From: Gekko japonicus
Taxonomy: Eukaryota
NCBI RefSeq assembly: GCF_001447785.1
Contig: NW_015164189.1
Location: 191,391-255,390 of the forward strand
Direction of reading: 5' to 3'
Length of the DNA: 64,000 nt
Below the pieces are notes generated by a model. The model worked only from the letters and a program-made list of their open reading frames with translations, ran no database searches and had not been told where the DNA came from. Below, piece after piece: positions 1-64,000 of the stretch. Positions within the stretch are counted from its first letter, which is position 1. Every line of letters begins with the position of its first letter. The position numbers were made by a program, and so were the translations under genes.

Positions 1-620
1 CCCTCCCCCCCCCCCGCCCCCCAAATCCGGCGACTGGCTTTCTTTTTTATCCCGCGGGAGTGCGCTCCGTCATCGAGCCACGCCAGAACGATAAACACCC
101 CCAGCCCCAGGGAACGTTTTGCCCGGTGGCTTCTCTTGCTTGCGGCCCGAAGAGGCAGCCGGGAGCGCCGCCAAACACGCACAGAGCACGCGGCTCGCAG
201 GCAGGGACGGGCCCCAGGCACCACGCACGCGCTCTTCGTTCCCAGGCGCCGGCTCTGTCCCCTGCCCCGCCGCCGCCGCCGCCGCCGCCGGGTCGGTCGG
301 TCAGTCGGTCCGCCTGAAAAGACGCCGGCAGCTCCGCCTTCCTGCTTCCCTAGAGAGCGGCGCGCGATCGTCTCGGCGCCCTCCCGGTGCCCTTGGCCTG
401 CGGGCGGCCATGGCTTTGCGGAGGACGCTGGGCTTAGCCGCGAGGCCTTACTCGCAAGGAGCCGCGAAGGTAGAGGCGGCGGGGGAAGCAGGCGGGGCGG
501 GAGGACCTCGCTGGCTCTGACTGCGCAGAGGTGGCTTGTGCGTCGGGCCGAGGCTAGCGGCGTGCTGAGCCCGTCGGCAGAGCCTCTGCGTGTAGGTCGG
601 TGGAGCAGAATCGAGGATTA
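1..620. promoter_or_regulatory. CpG island / LDHD promoter and 5'UTR, with (CCG)n tract at ~267-290
   Basis: Very GC- and CpG-rich stretch surrounding the LDHD ATG at 410 (GCCATGG Kozak context). Confidence 0.8.
410..469 (+). CDS. LDHD: LDHD exon 1 (mitochondrial D-lactate dehydrogenase; presequence MALRRTLGLAARPYSQGAAK)
   Basis: Kozak ATG, AAG|GTAGAG donor, phase 0 matching exon 2; Arg-rich peptide with no acidic residues. Confidence 0.85.
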
Positions 621-1249
621 GTACTTCTGATGAAACCTCCCTGTTCAGGCGCAGGGTACCTGTGGATATTAGCCGTGGCAGTGTGAGGCAAACAAGGGGG
701 TCGTCTTGGTCGCATACTTCTGTTCGGTCGCTGTCAGCCCCATCGCCAGGATTTTGTGGCTTGTGTGTGGCAAAAGTTTTCCTGGTGGGGGTAAGGACTA
801 ATAACCAGAAGCTACTTACTGTTGCTTCAGATGCACTGTGTATATCTTCTGTTCTATAGCAATACTATAGGATACCCTGCCCTGAACCATTCCAAATCAT
901 ATAGAGAAAAAGATAATTAGCAATGTTTTTAAAATATATTTTTTCCAGAAGACAATCTTGTGGGGCTGGCCCTTTGAGGAAGGGGGCAGCGCCCCTAATA
1001 GTCCCACTGTAACTATGGGCTAGGTCACTGTAACAGGAGACTGGAGTCGAGGCTTTGGTGTGATCCAGCAGGGGATTGTGTCTTGTGCAAAATCCTAGCC
1101 GGGTGACAGAAACCCCTGGAGTTGTGAAAGCCACAGAACTGGCCACTGGAAGCAGTGATACGTTGTAGGGTGCAAATGCAAGAACTCTGTGAACCAAGAG
1201 GGATTTCCATGACCCTTTGCAATGTTGGAGGGGGGGGGACCTCACCCAG

Positions 1250-1430
1250 AGTAGTGTAGTGATTATAGTCGTGGACCCAGGTTTGAATCCCCACTGTGCC
1301 TCAGAAGCTCACTGGGCCAATCACCTTCAGCCTGGCCTGCCTCACAGGGGTGTTGTGAAGTGGAGTAGAGGAGAACCATGTTGTAAGCTGCTTTAGGTCC
1401 CCTTTGGGGAGAAGGAGTGGGGTAATATGT
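1250..1430 (+). mobile_element. Old tRNA-derived core SINE (MIR/Squam-like)
   Basis: gtgtagtg...ggtttgaatcccc head and cctcacagggtgttgtga core. Similar decayed copies at ~5740-5930(-), 12773-12990(+), 18480-18690(-), 33620-33845(-), 34620-34835(-), 41555-41772(+), 48175-48350(-), 62584-62818(+). Confidence 0.7.
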
Positions 1431-2275
1431 ACATGAGTAAAATTCACCTGCTTGATTATAGGATGCAGCCAGTGTGTCGGGGTGGGGGGGAGGGATGGAC
1501 ACCCCTAACATGGATTAAAAGAAAATTATGGGCCAGGTTCTGAAGACTGATTCTATGCCTTTTCACTCAGAATTTAGTCCTTATTTCCTAAATGAGGATT
1601 GCTGGATTGGTTTACACAAGAATTGCAGAATAAGGATTGCACAAACTTGGAGTAAACAGGTGGGGGAGGCACACTTGGGTCCATTAATTCAATCTGATAG
1701 ATTTCTTTCATTGAAATTAATATATGTATATTCGCCTGCTGTAGAGTTGGACTGCTGATCAATCGATCCATTGACCTAGCTAATCCAATGTCTAGCATCC
1801 TCTGTCCTTTAACTGGCAATTTGAGACACAGACTATGTATGCAAAGCATGGGCTGGGCAGGGTGGGCGTCTCATCCTCCAGATAATTGTGAGCCATCCAA
1901 TGTTTAGTTTAGGAAAATAGGAATGCTCATAGCTAAGCAGTAACATACAGGATCTTTGCATGGACTCTGGGGCCATGGGCATGCCAAAGGATTCATTGAA
2001 CACCGAAATATATACTTGTGGAAACCCCATTTTCACATTTAGGTATTGTCTGCTTCCATCGTTTTATTGTTGAGGCATGTGTTGTTTAGTTATGAGAGCC
2101 AGTTCCCAGACAGGCTTGTGCCAGAGGATGGCAAGTAAATGTCACTGGGACACATCTGCCCTTACTGGAGCACCTAGTAAAAAGGCAGGCGCTGTGATAC
2201 GGAGGGGTAATTTTTGTGCAGAGATTTCCGCTCTCCACAATATTCTCCCCTTCACACTTTATTCTGTTGCCACAG

Positions 2276-2388
2276 GCCTGGCTTACGGAAGATTTTCTTG
2301 ATGCCCTGAGAGCCGTGGTAGGGAGCGCCAATGTGTCCACAGCCACAGTGGTCCGTGAGCAACATGGCCATGATGAGTCCATGCACAG
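2276..2388 (+). CDS. LDHD: LDHD exon 2 ([37 protein letters not shown])
   Basis: cacag| acceptor, |gtactt donor, 113 nt; REQHGxDESxH motif of LDHD. Confidence 0.95.
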
Positions 2389-2464
2389 GTACTTCAGAAG
2401 GGAATTTGGGGGGGACGGGTTCCCTGCCTTTATTCCCCCTTCCGGGATTTTCACGAAGAAAACA

Positions 2465-2922
2465 TAGCAGCCTTTTTGAGCCTATAGGCAGTTTTAGAAT
2501 TCTGAGACAGGGTGGTGGTGAGCATAGGCACAACAAAATGGCTGCTGTGGCAGGCAGAGCCACATGCACACCGAGGAAGCCCAAGTGGAGGGCAGAAGAA
2601 GGATAATTTTTTTTAAAAAAAATACTTTGGGTTGCGAGAGAGAGAATGAAACCAAGGTTGTAATCTTGGGACATTTCAATTTGTGATTCATTTTATGTTT
2701 AGTTCTTTTATGGATTTGTTTAATGTTCTCCCTTTTATAATGCCAATAAAGGTTAACTAACACCAACAGTGTGGTGGCAGCTGCCACTGAAATGTTTTTG
2801 GAGAGATGCACAGCCGATGAGATCGCCAGCGGCCAGTCAGATGCCCTGCTGGGCAAAAGCCCCACCTACTTTCTAGAAACACTTAGCGGGCCCAGGGGCA
2901 CCATCTTGGGGACCCTGCTCTA
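2465..2922 (+). mobile_element. hAT-like MITE (family shared with 23119-23498 and 44226-44540)
   Basis: Shared internal blocks (aaaatggctgctg; gtggtggcagctgccactgaaa; actttctagaaacacttag) and decayed CAGGGGTCCCCAA-type ends. Confidence 0.6.
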
Positions 2923-3778
2923 ACCATGTCGCTAGGCAGGCTCTCTCGATGAGCAGAGATGGGAGAAAAATGCAGTGTGGAATGTGGGAGGTGAGGCAGG
3001 AAAGGAGAGTGAGTTCAGGTCCCTCACCTGCACACCCTTTTAATGTTAAAATGAGACATTGTGCACATATCTTTGCTTTATATGTGAATCCGGCAGGTAC
3101 GTTGGTAAACAGATGTGTCTCCCTATGTCTAATTCTACCCTGGATGTTCTCCCCTTCTCCCCTTCCATAGTCGAAAAAGGAAGACCGACAGGAAACTGGA
3201 AATAAACGCTGAATGTCCATATACAACACTACTTTGGCCCCGGTCACACGGGCAGGAAACTGCAGAGGAGAAGCGTGGCTGTTTGCCCTGGGGCAAACTA
3301 CCTAACACCAACAGTGTGGTGGCAGCTGCCACTGAAATGTTTTTGGAGAGATGCACAGCCGATGAGATCGCCAGCGGCCAGTCAGATGCCCTGCTGGGCA
3401 AAAGCCCCACCTACTTTCTAGAAACACTTAGCGGGCCCAGGGGCACCATCTTGGGGACCCTGCTCTAACCATGTTGCTAGGCAGGCTCTCTCGATGAGCA
3501 GAGATGGGAGAAAAATGCAGTGTGGAATGTGGGAGGTGAGGCAGCGAAGGAGAGTGGTTTTAGGTCCCTCACCTGCACACCCTTTTAATGTTAAAATGAG
3601 ACATTGTGCACATATCTTTGCTTTATATGTGAATCCGGCAGATCCGTGGATAAACAGATGTGTCTCCCTATGTCTAATTCTACCCTGGATGTTCTCCCCT
3701 TCTCCCCTTCCATAGTCAAAAAAGGAAGACCGACAGGAAGCTGGAAATAAACGCTAAATGTCCATATACAACACTACT
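2757..3778. repeat. Direct duplication, ~477 bp unit with 545 bp period
   Basis: 2757-3233 is nearly identical to 3302-3778; the ORF track shows twin peptides (MSRDGRK..., MGLLPSR...). Confidence 0.95.
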
Positions 3779-4500
3779 ACAATATATATTTTTACCAAGT
3801 ATTGCATGTATACAGTGCATAAAAGGTCCAAAAACAGTAATACAGTGCGTGGGAGAGCCAAAGCCACTTATCAAAATCCTCCGTATTACGTATCGTTTAG
3901 TGAAAATATTGAATGTACCTATAATTACAAAATTCTAATTACACTAAAAACTAAAGAATAAGACTCGTTTTTGGATGTATTGAATTTTATGCACTGTAAA
4001 GACTCTGCACTGGCTGCCAATAGCATTCCGGATTCGCTTCAAGGTGCTGGTTTTGACCTTTAAAGCCCTTTATGGTCAGGGACCGGCCTACCTGAGGGAC
4101 CGCCTTTCCCCGTATGTTCCCCAGAGAGCACTGAGATCAGGATCCCAAAACCGCCTGGACCTCCCTGGCCCTAAGGAAGTCAGGTTGATGGTAACCAGGA
4201 CGAGGGCTTTTTCTGGGGGCACCGTTGAATGTGTCTTTAAACTGCACTTTAGTTTTATCGCCATCTAATGAATGTTTTATATGGGTTGTTTGTGTTTTAA
4301 CTGATGCTTGTATTTATATCTTATTGTGTTGAATACTGCTTGTCAGTTTTGGAAGCCGCCCTGAACCCGCTTGCGGGGAGGGCGGGGTAAAAGTGGAATG
4401 AATAAATTAAAAAAAAATACTTGTTAAAAATATATTGTAGTAGTGTTGTATATGGACATTTAGCATTTATTTCCAGCTTCCTGTTGGTCTTCCTTTTTTG
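3717..4500. mobile_element. Foldback (long inverted repeat) element interrupted by an L2 insertion
   Basis: 3717-3803 pairs with 4416-4500; 3811-3824 pairs with 3985-3998. Confidence 0.75.
3999..4415 (+). mobile_element. L2 LINE 3' fragment
   Basis: Encodes LHWLPI..RIRFKVLVLTFKALYGQGPAYLRDRL (L2 ORF2 C-terminus); ends agccgccctga...gggagggcggg...aataaa plus A-tail. Confidence 0.85.
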
Positions 4501-4593
4501 TGTATCTAAGCCGCCCCCCCCTCCCTAGTCAGTCATTCCCCTTGCTCCTAAGATTATCATATCTTGTTCTACTCCCCCCCCCCCCTGTCTTAG

Positions 4594-4735
4594 GTGCCTC
4601 CCACCGGATGCTGTGGTCTGGCCCAAGAACGTGGAACAGGCCAGCTTGCTAGCCACGGCCTGCTACAGCAGAGGAGTTCCTATCATCCCCTTTGGCACGG
4701 GCACAGGCCTGGAGGGTGGCGTGAGTGCTGTGCAG
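4594..4735 (+). CDS. LDHD: LDHD exon 3 ([10 protein letters not shown]...[22 protein letters not shown]-binding)
   Basis: ttag| acceptor, |gtaggg donor, 142 nt; [14 protein letters not shown] phosphate-binding loop. Confidence 0.96.
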
Positions 4736-5338
4736 GTAGGGTGGCTTGGCCAGTGAGAGAGGGGGAAGGTTGGGCCACAGTGGCCAGTAGGGATGGGACG
4801 ACTAGAGTGGAGGAGGATTGAAAAAGCACTGAGCAGAACCAGACCTGGGGCTTAATTTGCTTGGCACTTAGCCCCAAAGTCCATTTCGGAGTGCTAAATC
4901 TTGGCTTGTGGCTATGGTAAGACACAGCAACACTTTCTCTTCTTAGCTATCAGTGAGGAACCACAAGCAGGGCCTAGAGAGGAAGCACTCCAGGTCTGAT
5001 GGTGAGGCTTTCTGATGGGCTTCAGCCCCAGCACCTATTTTTTTGGTGCTAGAAGGAGTTGCTGCTCTCCTCCAATAAGATGAAAGGAGCACACATGGCT
5101 GGTTCTGATGTTTTGGCTCCTTGGCCCAAAAAGTTTGCAAAACTCCACTCTTAACTACAGCCTGCACTCTCGAGAGACCTATTGCATCAGGGGATGCACG
5201 AATGGGCTCCTGTGTAGAAGTGGCAGGGGGGGAGGAATTGGGAGGGTTCTGGATGATAAAAATTCCTGCATGTATCAGGCCTTCCCCTCATGTCCGCTTT
5301 GTCTTTTGCTAACCATTTTACCCCCTTCCATGGGACAG

Positions 5339-5480
5339 GGTGGTGTGTGCTTTAACCTGACCCGAATGGACCAAATCTCTGCGCTGAACACGGAAGACTT
5401 CACCGTTGCCGTGGAGCCAGGGGTGACCCGGAAGGCCCTAAACAGCTTCCTGCGGGACAGTGGCCTCTGGTTTCCTGTCG
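5339..5480 (+). CDS. LDHD: LDHD exon 4 ([11 protein letters not shown]...[23 protein letters not shown])
   Basis: acag| acceptor, |gtacgg donor, 142 nt; phase consistent with neighbours. Confidence 0.96.
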
Positions 5481-6065
5481 GTACGGCTGGCTTGGAGATA
5501 GTTTTTGGCAGAGGGTGGTGGCCCGGATTCTGGGGACAAGGCAGAAGACAGTTGCCATTGGATAGGCTGGCATGACATTCCAGCTCTGATTTTGTCCAGA
5601 ATCGAAGGATGGGTGAAAATCAAAATGGTGAGCTAGAAATGGGATAGGTGTGCACCAAGGACCAATTCGGAGCAGTTGCATCTTTCTTTACCTGTCCCCA
5701 GTGCAGATGGCAAATTCCTTCATTTTAATATTTATACCCCAGTTTTTATCCCCAGTGTGGGGAGCCAAAGCTTTTTGTAACATTGGTCTCACAACAGCCC
5801 TGCACAGTAGGTTAAGCTGACAGAGTGACTGGCCAAAGGCTTCCCAGCAAGCTTCCATGGCCGAGTGGGGACCCAAACCTGGAGTTTCCTGGATCCTAGT
5901 CTGACCTTCTGATCACCTCACTGTCCTGGCTGTGTGGGTTATGTAGGCTACAGAGCAGATGCTACATATAATAAGCCTACTAAAAGGGGCAGAAATAGTC
6001 TGCTTATAGGGGCCACGCATGTTTTGGGGGAGTGAGGACCCCTGTGAACATCTGCATTTGGAATA

Positions 6066-6132
6066 ACAGAATCATAGAGTTGGAAGGGAACTCCAGGGTC
6101 ATCTAGTTCAATCCCTTGCACAATGCAAGACA
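6066..6132 (-). mobile_element. CR1 3' terminus fragment
   Basis: gaatcatagagttggaaggg...ggtcatctagttcaatccc is the reverse complement of a CR1 3' end. Confidence 0.7.
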
Positions 6133-6497
6133 TTCACAAATAAAAATAAGCTTGATGCCAGAATTTGCACAACTGAATGCTGTAGGATGGAGGCAGACGA
6201 GAGGTATATTTCCCCCTAGAGAGCTGCAAGAAGGCTTTGCGGATTGGGGTGTGTAAACCCCTACTTTCACTGCTAGCAAACAGAATTGGCAGGTTTGGGT
6301 ATTGTTCCAAAACCCAGCAAGACTTGTTTGACTAGAGCAACAGTGTGTGCATACCACAGAACCTCTTAAAAACCACACTCTGCTCTCAAGTACTATCTTC
6401 AGTCAAAACCTTGTCTTTATAGTCCTGACCAGTGGTTAAACAGGACACCATTGGGATCTCCCATCTAACAAGCCACTCTGCGGACCTGACTATATGA

Positions 6498-6840
6498 TTT
6501 TATTTTATCAGATTTATATACCACCCTTCCCAAGTGGGCTCAGGGTGGTGAACAACAATGAGATAATACGCTTAAAACCATGTGATAACAATTTACATAT
6601 AATTATCATAAAATACCATGTAACCATAAAACAATCAGATGACCAATCAAAATCAGGCCAGTGATGAAAATGGGCCAGAAAATGTGCGCCGGAAGAACCA
6701 AGGCCAGAGAAGCTGGGGGGGAGGGGACGTCCACTGCCTCAGCCAAATGCCTGGCAGAAGAGCTCCATCTTGCAGGCCTTGCAGAACTGTGATAAGTCCC
6801 GCAGGGCCCTGATCTCACACGGGAGCTCATTCCACCAGGT
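6498..6840 (-). mobile_element. L2 LINE 3' fragment
   Basis: ttttattttat...cccacccttcccaagtgggctcagggtgg tail and gggagctcattccaccagg block. Confidence 0.7.
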
Positions 6841-7224
6841 ACATTGTACTTATGAGGTCCTTTCTCCTGCATCTGCCCCGGTTCCTATTGACCAGATGTC
6901 TGCTAGAATTCTGTGCTAGAAAAATTCCCAGCCATGAAGGGACCCAATTCAGACTGGGGGTGGGAGGGGTTGAAGCTTTCTTTGCCCCCACACTGTTTTC
7001 CTGACTTGAAATTGTCCTAGGGAGATGCTGCCTACTCTACTAGGTATGTGTATGTGTACTGAATGGCTACAAGCAGGTTTTCCAGCAGAGCAAGTAGTGA
7101 GTCCCCAAGGCTGTTTCAGGTCAGCAAAATGGCATGATGTGGGTGTGGAGGGGAAGGCTTACTCCCCGTGTCCTGATTCAAGGTGGACCACTGTGAGCCT
7201 GAGAATTCACTTTTGTGTCTGGTG

Positions 7225-7508
7225 AACATAAGAACATAAGAGACGCCAATGTTGGATCAGGCCAAAGGCCCATCCAGTCCAACACTCTGTGTCACACAGT
7301 GGCCAGAAATACCAGTGCCATCAGGAGGTCCAGCAGTGGGGCCAGGACATTAGAAGCCCTCCCACTGTTGACCCCCTCCCAAGCACCAAGAAGACAGAGC
7401 ATCACTTGCCCCAGAGCCCCTATCTATACCTTGTGGCTAATAGCCACTGATGGACCTCTGCTCCATATGCTTATCTAATTCCCTTTTGAAGCCGTCCATG
7501 CTTGTAGC
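7225..7508 (-). mobile_element. Young CR1 LINE 3' end (with TTCTTATG-type tail)
   Basis: acataagaacataaga terminus; ~99% identical to 10597-10778 in reverse orientation. Confidence 0.92.
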
Positions 7509-8258
7509 CTCCTGGTGGACACGGCATGGGAAGGGGAAGACACGGGTCGTGTGTGTATTGTGAACTTAGGTCCTCAGATTCCCAAAGGAAGTCTGGAGCA
7601 TTAGCATTCCAAGCAAACAAATTGCAAAAGAAAAGGGTGATTTCAGGCAGCATGGGAGTTTTCAGACACAACCAGTGCATTTGAGGGTCAAAGTTCTGAT
7701 TAGGAAATCTCAGGCTTCACTGGATCAGTTTTTAAGGTGGCACCATGTTGTGTCCCTTGGATAGGTGAAGTGACCATTGTGTTAGTCAATCTGCAGTAGC
7801 AGGAGATTGTCAGGTGCATTTTGAGGATTTGCTCTCAGTTCATGCAAAGTGTAGGTGGGACTCCCACAGGCCTGGCTGTGCCCCTGTGTGAACTGTGTGC
7901 GCACATAAGGATATGCCCTGTGTTTTTTGTTTCTTTACCAGAATCCTCTGCAACATACATGATTGACACAGAAAAAGCGCTCTCAAAGGAGTCGCATTTT
8001 GAAAACAATAACATAGACTAATTGAGGTAGCTTATTTAAGTCTCCCTTCCGAAGCACTTGGGCGGGATAGAAATCAACAACAAAATAATAATAATCCCCC
8101 CCCCCCGGAAACTAACATTGCTGTTTGTTCTGCTTTACTTAAGAAGAGTGCTGCAGGGACCCATATTTTGTAGGCAAGATTTCCAGGGCTACCACCCCCA
8201 TTCTTAGCAGGCTGTGCTATCTTTTCAGTCTGTACTGTACCCCAGGGGGGAAGGCAGC

Positions 8259-8425
8259 ATGGTGTAGCCTGATCTCGGAAGCTAAGCAGGGTCGGTACTT
8301 GGATGGGAGACCTCCAGGGAAGACTCTGCAGAGGAAGGCAATGGCAAGCCACCTTTACCTGTACCCTGTGCCTTGAAAGCCCCTTGTGCTGGGGGTCACC
8401 ATAAGATAGTTCCAACTTGAACACA
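8259..8425 (+). mobile_element. 5S rRNA-derived SINE
   Basis: ctgatctcggaagctaagcagggtcgg-tacttggatgggagacc is the 5S internal control region, followed by an RTE-type tail (aggcaatggcaagccac). Relatives at 14768-14970(+) and 19380-19530(-). Confidence 0.75.
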
Positions 8426-8594
8426 CTTAAATATGTTTGGGGTACACTTACTCACCTGGTCAGCAAGCCATAGCTTGATGCACCAAGAGCCACCATTTGG
8501 TCTTGTGATATATTTGGATGGATTATCCTCTCTTGCCCAGGTGCTTTCTGGCATCTTTTGGAAACTTGCCATCCTCTGGTTGCTGTCTGTAGTT

Positions 8595-8762
8595 TGTGAC
8601 TAAAGGGAACCTCCATATTCAGAGGTCTCCAAATTCCAGTGCAAGGAGGCAACATCAGGGGCAAGTCTCAGTTCTGTGTTGGCCTCTGTAGTAACTGGTT
8701 GGCCAGTGAGTGAGACAGGCTGCTGAACTAGATGGACCTACTGGTCTTGTCTTATGTTCTTC
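8595..8762 (+). mobile_element. Old CR1 3'UTR fragment
   Basis: gtgactaaagggaacctccatattcagagg...ctagatggacc...cttatgttctt; same family as 52850-53128. Confidence 0.7.
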
Positions 8763-8919
8763 TGCTCTTCCCTGCAAGAGCTGAGTTTTGGAGGTTCCTG
8801 ACTCAGTTCCAGATGCTGCCAGCCAGACCTGAGAGCGATTTCTGCCCTTCAGCTGTGTGGAAGGGATGTGGGGTGGGGGCTTTTGTTGCTGTCTCAGTGA
8901 GTTGCCTCTCCTTCCCCAG

Positions 8920-9079
8920 ACCCCGGGGCTGACGCCTCTCTCTGTGGCATGGCAGCCACCAGTGCATCCGGAACCAACGCTGTACGCTACGGCACCATGC
9001 GCCACAATGTGCTGAACTTGCAGGTGGTACTTCCTGATGGGAGGGTGCTTCATACTGCTGGGCGGAACCGGAGGCCCAG
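8920..9079 (+). CDS. LDHD: LDHD exon 5 ([48 protein letters not shown])
   Basis: ccccag| acceptor, |gtacgt donor, 160 nt; conserved FAD-oxidase motif. Confidence 0.96.
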
Positions 9080-9329
9080 GTACGTCACAAAGCTGCTTTC
9101 TGGAAGCCGCATCACACCTTTCCTTAAGTCTCTGCGTTGGATTTTCTAGCACGTGTCACACCAGGCTGGGAGTTTTTATTTAACAGAAGCCCCTACAGCA
9201 CATGGATGGGCATGACCTGTCCGATTTCCTTTGCATGTCTTTTTGACGCATGCTTGCTGCTTATCATTCGCTCTGGTTCATGTTGCAGACGTTGATTCAA
9301 AAGGGTGCTAGTGGCTACAGCCTGAGGCT

Positions 9330-10960
9330 GCATTTGGAAAGAAGAGAGCCCGCTGAGCTGGAGAAAGTGCAGAAGAGGGCAACCACAATGACTGAGGGGC
9401 TGGGGTACCTTTCCTATGAGGAGAGGCTAAAGAGACTGTGGCTTTTCAGTTCAGGCAGAAAAGGTGGCCGAGAAGGGGACGTGACAGAGGCCTACAAAAT
9501 TATGCACAGGGGAGAGAGTGGATGGAGAGAGGGGTTCTTTGAAGGGGTGAACAAACATGTGGACAAGGGGGATCCAATAGATATTGTTTACCTTGACTTC
9601 CAGAAGGCTTTTGATAAAGTTCCTCATCAAAGGCTCCTAAGTAAGCTCAAAAATCATGGGATAAAAGGACAAGTCCTTTTATGGATCAAAAACTGGCTAA
9701 TTAATAGAAAACAGAGAGTGAGTATAAATGGGCAGTTCTCCCAGTGGAGGGGGGTAAGCAGTGGGGTACCACAGGGATCAGTACTTGGTCCACTGCTTTT
9801 TAACTTGTTCATTAATGATTTGGAGTTGGGAGTAAGCAGTGAAGTGGCTAAATCTGCGGATGATACGAAGTTGTTCAGGGTGGTGAAAACCAGTGAGGAT
9901 TGTGAGGCACTCCAAAGGGATCTGTCAAAGATGGGCGAGTGGGCGTCAACATGGCAAATGGGGTTCAATGTGGCCAAGTGCAAGGTGATGCACATTGGAG
10001 CCAAAAATCCTAAATATAAATACACGTTGATGGGGTCTGAACTGGCAGAGACTGATCAAGAGAGAGATCTTGGAGTTGTAGTAGATAACTCACTGAAAAT
10101 GTCGAGACAGTGTGTGACTGCAATAAAGAAGGCCAATGCTATGCTGGGGATTATTAGGAAGGGTATTGAAAACAGATCAGCCAATATAATAATGCCCCTA
10201 TATAAATCAATGGTGAGACCTCATTTGGAATACTGTGTGCAGTTCTGGGCACCACACCTTAAAAAGGATATTATAGCTTTGGAAAAAGTGCAGAAAAGGG
10301 CAACTCGAATGATAAAAGGGTTGGAACACTTTCCCTATGAGGAAAGGTTAAGGCGCTTAGGGCTCTTTAGCTTGGAGAAACGACGACTGAGGGGTGACAT
10401 GATTGAGGTTTATAAGATTATGCATGGGAAAGAGCAGGTAGAGAAAGAGGTACTTTTCTCCCTTTCTCACAATACAAGAACCCGTGGGCACTCCATGAAA
10501 TTGCTGAGCGGTCGGGTTAGAACGGATAAAAGGAAGTACTTCTTCACCCAAAGAGTGATTAACACATGGAATTCACTGCCACAGGAAGTGGTGGGTGCTA
10601 CAAGCATGGACGGCTTCAAAAGGGAATTAGATAAGCATATGGAGCAGAGGTCCATCAGTGGCTATTAGCCACAAGGTATAGCTAGGGGCTCTGGGGCAAG
10701 TGATGCTCTGTCTTCTTGGTGCTTGGGGGGGGTCAACAGTGGGAGGGCTTCTAATGTCCTGGCCCCACTGCTGGACCTTTTCCCCCTCTCCCTAGATACT
10801 AGAGCTTGGGAGAATCCAAGAACATTGATTCAAGCTGGACAACAGGAGTGATTTTTCAAAAATTGGAGCACACTGCCAGAGGATGTCATGATGGCTACAG
10901 ACATAGATGGCTTTAAGAGGGGATCGGACGAATTCAAGAGGTCCATCAGTGGCACTGGCT
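9330..10960 (+). mobile_element. Older CR1 fragment, split by a younger CR1 (old parts ~9330-9533 and ~10779-10960)
   Basis: LEKVQKRAT...YEERLK...YKIMH before the break; tttccccctctcc...ctgccagaggatgt...gatggctttaagagggg after it. Confidence 0.8.
9534..10778 (+). mobile_element. Young CR1 LINE: open ORF2 RT/C-terminal region to TAG at 10668, plus partial 3'UTR
   Basis: VYLDFQKAFDKVPH, SGVPQGSVLGP, (F>S)ADD, ERDLGV, RPHLEYCVQFW, RRLRGDMIEVYK motifs; no stops over ~375 codons. Confidence 0.95.
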
Positions 10961-11328
10961 ACAACGCAAAAAAAGGAACCAGGGAGCTCAGGGTAGCATG
11001 CACAGTTCTCCCTTTGTCTGTTCAGTCCTTACGACTACGCTTTGAGGCCGGTCGGGCCAAGATTGAATGATGGATCCCAGGCTCTCCCGCAGGCTTCCTG
11101 GCAATGTTGGATTTGGCTGCCACTGGGAACATTACCGCAGGCTCCTTTGTCCAGGCGAGGGATTCCTACAAGGCCGAAGGGTTGAAAACCACTGGCTGAA
11201 TGTTACTGCTGGCTCTCTGAGACTTGCATGTTTTGCACAGCGCCTAGCCCGGCATGGATATTATTTTGCTCATCACTTAGGAAAGGGATGGTAGCTCTCT
11301 GAAATCCGTGCCTCTCTTTCACTTCCAG

Positions 11329-11528
11329 GAAGAGTGCAGCTGGTTACCAACTCACCGGCCTCTTTGTCGGCTCGGAGGGGACCCTGGGTCTGATCACCCA
11401 GGCCACCCTACGCCTCCACGGCATCCCCGAAGCCACAGCGGCAGCCACCTGTGCCTTTCCAAGTGTGCAAGCTGCCGTGGACAGCACCGTGCAGGTTCTG
11501 CAAGCTGGGATTCCCATTGCTCGCATTG
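11329..11528 (+). CDS. LDHD: LDHD exon 6 ([29 protein letters not shown]...IPIARI)
   Basis: ttccag| acceptor, |gtaaga donor, 200 nt; GSEGTLG motif. Confidence 0.96.
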
Positions 11529-11976
11529 GTAAGACCGGGGAGCTGTCAAGGGGAGCTGAGAGGGTGGGGGTGCGGCAAGGAAAAAGTGAAGCAGATTGCG
11601 TGCTCAGCAGGCTAAAAAACCTGGGATGCCTCTTCCCTTTTGCCTCGCTGTCTCACAGCAGAGCTACCAAGAGGCCTCGTTATCAGGCCGTCATTTAGCG
11701 TTCTGAACTCTGGAATCACCTTTGGAGTTTCACAGAACTTTGGGGCTCTGAGCCAACCAATCCAAATCGGTACCAAACAGCCGTGATCTTCAGCCTTTCT
11801 AGACCCCAGACCTTACTCTTTTAACCTACATGTGGCAGCAGGGGGTGCTACAGTCATGTGACAGGAAGAGGAGGAGCCAGAGTAGTTATGAAGAAAATGT
11901 CCAGGCCATCACTCTGGGGAACCTAAGGTCATAACCTTCCTGCTGGTGAGGGATAACGGACTCAATACTGCAGGGA

Positions 11977-12173
11977 TAGTGTTGCCAGCTCCAGGTTGGG
12001 AAATACCTGGATATTTGGGGGGGCGGAGCCTGAGGAGGGTGGGGTTCGGGGTACAGTCCCAGAGTCCAACCTCCAAAGTGGCCATTTTCTCCAGGTGAAC
12101 TGGTCTCTGTCACCTGGAAATCAGTTGTAATAGTGGGAGATCTCCAACTACCACTTGGAGGTTGGCAACCCTA
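11977..12173. mobile_element. hAT-like MITE with TAGGGTTGCCA-type TIRs
   Basis: tagtgttgccagctccagg ... ggttggcaacccta; relatives at ~56163-56285, 56709-56940 and 61780-61950. Confidence 0.7.
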
Positions 12174-12377
12174 CACAAGGATGTATGGAGCACTGGAGGA
12201 CTGATGACTGAGAAAGGCTGGGCTATGGTTGGTGAGTGGAGGAGAGAATGCAGAGGAGAGGAGGGTGCCTCTGAGCCTACCTGGGCTATAATGGAGGAGT
12301 CTTCTTTGAGATCAAGTGGCCTCGTTTTGCTATCCTGTTGCTCCTCTGTGTGTGTGTGCCAATAGAGGAAGCAGGAA

Positions 12378-12396
12378 NNNNNNNNNNNNNNNNNNN
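12378..12396. other. Assembly gap (further gaps at 13532-13545 and 58724-58787)
   Basis: Runs of N. Confidence 0.99.
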
Positions 12397-13745
12397 TGAA
12401 AAAAAAAGCCAGGCCATTTCCAAAAAACAACCCCCCCCCCCCATAGTATCCCTTTAGGGGCTTATGACCCAGTAGGTGGAGCTCCACAATTTAATTAAGG
12501 GTCCTGACTCTGAACCCATTGGTTGCAAAAAGCCCCCTTTGTAGAATGAATCTTCCTGCCAAGGCTTAGCCATCTCATCTGTACAGGCTAAAAACTAATT
12601 GCCATTGGTCAAGCTGCTGTTGCATCAGAGAATGCTCACCAACATTCTAATTTCTGACGGGAAGAAGGAAGCAAAACAAGAGGTGGCTTGGGTGGAATAA
12701 GCATCAGAGGGGGAGGACTATGTGCAGGCAGGACTGTGTGCTCTGGGGGTGCTTCTGTAGTAGTACTCATACCAGTGTGGTGTAGTGGTTAACAGCGTTG
12801 GACTAGTGTCTGGGAGACCAGCGTTCGAATCCCCACTTGTGCCGTGGAAGCTCCCGGGGTGACCTTGGGCCTGTCACACACTCTCATCCTAATCTACCTC
12901 AAAAGGTTGTTGTGAGGATAAAATGGAGGAGAGGAGAACGATGGAAGCCACTTTGGGTCCCCTTAGTTCATTTGTAGAAATGAACAAATAAAATGTATGT
13001 TTGTGAGCACTGTGAGAGCAGAACCAGAAGAGACGCTGAGAGTTCTGTTTATGGTGGTATCTGCTGCCACCAGGAAATTTTATGCTTTTACTTTTGCTTA
13101 CTGGTTTGGTAGACCGAGTTCAAGGCTCACGAGGAACTATGTGGTCCTGGGAAGTAGGTCATTCAGAGCTGGTATAAACTTTGATAAAAGAGGATTTATT
13201 GAAATAAATACTAAATAAGAGGGTGGTACAATGTAACTAGTAATGTGTAAATGATGAACAATTGCTTTGGTATCACACACAATCTTCTCCCTCACTGACA
13301 GGGATCTTTTCATGTAACTTTGTAACACTTGTTTATCTCAATGCCATATGTGTTCACTGTTTCTCTCCCATTTGTTATGACACTCAGACTTTCCTTTAAC
13401 TGTTGGTCACTTAAACTTTACTGTTTCCTATACATTCAACTTTCAGCTTTCTCTCTCTGTCTCACTGAACAACCGCAGCTGTCAGCTTATAACTGCTTCA
13501 ATATGCAGGCCTGCTCAAATCAGGGCAACAGNNNNNNNNNNNNNNGAAATAGGAGAATTAAGCCCCGCCCCCGTGCCATTTTCCTGGCCTGAATGCCCCC
13601 ATGAAACTGCAGGGTGCCCTGTTGGACAGATATACAGGTCTTGATATGCCCAGTGGTACAGATAGCTGTGTGAGGGGATATTTGTCAGGGAATTGGCATT
13701 GAGGGTGAGAGGGAAGTGCTAAAGACAGAAGCAGAGTCTTTAGGC

Positions 13746-14190
13746 CAGGGGGGTCAAACATGCGGCTCAGGGGTCAGATCAGGCCCCCGGAGGGCTTTCT
13801 ATCAGGCCTGCAGTGGAACTGGCTGTCTTCTGTCTGCTTCTTCTTCCAGTTCTGCTGCTGCTGCATCATTGTAGGTTTGCAGCTTACAGATACACACCTG
13901 GACAGCATACTCAAGATTGCAACAGCACAGACATTTTAATGCAATAATTCAGAGAAAGAGGTGTCAGTTATCCGACACTGTTAAATAAACAAAATATTGC
14001 AAGAGTGCTAATGTTTTTAAAGCGTGTTTTTATTTTAAGTTTAAAAAAAACCCCTTTCTGTTTGTGTCCTTTATAAAAAGTTTATATCTCCACTACTTGG
14101 CATTACCTTTTATGACACACGTGGCTCGGCCCAACAAGGTCTCATTTAGGTCAGATCCAGCCCTCAGAACAAACGAGTTCGACACCCCTG
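13746..14190. mobile_element. hAT-Charlie-type MITE with 8-bp TSD
   Basis: TIRs caggggggtcaaac / gttcgacacccctg; perfect TSD CTTTAGGC at 13738-13745 and 14191-14198. Confidence 0.92.
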
Positions 14191-14283
14191 CTTTAGGCAG
14201 TCGAATGCGATGAAACGTTTTGCTCGCTTTTTGTTCCACGTTCTGCCGAGTGATGCCCCCTCTTCCTGTTCCCGCTGCTCCAG

Positions 14284-14412
14284 AATTCCTAGACGAGGTC
14301 ATGATGGTTGCCTGCAACCGCTACAGCGGCCTCAGCTACCCGGAATTGCCCACCCTCTTCTTGGAATTCCACGGCAGCGAGCAAAGCGTAGAAGAGCAGG
14401 TGCAGGCGACAG
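14284..14412 (+). CDS. LDHD: LDHD exon 7 (EFLDEVMMVACNRYS...PTLFLEFHGS)
   Basis: ctccag| acceptor, |gtaagc donor, 129 nt. Confidence 0.95.
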
Positions 14413-14537
14413 GTAAGCCCTGTGGAGGAGGGCCACGGGCCCCAACAAGGCAGGGAACGTGGGTGCACACGCGGAAGCGACTGTACGACCAGCCGAGAGG
14501 GTGGCACTGCGGCTGTGACATAAGGCTTCCTCTGCAG

Positions 14538-14665
14538 GAGAGATTGCGCAGCTGAATGGCGGATCGGAGTTTTTGTGGGCCCGGGAGCAGGAAGCCCGGA
14601 ACCAGCTGTGGAATGCACGGCATAACGCCTGGTACGCCGCACTGGCCCTTCACCCTGGCAAGAAG
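14538..14665 (+). CDS. LDHD: LDHD exon 8 ([14 protein letters not shown]...[20 protein letters not shown])
   Basis: ctgcag| acceptor, |gtgagc donor, 128 nt; [11 protein letters not shown] motif. Confidence 0.95.
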
Positions 14666-14767
14666 GTGAGCGGGCGGGAGGTCTGGAGATATGCTCCACC
14701 TGCAGAATACATACATGAATCTGCCTTGTGCTGAATCAGACCATTTGTCTATCAAGATCAGTATTAT

Positions 14768-14970
14768 CGCCCTGACCTGGCGAGCCCAATCTTATCAGAT
14801 CTCGGAAGCTAAGCAGGGCCAGCCCTGGCAGGTCTTTGGATGGGAGACTTCCAAAGAACACCAGGGCCAGGAGGCAGAGGCAGGCTATCAAGCCACTTCT
14901 CTGAACGTTCTCCATGCCCCAGTAGGAGTCACCAGAGGTTGCCATGACTTCCAGGCATGGGCACGCACAC
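14768..14970 (+). mobile_element. 5S rRNA-derived SINE, nested in a tRNA-SINE
   Basis: agatctcggaagctaagcagggcc...tggatgggagac; host sequence (tcagtattatc / gcagtattatctactc) resumes at ~15002. Confidence 0.7.
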
Positions 14971-15375
14971 ACAAAAATGCAAAAATACCCCCCCAAAAAA
15001 GAGCAGTATTATCTACTCAGACTGACAGCAGCTCTCCAGAGTCACAAGTGGAGGTCTTTCAGGTCACTTACTACCCAATCCCTTTAATTGGAGATGTCAG
15101 GGATTGAACCGGGGATCTTCTGCATGCCAAGCAGAGGCTCTTCCACTGAACTGCAGCCTCTCCCATGTATCTGAGGAAGTGTGCTGCGATTCATGTAAGC
15201 CCATATTGAAACATATGATGTTAAGACTTTACGGTGCCATTGGACTTTCCTTTTGTTGTAGGGCTTGTCAGATGCTTAGTAAAATTACTGTTATTAAGGG
15301 CAAGCAGTGGTACATGGCTTGTAGACCGCTTCTCCCCACTCCCTTCAGTCTTCTATGCTTAGCCAGTTTGATACA

Positions 15376-15648
15376 GAGCCAGTTTGGTGTAGTGGTCAAG
15401 TGTGCGGACTCTAATCTGGGAGAACCAGGTTTGATCCCCCACTCCTCCACTTGCAGCTGCTGGAGGACCTTGGGCAAGCCATAGTTCTGTCAGAGCTGTT
15501 CTCTCAAGGACAGTTCTGGAAAGAACTCTCTCAGCCCCACCTACCTCACAGGGTGTCTGTTGTGGGGAGGGGAGGGGAAGGGAAAGGAGTTTGTAAGCCA
15601 CTCTGAGACTCTGAGTGAAGGGCGGGGTATAAATCCAATCTTCTCTTC
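15376..15648 (+). mobile_element. Squam3-like SINE (young, gecko-type)
   Basis: gagccagtttggtgtagtgg...ctcacagggtgtctgttgtggggagg...ggcggggtataaatccaatc + TTC tail. Confidence 0.85.
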
Positions 15649-15695
15649 AGCCCTGCAACTTGGCTCACTTACTTCAGTGCTAGGGCACTGCACAG

Positions 15696-15878
15696 GACCC
15701 ATAGCTTAGCGGTAAAAGCATCTGCTTTGCATGCATTAGGTCCCAGGTTCAGTTCCTGGCATCTTCAGATAAATGGGCCTGATAGCAGGTGATGTGAAAG
15801 ACCTCCACCTGAGACCTGGGAAACCAGACTGCCCTTGGTAGATCAGGGGTCTGACTCTGTATAAGGCAACTTTATGTG
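15696..15878 (+). mobile_element. tRNA-derived SINE (Squam2-like)
   Basis: A/B-box head (tagcttagcggta...ggttcagttcctggc), caggtgatgtgaaagacctc body; decayed copies at 15005-15157(-), 20030-20190(-) and a cluster at 50050-50835. Confidence 0.7.
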
Positions 15879-16172
15879 GGGTGTGTGTGTGTCCTCTTGC
15901 CCTTACCACACATAATAGACTGGATTGTGTAGATTAGTAGATGGCAAGTAGGTCAGTGAATCGTTTAGCCTTGGTGGCATAGCGTGGAGGGGTCTTTTTC
16001 CAGGGGGTGTCTTCTTGAAAGGGCCAGTAAGTATTTGAAGACACCCCCACCCCCAACTTCTACCTCCCTATTTGGATAGGCAAAAAAACTTGGTGATCTC
16101 ATGCTCTGGCAGGCTGAGGATATTTATGCTTCACCTTCTCTCTCTGTCTCTGCTCCCTCTCACCCCCCTTAG

Positions 16173-16263
16173 GGTTATTCCACTGATGTGTGCGTTCCCA
16201 TCTCTCGCCTCCCTGCTATTTTGGTGGAAACCAAGCAAGATCTCATCGCCTCCAGACTCACAG
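16173..16263 (+). CDS. LDHD: LDHD exon 9 ([30 protein letters not shown])
   Basis: cttag| acceptor, |gtaggg donor, 91 nt; TDVCVP motif. Confidence 0.95.
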
Positions 16264-16898
16264 GTAGGGAGCCTCTGTTGTTGGGAGGGAGATGAGGAGA
16301 GGTTCGCTTGTTCCCCGAGAGGCTGGAAGGAGGATTTGGCCACTTCTGACAATGTTTGGTCGCTCCTCCCATCCAGCAATGCTCAGGTATTACTTTGTTA
16401 TTTATTGGGTGGCAGAGAGATGGTAGGGGAGCCAAGCTAGTTCCAAAAAGCAAGCCAAGGGATCAGATTCCCAGTTGTTTTTGATCCTCATCTTATGCGC
16501 ATTTCCCTCACTCTCCGCTTTCCTTGGGAAAAAAACCCAGCCAGTTCTTTCTCTGTGGTCTCAGTGCATGCCCACCAATTGGGATTCTGTGGCAGTGTTC
16601 AGAGCTAAACTGGAGGGGAAAAATTCAACCTGCCCAAGTCGAGAGGGCGTTAAGGCACATGCCTTGAGGGGCGTGGCTTTCTGTACATACCTCTCTGGGA
16701 GGAAGGGAGGGGTAAGCAGCATGAGAATAAAATGTTTGCATAGTATTATTCTTTTTAGATCTTCATTATGCCCCAAGTGGGAGGAAGGGATCCATACTTG
16801 GTGTAAAAGTTCTTCCTCTGTGCAATATGTAACCGATCACTAAGGCTTATGTGGGACTAAGACTAGGGTGTAAATTCTTTACTGCCTTGTGCCTCTAG

Positions 16899-17010
16899 GC
16901 CCTATTGTCGGCCACGTTGGAGACGGTAACTTCCACTGCCTCTTGATTTTTGATCCTGAAGATCCAGGCGAAAGTGGGCGAGTGAAGGAATTTGCTATGC
17001 GGCTAGCCAG
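16899..17010 (+). CDS. LDHD: LDHD exon 10 ([15 protein letters not shown]...)
   Basis: ctctag| acceptor, |gtaggg donor, 112 nt; GHVGDGNFH metal-binding His motif. Confidence 0.96.
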
Positions 17011-17778
17011 GTAGGGTGTGACTCCCTCCCACGGCTGGGTCTGGGGGAGTGGCTAAGCTTTTCCCACTTGCCTGGGGAAGGTAAACTATGGTGGGCCCCT
17101 GCTTCCTAAGGAGAAGGAGCTCACAGCTTTCTGCTGTTAAGGACACATGCGGTGCGGGGTTGCTGGCCTTTAGGCCAGTGGAGGTCATATGGGGTTCACT
17201 GAAGCTGCTTCCATACGGACGTTTTTCTCCAACTTTGTTTCCTTAGAGTAGGTATGCCCTGTCATCCTCTAATTTCCCACTTTGCAGGTCTTCCCGACCC
17301 TGGCATGCTGTCTCTCAGACATACTTTACTTTGTTCATTTCCAAAGATAGCTCCCATTTTTCAAGGTCTCATCTCCATTGGCACCATTGGCCTTCAGTCA
17401 TTTCCCCACACCACCACTAGAGGGCTTTTAAAAAGTCAGTGATTGCTATAGCAGTACAGCAGTTGCTAGTTAAAACAACAAAAAACATCCTGTGGCACTG
17501 CAAGGAATCAGTGCCTCTCAATGCCTTGAGAGGGAGGAGAGCCTGGCAAACACACCTCTTCCCGCTGCTTCCAGCTGTGGCCAAGCAGGAGGGGAGACCC
17601 ACCCACGCAAGCAGAGCAGCAGGAAGAGCTGTCCACCCAGTCTCCTCTCCCCGGTCTTGTGCAGCGTGCTGCTTCAGCTCCTCCCTCCCCACCCAGCTTT
17701 GCTTCCCCTGCTGGACTCTCATTGGACTCTCGCTTTGAATCAGCCAGGCTCTCACGTTTTGCTTTTCTTCTCCCCTAG

Positions 17779-17944
17779 GCGTGCGTTGGCCATGGACGGC
17801 ACCTGTACAGGGGAACATGGCGTGGGCCTAGGCAAGCGGCAGCTTTTACGAGAGGAGGTCGGCGAGGTGGCCCTGTCCACCATGCGGCAGATCAAGGCCA
17901 CGCTGGACCCTAAGAACCTCATGAACCCTGGGAAGGTCTTGTGA
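17779..17944 (+). CDS. LDHD: LDHD exon 11, coding part ([20 protein letters not shown]...[13 protein letters not shown])
   Basis: ccctag| acceptor; GEHGVG catalytic motif; TGA at 17942-17944; spliced CDS sums to 1443 nt (480 aa). Confidence 0.96.
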
Positions 17945-18295
17945 CACCTCAGACTGGCTGCCTTGGCACTGTAGCTAAACACACACCATTCACCACACGT
18001 ACTCCCTTGACCCAAGGACGAATCTGCTGGCTCCTGCCTTGCGTTGTGTCTGCACTGCAAAATTAAACCATTTGGCTGCCTTACCTTTGCCTTCTCCCAA
18101 GAAATTGTGGTCAGTGTCATTCTTCCAGGGAGAGGACGACGACGACTCCAGTACTTTACTGCTGGCTGCCCCAGCTGTGTATACCAGTTTCCCCCTAAGG
18201 TTTTACCCGTAAATTGACCTTTGTCTGAGGATTGAACTGCCAGGACTCGGCTGACACCCTTCCATCATAACATCTGTACTGGTAGCTGGAATCAA

Positions 18296-18301
18296 AATAA
18301 A
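18296..18301 (+). terminator. LDHD polyadenylation signal AATAAA
   Basis: First canonical hexamer I found, ~350 nt after the stop codon. Confidence 0.65.
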
Positions 18302-20919
18302 GCTGCCTGTGTTATCTATTATGAACGCACAGGGGTGGAATCTTGGTGAAGCCTTCATGGCTATAAGTGCCTAACTGCATATTACATTGTTCCCGGGGGA
18401 TGTCCCCGGACTGGGTGGAGAGAAGAGGTTTGGCTCTTTCCCACACATACCATTTTCCTAACCTGAAATTTATCTCGTTCATTTATAACCTGCCTTTCTC
18501 CACAAAGGGGACCCAAAAGGGCTTTCGTCATTCTCCTCTCCTCCGTTTTATACTGGCAACAAACCTGTGAGGTAGGTTAGGCAGAGTGTGTGTGACTGGC
18601 CCAAGGTCACCCAGCGAGCTTCCATGGCACAAGCAGGGATTCAGACCTTGGTCTCCCGGATACCAGTCCAACACTCTTAAGGACTACACCCCCACTGACT
18701 CTCCGGGGTACATCAGTTGTCATGTTGGGGGCTGAGTGTGTACTGATGAGCTGCAAAGCAAACTGCTGCCTTCCCCACCATATCAGGGAACTGGCACAGG
18801 AAGGGGTGAGGTCTAAGCCCCCTCTCTCCATGCACTACAATCCTACATCTTCCCTTTGTGCCTGGGAAACTAGAACGCACCCCAACCCCTGAGGGTGTCC
18901 CTGGAGAAAACACAATGCATAGGTAAGATCCTTAGAAGCTGCCTCACTGTGGACAGACAGGCCAAAGAAAACACATTTGCTTCACGTACAGTAGTAGGAA
19001 GAAGAGTGGAAAACATAATCAGAAGTGCTTTCAGCTCAAGTGGTCCTTGATTTTACTCTCCCCTGAAAGCTTTCATCAAGCCTTTCTAAAGTGTGGAAGT
19101 AGCTGTCACTCCTTGCGAAGAGCGAGTGCACAAGGACACGGGCGCACCTGGGAGCAGGCTTATGGGTCTGCCTAGCTCACAAAGCAGTTCTCTTCCCTCA
19201 CCACCTACGCCAGCTTGCAGATCAGTGCTCTTCATCCACCCCACCCACTGGTTTGTCCATCTTCACGCATCTAGCCTTTTCAGAATGCCATGGGAAAAGC
19301 TAGCCAAAAACTATTGTATACATCCTGGCAGTAGAAAGTGCTGTCAAATCACAGAGTAATGGTGACACAGAGTATTTTTTGAGGCAACACAGGTGGTTTA
19401 CCATTGCCTGCCTCGCATAGCTACCCTGGTCTTCCTTGATGCTCTCCCATCCAGGTACTAACCAAGGCCAACCCTGCTTAGCTTCCAAGATCTGGTGAGA
19501 TCAGGCTAGCGTGGGCCGCCATCATCCTGGGCTGTACTAATCTATCCCAGTCTAAGTCAATTAGGACCACCTCCCTCACCTTCGGGGGGGGGGAGATGCC
19601 AAGTACAGGCTCATCGCTGCCAACACAAGATGCCATCATGGTGGGAGGCAGAGTCACACGGCCTTATGCACTGGAACACAAGTCCTAGGGATGCGCAGTG
19701 TACCTATGCACCCCAATCTATCTTTCTGGTCCTCCAGTGACCAGGGGAGATGGTTTTACTTTCAGCTGTGTCAGAAATTGCAGTTCTTTTGCTTTGTCTC
19801 ACAGAACATACTCTTGCTAAAATCCAAAGCCTTACTGTTTCTGCATCACCCCCTTTTCATGGGTTCAGTGCCTTGGTCAAGCATCAGAGGGACAAGTGGG
19901 AACTGTGACTGGATGGAGAGGGCTAGACTATGCTCTTAGTCAAGAAGGGGGTGACCCCATCAGAGTGGGGACTGTATGTAAACCCCCTTCTGCCTGTCCT
20001 AATGAGGGGGGCAGTAGGCAGACAATACCAAAGTCCACACTGTCTGCTCAGACTGGCAGTGGCTGTCCAGGATCTCAGGCTGAGGTCTTTCACATCACCT
20101 AGTACCTGATTGTTTTAACTGGAAATGTAAGGGTAGAACCTGGGACCTTCTGCATACCAAGCAGGTGCTCTACCGCTGACCCATGGCTCCTCCACAAATT
20201 GCGCCTTTGTGCAAAGGAGGACGACACTGACTCTCAAAGTCCCTGCTTAGCTGAGCTACACAGCATCTTAGCAAAGCACATCTTACAGTATTTCTTAAAG
20301 ATAGTCTGACTTTTTCTTTTTTTTAAAAAAACCCTCTTCTGAGTTAGGAAATCCCAAAGGGGGAGGAGCAACCATTCTAAGCCCACCCCTGCAATGTGTC
20401 TTGTGAAGGTGTTCAGACCTTGCAGGTAGCATTCAGACGGATGCTAAGCACTTTCTTCACAGCTCTTCATTCTTATGAAGGACATACCTTCTATGGGAAA
20501 ACACACCATCTGACCGGTTTCACACCTCAAGATCACCAGAGAGAAGCTCTGGTGTAGCTCATGATTCAGGGGATTGGGGGAGAGGAGGGAAGCACAGAAT
20601 GTGATACTGGTTTTGAAATTCCGTCACCTGACCACCTAGCCTGTGTTTTTTGCAGTGCATCAGTGCTATCCCCCCCCCCCAAGCACTACAGGACCCCCTT
20701 TTTTTGTAAGGGTAACTGACACACGGGAAACTCCTCCTGATTACATGCTGCTTTGCTGGAGCTCTCTAGAACCCTCAAATTCCAAGGCAACTTCCTGGCA
20801 GCCTTGCTGGCCCTGAAGTTCAGGCGTGAACCCTAGAGAAGAAAAAGTCTCGCAGAACACCTTGCCTGAACCCCCTGCCCGCCCCTTTCCCCAATCCCTC
20901 AGATGACCAAGACAGCCGA

Positions 20920-22329
20920 AATAAAATAACAGTGACTATTTTATTGAACATTATTGAATACCATATCAAAACACCTTGACTAATAGGGGAAGCTTCCCTT
21001 CCCAAGCTTTAAAGTTTGTTTGTTTTTTTGTAATTTTTGTTGTTTTTTTTAACTATATAAATACAGATACCTTTTCCCTGCTGGATGATGGCTGCCGGCA
21101 GGGGCTTTTCCCATGGCTGAGACATTCTCCACTTCGTGCTCAAACGTGGATCGGGGTGGGAGGTTGGGGGGGGGGGTAACGTGTGTGTCTCTGTGCCACT
21201 TCACAACTCAGGCTCATTTCCCACGCAGGGCGGAGAGAGAGGTTCAGGCATCTTTAGCAGGACACTTGTGAATGGCCACAGCCCTTCAGGATGTCCCCAC
21301 GACTGCCCTGGAGTGAGAAGTTCAAACCGAGACTCGCTAAGGAGGGAGGGGGGGAAAAAACCAGGGGACTTTTGGCAATGAGGTGTGGCGTCCCCCAGGA
21401 AAAGGCAAAGGGGGTGGGGTGGGAGAAGAGATTCAGCTTCTCAGGTGCTGAATAGCTCTAGCAGGGAGGCCAAGAGGATGCAGTCTTGTAAACATCACCA
21501 GGAACACACATCAGTTGACACGAAATGGCTGTTTTTGTAAACACTTGAAAGACAAACCTACAACGCCTTCAAAAAACGAGACAGAAAAAATGCCCTTTCC
21601 TCCTCAGGGTGTGGGTGGGATTGAGGGTGGGTGGGGGTGTCGTCTCTCTTCCTGGTTCCAAGGAAAAAGAAGAAGAAGAAGAAGAAGAAAAAAAAAATCA
21701 CCTTTTCAGTGCAAAAAGTGTGGCCCGCATATAGCGGGAGGACAAAAGTTCCTTGTCAAAACGGTGGCAACCCTCTCTCGTGCTCCATTTGGCTGGCAGC
21801 CAGATCCAGACCAAACATCATGATGCCTCTGGGGACGGGGTGTCCGCAGCACCTTGGACGTGCTGGGCCTCCCCCCCCCCCCCCCGCCCCAGTTGAAGGC
21901 TGCCAAGGTACGGCTCTGCAAAGGTAGTGGCTTCTCTTTGGGGTCTTGTCTGCCCTTTTAAAGTCAAGAAGTAACACAACCCCCCCCCAAAACGCTGTCG
22001 TCCCGCAGGGTTCCAGAGTAGCTTTGGAGGAGGGAGTGGAGAGGAAGAGGCAAATGGAGGGGATTACCTGTCGAGAGGAACAGATCAACATATCAGCAGG
22101 CATGCAGACAGCGGACAAAAAAAGCCCCCACGTGCTGTGTGTTTCCCTGCACTTCCCCAGCTCCCATGGTAGCTGTTCTTCCCAACCCCATGCACCCCTG
22201 GAGTGTTTTTCAGGTTTTCTCTTTTTTTAAAAAAATGACAAACACACACGTCAATTACCTTTTTTTAAAAAATGAAAAACTCAAAAATCACAACCACCAT
22301 CCTAAACTTCACAGGTCTGTTGTCTGGAC
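20920..22329 (-). other. ZNRF1: ZNRF1 terminal non-coding exon (3'UTR)
   Basis: Minus-strand acceptor tttcttctttatttagttttcag| at 22330-22331; AATAAA at 20945-20940; U-rich and poor in retroposons; 3' end approximate. Confidence 0.7.
20940..20945 (-). terminator. ZNRF1 polyadenylation signal AATAAA
   Basis: tttatt on + strand, with U/GU-rich sequence downstream on the minus strand. Confidence 0.65.
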
Positions 22330-23118
22330 CTGAAAACTAAATAAAGAAGAAAAAAATGAAAAAAAATCACAAAAAATGGCCAAAACCTCACAGAGGAGGA
22401 GGAGGAGCAGAGAAAAATGCCCATTATGGGGGCAGGAAAAATGAAGCCAATGTGGGTGTGACCAGAAAAGTTCTAAGATCCAGACTTCCCTGCAGCATAT
22501 CCAGGGAAAATCCAGAAGGGGTATACAAAACTGTCATGATGCTGTGAGGAAGGGGGGGGGGGGGGGGGGAGGCTCCATCAGCTTCCCATTAGCATCAGTG
22601 CCAAACCAAGGACTTTGATGTGGAAGCAATTGTTATGGATGCATCCATGTGGAGGTTTTCATCCTCCTTGGCTTCCAAACCCTGCAGTGGAGTTTTGTGA
22701 GGAGAGCACCCACTAAACATTGTCTGCTAATCATCCACTTCTTATTGTTCTCAGTACATCGTTTCTCAAACCTGTTTTTGGTATGGTCTTTCCAGACAGA
22801 ATGCAGCTCAAACGCATTAGCAAGCTGGATGGGAGGGCATGGATTTTAGAAAGTAGCACCCAGTGTGGAACTATTTTCCTTCCCTCATCCCTTGGTGCCG
22901 TCCCAGTTTCCTCTGGAAAGAGGGCGATCGCTGCCAGATGTTGTATGGAAGCTCCAAAAGAATAGACGCACTCCTGTTTGGAAGCCAATATGGAGAGAGA
23001 AAAAAACCTCCATGTGCAAGCAAGCCTTGTGGATTTCAGAATGTTGGGACAAGTTTCTAAGAAGAAGTGCAAGGCACAGTTCTCCTGTGCTGAAGCTCCC
23101 TGCAAAATTGTGTACATT

Positions 23119-23498
23119 AGGGGGTCCCCAACCTTTTTGAACTGTTGGCACATCTGGAATGCTGACAAAGGGTGGCCGCCGTGACCATAAAATGGCTGCT
23201 GCAGGAAGTGAAGCCAACCACACACAGGAAGCCCAAATGCAGGGGAGAAGGAGAGTGATTAGAAAATAAACTGGGAAAGAGGGGTAATAAAAGCAATGCT
23301 GTGGTGGCATCTGCCACTGAAACAATATTCTTTACTTTGCACAGCCAATCAAATCTTCAGTGGCAAATCAGAAGCCCAATTGGGCAAGAGTCCCATCTGG
23401 CCACACCCACTTTCTAAAAACACTTAGTGGGCATGGGCACCAATGAAAGTGTTCACAGGCACCTTGGCACCCATGGGCACCACTCTGGGCACCCGAGT
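23119..23498 (+). mobile_element. hAT-like MITE
   Basis: aggggtccccaaccttttt start; homologous to 2465-2922. Confidence 0.65.
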
Positions 23499-23656
23499 GT
23501 AGACTCAACAAAACAGCTTTTTAATCATCTGCCAGTACGTGTGGATGGGCATGCATTGGAGTGGGTAGTATCAACATCAATGCCCAGAAACAGAGGCCTA
23601 TTTCTTGCAACAACAAACAAAAAAAATATATAGCACTTGCCTGTTTGCTGTATAAG

Positions 23657-23902
23657 AAGAACAAGAGTTGGTTTCATACCCTGCCCTTCACTACCCAAAG
23701 GAGTCTCAGAGCGGCTTACAATCGCCTTCCCTTCCCCTCCCCACAACAGACACCCTGTGAGGCAGGTGGGGCTGAGAGAGCTCTGAGAGAACTGTGACTG
23801 GTCCAGGTCACCCAGCAGGCTTCATTGGGCAGGAGGAGTGGGGAATCAAACCCGGTTCTTCAGATTACAGTCTGCCACTCTTAACCACTACACCAAGCTG
23901 GC
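23657..23902 (-). mobile_element. Squam3-like SINE
   Basis: Reverse complement of the 15376 family. Confidence 0.85.
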
Positions 23903-23952
23903 TTGCAAGACAAATGGCTCACCTGGGGAGAGATCTGCAAGCATTGCTAGAG

Positions 23953-24010
23953 TCAATCTGAAGGGTGCTCCGGGCATGATCTGTTCACTTCAAACCAGGA
24001 ATCTATACAG
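23953..24010 (-). CDS. ZNRF1: ZNRF1 exon 4, coding part (CIDSWFEVNRSCPEHPSD*); exon continues to 23923
   Basis: ttttgcag| acceptor; completes the RING domain; TGA at 23955-23953; |gtgagc donor after 23923. Confidence 0.96.
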
Positions 24011-24905
24011 CTGCAAAAGAAGAGGAGGGAGTCAGAAAAGGATCCATCACTACACGTCACCATGGCCAGTGCAGGCCTTTTGAAAGGGAACCAAAGTCGA
24101 ACACCTACTCAGCCATTGTCATTTCAGACGCTGTCATTTCCACAGGGGGATGGGCTGCATGATTTCCTCATTGTTGCTGCAGCTGCTAATATGGTGCAAC
24201 AGCAACAGGGCTTCCACATGGCAAGGTTTCCTCCAATTTTCCTTGCCCAGTTTCCCCAAGGCAAACATTTTGGAGGACTTAAAAAAAAATCAGCAGGATA
24301 GATCATTAAAACATCATTGCTGTGACAATCCATAGTAGAGGTTTAACAGGAAAGGCATAAGTCTGCAACAAAAGAGGTTAGAATCTTACTTTGTTAAAAA
24401 AAAATGCAAACAGGGAATTGAAAGAACTTGATAGGCAGATTGTTACAGCAATAACACAGTCATGTCACTGCTGATTTTTATTTTAAAAGACAAAACCCTC
24501 CAATGATGGGCAGGGAAAACTTCCCTGATGTTGGCAGGACCTGGGAGATCCAAACTTTCCTGTCTACATGGATGCTGCCCCAGCTCTGCTACACTCTTGT
24601 ACAAAATGTCGTAGCAAAGGAGGTTTGGAAAAGATCTCCAAGAGACGGCCAAACCCCAGGAGGTGCACCAGGATGGCATGTGGAAGCAGGGGGAGGTGGG
24701 GACCAGGGCAAACAACCCATGTGACAAGGAAAAGTATTATCAGCCCATACCTTTTGAGGAAGGAAGAAGCACCCAGAAGAGTTCTACAAACCCTTGTGGA
24801 GGGGGCTGAAGGAAGAGCTCGGGCTTTGGGGTAGCCTCAAGCAAGCCAAGTCATTGTCGCTCCACAACCAGTAATGCTCCAGAAAGGGCGGAGCTCACAC
24901 TGTAC

Positions 24906-25011
24906 CTCTTGTGGTAAATGCACAGGCAGGGAAGCCGAGCTATCGTGTCCCCCTGCAGGAGTTCTTCCAGGCAGATTACACACTCGCCTGCATCCTTTGT
25001 TAGCACATCGT
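24906..25011 (-). CDS. ZNRF1: ZNRF1 exon 3 (DVLTKDAGECVICLEELLQGDTIARLPCLCIYHK)
   Basis: ttgcag| acceptor, |gtacag donor, 106 nt; N-terminal half of the RING domain. Confidence 0.97.
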
Positions 25012-26904
25012 CTGCAAGGAGACAAAGAGAAAAGGCAGCTGGGTGACGAGGTGCAGCCACAAGCAGGAACAAAAGGCGCACATCTCCATGCTGCCCTGGC
25101 ATTGTTCCACTGTGTGTGTGTGTGTAGAAACTCAGGCCGATAAACCAAACAGAGCCCTGCCTCCTTATGGGTTTGCACAAGATCTATCAATACAAGTCCC
25201 TGGCCTTCTCACCCAACTCTGGTCTCAGAGGCCTCGTGTGCCCCTGGCTCTTCTGTAGTATATGGGAACAGAGGACACTTTAAGAAAGGGAGCAGGATTG
25301 GAGTCTATTCCACTGTTTAACAAATGCATTACCTTGCTCTTACTGCATTGTTTCCTACTTCTGCAGTTCCATTTTTTGCACAATTTATGTCCTATCTTGT
25401 TTGATAATCCTTTTTGCCTAGTTTGTCATTTTCGTCATCCTGGTCCTATTGGACTGTTTGCTGGATGTCTCCAGCTGCTTGACTCCATTGTCTTAACACT
25501 GGGTAATCCTCCTTTGTGTCTCAGCACTTAAGTAAATAAATAAAAATCAGGTATCTTTCAAAATAAACTACGTCACAGCAACTGTTCTATAAACAACAGC
25601 CCATGGTCCCTCCCCACCTGAAGTCCAAAGGGGTGCAGGTCTGGAAACCAGTTTAACTACAGAGTGAGAACTATCCCATGGTTGTGTTAGGAAACTTCCA
25701 TTTCTCCCATTCCCATGTTGGACCCGCTGACTGCCAAGTCCACATACTACAGGTTCCTTTTGTTAACATGACTGGTCGATAGTGAAAGGTTCGGCCAAAT
25801 GGGGTGTGCAACCCACTTTAAAATCCAGCAAGCTGCTTCGTCACGCCTGCCAGCCCTTCTCTAGCTTCTGCTAGATCAATTGAGAAAGCCATGACATGCT
25901 TTAGGATAGAAGAATGCAGCCACCATGGTGCAGGGACGGAAAAGCATTCTTTGTACAGACATTCCCTATCCGGGCAGCTGTGTAGTCATGGGGGCACAGT
26001 TGCATTCACTGGAACTGCAAGTTAACAAGCAAGTGTGATCAACCAATTTAAAATTTGAACTGCAGATTTAAAGAGGCCGCAGTGCACTTGAGAAAAGTTA
26101 CTAGTTTTACGGAAGACTTCTGGCTTGTATGAAAAGAAATATCTTTCCTTCAGCCAAGGAAGATTTAGCCCAGAGCCAAACAACTCTGGACACTGCTGTA
26201 ATTAAGAATGGATGTGTTGAAGGTCAAAAGAAGAAATGGGAGAAATAACAAACACCCAATCTTGCAGAATAGGCATGGATTGAACTGCAGACACTGAGAG
26301 TGACTTCCAAGCCTTCAAAAACAAAAGCTGGCAATGAATGCAACACAGCTTCCACAGCCATGTCCCTTTTTTAAAGGGAAAAGCAAGGTTTAAATTTTGA
26401 AATTATTTCCATACAAGCAGTTCAATTTGGAATTCACAGGTTGGGGGGGGGGGGAGTCTTTCACAGGAAGGTTTTGTGTGTCAAACTGCAGGCTTCCTCA
26501 CAATATCCTTGCCAGCTTATCGCATGTTCATGGTTTCCTGACCGTTTCTTCATGTTTCCTCAAAAATGGAGGAAAAGGTGGGCTGAGCAAATGCAGAGAA
26601 ACAACAAATGGACAACAATGTCATGAAGGAGCTGAGGGGGGTGCTACAAACCATAGGAAAACCTCCATATGGAAAGACTGTAATGTAAAATTAAAGAAGC
26701 TTGATTATGGTGTAACACGAAACCTGAGCTAAAAAAACCCACATCATGGTTTGCAGCTAGCTGGCAAAACCATGGTTGGAAGTGGGTTTGCAAACCCAGA
26801 TCGTGCTAATTGCAATGGGACAGAAATGATAAGCTGTTTACAGCCACTGCAGCACTTCCTGAGGCCCCAGCCCAGAGACTAGAGCACTGAGCTGATGGAG
26901 AACT

Positions 26905-27460
26905 ATTTATTTATTTTATTTACATTTTTAATCACCTAATCCCCATTACTGTGGAGCTCTAGGCAAGGTATGAATTTAAAACAATAGAAACCATTAAAAA
27001 AAATCAAAACATATGATTCGTTAATTAAAATCAAGTGGCAAAATTTTGTGGTTCCCTCCCATTTCCGGCCTGTGGGTGCCTCATCGGGATTTTTTTTGGG
27101 GGGGAATTAGATCTTTCAGGGAACAGAGATCCAAGAAGGGTGCCAGCTAGAGTGAAAACCGTTGCTGTCCTCAAGCAAATGCCTGGCGGAACACTTCTGC
27201 CTTACAGGCCCTGTGGAATTGCACGAGATCCCGAAGAGCCCTGATGTTATTTGGCAGAGAATTTCAGCAGGCTGGAACTGGGGCTGAGAAGGCCCAGAGC
27301 CTTGGTCGAGGAGAGACAGATAATCTCTAGGGCCAGGGACCACCAGAAAGTTGTTCTGTGAAGAGCATAATGCTCTCCTGGGGGTGCACCAGAGGAGGTG
27401 GTCCTGCGGATACGTTGGCCTCATACCACTCAAAGCCTTAAAGGTAAAAACCAACACTTA
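26905..27460 (-). mobile_element. L2 LINE 3' fragment
   Basis: Minus-strand ORF VLVFTFKALSG..PTY..DHL homologous to 4044-4200; (TTTA)n tail at ~26905. Confidence 0.8.
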
Positions 27461-29454
27461 TAGCAAACCACTGTTCTGCGGGTTGATTTCTAACTCCAGG
27501 CATTTCCCTGGAATGTCTGTCCCATCTGTCCTGGTTTTGAATGTATAGTCCCCCTGCATTTACAACATACAGCACAGCAAGCATTTATTTTACAAAGTAC
27601 ATCACCTCTTGCTTGTGAAGACCTGTTGAGAAACAGACATTATTAACCCCCCCTCCCCCCCCGCAACAGACCTAAATGTACTGCTGGTTCCATAAATGTG
27701 GTCATGACAGCTTAAGCACACACACAGGCACAGCTCTCTTAAACAACAAGGTAGCTCTTCACCCACCCACCCATGTGCAGTTTGCATTCTTAAATTAAAC
27801 TGCCATCTGCATCCAGGATGCCAACAGTGCTTGCAATAGTTCCAGGTGCATTAAAATCTAGTCAGTCAAATCCTTCGGTTGGTTAGAAGCCAGAGCATAG
27901 GCCGGAAGGATCTTTCATTGGGTGACGGCCCTGAACAAATCTGATACCCCAACTCTTCTAGAGGATCTCTCAGCACCAGCCAGAGAAGGTCTAGGACAAA
28001 CTCCCTGCGAGAGGCAGTGGAGACAAGAAATTGGCGCAGGAGAAGCCTGCGTCCCATTCCTCCTTCTGCCTGAAGTCAATTCTATGAAAATCCTCCCTTT
28101 CCTTCACAGCTCCAAAAATAGACAGAGAAGGTGATGGCAACTGGGGGGGGGGGAGAAGCGGGAGACAGAAAGAGAGAAGAGAAAGGAAGAGTTGCTAAGC
28201 ACCAAGGCTTTGCTTGCATGAATCTCTCCCCGCCCCCAAGCACGTCTGACCTGGCAGAACCCTAAAATCTGTGGATGTGTGCCAAGGACAGGGGGGGAGA
28301 GTGATGGGGGGGCTCATAGGAGGGGGGAAAGAAGCACTGTCTTTTGGAATTCCATTCTCCAGCATCTCTGGCACGACACACAAGGCCCTGTTCAGCTGGG
28401 CAGACCCGAGGAATTTCGAGGCGGGGGGGGGGGGGGGAGGAGATGGAGGAGGAGCTGCCCTCCTTATCCCAGACTGCTGCCAGGCAGGCTGGGGAAGGCC
28501 CAGCTGTGTGGTGCCGAATTGACCAGCTCCTCCTCCTGACCTGATTTTCCAGCTTGCAGGCTCGAGAGTTGCCCAGCGCCGCCTCTGCCAGCGCAGCCTG
28601 GGCGGATCCCGTGTAACGTCAGGGACTGATGCGGCCTGGCACTGACAGCCGGAGCAAGTGTCAGTCGATCAGACTTGTTGTTGCTGGGACTGACATACTC
28701 ACGCCGGCGGGGAGGGGGAGGGACAGCGACACAGGGCAAAGCCGGTCTGAGGCCTCAACTTGCGATGGAGGCAGCAAGCATCTTGAGCAAGGCAGGAAGA
28801 CTCTGGCTGCATGCACAGGGCAGAAGTGGCCACACACATTTCATGAGCTGGAGCAGCGCTTGTCCCTCTTCCCTCAGGACCATCACTGCCCCCCTCCAGC
28901 TCCCACTGTATGTGCCTCCCACACACATCATCACAGTCATTCCATCCAGGCACAGAACTTAACATCCAATGTTAGGTTACGTTTCCTGGAAACTTTGCTT
29001 TTGCTGGGGGGTGGGGGTGAAAATTCAAATTTCTAGACATTATGACCAGACAGATAATTTAGAAGGCATGGTAGGTCCGAAACTACCATTTCCCCATATT
29101 TTTTGCATGCAAATTACATAAAACCTGCTTTGTTGGCACAGATTTATTAGTCACAAAAATTTGTCTTCTCTTGGCGTGCAATTCCTGATTTATGCACTGG
29201 CACCCAGCACGCACAGCAGGGGGGGGGGAGATGCCAAGGTCTGGAAGATTAGACACAACCTATAACCATTCTACAGGGGACCTGAACATGAAAGGTAGGG
29301 GACAGAGGTGAACCAGCTGGGGAAACATGCCGGCCTGAGCCCAGGCAGACAGAGCTTTGAGCGCCCTGGGGAACGTCCTGCTTCAAAAAAGACCCACACT
29401 CACTTGCATTCACATCTTGCCAGACAAGACCTCCAACAGAAAAGACCCACTTAC

Positions 29455-29550
29455 CGTTGTAGGAGAGGCGGGGCTTGCTCAGACACATGATAAAGTGCAT
29501 TTCCGTTTCATCGGAAGCCACGGATTTGGAGCAAATGGGACACTTGAAAC
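29455..29550 (-). CDS. ZNRF1: ZNRF1 exon 2 (FKCPICSKSVASDETEMHFIMCLSKPRLSYN; C2HC/UBZ zinc finger)
   Basis: ctccag| acceptor, |gtaagt donor, 96 nt. Confidence 0.97.
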
Positions 29551-31313
29551 CTGGAGAGAGAAAGATGGGGGGAGGGTGTTAAAACAACCAGGTTATCAGC
29601 TCTGTTCCAACACCAACTGGGGAACAGTCTTGCAGGAAGAGAATCTAAGGCCAGAGCTGTATTCTGGACCATGTGTATTTTGAAACCAAGGAGAGGCCTC
29701 GACTGGCTTATGGCGCTCTGTAAAACCCAGTGTACGTTCGATGGCCCCAGACAATATTGGCAGTGGATGTTTGTACACTGTTTCCCTGGCTTGCCTTACG
29801 TATGCAATGGTGCAGGCTGTTGCTCGCAAAAACCTCATATCAGAATATGCCAGCTCACCCCCCAAAATGGTGACATGGCAAAATCTTGCTTTCTCCTCTC
29901 CTCCATTTTATCCTCACAATAACCCTGTGAGGTAGGCTAGGCTGAGAGTGTTTGACTGGCCCAAGGTCCAAGAGTGAGCTTCTGGGGCTGCATGTTCTTC
30001 TCTAATTTGTTCCTCATTCATAAGAACAAGCAACTGCAGAAGAGTGACAGGAATTTCCCACCTCACAGCATGTCATTTCCTTGACAAAAGTGACGTCTTT
30101 TTCTATAGTTTCTTGCTCTCTCTCTCTCTCTCTCTCAAAAAAGAACCCTGCTACTTTTAGAATTACCAGAACTCCCTTGGCAGCAAAGTTTGGGATCAGC
30201 CGTGGCTCCTCAGCACAGGTGTGCCTTCACCAAAGCATCCCATCTGTTTACAGAGGAGATCTGAATCACACGTAAAGAGTCAACTCCCTTTCCCCATTCA
30301 AAGACAGAGCCCACCCCTCCCTGCAAGTTCACACAGGCCCTTCTTAAAATACAGTCAAAAAGTCTCCTCTTTCCAAAAAGAGCCACCTCTGCCCAGGTTT
30401 GGCACGCAGATGCTTTCTAGGCTACAAAAAACACCTCAGCATATTGCTATTATAAAACCCACGAGGAGCAAGCATGCATAAAACCAGGACACGGAAGCCG
30501 CTTACTCAGACAGAGAGCAACTTCTACCCACTGGAGCTTGCGAACTAATTCCAGGCTGCCCACAAATTGCCACACACACATAAGCAAACAGAGGAATGTC
30601 CTGTCTGTCTCGGCCAGGGCTCTCCATAGTTCTGCAGGCTCTTTAAGCAATGGTGCTTCCCAGCCAAGGAGATAGAGTGGCTGCTCAGGATGCGCAGGAC
30701 ATGCGAGACAGTGAAATGTCATCCTCGAGGGAGGCTAGGGTGACAGAACGTTTTGCCCAGAGCTACATAATTAGCTTCATGGTGAAATCTGAAGATTCCT
30801 ACAGCCAAACAGGGTGCTTAAGCCACTGCACCAAAATCCAGCACATTTTTATGCCATCCTTCTCCTCCACGGAGCTCAAGTCACCTGATGTGAAGACAAA
30901 ATGGAAACCACAATACCCCGGGCGTGGCAGGTGAAGATGAGAGTGAGAGAGAGAGAGTGTGTGTAACTAGCTCAAGGTCATCAGGTGAGCTTCAGGGGAT
31001 GAGTGGGAACCTTTGTCTTCCCCAGTCCCCAGCCAACCCCCTAACCACTACGCCACCCTGGCCCCCGCTCTGGAGAAGTGCAGCTGTCATGACTGAGTAG
31101 CCCTTGTCTCTCTCCACAAGTGGGAAAAAGACGGCAACTTGCTTCACAAAGGGGCAAACAAGATCAGACATGCCACAGGAATAAATCCTACTCTGTCATG
31201 TGGAATGAAACAGGCACCTCAACCCAGGGAGCTTTTAAAAACCCTTCTCTTTCCTTAACATTGCCTCTCCCTGCCATGCTACCATGCTACTTTCTGCAGA
31301 GATATGTGCTAGG

Positions 31314-31480
31314 CGGTGTTTCCTCTAAGCTGAGTTAGTGTGAGCTAGCTCACAGTTTTTTAGCCTCCAGCTCACACTAATTTATGCAGTAGCCGAATCA
31401 CTTGCTCACAACTTTAACACCAGTAGCTCACAGAGTAGAATTTTTGCTTACAAGACTCCACAGCTTAGAGGGAGTATTGG
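31314..31480. mobile_element. hAT-like MITE with (C)AGTGTTCCCTCTAAGCTG-type TIRs
   Basis: gtgtttcctctaagctg ... cagcttagagggagtattg; oppositely oriented relative at 49138-49311. Confidence 0.75.
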
Positions 31481-34400
31481 TGCAGGGTGATGCACCTGCT
31501 GAGATCACAAAGTTGTGTGTGTGTGGGGGGGGAACACATGCAGAATGTTGTACTGAGTGCAGTACATGGCTTTCAGAGAAGCTCATTCCAGTCTCTCTTT
31601 TCAAAGGCAAGTTTCTAGCCTGTATGGCTGCAAAGATATGCTTTATGGAGTGTGCATGAACAACATTTGGCTCTCTGCATAGCTCCTCTCCACACGAAAT
31701 ACAGTGCCATAATACATTTTGCAAAATGGAAAATGCTTATCAATACAAAATTATGGAACCATGCAAATCCATTCACTTTGCATAAGGCATACAGGTTGCA
31801 GCTTTTCTTGCTTGACACACAGCCTTTTAGGCACAGAGTATCTGCAGGTCTGTTCATCTGGGTCTGCCCGATTCCTTCCTGCTCAAGGATACACTGGAAT
31901 GTCAGTGTTCCCTGCGTGAGCCAGAGAGCTGAGCTGATGAAATACGACAACGAAATCCAGCAAGGACATAAAAGGTAGCCCATTTACATAAAGGAAAGTG
32001 CCAGATATGCAGGCAAGAGGATGGAGGGACAATAAAGTCACTTGTGGCGCAAACAGCCCCATGAATGAGATCCACCTCTTTTGGGTAGACAGTTAAGGTG
32101 CAAAATCATGCACAGCCAAAATAACCAGGCTTCATTAATAGCAGTTCTTGGACTAAGCTAGTCAGCATAAAGAGGACCTTAACAGCTTCGGGGATGTGAA
32201 GCAGGCTGCACAGTCTAAACAGGTCTATCACAGAGGGACAGGGTTAAGAGAGAAAGACTGGCTAGTAGCCACAATGAAACAGGAAACAATGAGCTGCAGA
32301 GCTTAGTGTAAGGAATGTCATGGAGACTCAGACCTCAAAGGGCATTATTTGCACCACAGAGCTTGAACCGTGTCATTCCCTCTCGGCAGGAACTGTTGAT
32401 GGTTCAGCAACCTTCTCAAACTACAATATCCAAGATCCTTTGGGAGACAACCAACCTAAATCTGTATCATAGGTGATATGCCTATTTTAGACCAAAATGT
32501 CACCAGGTGGGGGAAACAGAAAGAAAGCAACAACAGAAAGAGATAGACTACTGGAGAGAAGAAAAGTCCAGGTGGACAGCTAGATAAATGCCTATGATGA
32601 GAATGTGCCTGGGTGCGGGCACACTTACTCTGATAGCAGCTGCTTAAATACGAACCATTCCTATTTGCGTGTACCAATGCCAATTTGTTTGGCTAGTAGA
32701 ATACCCATTTAATCCTTTGAAGCCACAACATTTGGTATTTATACACACACGTCTTGGAAACATTACTGACATTTCCATAGCTGTGTACTCCCCCCCCCCC
32801 CCCCCCCCCCCCGCCACACTCTGCTTTTAGAGGAAATGCATGATCAATTTTCAACCACCCCTCCTCCCAACACTGATCAGATATGAAAATAATGTATGCA
32901 AAAAATTACAGCCTTTCCCAAACTCATCTGAACAAACACCACTGCACATCAACAGATAAACAGAGAGTTGCAGAGGTTAATTGACTCTTCCTGGCTGACA
33001 GAGAGGATGCCAAATCCAATCTAGAATCCTTTGGTGGAAACACAGCGGTTCCCAGTTCTGCCAGTGTCATGCGCCACCCCACTATTTGCTTGCACACAAA
33101 GGCAATCTGCTCCCTCTCCTGTATTGGGTACCACATTCACATGGTTAAGGCAGCTCACGGGTTTAGCTTCTCACAGTTCAGCTCCAATGTATGTAGAATG
33201 TATGCAGAATGTTCTTCTATCTTTAAAAACAAATGTTTGATCTTGGAGGATCTACAGATAAAGCAGATGTTCCTGGCAGCAGTTTGCACAAATATGGCAG
33301 TTGAAAATGTCTTGAGTAGGCCGCAAAACAAGAACATAAGAGGGAGGAACAGAATAAGACAACCCCCACCCTTGTGGATATATACCTAACTCTACCGATG
33401 ACATGTCTGTCAGTGAGACTGTTACAAGAGTTGGAGGCAGCCTCTTCAAAAGTGTTTGTATCTATCACAACGGGAAAGACTGCAGTTTCACAATGAGCGG
33501 GCTTGGCAAAGAATTATGGGAAACTGCCAAAGAAAGCTCTGGAATACCTCCCCTTCCCAAGTAAGGAATACATAGACATATATAAAATGCACACAACGCA
33601 CATGTGTGAATGCAGAAAACACTTATTTGCTTAATATATAACCCCGCCTTTCTTCCCAAGCACATTCTCCTTGGCTCCATTTTATCCTCACAACAACCCT
33701 GTAAGGCAGGGAGAGGCAGATTAAGCTGAGTGTATGAGACTGGCCCCAGGTTATTCACCGATTTTCTATGGCAGAGTTGTGGGGCCTAACCTGGAACTCC
33801 CAGATCCTAGTCTGACATTCTTAACAACTACACTATACTGGCTCACTTGCTTCTGGACAACCACCATACAAGTACCTTGTGTGTTTATGTTATGTTATGT
33901 CTACAGATGCCAGCTTTTCTTACTAAGTCTTTAGTTTCATATTGGTGAGCTTTCTTTAGCAGGGCAATTTGTTCAAGCCCACTTCATGTGGTATGTTGTC
34001 TTTATGATCTTTTAATAAAACCCGTGGGAATGCCTCCCTGTAAAACTCCCATAAAGCTGGGATTGACACATTCACCGTGCAGTCAGAGGCCAAATACTTG
34101 GTTTCTGCTGCAAACCAAGACTCCAACCCACTTGCACTCCATCCTGCCCATCCTACTGCAATGCAAATAATAGCAACAGGCCCAGAGCCTGCTGCTGAGG
34201 TACCTGCTTGCCCCCCAACTGAAAAAGCTTCCATCTGACAAGTCACTGGGATCAAGAACAATGCCACCAAACAGACTCCCAGAGCAGGGACTTGCCCTGG
34301 CTTTAGGATCAAGGAAATAAATGGCCAAAAAGCATCTGAAGATTACTGTCAGAAAATGACCACCAACATAGGGCAAGCAGCCGCTTCCCTTGACCAATGT

Positions 34401-34901
34401 CTTTATCAGTTACCACAGAGAAAGATGGTCGAATTTGTGCATACTGCAGTAAACTGCACACAAGAGTACAACACTTAGTCTTGTCCCTACCCTCCACAAG
34501 CATTGTGACATGAGAAACCATTGATTTACTATGGCACGAACGTTCATGGACAATGGATTGGGTCCACAGGAGTCAACCGACTGGCAGGACTCACCTGGGA
34601 ACCCTAGCCTGCATTCAATATTTATTTGTACCTCACCTTTCTCCCCAATGGAGATCCAAAATGATGTACCTCATGCTCCTTGCCTCCATTTTATCTTCAT
34701 GACAACAACCCTGTGAGGTACATGAGACGGAGCGTGACTAGTGCAAGATCAACCAGTAAGCTTCCATGGCAGAGTAGGGATTTGAACTTGAATCTCCCAG
34801 ATCCTGGTCTAACACTTTGACCAGTATCCCACTGGAGTTACTCTTTCTGCAGTTACATAACAAAGCAGGCAAGGGAATTCAGCACTCATTAATTATGGGA
34901 T

Positions 34902-35246
34902 AAAGGTAAAGGTAAAGGTTCCCTTGCTCGAAAGCCAGTCAAACCCGACTCTAGGGTTGCGGTGCTCATCTCCGTTTTAAAGCCGAAGAGCCAGCGCTGT
35001 CCGAAGACGTTTCCGTGGTCATGTGGCCGGCATGACTAAACACCAAGGCGCACGGAACACTGTTACCTTCCCACCGAAGGGGTACCTATTTATCTACTTG
35101 CAATTTCTTGCTTTCGAACTGCTAGGTTGGCAGGAGCTGGAACTAGAGACGGGAGCTCACTCCGTCTTGCAGCACCCGGGTCTCGAACTGCTGAACTACT
35201 GACCTTCCACAGCCTGCAGTTCAGCGTCTTAACCACTTGAGCCATA
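34902..35246 (-). mobile_element. Sauria SINE
   Basis: (AAAGGT)n tail, gtggtcatgtggccggcatgac core, tRNA-like head. Confidence 0.92.
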
Positions 35247-37667
35247 GCATTACACAAAAAGGTCTTTAAGATAAATGTTAAAATACCACCTGACCAAGGG
35301 TTGTTCCAGCTCTGGAACATCAAGAAAGTTCTATTTAAAATACCCTTGGCTTGAGTGAGAGAGACAGAGGTATTGACTTGGCAAATTTTTATGCCACCAT
35401 TCATCCAATGAGCTCAGGGTAGTTAACATGGTTCCCCCTCCATTTTATTCTTACAACAACCCTTTAAGGTGGCATGGGCAACAAAAAAGTGAGCAGCCCA
35501 AGGTAATGCTCTCAGTTTCATGGCAAATGGGGATCTGAATTTGGTCTCCCCGGTCCTAGTCTGTTATTCTAACCACTATACCATAATGGCTCTGTTAGGG
35601 TTGCTCACCAATTAAAGAAGATTTAGTTGATTGTTAGAAGACAGAGAATCAAATTAGATTAAAATTGCTCTGCAGATTTAAAAAGCTCAACATAAGCTCA
35701 TATTTTGAGATACTGAATACATTTCAAACTTAATAAACAAAGACTGTTAGAAAAACCAACTGATTTTGCCCTCATTCCCACTTACCAGCATGTCAAAACA
35801 AAGGCAGTTTTGAAACAAAATCCCTAATTTACTGCCTTTGCCATTAAAACTTCCTTTTAAAAACTGAATGGATAAACCTTTAGATGCTGTACTCTACCAA
35901 TTTAAGGTTGGTACTCTCATGAAAGAGCTCTAGAACCTTCCCCAATTAACATGCTGGGTCCAAGCTAGGTTTGAACTATTTATGACAAAAAATGAAACAG
36001 CAGCCTAGTTTTCTCCTCCTGAGCCCAATAAGTTGAAAAATGACAGGTAGGGTGGCAGTTGGGTACCTACCTCACTGTATATGAGTGAAAAGGAGAATTC
36101 ACTTCAAGGAACTACTTCGCTTTCAGTCTTAACACATTATTGGTGAAATACATGTATTTCAGTTCTGCCAACACAGAATTTACCACATATCAAGCAAAGA
36201 GTTGTCAAAATGCTCCAGTGGTTGTCACTCTATGCCCCTGAATTCTATTATCACACAACCATTTTGAGGGGAAAATCCTGTCAAGAGTTGCCAGCTTGGG
36301 CTTCATAATTACCTCTCAACCTGGAAGCTGCAGAAGGGTTCAGGGCCTGCTTTCCTGTCAGACAGGTTGAGGCGGCATATTTTGGAACGCTATTAAAGAC
36401 GTCCAATTTGGCAATTATTTTGCCACATTATTGTATCACCACCCCTGGGGAGTAGGAGGAAGGCAGCATTTAGGTTTTCTGCCTGAAGCGGCAAAATGTC
36501 TTCAGCAGTCTCTGGGCACAATATTTCCCCCCAAGGTTTGGAGAGCTCCCACCTCAGCACATAAGATGCCAGGGAAGTCGTAAAAAATCATGCTGGTGCA
36601 AAGAAACCACAACACTCAGACTTTGTCATGCCATTACCACATCAAAAAGTCATTTTGTGAAATCAGCCTGGCATTTTCCCTCCTGAATGTCTCTATCAAG
36701 GGTTCATATTTTAGCTAAAGCAGTTCTAAACTTTGGTAAGATATGTTTATTGCAGAGAAAGGTGCTGTTTTGAGGGGCACACATTTCCCTCAGAAGAACA
36801 GTGCTGCTCTATGAAAAAGGTTAAAAAAATACTGTAGAGTGACCAGTCCACTTTTCTTGGAAAGCCATCTGTCAAGAAGGGGAAGGATTGCACTGCAATG
36901 GGCTTTGAATGCACTGCCTCCTACCATGTGCAGAAGGTGAATGTTGCTGCCCCATTTTCCACATGCTTCCTAAACACCACCAAAACAAGAACGCTTTTTG
37001 TTGGGGGCAAGCTTTTTTTTTGGGGGGGGGGACTCCCTGTTGCAATGCCACTTAAATGCCAGCACCCTTCCTAAAGAAGATGGTGGAACCTATTTGAGCC
37101 GGAGCTCACAAGTTGCAGCTACCCATAACAAAGAGTCAACCCAACTTCTGGACAAACCCACAAGCACAAGAATAGCAGTTTGTTGGCAGACACACATGTC
37201 ACCTGGGCAACTAGGAGAGAGCATGCTGTCACTCAGAAACGGGGCAAAACACTCTATTATTTTTGTAGCTTCATCACTTCTCTTTCCATCCAAGATGAAA
37301 CAAAGAGGCACAGCCCCAAAATCCATACACTTCCGCAAAATTATCACATCCCTAACAGTGACAAAGCTGCAAGACCTAAGCAAAAAGATACACACGCAGA
37401 GCAGGCATGAAAAAAGACCTTGTATTCAAGGCCTCTCTCTACTATGGAAGAATCCCACAAGGCCAGATTCAAAGGCAGCTACATAAGGTCTAACCAGCAG
37501 TTTTCAAACTTTGTTATGGAAGTCCAGCTTGAGGAAAAAATGGCTTGAGCCAGTTAGCTTACAAACTGTAAGGAAAATGGCAGCCCAAAAGGTAGAAATG
37601 TAGACCATAGAAGGTTGAAATCTGGCCCCAGTAAGATGCTGCCATTTTAAACGAAGGGTAAGGACAG

Positions 37668-38016
37668 GAGCTGCAGTGGCTCAAGTGGTTAAGACGCTGA
37701 ACTGCAGGCTGTAGAAAGTCAGTAGTTCAGCAGTTCGAGACCCAGGTGCCGCAAGACGGAGTGAGCTCCCGTCTCTAGTTCCAGCTCCTGCCAACCTAGC
37801 AGTTCAAAAGCAAGAAATTGCAAGTAGATAAATAGGTACCACTTCAGTGGGAAGGTAACAGCGTTCCGTGCGCCTTGATGTTTAGTCATGCCGGCCACAT
37901 GACCATGGAAAAGTCTTCGGACAGCGCTGGCTCTTCGGCTTTGAAACGCAGATGAGCACCGCAACCCTAGAGTCGGATTCGACTGGCTTTCGAGCAAGGG
38001 AACCTTTACCTTTACC
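37668..38016 (+). mobile_element. Sauria SINE, full length with TSD
   Basis: tRNA-like head, (ACCTTT)n tail, TSD TAAGGACAG at 37659-37667 and 38017-38025. Confidence 0.95.
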
Positions 38017-39080
38017 TAAGGACAGTGCAGCATCACTTTCCAGAAAACGTCATGCTAGTGGAACTTAAAAGGGTTAACCTTTTAACAGTGGATTAAAAAA
38101 TAGGTGGTTATGTGCACTCTGTTATTCCTCCCCTCCCCTCCAACATTAACCTTTTTCTCAACTGAGTTAGTGTGAAAGCCAGCTGTAAAGAAGTGCCATT
38201 GCATCCCCAAACAAGGTGCTTGCTGATGCCACTCTTAAAGCAGTGGTATCAAGAACAGCAGCCACTCCTGACCCCCACTAACTCTGTGCAAAGGTAGCAC
38301 CAGGGAGGGGAGGCAGGTAGGAAGCACGAATGGGACCTTTACCATCCTTGGGACTGGCTAATCTACTGATCAGCTTCAGTACTGGAAGTACACATTGAAT
38401 ACTGTATATTTAAATATGGCAGAAACAGTCTTAGTTCTTCTAAAGTTCCCAGTGCAGTATACAGATGTGTTAAATTAAAAACAAATTAAACCCACACCAA
38501 CAGTGACCACAATTAAGACATGGCTGAACCCACAAGACGATCTCTCACACACATACTCACTCATACACAAACACAGTCCTCAAAGTTTGCCTTTAGTCTG
38601 TACCGGTGCTGGCGGCAGCAGCAAAGCCAACTGGCACAAGGTAAACAGCCATCACAGTTTCAGTTCCCCTTCCCACTCTTTGCCAGCTGAGCACTTCCTA
38701 TCTCCTGTGTGGGGGATGCACACCATTCGGCTCTTTGAAATGGGAACAGGGCTACACAGCATGCAAGGCTAGCTTCCCTTCCTTTACATGTCGCCAACCA
38801 GTCCAACTTTGCACTCAGGATTGGAAATCCCCTTGACAAGTCAGAGGACGATTTCCCCACCTCCCACTCTCCTGGAATGTGCAGAGAGGCTCTTTTTGAG
38901 GTGCAGACAGGCGGGAGCTGGCCCACGAGGCTGGGCCACTGTGAAAGCTGATTCCAGCTGAAGGAGATGGGGAGAGGCTTAAGAAGAGGAGAAGAATTCA
39001 GCAGTGATCTCATCTGAGGCAGAAGTTCAAACGGCAGCTGTACATTTGGCACAAGTGAAGATGAAGGATACAGGTATAAA

Positions 39081-39341
39081 GAAGAAGAAAAGAGATTGGA
39101 TTTACACCCTGCCCTTCTTCCAAAGGAGTCTCAGAGCGGCTTACAAACTCCTTCCCCTCCCCACAACAGACACCCTGTGAGGTAGGTGGGGCTGAGAGAG
39201 CTCTGACGGAAACTGCTCTTTTTCAAGAACAGCTCTGACAGAACTATGGCTTGCCCAAGGTCATCCAGCAGGTGCAAGTGGAGGAATCAAACCCAGTTCT
39301 CCCAGATTAGAGTACGCACACTTAACCACTACACCAAACTG
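39081..39341 (-). mobile_element. Squam3-like SINE
   Basis: Reverse complement of the 15376 family. Confidence 0.85.
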
Positions 39342-42300
39342 CACACACAGTCCCTTAAGATCCTCACCTCATGTAAACAGATGGGGGGGGGGGAAGGAAC
39401 AGGGAAACACTGCAAAGGGAAAAGTTGGGAAGCTGTTTCTGATTGACATCCCCAGGTGATGAAGCCCAGCTGGAATGCTGGCCTATTGCCCAGACACAGT
39501 GTCTTGGCATGCCCAGGCAGAGTTTATTTAGATTTCGGAGCTAACACATACACAGAGCCCTTGGCAATGCTGACCTTTCCCTGGCCTCTGTGGATGGGCT
39601 AAGCAACAGTGTAGTGCTCAAAAGTGGGGAAGGAGATCTGCTTTATGGTCTGCTTATTTTATTTACTTCATTCATTTCTACCCAATAGGGTCCCAAAGCA
39701 GCTTACATCGTTCTCTTCTCCATGTTACTGAGTCAAGGAAGTTCTAGCTTTACACATTGACTGTTTGTTGGCTGGGAAAAAACAGGGTTTCACTTTGAAC
39801 CTGGAACCTATAAACAAACCATCATTTTTTCCCTTACAAGTCTAAGGGCCATGCCCTGCAAAGATTGAATGTTTTAAGGAAGCATTCAGTTGCCAAGCTG
39901 CACTGGGCTTTAGTGGTTAACAGACTGCTTTAATTCAGCCAAAGAGGTTTCCGTCTCCAAGAGATTGCGTAAAGCAATGGCCCCTCACAGGGGGTGTGCC
40001 TTGAGTATGCCCACGTGTCAAAAAGGTGGAAGATAAGTCTTTTATTTAATTAATAAAACTTTTGCTTGCTTAGATACTGATATCCTTCTTTTCTCTCCAG
40101 TGGGTACTTGAATCAGCTTACATTATTCCCTCTTCCCCCATTATACCATCCGAATACCTGTAAGAGAGAGACTGACTGTCTTAAGACTGCCCAGTCAGCT
40201 TCCATGGCAGCGTGGGGATTCAAACCTGGTTCTTTGAGATTCTGGACCAACACTCTAACCATTACACCATGCTGGCTCTGCTCCCTCCACCTCGTGAATG
40301 GTTCAGAGGATTTCTCTCCTTTTTTCCTAGGGTGTTGAAAACTGTCATTGCCAGAACACCATGTAGCATGGATAAATCTGTGCTTTGGCAAGATTCAGTG
40401 GATGGGTTTTATTCATGTTTAGAGACATGCTGATCATACAGTCTGAAGCCAGCTCCATAAAGCAGAGAGGGGTTAAAGTCTTAGGGTCATCTTCCAGACT
40501 TGGAAACGGTCACAGACCAGATCTTGATAATTAACACTGGATCACAGATCATTGCCCAACACGCTGCTAACATCCGCTTGTCAGGAGTAAGTCTCATTAA
40601 AGGCAACTGGAGAGTAATTAAATGGTATTACTGTCTCTGACAACTGGACCGCTGCTACCTTCGCAGGTGTTTAATTCACTCTTGTCCCTGACTCACCCAT
40701 ACCCCCAATTGCCGTAACACAAACCCTGTGCCCTTTCACCACCACCCCCTCTACCTGACACCTATTCCCTCATGGTGATACTAAATTTGACTGGGGGCCT
40801 TTTGGGGTCAGGGATCCATGACCACAGACCCTCGCTTAATACCATCTCTCTAATCCTGATCTTGTTCCAGTCCAAAGTCAACTCATTAGGGAAAAAGATG
40901 ATCCAGGAAATTATAGACTTGTCTCTTTTTATAGCGAGGAAATCACTAAGCACACCAAAGACAAGTAATTTGCAAGCACAGAGGGATTTCGGCAATGAAC
41001 ATGGTTTTATAATAGGCTAATCATGCCGGTTTGCTCTTTGAAAAAGTAACTGGATAAGCCAACAAGGCGGGGAGGGGGGCACCCCAGCCAATGTAAGACA
41101 CCTAAGCAGACCCATCCCCCCCCCAACAAAGACTTTCTTCTAAGAGGATTAGTTTGGGTTTTGTTGTGTGATTTTTATAGACTCAATATGTGTGGGGGCG
41201 GGGGGGGGGGGGGCAAAAAGAAAGAGAAGAGAAGCAACAGCTAATTTACCAAAAGAATACATTACAAAGTACGGGGCTGGGAATCACATTTAATCAATAA
41301 ATTGAGTTTCAAGACAAATTAAGGCTCAATTTCCTGGATCCTTGACTCCATGGTCCTTATATTGGATTGTGAAATGTTGAGATGTGCAGATACAAACCAG
41401 ACTTTGCCCATTAAGAAAATATTGCATAGGTCACACAAAACAAACAAACAAAAAAAACCTTGACACTGTTTATTCTCACAGTCATCTCTGCTGCAGTTCC
41501 AAAAGGCAGCTGCCTCTTTTGCCAAACAAAGAAGCCCCCAAACACTCTGAGAGCCCATGTGATGCAGTGGTTAGCGTGCTGGACTACAATCTGGGAGATC
41601 CCGGTTCGAATCTTCAATTTGGGGACTTGTTGGGTGACCTTGGGTCAGTCACACACTCTCAGCCTGACCTCACATGCTAGTTGCACAGATAAAATAGAGG
41701 AGAAGAGAACAATTGAAGTTGCTTTGGATAACCCCTGGGGAGAAAGGCAGGGTATAAGTAAAGCAAATAAATAATAATGTCCTCCTCCTCTTCCTCCTTA
41801 AAGTGCAATTGAGTCTCTGTTGTCCACCCAGTCTTCTCCTGATTGGGCCAGTTCACACATTACCAAGCACAGTGGATGGGTTTGGAGTGCCCACCCACTG
41901 CAACTGTCCAATATGAGTTGCCAGTTCTCCTCAATTCTTCCACGTGTGCAGTGCTCAATCCAGATCAAGAAGAGATGACTTCAGCACCCCTACCCTCGGC
42001 CATTTTTCCCACCTGAAATGAGCAAGGGATACACTGCTTGGCTCCTGTGAAAACGCAAGGAACATGAGAATTTCCACAATGGGCCAAACCACGTTTCACT
42101 GGGACTGTTCCAGGTCAGAAAAGCAGTGGGTGGGAGGCTGAAGCCCCTTCCCCGTGTGTTCCACAGTCCCAATCTGAATTGGGCACCACACACATGGTAG
42201 AACTAAGGAGAACTTGCAACTGACGCCTCACCGTTACACAAGGCATAGACTTCAGACCCAACCCATGTACTCTGTAATGTGTGAACAAGACCCAGAGGTC

Positions 42301-44225
42301 TGTGGCCCCTGCATTCCAGGGGGGTGCAGACCCCATGCTTTTTTGCCCTGAACAGCAACAGAAGAAGCCAGCAAGACATCACAGTGTCTTTCTAAGGTGT
42401 CTGGAACTCCACACTGTGCTCTTTGCATCACCCAGGACAACAGATATCAGCCCAGGCTTCTTGAACTGGTTAGCTACAGAGGAGGGAGAGCAAGACAAGG
42501 AGTTTCAAGTTGGGGGAGCAAGAATGAGGACCAGGAGGAACAAGGCCTCTGCCACCTTGGTTTCTCAAACCAGCCTCAAGCGTTGTGAAGCCACCCAACA
42601 CCAATTATGCTGTGAGACAAGGCGCCACCACAGGAGCCCATCCACAGACCCTGCCTCTCATTTTTTACTACCACTCCCTGAGACACCCCCGTGTGCCCAC
42701 ATTTAGTTCCAAAATACATTTGGTAGGGAAGTCTAGCTGTTGCAAACACCTCAGCTACTCAGGGCCCAATACCCTTGAAAAAAAGGCTAGAACTGGGTCT
42801 TCCTCAGCTGTCCCATCCAAAAGCATTGTCTAAGAGCCTGTCTCCCAAGACACAAGAGAAGATCCAAATGATTGATGCTGGCATACAAAAATTTGCTGCT
42901 ATGGGCCCCCGGCAGGACTTGGACTATTTTACCTCAAAACTGAAAACTTTACCTTTGGAAAGAATCAAGTGGTGGTTGTTACCCAGACAGATGTATAAAC
43001 ACTTGTAGGAGCGGGGCTCTGTTTGGTAGCAGCTTTATTTTGCCGTCCAAAATGTAACTTCTCCAAAATGTAACCTCTGCAAAACCCTTTAGCATGCTTG
43101 CAGCAAAGGCTAATTACTGCCTCGAAACAAATGCAGTTTTGCAAGTATTTTTTTTAAAGCTTGCATTTTAAGCTAGGGATTAATGTATAAACTTATTTGC
43201 GGAATTTAAAAGAGCTTTTTTTTCAAATCAGGAAAGTTTGCCTGAGCCTAGGGAAGAAAGGCGTGGCTGCCATCTGAAGTAGGGTTTCACTTGAAAGTAC
43301 CCCATCCGTGCCATGCGAAAAACAAAGCCAGGGAAAAATTGGGCTCCTGCAGCAGGTGAAGGACTTACTGTGGGTTCTCTTTCAGTAAGATGACTGCCTT
43401 CACCCAAGGCGAAGGTTGTGGGTTTCTTGGGTATTTCTAAACAAGTTCACCACTGGAAATATTCTTTGTATAGCACTTCTGTCCCAGGCGAGGTAAACAA
43501 GTTCATAGCAACCAGCAGCCTGCTGCTTCTCCTGCAGACTGCCCACTTCCTTCCCACAGGAACTTGTTATAAGCAAGCACGTGGTTGCTGTTTCCTGAAG
43601 AACACACATGCTGAAAACACAGCCCCAAGAAGCAGCCCTGCCACTTGAAGGAATTCAGCTCCAGTTTCCCAGCTCTTTCCTCAAGACATGACTACTACCA
43701 AAGTAAAACAGCCACCAGGCGAGGAAGTACATGGCTACATCATTCACGCATCTGCCTTGCGAAGCCTGAGCTACCCTGGATGAGTATTAACGCCTAATGC
43801 CCTCTGCTCAGTGTGTCTTGCAGGGCCGCTCAGAAGAGGCTTGAGGTCAAAAGTGGGCCTCGCAGAAAGAGTAACTCCCGTGCCATTGGCCCAAACATCC
43901 AGAACCCAGGACCCAAGTCTCTCCAGTAATCCAAACCCTAGTCCCAGATCCCTAGACATCACCCAATAGTACATTTTGTCTGGGGGTTCTACAACAAGAG
44001 TACCTGGTTTATAAACTATGACAACTAGAAGTCCCCGAGAGTGGGGGGCCTCCCAGATAAACGGCCTAGATACATCGCACTCATGCCACGTGACCCAGTA
44101 TACCAGCTAGGCCTCCCATTTACCCACCCAGGGTGGGAAATTTCTCACTGCCTAGGAATTGAGGAGTGGAGGAAAACTGGACCCCACACAGTGGCCCTCT
44201 AAGAATTTCAGCATAGTCTGTATGG

Positions 44226-44540
44226 CAGGGGTCCCAAGGGTACCATGACATCCACCGGCACCTTTCTTGGTGCCTGCCCAGTGTTTTTAGAAAGTGGGTG
44301 TGGCTAGGTGAGATTGTGGCCACGAAGATTGGCCGTGGAGACTTTTTAAAAATGTTGCTGTGGCACCAGTAGTATAAGGATCCTCACTGTGTGACTGAAG
44401 GCAAGCTTCAGCAGACATTTTTATGGCAGGGTCCACCTTCTGTGGCAGCCATTTTTGACAGCCATTTCGTGGCTGTGCCCACCATGCTGTGTCAGAACTC
44501 CAAGGGTGCCCACTGGCTCCAAAAGGCTGGGGACACAGCT
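44226..44540 (-). mobile_element. hAT-like MITE
   Basis: Reverse homologue of 23119-23498. Confidence 0.6.
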
Positions 44541-47432
44541 CTATGGCAAATACTACAGACATGACACAGGGGAGCACTATTTGCCACACTGGGGAAACTT
44601 CCAGTGGGGCAAACAGCAGCCCCCAGGGGACGTTTCAGGTTAAGAAAACAGCATGGGGTTGAACCACCTGTATTTGAATTGGGCATGCACCCACCTGGGA
44701 TTAACTTCCCAGCAAAGAACTCACAAAAACATTTGATCACATGGATCTGGGAAAGAATACAAGGTACATTTAGGCCCCCGAGTTAGCCATAGGCAAAGCA
44801 GCAGCTTGTCAAGCACAAGGAACTAAGGGGCAGAAATCCAGTGGAGCCCTTGAGCCATTTCCAACATAACCCTGAACTGTTGGCTCCATTCTCACTTCTG
44901 ATGCAAAGTGTACGGGGACTTTCACAACAGAATTGGACAGCCTTCAGTCTTTCCATATTTGAGACCTACCTTGAATTGAATGCTGCAACCTGTAAAAGCC
45001 CCTCTTTCTGCCACCTTCCTTCTTTTGACCTCATCTCCCTCTCTTGGGCCATACCTATAATGCTCACCTACCGGTTGCTCTATTGCTCTACAAAACCATG
45101 CAAATTCTAGCTCCCTGAGCTATTGTGGGTGGAGAAAGAACTCTCAAACAGCATACTCAGCGTTCACACCAAGCTACAATGCTATACTTGACAAACAGTG
45201 ACGTGCATTTCCCAGGAACATTTGAATCAAGAAATTTTCCAATGCAAATTTTTAATTTTTTTTAACTATTTAAATGTTAGCCAAAGAAGGAAAATACCCA
45301 CGTACAAGCACCAGAGATTGTCCCTGCTTCATATCACACATTTAGTCCATCTAACATGATTGATTTGCAGCACAACAGCCCTGGCAACTATAGATGAACA
45401 GACTATATTTACATCTGCACGGTGGAAGATTTTCCATGAAAAAATATAGCATCCATTCTGGAGATATTCCACCCTCCATCCCTGCTTATGAGGCGCCTTG
45501 ATTTTATAAATAATAGAATTTGAGGCTTTAAACTGCAAATTCAAAGTGCCTTAACTATAAAATGTCACCTGGGGCTCTGGAACCCTGAGAAGGGGAATGG
45601 GGAAGAAAAAGAGAGAATACCACAACACTTGAATTATAAAACCAATATAAAATGTGTAGTGTAGACACACTGTCAGTTCTTTTTCCTTCCTACTTTCCTC
45701 CTTCTCTCGAAAAACAAATCCATTGGTGTGCTTTCCCTTAGCTCATGCCACCATCTGAGTCCCAATTCACCCACAAAGGCAATGACTTAGGGCACCACAA
45801 CTTGATATGCAAAGCCAATATCATGAAAGCTCAGGCTGTGTACGTGACTCTGCAATTATCTCTGTGCAAAGAACCTTCTTAGAAAGCCACTCCAATGGTC
45901 CACCAGGACAAAAAAAAACATTGCTAGATAAACAAGCAGAAAGCCCCTTGCCTTTTAGTTAAATATTATAACCTACCATATCTGTTCTGACAGACAAAAA
46001 AAAAAGGCAGTGACTCAGAGTCAACAGATGCGGGCGCAGCTGTACTCATTCCACAAGACAGACCCATCCAGAGGATCTCAAAACCAAACAGATGCCAAGA
46101 AATTGTCACACGGGAAAAACTAGAAAGAAAAGCACAGAGAGGTAAGCAGCACAGCATCCAACCTCATGCCCTGAGGATGATGACGGGGAAAGCTTTTGGA
46201 ACCCATCGTTAAGGAAGCAACAAGCATAGGGACTGATGTAAAAACGTGTATAGCTGCTGATCACGTGAAAATTTTCTGGAGACCCATTTCAGAAGTAAAG
46301 GCTTGCCTGAGGTTGGGAGTGGTTTCAGAAGCTTGTAAATAGCCTGCTCTGTTGAGGATGACCTGAGGCCAGTCACACTACCAGCCCAACCTACCTCAGA
46401 CTAATCTACCTCACAGGGCTATTGTGAGGATAACACAGAGGAGAACTCTGGCTGTCTTGCTGGGGAAAACAGCAGGACACCAGTGAAGTAAATAAATGAC
46501 AGACTGCACTCACCAAGTGGCCTCAAAAGGGAGAAAACATGTTAGCCCGTTTTTTCCAAGCAAGCTACCACAGAAAGTAATAGCAGTGTTCAAGAGTACC
46601 AAGTCCCAGCTGGCCCAGTCTGCTAAATGCTGAACCAGGCCACCTCGTGTGGGCTGTAATAGCAAGCAGTAACAACATTGCACTGCAAAAAACCTCCTAT
46701 GATTTCTTGGAGGCTCTTCTCCTTGAGATAAATCGCGGTCTGGACCCAGAGAGCCTGTGCCTTATATGTCACAGCCACAAAGCCAAACAGTGGCTAGAGG
46801 CACATGGATAGGCGTTGAGTACTCTGACCTTCACATCGCTCCCACATTCTGCCCCTTGGAAAGAAAGAATTTCCCCTTCCAACAACAGGACACCCAGAAT
46901 GTTGCCAGGCAGATACAGCTAAGCCTCTGGTTGGTCAGAGAAGTGCCATGTGATGAAATGCATTTACTGGTAAATTAACCTAATTATCTGGACAGTGTCA
47001 ACCAATTAAACATCCATGACTTATCAGACCATCTTCTGTGAAAGGGAGTTAAGTAAAAAAAATGGACTTCTTGGATTCATAAAATGCCCCCCCCCCCCAA
47101 ATATACGATTTGTCTGTGCTAGTCAGTACAAAGAAAATTTGCATTGGTCGGCCACAAATCTGTACAGAAATAGTGCAATATTTTAATCAAGTTCTTTGTA
47201 GTCATATTGCATGGGAGATAAAGAAAAAAAAGACAGGCAATAGAGGTGACAATTAGCATTCAAGATGCTAAAAGCACAGATTTCCAGCGTTTCATTCAAA
47301 TTTTCTTTATAACTAAAAAACAAAAGTTTTTAAAAGTGTTTAATAGGGACAATTTATTTAGATGTATATTCCGCTCTCCCCACGAATGGGCTTAGAGCAG
47401 ATCACATCATATGTGGATAGAAACATATATAT

Positions 47433-47585
47433 GTTGTTGTTGTTCAGTCGTACAGTCGAGTCCGACTCTTCGCGACCCCATAGACCACATCACGCCAGGC
47501 CCTCCTGTCTTCCATCATGCTCTGGAGTTTGCTTAACTTCATGTTCGTTGCATCAATAACACTGTTTAACCATCTCATCTTTTGC
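47433..47585 (-). mobile_element. BovB (RTE LINE) 3' fragment with TSD, nested in a decayed L2 (~47350-47890)
   Basis: (TTG)n tail + ttcagtcgt...gtccgactcttcgcgacccc; TSD CATATATAT at 47424-47432 and 47586-47594. Confidence 0.85.
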
Positions 47586-49137
47586 CATATATATAGCAAT
47601 ATTTAAAACAATTAAATAATACGATTTAAAAACAACAGTGTATAACCACAAACACAATTTCAGCTGGAGTGACTGGATCCAGAGAAGTTCTTAATCTGGG
47701 CCAAACAATGATCAGGCTTCAATGAGGGAGGCTGGTTTCACTGTATGCCCTCTAACTCAACCAAAGGTCTGGCGGAACAGCTCCATCTTACAGGCCCTGC
47801 AGAATGATAATAAGCCCCACAGAGGGCTCTGATCTCAAGTGAGAGTTTGTTCCACCAGGCCAGCCCTGGTCTTGGTCGAGGCTAGACGAGCGGATTGTCA
47901 TCCTCCCCCCCCAAGAGCTGAACAGAAGCTAGATGTTAACTGGGTACAAACCACATGGTCTCACTGGAGGCACTATGTGACTCCTCCCCTAGAACTAGTT
48001 AACACACAAAAAAGCAAGAAAAACAGTGAACCTAGACTGCATAGCATTTTGCCCCCTCAAACACCACTGGGTCAAGCAAAAATCCTTGTGATGTCCAAAA
48101 ATAAGATACACAAAACCAGCAATGATGTTTAACAGGGATGGAGATATACCAATATACCCTAGATTTCTTCTCTTCATTTATACCCCACCTTTCTCCCCAA
48201 TGGGGGTGTCATTCTCCTCTTCTCCACTTTATGCTCACAACAACCCTATTAAGTAGGTCAGGCTGAGTGTGACTGTCCCAAGGTGACCCAGCAAGCTTCC
48301 TTGGCAGAGTGACAATTCGAACCTGGAGCAATCTAACCACCAAACCACACTGTACTGATACTTTGACATTTTCATCAAGCAAGGCAAGTACCAGCCAGTT
48401 TAATAAAGAAGAGAGAGGCCCAAGTGGTGTCCTCTGCTCTCTGCTGGAACTTTTGTCAGTTACAAACATTGCCTTGTTGGGAATTGCTGATTGTTTATAC
48501 TCCCTTCAACAGTGTGGAAGGAAAGCTTGGACTATAATTATATCCCAAGTTATGTGGGAGTAAGACCCATTGAATTCCATGACACTTCCAAGTAAACATG
48601 CATAGGATAGGGCTGCAAATCCCTTTGTTTCCCCCCTCAGCCCACCTAAAACAATATCTTTCTCTCTGCTTCTTCTAGAAATATCTACCTAGCCACTGGC
48701 TGGGGAAACCCCGCAGTCTTTACCAGAAACAGAGCAGTTTCCAGACATTTAAAAAAACCCTCTCTGAACAGGACATTAGTTCTAAAATGCACGGCACCTT
48801 TCGTAAGAGGTATACAGAGTCTCTTCAAAATAAAAGGTGGTACTGTTTTGAGACTAGAACTAATAAGCAGCGCCTCGCCAGACTGGCACTTTCCAAGACC
48901 CTGTGATGCCACGGGTAGAATGTCCCCCTACAAGGTTTTCTTTTGTTCCTTCACATCATCTAAATATTGACACTGTGTGCCTGAGCTCAGATGCTATGAT
49001 AAATAAAAAGTATAAAGAAACAAAATGATAAATAAAAAGGCTTCAACCCAGAAGCACTTTTTATAAGTCATGAGCCTTGTAGTAACTAGTGGTTCTTCTA
49101 AATGTATCTGCTCCAACCAAGTATTGTTACCCGCCTC

Positions 49138-49311
49138 CAATGCTCCCTCTAAGCTGTCGAGTCTTGTGAGCAAGAATTGTATCTTGTGAGCTACTGGCAT
49201 TAAAGTTTGTGAGCTACTGAATAAATTAGTTTGCTCTGGAGCCATCCCTTCCTGACCTATGACAAAAATGTGTGAGCCGGAGGCTAAAAAACTGTGAGCT
49301 AGCTCACACTA
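49138..49311. mobile_element. hAT-like MITE (same family as 31314)
   Basis: caatgctccctctaagctg ... gtgagctagctcacactaa. Confidence 0.7.
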
Positions 49312-51439
49312 AGGAAAGCACACATGATAAGCCAAGAGTACACAACAGGGCACTAGCACCTGGTGAACCTGACAGCTGATTTGAACCTAGGTGTCCCTCT
49401 GTGAACACAGCCACTATTTGACCCACCAAAACCAAGGCCTTATATCTTAATTCTAAGCCAAATGCATAAGAACACACACACCTTGACTCGAAAAAGAAGT
49501 GGGAAAGATGTTTCACATGTCTCAAAATGATAACAGTAACCACTGTTGGCAAGTACCAACGCTCTTGGTCCAGGGTCCACATTCTAATGTGTCTTCGGGC
49601 ATATCCAGAATGAGACCCCATCCCCACCCCACTCCAATACAGAACAAGGCCTCCCAAACACACGTATTTCAATTTCAAGGGCTTTGGTTTCCATGCCAGA
49701 GGGAAGGATGCACAAGAAAACCTGAGCCCTGGGCCTTGTCTGAACGGCAGAAAAATTACTGCAGTATTAGTTTAATTGAAACATACTAAACTGGAATCTT
49801 GCAGCACCTAAAAGAGAGACCACATTTTATTCCAGCACAAGTTTTTGTGAGTTTGGACTTCATTCCATGAGGTCAGGCCTAAAGCACAAAAGCTTGGCAT
49901 GGAATAAAGTGGCACTAAAGGTTTTTTTTGGGGGGAGGGGGTGTTACAGAAAAAAATGCTTCTCCTGCAGAACTGCCACAGCACTCAAAGCATTCATCCT
50001 TAAAAGGCATTCTGCTGCCACACCCCACCATTTATCCCTAACTATGGTTACTCAGATGAACCTGCCCTGGACTAAGTCAACTCACTGGTCCATTGTGTGC
50101 AGTGTTGTTGCTCTGACTGGCTGGCAACTGCTTCTGGGGGTCTTACTAACTATTAATGCCTGTAAATGAATCTGGGACTTTCTAGACATAAAGTGTATGC
50201 ATAACCACAGCACCTCCTCAAGAACTAGCAACTCATGTGACTCCAGAAAAAAAAGGTTCCAGCTGAAGATGTCTTATACTGTGTTGGATCACTGGTTTAT
50301 CAAGGTCAGGGTTGTCTACTTACACTGCCAGTAGCTCCCCAGGGTCCCAGATCTTTCACATTACTAGTGATTGAGCCTGGGACCTTCTGTGTAGAAAAAC
50401 ACTGAGCCACAGCCCTAAGAGCAGCCAATACTGACCTTGAGAGACATGTGAATACATAAAGCTACTTTACCATTGGTGATATGGCTCAGTTGCAGAGGAT
50501 CTGCTTTGTATGCATGAGGTCCCATGTCCAATCCCGGGAATCTCCAGTTAAAAGGATGTAGTAGGTGATGTGAAAGACTTCTTCCCAAGACCCTGGTGAG
50601 CTGCTTCCAGTTGGAGCAGACAAAACTAACCTAGAAAGACCATTGGGACAGTTTTGTGCATTCACATGTCTACCAACGTCAGTATTTGACCTCCCAGACA
50701 CATGAAGACTCTTGGTCTATCAAGGTTCATTCAGGTCGAGATCTTTCATATTACCTCCCACCAGATTCCTTTTCACTAGACACATCGAAGACTGAACACA
50801 GGATCTTCATGCAACACCCATGCTCTACCAGTGAGCTGCATAGCTAACGCCAGAGAGCAACTTACATTGTGACTAAGGTCTGTAATTTGTCACACAAAAT
50901 ACATTTAGCATATTTTCATCCCACCCTTCCTCAAACTGGTTCAGGTTGGCATACAGCATTTCCCCTCCTCCATGTTACCTCATAGCAATGCTCAGCCAAT
51001 GTAGCATAGCTGTTCCAGCATCAGAGTACAACCCGGTAGTCCCAGAGTTTAGGGATGCCAGGCCATCTCTGGTACTCCCAGGAGCTTGGGGGCGGGACCA
51101 AGGGCGGATGGGATGTTGGCACGTGGCCAATGTCACATTTACTTCTTGTTTCTCCTGCCAGCTCCAGAGGCAAGGTGGGATCAGCAGGAGAATAAATGCC
51201 CAAAGCAGGCACTTGGCATCCCTACACCAGGTTCAAATCTGCACTCTGCCATTAAATTTCAGGCAAGTCATTCTCTCTCTTGCTAACTTACCTTGCAGAG
51301 TTGTTGCAAGGATAAAATGGAGATGGTGAGAATGACCATATAACTCTCTGGGCTCGTTCGGGACACGATAAAAACACACGCTAAGCAAATACGGGAGAAA
51401 ATATAAAATAAAGTTATTGTTTTTAACGCACAGGCCGTT

Positions 51440-52720
51440 GACTCCCACCCCACGGCTGAGAGCCCCAAACTCACCGCTGTGCGAGCTAAACCACCGGGGC
51501 CCGAGGTGCAAAGGCAGCGCGTCGGCCAGCGAGGCCCTGGAACCCAGGTAGAGCATCCCGTCTCTGTGGTGACCGCCTCCCGTCTCCTGGTAACCGTTGC
51601 CATGGGCGTAAGGGGTGGAGTCCGCGCCCGACCCGCCGCCGCTGCCAGGGCCGCGCTCCGAGTCTCCGGCCGCGGCGGCCGCCGAAGCAGCCGTGTAGAG
51701 CCCGAAGGGGACGCTGCCGGGCGCCGCGGGCTCCATGCCCAGCCCCACGCCCCCGCCGGCCACCGAGCTGACAGAGCGGCTGCGCAAGCCCATGGTGGCC
51801 CCGCCGCCGCCGCCCGCGCCCCGGTACTGCCCGAAGTGGGGGGCTCCTCCGGGCGGCGGCACCGCGCTGTCGTCGCTCGACACGCCGCCCCGCGAGCGCC
51901 CCGCTGCCGTCGCGGCCGCCGTGCTCTGCTTGCCGCCCATGCCGAGCGGGGAGGTGGCGGGGAGTCGACGACGACTAGGAGCTAAGGGCGCCCCCGGAGC
52001 CGGGCATCCTCGCCTCGCCGTCGGCGCTGCCGCCGCTGTTGCTGCAGCCCCTCCTCCGCTTCCTTCGCCCCCAACCGCCGCCGCCGCCGCCGCGCCCCAA
52101 CGGGCGGCCCGCCGCGCCTCCCGGGCTCATCCACGGCGGCAAGGCAGCAGGGCCAGCGCCGCCCCGCTTCGGGGCCCGCCCTACGGAAGGGAGAAGCGGT
52201 GGCGGCGACCGCCGCGGCTTCGCTCGAGTCCTCTAGCGCTGCTCCGCATCCAGGCGGCGGCCAGGCCCTGCCTCTTGCAGCAGCGGCGGCGGCGGCGGCG
52301 GCACCTCCGTCAAGGCGCGGCCTTTAGCCGGCCATGGAGAAAAAGGCGAGCCCTGCCCCTGCCCCAAGGCTCCGGCTTCCCACTTTCAGCCGCCCCGCTG
52401 GGAGGCTGCCTTTTGTCCGAGATGCAGCCAGCTGGGGCTCCCGCCTCGCCGTCGGTCCGCTCAGCCCTCCTGACGGCTGCCGGGGAAGACAATAGAGCCG
52501 CGCACGGCGCCTGCGCCACTCAGGCTCCCCGCCCCCTCTTCTGCCGCCGCCGCCGCCGCCGCCACCACCACGGCCATGCGTCAAGGGCTGGCCCAGCTAA
52601 GGAAGGGGTCGTTTGAACTGGGCTCCAGGTGGCCAGGCAGCGCCTAGCAGGGCTCTGGTCGTTAGAGACCTCGTGGCTACCTTGGGAAGTGGAGACGCGC
52701 CGAGGGGCCGTGCCAAAGGG
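51440..52720. promoter_or_regulatory. CpG island / ZNRF1 promoter and 5' leader, with CCG/CGG repeats
   Basis: Very high GC and CpG density over exon 1 and upstream. Confidence 0.85.
51475..51940 (-). CDS. ZNRF1: ZNRF1 exon 1, coding part (E3 ubiquitin ligase; MGGKQS myristoylation motif)
   Basis: MGGKQST, GLRSRSVSS, GNGYQETGGGHHRDGMLYLGSRASLADALPLH match ZNRF1; |gtgagt donor; spliced CDS 726 nt (241 aa). Confidence 0.97.
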
Positions 52721-52849
52721 TAGCCGTGTTAACGTGCAATCCTACCCAATGGCTGCACAGTAACAACAGACGCCTATGCAGAGAAACAACACAGTAGTCC
52801 AGTGGCACCTTTTAACACTATGTTTTTAACAATCTTTATCTGCTACTGT

Positions 52850-53128
52850 TCCACGCAGGGAGTAATTAAATTGTGGGGTTTGGTGCCCGTGGATGTGGTG
52901 ATGGCCAAGAGCATGGATGGCTTTAAAAGACAGATTCGTGGAGGAGAGGTCCAGCAAGGGCTGCTTGCCACTGTGACTGAATGTCACCTCCATATTCAGA
53001 GGCAATAAAACTCTGAGTACCAGTGCCAGGAGGAGGCAACATCGGGAAAAGGCCTGGTTGGTCACTCTGTGAAAAACGATGCTGGACTAAATGGACCAGT
53101 GATCTGATCCAGCAGGGTTTATCTTACA
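52850..53128 (+). mobile_element. Old CR1 3' fragment
   Basis: ggatgtggtgatggcc...gatggctttaaaaga...ctggactaaatggacc...ctgatccagcagg. Confidence 0.75.
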
Positions 53129-54430
53129 TTACACGGTAATGCTATGCAAAGTTACTTCATTCTTAACTCTATTGATTTTAATGGCTTCAGAGTGGAGTAA
53201 ATGCAATAAAATAAAACAGGTGTTTTAAAGTGCCACTGGACTCCTGTTTTTTTCTGCATAGGATTCTATTGTTACTGTGCAATTGTAGCAGTTAAAAAGA
53301 GCAAGAGTCCAGTAGCACTTTAAATTTGTAAATTAAATTTGCAAAATTTGCGGCAGGGAAACAAAATTTGTGTTGTACAATTTATTAAAAATGGAAAAGA
53401 AAAAGTTGTTTTAAAAAATGTGGCAAGCTCTGAACTCTTTTCTTCAGCTACAGACAGTCTGTCCTGATCTGTGCAATTGTTAACAGAGTTACATGCTTCT
53501 GACCCAAAGGACAATAGGACCTGGTGCTGAAACTTCAGTGAGTTTAGAAGGCTGGTAATTCTGCACTGTAAGTCTGTTGCAGGAAAAAATAAACAGGAGT
53601 CTTATAGCATGTTAGTAACTTAACAAAATATTATTCTACCATGAGTTTTCATACACTTCCGCCTGCTTCTTCAGACACATTGAATAGCTGTTCACTGGGA
53701 AGACATTCTAAGGAAGACGTAAGGCGGAAACCCCCAGCAGGGTCAAAGGTCAATGGAATGCTGGAAGTACAGGGTGAAATTTACATTTCAAGCCAAATCA
53801 AGAAAAATACAGTTACTGCACAGAGCGGTGACATTGAGGCTCAAGTTGATACACATTTGGGGTTTCGGTGTGCTGTAGCATTTGGAGTATTGGAGTATTA
53901 GAGTATTGGAGACTCAGGTTCTAATCCCTGCTCTGCTGTGGAAATTTGCCAGCCGCACTCTCAGCATAGCTACCTCACATGGAGGCAAAAACACTGTGGG
54001 TCCCTGATGGTGAGAAAGGCAGGCTATATCTGAATTAAATAATATATCTGAATAATATAAATATATCTGAATCCAATAAATAAAATAAAGGACACAATGA
54101 CCTGATGTTGAACAGTTGTTGCTACTGGGTCAATGGCTTTATTTGTACCAGGTTTTGCCAGAGCTGAGCTCTAAATCACTACTCAGATAAGAAAGTAACA
54201 AAAAAAAAAAATTGTAGCTCAGGCTTGTTGAGCCCACTATGGCAGATGCACAAAGTGCACATCAGAGGCCTAAACTATGTTTCATGTTTTCCTTGCATTC
54301 TCCCCAGCTCCAGGTAATCCCACATGTGCCACAAATTCTGTCTTCGGAGCTCAGTTGCCACTGGCAGTTTGTCAGGCACACAAAAGCTGATGTGACTCAA
54401 GCTTGCAGTGCTCAGAGAGAAAGGTCTTCA

Positions 54431-54710
54431 GCCAGTTTGGTGTAGTGGTTAAGTGTGTGGACTCTAATCTGGGAGAACCAGGTTTGATTCCCCACTCCTC
54501 CACTTGCACCTGCTGATGTGACCTTGGGTCGGTCACAAGCTCTGGCACAGCTGTCCTTGAAAAAGAGCAGTTTGTGTCAGAGTTCTCTCAGCCCCACCCA
54601 CCTCACAGGGTGTCTGTTGTGGGGAGGGGAAGGGAAAGGCGTTTGTAAGCCGCTCTGAGACTCCAAGTGAAGGGCGGGGTATAAATCCAATCTCTTCTTC
54701 TTCATCATCA
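54431..54710 (+). mobile_element. Squam3-like SINE
   Basis: Same family as 15376, with TTC/TCA tail. Confidence 0.85.
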
Positions 54711-57172
54711 TCTCCTGGCACTGTTAGCCTGACCCAAACCTGCCACAGATGCTGATTTCAGTGGCCTTAGAAGGCTGTAATTCTGCTGAGGATTGCACTG
54801 CAAGGCCAGAGCATGCCCTGCAGAGCTGAGCGCCCGCTAGCATATTCACAAAGGGCTGTGGAAAGCTTTCTCCATGCCTAGGAGGATGAAAAGGTTCTCT
54901 GGAAGCTCTGCCTACAAACAGTGGCAGGGAGGGAATCCACCTTCTGCCTCTCTTACAAATGCTCTTGTTTCGCACTCCTTATTCACTCCGATACCCAAGA
55001 GGACTCTCAAAATAGCCACTGACATACATAGCAGCACAAAGGGAGGGAGCCGATGTAGTTATTTGGGAAGCTCATAGGACATGCCAGAGACCAGGAATGC
55101 TAAACTCCCTGCCCTGAGTCACCTTGGGTGTATGTCACCATCATATCCTATGTTTACTCAGAAGCACAGCAAAGGATGGCAGCTCCCCCCCGTACCTGTG
55201 CACAAAAAGTGCTACAGCTGTTTCCCAGGAACACAACCTCCATGTTATTTGCATGGATAAGTTTGCATGTCCTTCATGCCAATGTGACATCTTGATTTTT
55301 TTTTCTTTGCACACCATCTAATTAATTTGGGGGCACTGGGCCTACAAAAGAATTCACGAGATGCATGGCCAGAAATTAAACTTTAACAAAGGACATGTTC
55401 TGCATCAGGCAAGGGTTGAACTGGCTACAATATTGGCTCAATGTAAGCTGAGAAAGGGGTCACGGGAACTTAAAGCTTCTCCCTTGTGAACACAGCAGCC
55501 TGTGGCAGATCCTTTCTCTGCATATCAGATCTCTGCATGGGTCAGTGCTCTAGGGTTGCCTCTACTGAATCAAGCATATACAGGACAATGACTCTTTAAA
55601 AAGGGAGTGGTAAGGTCTGCTGAGAGCTAGTAATTATTTCCCACTCTTATAAGAAAGGTTTGTCTCAGTGGTCTGAATTTGTGGACCCACAGTTACAGCC
55701 TATTGCAACTTCTGTCACCCTCTCAGGCTGGATGCAGCCTATCTTCTTATGGATGGGAACTGAACAGGACGTCTTCAAGGCTTAAAGTCTGCATCAGAGC
55801 TTCCGTTTGGCAGAGTCTGGGCTTGGCTGAGAAAATGTTATGCTGCATGCTGCTGGGTCAGAGGCAGAGCCAGCCCGGAACCGCTTCATGTTGACTAGAC
55901 TGCTCCCCAAGGGCCTCCTCAGCAAGGGAGAGGGTCTTTGCCAGCCAGTTCTGCCCCCTCAGATCTGTTCAAAAATAAATGTCAAACACTGACCCACTGA
56001 CTTCTTACAAACCTCAATTACTGAGGTTACACTGGCCTACAAAGAATGGCCTTCGAGTGTATGCCGAGTGCAGCACCGCACCAAATCAGGCCCCCACTCA
56101 CATTAGCAGAAGAAATTAAACCTTGTAGTGGGGAGTGTGAGCCCTCTAGGCAAGTTTGCATTTAGGGCTACCTGTTCCAGCCTGGCAAATTCCTTGAGAT
56201 TTGAGGGGTGTGCCTAGGGAGGATGAAGTTTGGGGAGGGGTGGGAGTTCAGTGGGATGTGATGCCATAGAATCCACCCTCCAAGCTGTTGGAAATATGTG
56301 TGTTGCAAAGTCTAAAGTCAGTCATTATCGGGTTAATGTGCTTACCCTGTGTGCAGTTGTTTTAGACTGACCTGGAAGGGAACCTGGCAGAAAGCCAATG
56401 GAAAGAAAGCCCATTTACTAACAATCATTGGTTAATGTATTCAGGTGATTTCCTTCTAGGGGTCAAGAAGAAAGAAGAATCTCCATTACTATGTGTGTAT
56501 CTGTTGTTGCAAGCATGTAGTCTTAAGTGTTTGTTGTTTTGTAGATTTTCCCGTGTACCCTTCCTTTTAGAAATAAAGATTTTTACATAGAACGGAAATG
56601 CCTCCTCTCCAGTGAACAAAGATCCATTGCAACCTCTTAATATCTAACTATTTTTACCAATTTTCCAACACAAGCTGCCATCTCCCCCCAGAAGAACTGA
56701 TCTGTGGATAGCGTTGCCAGGTCCACCAGTGAGAGAGGGTTGCCAGACCCAGGTCATGAAACTCCTGGAGATTTGAGACTCAAATTGAGAGAGCCTGGGG
56801 AGGGCAGGGACCTCAGTGGGGTTGGGGTACAATGCCACAGGGTCCAAAGCTTCCATTTTCTCCGGAGGAACTGATCTCTGCAGTCTGGAGATGAGCTGCA
56901 GTTCCGGGAGCCAAGTCCTACCCGAAGGCTGGCATACCTATGACTCGGAATGCTGGAAATCAACTCCAGTCTCCAGTCCACGCCCACGTGAATGGCAGCC
57001 TTAACTCAGTGAGTTTCACATCGCTCAATGTAGAACCGTCTCAGCCCGATATTCGCACAGAACCACCAGGCCAAGGTCACAAGGATGGGAGGAACTGTGG
57101 CGATCATATTCGGCTTTATTAAAAACAAAAACAAAAAAAGTTCAACTCCTCCTTTACGCCCAACGGCCTCAG

Positions 57173-57195
57173 ACTACACTTCCCGGCAGGCCCCG
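57173..57195 (+). promoter_or_regulatory. ZNF143(Staf)/THAP11-type motif ACTACAnTTCCCGGCAGGC
   Basis: actacacttcccggcaggccccg matches the ACTACAnnTCCC composite promoter motif, ~100 bp upstream of the ATG. Confidence 0.7.
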
Positions 57196-57267
57196 CGCGC
57201 ACAGCGAGCTTGCGTTACGTCTGGCAGCGTCTTCTCCCCCGCCCGCTTCTGCAGCTTCTAGGCAGTC

Positions 57268-57279
57268 CAAGATGGCGGC
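57268..57279 (+). promoter_or_regulatory. YY1 motif CAAGATGGCGGC overlapping the WDR59 start codon
   Basis: Exact match to the YY1 consensus. Confidence 0.6.
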
Positions 57280-57325
57280 GCGCTGGAGCAGCGAGAATGT
57301 TGTGGTGGAGTTCCGGGATTCGCAG
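57272..57325 (+). CDS. WDR59: WDR59 exon 1 (GATOR2 subunit; MAARWSSENVVVEFRDSQ); rest of gene not found in window
   Basis: Recognisable WDR59 N-terminus, CAG|GTAACC donor, known head-to-head synteny with ZNRF1. Confidence 0.93.
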
Positions 57326-57574
57326 GTAACCGGCTGCTCCCTCAACTCGGCAGCTCACGCGCCGGCTGGGTGTAAGTGGCAGGGCCTCGTTGGGGGGGAC
57401 CGTGGCCCCTCTCCTTTGTTGCAAGAACACGAGCTTGCCTCCCCCCTGTTCACCATTCGGAGTTGCTGTTTTTGGCCTCATAGTGGCGTTTTCCCCTCAG
57501 TTCTTTTGAAGAAGCGCGTAGCGTGGCTGTTGTGTTTTCATTCCCTTTTATTCCCCTCAGGGTATGGAGTACAT

Positions 57575-58040
57575 GGCTCTTCCCTCTTTTCCTTTATGCT
57601 CCCCATAATCCTGTGAGGTGATTAGACAGAATGAGCGAGAGGCTCACGGCGGTGCAGGGGTTCTCCCTTTCTCTATTATATCCTCGCAACAACACTGTGA
57701 AGTGTGGGTGAAATAGAGTGGCTGGCTCGTGGCAGAGGGGAGTACTCCCTTTCTCCAGTCTATAGTTGCAACAATACGCCACCCTGTGCGGTAGGTGCGG
57801 GGGAAATGGAGTGGCTCGTCCATGGCCGTGCGGGGGCTTATTCCTTTCTGTATTATATACTCACAACAACATTGTGAGGTAGGCGTAGGGGAAAAGGAGT
57901 AGCTGGTTAATGGCAGAGTGCGGTTCTCTCTCCATTTTATCTTTCCAATAACAGTCATGTGAGGTAGGCGTGGCTGATCTTGAGTAAGTGGCATGAGCTC
58001 ACCAAGTGGACTTCATGGTTGACTGGGGATTTGCGGGTGG
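57575..58040. repeat. Degenerate tandem array (~5 x 83-94 bp) derived from a SINE core
   Basis: Recurring ttctccctttct...tatcctcacaacaac.ctgtgaggtagg...tggc unit. Confidence 0.7.
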
Positions 58041-60576
58041 GACTCTTCAATCCTAGTCCCTATTTTTCTGAATACACAATCTGTTATTATGAATGTAAGT
58101 GCTCTGTCAAATACTTGTCAGGGATGCTCTAGGCTGATCCTGCATTGAGCATGGGGTTGGACTAGATGGCCTGTATGGCCCTTCTATGATTCTGTCTTTC
58201 TTGGGTCAGATAATCAAATGATTTTTTTAGTGATGATGATTCAAGGTTACCAACTGATTTGAGGTAAATGCCCTGGGTTGCATCCTGTGCTTTTAACTGC
58301 ATCTGAAGTCTTATGGTACTTAAAAAAATATATTGCAGCTTTCGTCATCCAGCTCCATTTTGTCAGGTGCATGAAGCAGCAACCTTGGTAAGTAGGTGAC
58401 CACCCTTTGTGTAGTCAGTTGTCTACCCACTGGTGTTCCTGCCACACTCATCTGACAAAATGGGGTCTGCTCTGGAAATAGCTTATGCATATATTGTTGT
58501 GGATTAGAGCATGTTTCATCAGACACACAAAGCATTATCTACAGTTGACACATGTAGGCCCAGAGAGGGGAATATTTAAGCAATGATTTTTAGCCATAAT
58601 GTATACAGTTTTTGTGCTTCAGTGTGGATTATATTTCTGAAAATAATGCTTGATGGATTTGATGAAGTGTGCTCTAGTCCATGAAAGTTCAAGCCACAAT
58701 ACTATGTGAGATGCCGCAGGAATNNNNNNNNNNNNNNNNNNNNNNNNNNNNNNNNNNNNNNNNNNNNNNNNNNNNNNNNNNNNNNNNTTTATTTTTAGCC
58801 CACCCTCCCTGCTGTTGAAGGCATAGGACTGGGATTGTGGTTTAATGAGCTGGAAACCTGGCAGTGCAGCCCTAAATCCAGTTGCACCCTTTTAAGCATG
58901 CTGAATCGAGTGGGCTTAAAAGGGTGTAACTATGCTTAGGATCATAGTGTTAAACTGGTTTTGAATCCTGTTTCCAGCAAAGGCCAACAGGATGCTTCCG
59001 CTGGATGCAAAGGCAACAGTCCTACTCTGTTGATGATCCCAAACTTCTGATATTTAAGGCTATCCTACCTCTGTATGTGGCGGCTCACTTGCATTTGTAC
59101 TACTGGTGGGATACATGTGCGTAACCCTTGGTGTCCTTTTGGGTCAGGAAACAGTGCAAGTATGAAGGCTGAAGACCCATCTCCCCCTCCCCACATTTTG
59201 TCATCCCGTGTCTGAATTGTGGGATCCATGCACCTGATATTTACTGTGTCAGTCAGAATTGGATGTGCGTAATCTGGACCACACACTTTACAAATCATAA
59301 CATGTAGCTTGCTCCTAAGCAAATCTTGGAGTGTACAGAATTTGACCTAATACTGGCAAATACCTCTAAATTTGTACCTTTTGCTTGGGGAAAATGGCTT
59401 TTATTATTAGTGATTCGTATTAATGTATATATTTCTAAGAATTTGTTGTTCTCAGTTTAAAAGCTGAATTTGTATAATAAACATGCAGAGGGAGATCTGT
59501 GTTGGAAAGTGGTACCCAATTTTGGACTATTTATCCAAACAACAATTTATTTCCTCTGAATAGTCCCAATTTCATAAATGGATTTAAGGTTTTACTCTGT
59601 GTTCAACTGATGTTTCTTGTGTCGGCTATTTCTCTATACAGTTATGTTAGTAATACTTACCCTTAAGTTATAAATGGCTTTATTTTAGTTAGAAAATGCA
59701 TTTATTATATTTATTATATTTTATTTTCTTTCAAATGTCAGGCAACAGTATGTTTTACTGCTGCTAAATATATATTCTCTATATTCTAAAATTTCTTGGT
59801 TTACGTATGTTTACAGGAAGCAATACAATGTTAAATATGTCACAACACATGTGATAACATGTACAAATGCATTATGTTGTTGCTTTATCTGTTACAATTA
59901 TGACTTAAAACAATAAAAATTTAAATTAAAAAAAAGAGAGATGGAGATCTGTGAAACTCATACTTTAAAAATTCATGTTGAGGAAATCAGTGTACGCTGT
60001 TTGGTTAAAGTTTTCTTAATGTTGCAGTGAAGTATGATTTGGCCAGCTTTTTCTCTCCTCTTCTGTATTTTCCCTATAAAAATAATGTGGAATATGATTT
60101 CTTCTCCATAGGATCTGAAGAAGTGGGCTTTGGCACATGAAAGGTCATGCTGGAATACATGTTAATCTTTTGAGGTGCTGCTGGACTTCTAGTTTCCATA
60201 AACATATTTGGTTCATACTAGCTGAATTTTATTCCCCTGTAGCAAAGTGCTTCTGCTAAGTTGAAGGAATGTAAAATAAATATTCTTGTTTTTAGTCTTA
60301 CAATGATTGAAAGATTGGAAGCCACTTTGGGACTGCTTAGGAGTGAAAAATATGGTACAAGTATCTAAATAATGCTTTGTGTTCATCCTTCTTTAGGTCT
60401 TTCTGGCACAAGACAAGTTGTATGAAACAGCAGCAAGAGTATGTGACTCTTGACAGTACAGAGGTTCAGTCCACATTGCTTCTCTGCCTTGTCCTGGCTG
60501 TAATGGGCAGTTGTGATACCTACATCTGCCTTTGCTCAGTATGGCTTTTCTGTTACATTCTACCTGAACATATAAT

Positions 60577-61727
60577 AGACAAGAACATAAGAGAAGCCAA
60601 TGTTGGATCAGGCCAGTGGCCCATCCAGTCCAACACTCTGTCACACAGTGGCCAAAAATACCAGGTGCCATCAGGAGGTCCAGCAGTGGGGCCAGGACAC
60701 TAGAAGCCTTCCCACTGTTGATCCTCCTAAGCACCAAGAATACAGTGCATCACTTGCCCCAGACTGAGAGTTCCTATCTATGCCTTGTGGCTAACAGCCA
60801 CTGATGAACTTCTGCTCCATATGTTTATCCAATTCCCTCTTGAAGCCATCCATGCTTGTAGCCGCCGCCACCTCCTGTGACAGTGAATTCCATGTGTTAA
60901 TCACTCTTTGGGTGAAGAAGCACTTCTTTTTATCTGTTCTAGCCCGACTGCTCAGCAATTTCATCAAGTGCCCACGAGTTCTTGTATTGTGAGAAAGGGA
61001 GAAAAGTACTTCTTTCTCTACCTGCTCTATCCCATGCATAATCTTATAAACCTCGATCATGTCACACTTCAGTCGTCATTTCTCCATGCTAAAGAGCCCC
61101 AAGTGCTTTAACCTTTCTTCATAGGGAAAGTGTTCCAACCCTTTTATCATTCTAGTTGCCCTTTTCTGCACTTTTTCCAATGCTATAATATCCTTTTTGA
61201 GGTGTGGTGACCAAAACTGGACACAGTATTCCAAATGAGGTTGCACCATCGATTTGTACAGGGGCATTATGATACTGGCTGATTTGTTTTTAATTCCATT
61301 CCTAATAATCCCTATCATAGCGTTGGCTTTTTTTATTGCAGTTGCACACTGTCTCAACATTTTCAGTGAGTTATCTACTACAACCAAGAACTCTCTCTTG
61401 GTCAGGCTCCGCCAATTCAAACCCCATCAACGTGTATTTATAGTTAGGATTTTTTGCTCTAATGTGCATCACTTTGGACTTGGCCACATTGAACCCCATT
61501 TGCCATGTTGACGCCCACTCACCCATCCTCAATAGATCCCTTTGGAGTGCCTCACAATCCTCCCTGGTGCTCCCCACCCTGAACAGTTTCGTATAATCCG
61601 CAAATTTAGCCACTTCACTGCTTACTCCCATCTCCAAATCATTAATGAACAAGTTAAAAAGCATTGGACCCGGTACTGATCCCTGCGGTACCCCACTGCT
61701 TACCACCCTCCACTGAGAAAATTGCCC
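60577..61727 (-). mobile_element. CR1 LINE, 5'-truncated, same family as 9534-10778, with frameshift and stop
   Basis: SGVPQGSVPGP, FADY, QPHLEYCVQFW and IEVYKIMHG split over three ORFs; aagaacataaga 3' terminus. Confidence 0.93.
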
Positions 61728-64000
61728 AAGAATCCCCCCCAAAAAATAGAAATAGCAGTTGTATTAATGTACCTATGAGCTCAGGAGGTGGCTGGGAATT
61801 TCCTCCCAGCACCCTTGAGCTTACCATCAGGTGTTAGTACATGTGCACTCTTGTCAGCCACATGGCCCATCATGGACTTAAATACTCCACATCTCTGGGA
61901 TGTGGGAGTGGGTGAAAAAGGGTATCGGATCCTTGAAATAGAAACTGCCTGGACTTCCCCTTTCATATTGCTGTGCTAAGTTGAGTCTGTATGAATGTCC
62001 CTTTATTCAAAAATAAGACCACTGTGGGTGTAAGTGCATGGCAAAAGCTGCTGAGACCATTCCATAGACTATATTAGGTATCTCTGTTCTGGAACATCTG
62101 AGCAATTGGGTAGCACAGGGCAAGCAAAATCTCATCCAAAGTGTTTTGTTTCCATGTACGGCAGCCCTTCCCCATGCTTGGTCATTAAGGAGACAGATGC
62201 TTAGTGTAAAGCAAATTGTCGAGGAGAGAGGAACATGAGTAGTTAATCTTCATGGAAAAGCATGTGCAGATACTATCCACAAATGAATTCTTAACTAGGG
62301 TGCCGGTTGCCTTTTATTGGGCTGTAGCCATGTGTTCCATGAAGTGAAGAATGATCTTCTGTATGAGGCAGCCTGCTTTTTCTAACTGCGTCATACTGTC
62401 ATCTGATAGTAAAGGCGACAGGGCGTCTGGCTTCCCAGTACTGCAGCAGTTGGGGGATTCAAAGGTGCCACAATAACACCACATTTGCATTTGACCATCT
62501 CTTCTATTCAGCAAACCTTTAATATGCTGTAGGTCTTGTTCTCCTTTGTTCCACTTTCGTTAATAGTTGTCCAGAAGCAAATGAGCCGGTGTGGTTTAGT
62601 AGTTAAGAATGCTTGACTAAGATCTGGGAGACCCAGGTTCAAAACCCCACTCTGCTATGGAATCTTGCTGGGTGACCTAGGTCCAGTCACATGGGGTCTC
62701 TGCCTAACCTATCTTACAGGGTTCTTGTGAGGATAAAATGTAGAAGAGGAGCATGATGTAAGCCACTTCTGGTCCCTGTTGTACAGAAGGGGAATTAAGG
62801 GTATATGAAGTGAATAAACAGTTTCCCCTCTGGGGATCATAGGAATATGCTGAGGGCGGTTCATTTTAGTTGTCTGGATAGGATCTATTTTGGGGGGGAT
62901 AAACCTCTTTACAGATAAGCACAGTATAGAACCAAGAATAGAAAAAAAGAGTATATGCAAATCAAACTTTTTATAGTCATTCTGCTCTTTAGTTTAGAAA
63001 AACGATTGGCTGACATGGATCATCTTGACTTCAAATGTAAGTGTCTAAGCCCATCCTTGTTGCAGGTTCTCCAGTCTCTGTTTTAAAATATGCAAAGTAA
63101 TCCCAGTAACTTGGAAAGCTGTGCAAAAACCCTGGAATAAAGCTGAACCTGGGCAAGTGTCAGTTGTCATACAAATAAAATCCTGGACTAGGACCAAGGA
63201 AACCTAGGTTGATTGCTTTTACACGCAATGAAACTGACAGAACCAGTTGTGTATACTCAGCCTAACTTTGCAAGGACGTTGTGATCCTGAAGTGGGCTCC
63301 CCCCACCAGTGCAGTTCTGATCTCCATGAAGGAAGGACAGGATTTAAATGTTTACATATGCATCATCTGCTCCCTAGGTAGGATGCCAGGCAAATAGGAA
63401 CAAGCTTGATTTTTAATGGATGAGGCTACTTGGGGGGAGTGGAATAGCTTGAGCCCCCTCCCACCCCAGTGTGGTCCTCCTTTCCAAGGACACTGACCAT
63501 GCAGTAGCAAGAATGCTTTGCATGTAAGATGTTCCAGATTCCAAGCAGCAGCTATTGAGACTTTCCTTTATCTGAGAACCAAGGCAAGCAGAGTAGATGA
63601 TGCTAAGCTAGAAGAACCAAAGTTCTCACTTGGGAGAAGAAGACAGTTTACTATGTTCCTGACTGTGCCTCTTTTCTTCCTTCCCATGGGAAAAACTAAA
63701 GTGATACTCTTGGGAATGCTGTTGCAGGGGAGACAATATCCACCCTTCACCTAGCGCCAGTTCAATGTATTTTGCCACCCCAACCAAGGTGATTAACATA
63801 TGGGGTGGGTAAGCAAGTCCTGCCCATGCACTCAGTGATGGCAGCCTCCCCACAACTCTCTCTGTCAGGCTGAACTTCAGGAAGAGGAAGTAGGTGCCCT
63901 TCCCCCCCTTGGAGTACAACCTCCACAGTGAAACCTGTCAAAACGATAGGTAAGTCAGTAGTAACAAACTCTGACAAGCTAGGCAGCAGTGTTTCAGAGA

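What the first reader, a model, noticed from the sequence alone, without database searches (positions are those of the whole stretch)
7326..10778. Near-perfect inverted CR1 pair brackets LDHD exon 5: candidate dsRNA switch (A-to-I editing, exon skipping or circRNA)
Seen: 7326-7508 (intron 4, minus) and 10597-10778 (intron 5, plus) are reverse complements over ~182 bp with about 2 differences by eye. They sit ~1.4 and ~1.5 kb either side of the 160-nt exon 5. Established: inverted intronic repeats, such as Alu pairs in primates, drive back-splicing, exon skipping and ADAR editing. Inference: the LDHD pre-mRNA could loop out exon 5. Because 160 is not a multiple of 3, skipping would frameshift the FAD domain, so young CR1s may have created a lineage-specific brake on D-lactate metabolism.
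Basis: partly seen in the sequence, partly recalled or inferred. Interest (0 to 1): 0.7.

Follow-up and report, generated by a model that had tools for sequence, protein, structure and literature searches.

The report
Chance inverted CR1 pair around exon
Two copies of a very young jumping gene with over 12,000 copies in this lizard genome sit in opposite directions on either side of one exon of the D-lactate dehydrogenase gene; they likely pair in the unspliced RNA, but the few RNA reads seen include the exon normally, so this is most likely an ordinary by-product and not a switch.

Summary
In detail: 7326-7508 and 10597-10778 are 98.9% reverse complements around the 160-nt exon 5 of an intact 480-aa LDHD. 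Skipping would frameshift to a stop in exon 6. The near-identity needs no special cause. Both arms are 3' ends of a young CR1 family with at least 12,792 copies. Arm B's 182 nt occur exactly 273 times, and 5 of 24 sampled copies match it as well as arm A does. The arms differ at a site that splits the family, so they probably inserted separately. About 110 inverted pairs this close are expected by chance, and two others were seen. A -395 kcal/mol duplex is predicted, and editing of such CR1 pairs is known in chicken. One RNA run showed exon 4-5 (3 reads) and 5-6 (5 reads) joints and no skip or back-splice at a 3-read floor. That test is weak: depth is low, decay would hide skipped RNA, and that animal may lack the arms. 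The one oddity is arm B, a tail-less CR1 set cleanly inside an older CR1. The scan noted the same layout before in another genome (BRSK). Ordinary; low interest.

The parts
7225..7511 (-). CR1 copy A: 5'-truncated, 287 nt, ends in an 8-nt microsatellite tail, flanked by a 6-nt target-site duplication (CTGGTG at 7219-7224 and 7512-7517)
7326..7508 (-). Arm A of the inverted pair (part of copy A); its exact 183-nt sequence occurs only here
5339..5480 (+). LDHD exon 4 (FAD_binding_4 positions 44-90)
8920..9079 (+). LDHD exon 5, 160 nt, phase 1 to 2, codons 153-206; donor matches the U1 consensus at 8 of 9, 15 of 20 pyrimidines upstream
9359..9533 (+). Older CR1 fragment (about 69% like the young family), left half of the host into which copy B inserted
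9534..10778 (+). CR1 copy B: 1,245 nt, truncated at both ends (about 100 nt of 3' end and the tail missing), no clear target-site duplication, unbroken reverse-transcriptase frame to 10668; 99.4% to L033
10597..10778 (+). Arm B of the inverted pair; this exact 182-nt sequence occurs 273 times in the genome
10779..10960 (+). Older CR1 fragment, right half of the host; continues collinearly from 9533 (right end approximate)
11329..11528 (+). LDHD exon 6; would hold the premature stop (ending 65 nt in) if exon 5 were skipped

Best explanation
Two copies of one very young, high-copy CR1 family, likely from separate insertions, lie in opposite orientation in LDHD introns 4 and 5, and their shared 182-nt 3' segment is predicted to pair in the pre-mRNA, likely with some intronic A-to-I editing but without an important effect on exon 5. 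Shown: the pair, the family size and youth, that such identity and spacing are expected, an intact gene, and inclusion joints in one RNA run. Inferred: separate insertions (the arms differ at a family-polymorphic site; A has its own tail and target-site duplication), entry of B by internal priming or endonuclease-independent repair (both ends truncated, host CR1 not deleted), duplex formation in vivo, and editing. Any skipped transcript would likely be destroyed by nonsense-mediated decay, so the most that is likely is a small unselected loss of mRNA.
For: A 31-nt family motif occurs 12,792 times, 0 in the reversed control. DNA read depth implies about 19,000 copies at 95% likeness. Arm B is exact at 273 places. 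Of the first 30 motif loci, 24 aligned over 150 nt or more (6 shorter ones dropped): median 97.3% to arm B, 5 of 24 at 98.9% or more, 9 of 24 at 98% or more (loci chosen by an exact motif, which biases identity upward). At the A/B substitution (10682), 19 of 30 loci carry A's base and 11 carry B's, and 66% of DNA reads carry A's base. Poisson expectation is 114 inverted neighbours within 3.5 kb. 2 of 83 listed intervals are inverted pairs within 5 kb: 776 nt at 93% and 307 nt at 94%. The same window holds a longer pair, 341 nt at 95.6%. RNA run X23: exon 3-4 17 reads, 4-5 3 reads, 5-6 5 reads, no 4-6 or back-splice row. Duplex -395 kcal/mol, 181 of 183 nt paired in the MFE of 7200-10800. Chicken CR1 3' fragments are hyper-edited for this reason (PMC5625713 passages). 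In human Alu pairs the link between stability and skipping held only for weak-acceptor exons (PMC13019027 section 21).
Against: The RNA test is weak: 8 inclusion reads, 12% of one run, a 3-read floor, and a 95% upper bound on skipping of about 31-53%. The library looks poly(A)-like (unique intron depth about 0), so circles and unspliced RNA are under-sampled. Exon 5 depth is about a third of its neighbours in X23 (3.7 against 8-13 per bin) and 0 in X24; the tool warns that human-like reads of conserved exons are removed, and no skip joint accounts for the dip. X23 differs from the reference at three exonic sites in all reads, so that animal may lack one or both arms. Arm A's pair of variants (its base at 10682 with B's base at 10771) is seen in 0 of 18 informative same-type sampled copies, which local conversion would explain; it does occur at 48 other places. 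Inverted pairs are enriched around skippable human exons out to 5 kb and cause skipping in TBXT.
Confidence: 0.8

Rival explanations
1. Loop-out skipping: the duplex traps exon 5, a sizeable share of transcripts join exon 4 to 6, gain a stop at codon 174 and are degraded, lowering LDHD in carriers.
For: Geometry and duplex energy. The stop lies 135 nt before a downstream junction. Alu precedent. Decay would hide the product. Exon 5 depth dip.
Against: No 4-6 joint at 3 reads or more, though about ten would be needed to explain the dip. Good splice sites. The arms are 3.1 kb apart, while in TBXT the 1.4 kb pair dominated and the 4.2 kb pair gave a minor product. No sign of selection, and a product with no protein function.
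Confidence: 0.1
2. The duplex drives back-splicing of exon 5 into a 160-nt circular RNA.
For: Flanking reverse-complementary intronic repeats are the standard layout (PMC6376117 passages); duplex predicted.
Against: No 'goes back' joint 9079>8920 in X23 (library not suited). Single-exon circles come from long exons (medians 169-253 nt) with long flanking introns (medians 5.9-8.4 kb in HEK293); here the exon is 160 nt and the introns 3.4 and 2.2 kb.
Confidence: 0.06
3. The pair has one origin: one CR1 RNA was copied twice at nicks about 2 kb apart (A primed at the tail, B primed internally, a split form of twin priming), or A was later gene-converted from B.
For: A has the tail and B lacks it; B entered without deleting its host. 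A shares B's base at 10771, unlike 0 of 18 same-type sampled copies. A near-identical local pair exists elsewhere (L054: 709 nt at 99.9%, 2.4 kb apart, direct).
Against: A and B differ at the family-splitting site 10682. A's variant combination occurs at 48 other places. Tail-less copies are common (2 of 30, plus one in L055), and the two checked have no inverted partner within about 5 kb (L050, L051).
Confidence: 0.07
4. One arm, or its near-identity, is an artefact of collapsing repeat reads in a fragmented assembly.
For: 191,500 contigs; arm B equals a common family sequence. No junction-spanning reads were visible in the truncated tables.
Against: A carries a private variant and a target-site duplication. 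B's flanks rejoin into one older CR1. No N in 6500-12000.
Confidence: 0.03

Closest known systems
TBXT AluY/AluSx1 exon-6 loop-out (PMC10901737, passages read)
   Same: Two retroelements in opposite orientation in the introns on either side of one exon, both over 500 nt from it; stem-loop predicted.
   Different: TBXT skipping is in frame, was seen by RT-PCR and was lost on deleting either Alu; the pair is 1,448 bp apart. Here skipping would frameshift, the arms are 3,088 nt apart, and no skip joint was seen.
Genome-wide inverted Alu pairs around exons (PMC13019027 sections 20-21; PMC13019944 section 4 part 1)
   Same: Pair within 5 kb windows of an exon; arm length near that of a SINE.
   Different: CR1 LINE ends in a lizard. 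In those data such pairs also flank many constitutive exons, and the effect is tied to weak acceptors; exon 5's acceptor looks ordinary (no MaxEnt score could be computed).
Hyper-edited chicken CR1 3' fragments (PMC5625713, passages)
   Same: Neighbouring CR1 copies share the 3' end and so form dsRNA like SINEs; over 35,000 edited sites in chicken.
   Different: In the lizard of that study Penelope, not CR1, was the massively edited LINE. Editing at this locus was not measurable.
Internally primed or endonuclease-independent LINE insertions (PMC4859970, figure-legend passages)
   Same: Copy B is truncated at both ends, lacks the tail and has no clear target-site duplication.
   Different: Described for mammalian L1/Alu; here a CR1, with little or no loss of the target and no obvious primer homology.
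Reverse-complement-driven exonic circRNAs (PMC6376117, passages)
   Same: Inverted repeats in both flanking introns.
   Different: Short exon, short introns, no back-splice read seen.

Membership tests
CR1 LINE | ORF2 reverse transcriptase | tested here: met
   PF00078 at E 7e-23 in the unbroken frame of copy B
CR1 LINE | 3' octamer microsatellite tail (feature from PMC4316615 passage) | tested here: met
   8-nt repeat at the end of copy A and of 28 of 30 sampled copies; absent from copy B
CR1 LINE | 3' UTR hairpin before the tail | tested here: inconclusive
   A stem-loop is in the MFE and centroid of 7225-7300 minus, but z = -1.14
CR1 LINE | Mostly 5'-truncated copies | tested here: met
   A is 287 nt, B 1,245 nt; most sampled copies start within B's span; 97% truncated in squamates (PMC11303007 passage)
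CR1 LINE | RT groups with the CR1 clade rather than L2 in a tree | not tested
   Clade name rests on the tail type and recalled ORF2 motifs; no phylogeny was built
Exon loop-out by inverted repeats (TBXT type) | Inverted high-identity repeats in both flanking introns | tested here: met
Exon loop-out by inverted repeats (TBXT type) | Arms predicted to pair across the exon | tested here: met
   181 of 183 nt paired in the MFE
Exon loop-out by inverted repeats (TBXT type) | Skipped isoform present in RNA | tested here: inconclusive
   No 4-6 joint at 3 or more reads against 3 and 5 inclusion reads; low depth, genotype of the animal unknown
Exon loop-out by inverted repeats (TBXT type) | Skipping depends on both arms | not testable with these tools
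   needs deletion or minigene
Exonic circRNA locus | Back-splice junction reads | tested here: inconclusive
   none listed in X23, a library with almost no intronic depth
ADAR hyper-edited inverted repeat | A>G clusters in uniquely placed RNA reads, absent from matched DNA | not testable with these tools
   Arms draw reads from the whole family. Family-wide (A>G + T>C)/(G>A + C>T) place ratios were 0.93, 0.93 and 0.75 in RNA against 0.79 in DNA; heavily edited reads fall below the 95% filter

The most novel reading that the evidence does not exclude
A burst of young CR1s in this lizard has created a hundred or more near-perfect inverted pairs that act as the reptile counterpart of primate Alu loop-outs. 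At LDHD the pair, possibly laid down by one RNA primed at two nicks 2 kb apart and still polymorphic, diverts exon 5-less transcripts to decay and so makes an allele-specific dimmer of D-lactate clearance.
Probability: 0.07. Interest if true: 0.55.

Novelty: new member of a known kind. Interest (0 to 1): 0.14.

Why it matters
If skipping were real, it would be a CR1-made, non-primate case of exon loop-out acting through decay on a metabolic gene whose loss is reported to raise D-lactate in people (PMC6443703 and PMC10589216, search listing only). As it stands the locus is one of roughly a hundred expected pairs. Its value is as an example, and as a pointer that this genome's young CR1 burst allows a genome-wide test of whether inverted LINE ends affect splicing outside primates.

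Tried and rejected
A DNA search of the own genome with arm B returned nothing because common words are skipped; it carries no information. No RNA holder was listed among indexed runs, so the raw-read runs were laid instead. The four-run lay was swamped by repeat reads: 307 joints were hidden, so exon joints and empty-site joints for A or B could not be seen. Whether the arms are fixed or polymorphic stays open, and both lays are used. Single-RNA origin and gene conversion were considered and lowered. An inversion with staggered breaks was rejected, because it would need exon 5 to have been reversed in the ancestor. A later deletion of B's tail is unlikely because the host CR1 halves rejoin with at most a couple of bases lost. 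Family-wide editing ratios showed no clear RNA excess but are not a test of this locus. No related genome is held, so presence in other species was not tested. No MaxEnt scores were available; splice sites were compared by consensus match only. Literature: searches (CR1, A-to-I editing, inverted repeats, lizard; 15 of 23 listed; LDHD, D-lactate, exon skipping; 15 of 328 listed) showed no paper on this locus; supplements were not read. PMC3747384 passages added nothing. First exon coordinates were off for exons away from the finding and were corrected.

Full report
Observation. The two arms are real. Self-BLAST aligns 7326-7508 with the reverse complement of 10597-10778 over 183 columns at 98.9%, one substitution and one gap. 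They flank exon 5 (8920-9079, 160 nt) by 1,411 and 1,517 nt. The gene is LDHD: exon 5 matches solved D-lactate dehydrogenase 8jdb at E 1.5e-24, exons 4 and 5 match FAD_binding_4, and eleven exons give an intact 480-aa frame. Joining exon 4 to exon 6 shifts the frame to a stop at codon 174, 135 nt before the next junction; by established rules (recalled) that is a target for nonsense-mediated decay. The label 'lizard, likely gecko' comes from earlier scan notes and my recall of the SINE type, not from a test here.

Anatomy. The arms are the overlap of two different insertions. Copy A (7225-7511, minus) is a 287-nt 5'-truncated CR1 with an 8-nt microsatellite tail and a 6-nt target-site duplication. 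Copy B (9534-10778, plus) is 1,245 nt with an unbroken reverse-transcriptase frame. It stops about 100 nt short of the family's 3' end and sits inside an older CR1 whose halves rejoin with almost no loss. One arm boundary is A's 5' truncation and the other is B's 3' truncation. A both-ends-truncated copy without tail or duplication resembles internally primed or endonuclease-independent LINE insertions (PMC4859970 passages); that mechanism is inferred.

Is the near-identity special? No. A 31-nt motif inside the arms occurs 12,792 times in the genome and 0 times in the control. DNA read depth suggests about 19,000 copies. Arm B's 182 nt are exact at 273 places; arm A's are exact only here. Among the first 30 motif loci, 24 aligned over 150 nt or more: median identity to arm B was 97.3%, and 5 of 24 reached 98.9% (selection by exact motif inflates this somewhat). 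The single A/B substitution is a family polymorphism: 19 of 30 loci have A's base and 11 have B's. This favours different source elements. Against that, A carries B's base at 10771, unlike any of 18 informative same-type copies in the sample, but the combination exists at 48 other places.

Is the arrangement special? At this density about 114 inverted neighbours within 3.5 kb are expected. Among the 100 listed places, 2 of 83 intervals are inverted pairs and 2 are direct pairs within 5 kb, against 2.1 expected in all. The inverted ones pair over 776 nt at 93% and 307 nt at 94%; whether they flank exons was not checked. The window itself has a 341-nt, 95.6% inverted SINE pair. Two other tail-less copies have no inverted partner within about 5 kb, so B's missing tail does not require A.

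Does it act on the RNA? The duplex is predicted at -395 kcal/mol, and 181 of 183 arm-A bases pair with arm B in the MFE fold of 7200-10800. Three RNA runs and one DNA run of one coded organism were laid; repeat reads hid the exon joints. Run X23 alone (12% of the run) gave three joints, all GT-AG: exon 3-4 with 17 reads, 4-5 with 3 and 5-6 with 5. No 4-6 or back-splice joint reached the 3-read floor. This shows normal inclusion but bounds skipping only below about 31-53%. Exon 5 depth is about a third of its neighbours in X23 and zero in X24. The tool warns that human-like reads of conserved exons are dropped, and a skip large enough to explain the dip would have been listed. Further limits: decay would hide the skipped form, the library has almost no intronic depth, and the animal differs from the reference at 5404, 11377 and 11464, so it may not carry the arms. 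Editing cannot be placed because the arms draw reads from the whole family; change-type ratios in RNA (0.93, 0.93, 0.75) bracket that in DNA (0.79).

Comparison with known systems. The layout is that of TBXT, where deleting either Alu removed an in-frame skip, and where the 1.4 kb pair dominated over a 4.2 kb pair (PMC10901737 passages). Genome-wide, inverted Alu pairs are enriched around skippable exons out to 5 kb but also flank many constitutive ones. Stability tracked skipping only for weak-acceptor exons (PMC13019027 sections 20-21), and enrichment rises with closeness to the exon (PMC13019944 section 4 part 1). Exon 5 has the joint-best donor in the gene (8 of 9) and 15 of 20 pyrimidines upstream (range 11-18). 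Single-exon circles favour longer exons and introns than these (PMC6376117 passages). Pairing and hyper-editing of CR1 3' fragments is documented in chicken (PMC5625713 passages). So the locus works, at most, like an Alu pair; membership among proven loop-out switches is not shown. Searches listed no paper on this locus. The scan noted the same kind of layout at a BRSK gene in another genome (unchecked).

Verdict. A real but expected by-product of a recent CR1 burst (0.8). Sizeable skipping into decay 0.1, circular RNA 0.06, single-event origin or conversion 0.07, artefact 0.03; these are not all exclusive. New member of a known kind; interest 0.14.

Noticed in passing
window 34904-35244 and 37677-38017: A second, longer inverted pair (341 nt, 95.6%, 2.4 kb apart, duplex -667 kcal/mol) of a SINE that I recall as Sauria-type, apparently inside an intron of the minus-strand neighbour gene (start codon near 51941, recalled as ZNRF1).
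   Followed up: partly
window 9247-10668 (+): A 473-codon stop-free frame runs from intron 5 through the old CR1 ORF2 remnant into copy B's reverse transcriptase, in LDHD's sense; probably a chance in-frame junction.
   Followed up: partly
window 9533/9534 and 10778/10779: Copy B lacks its last 100 nt or so and its tail, and sits in an older CR1 with almost no target loss. Tail-less young copies also occur at L009, L025 and in L055.
   Followed up: yes
window 2754-3233 and 3299-3778: 480-nt direct duplication at 97% in LDHD intron 2; its end (3717-3803) has an inverted 87-nt copy at 4416-4500 (94%) in the same intron.
   Followed up: no
window 60581-61728 (-): A third, older CR1 copy, 89-90% like A and B.
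   Followed up: partly
L054 3806-4514 and 6194-6902: Two young CR1 copies 2.4 kb apart in the same orientation are 99.9% identical over 709 nt, closer to each other than to copy B; possible local re-insertion, conversion or duplication.
   Followed up: no
L056 7651-8876; L052 5846-6212: Long near-palindromes (1,232 nt at 96%; 375 nt at 88%, the latter two CR1 3' ends facing each other) that would form tighter hairpins than the finding's pair.
   Followed up: no
window 7228-7484 in read lay: Many DNA reads show 'goes back 239-257' joints at the CR1 tail, implying numerous genomic copies with tandem-repeated 3' ends (as in L024).
   Followed up: no
window 12779-12967 and 18502-18690; 15036-15142 and 15714-15819: Older inverted SINE pairs (82% and 76%): the first spans LDHD exons 7-11, the second lies within intron 8.
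   Followed up: no
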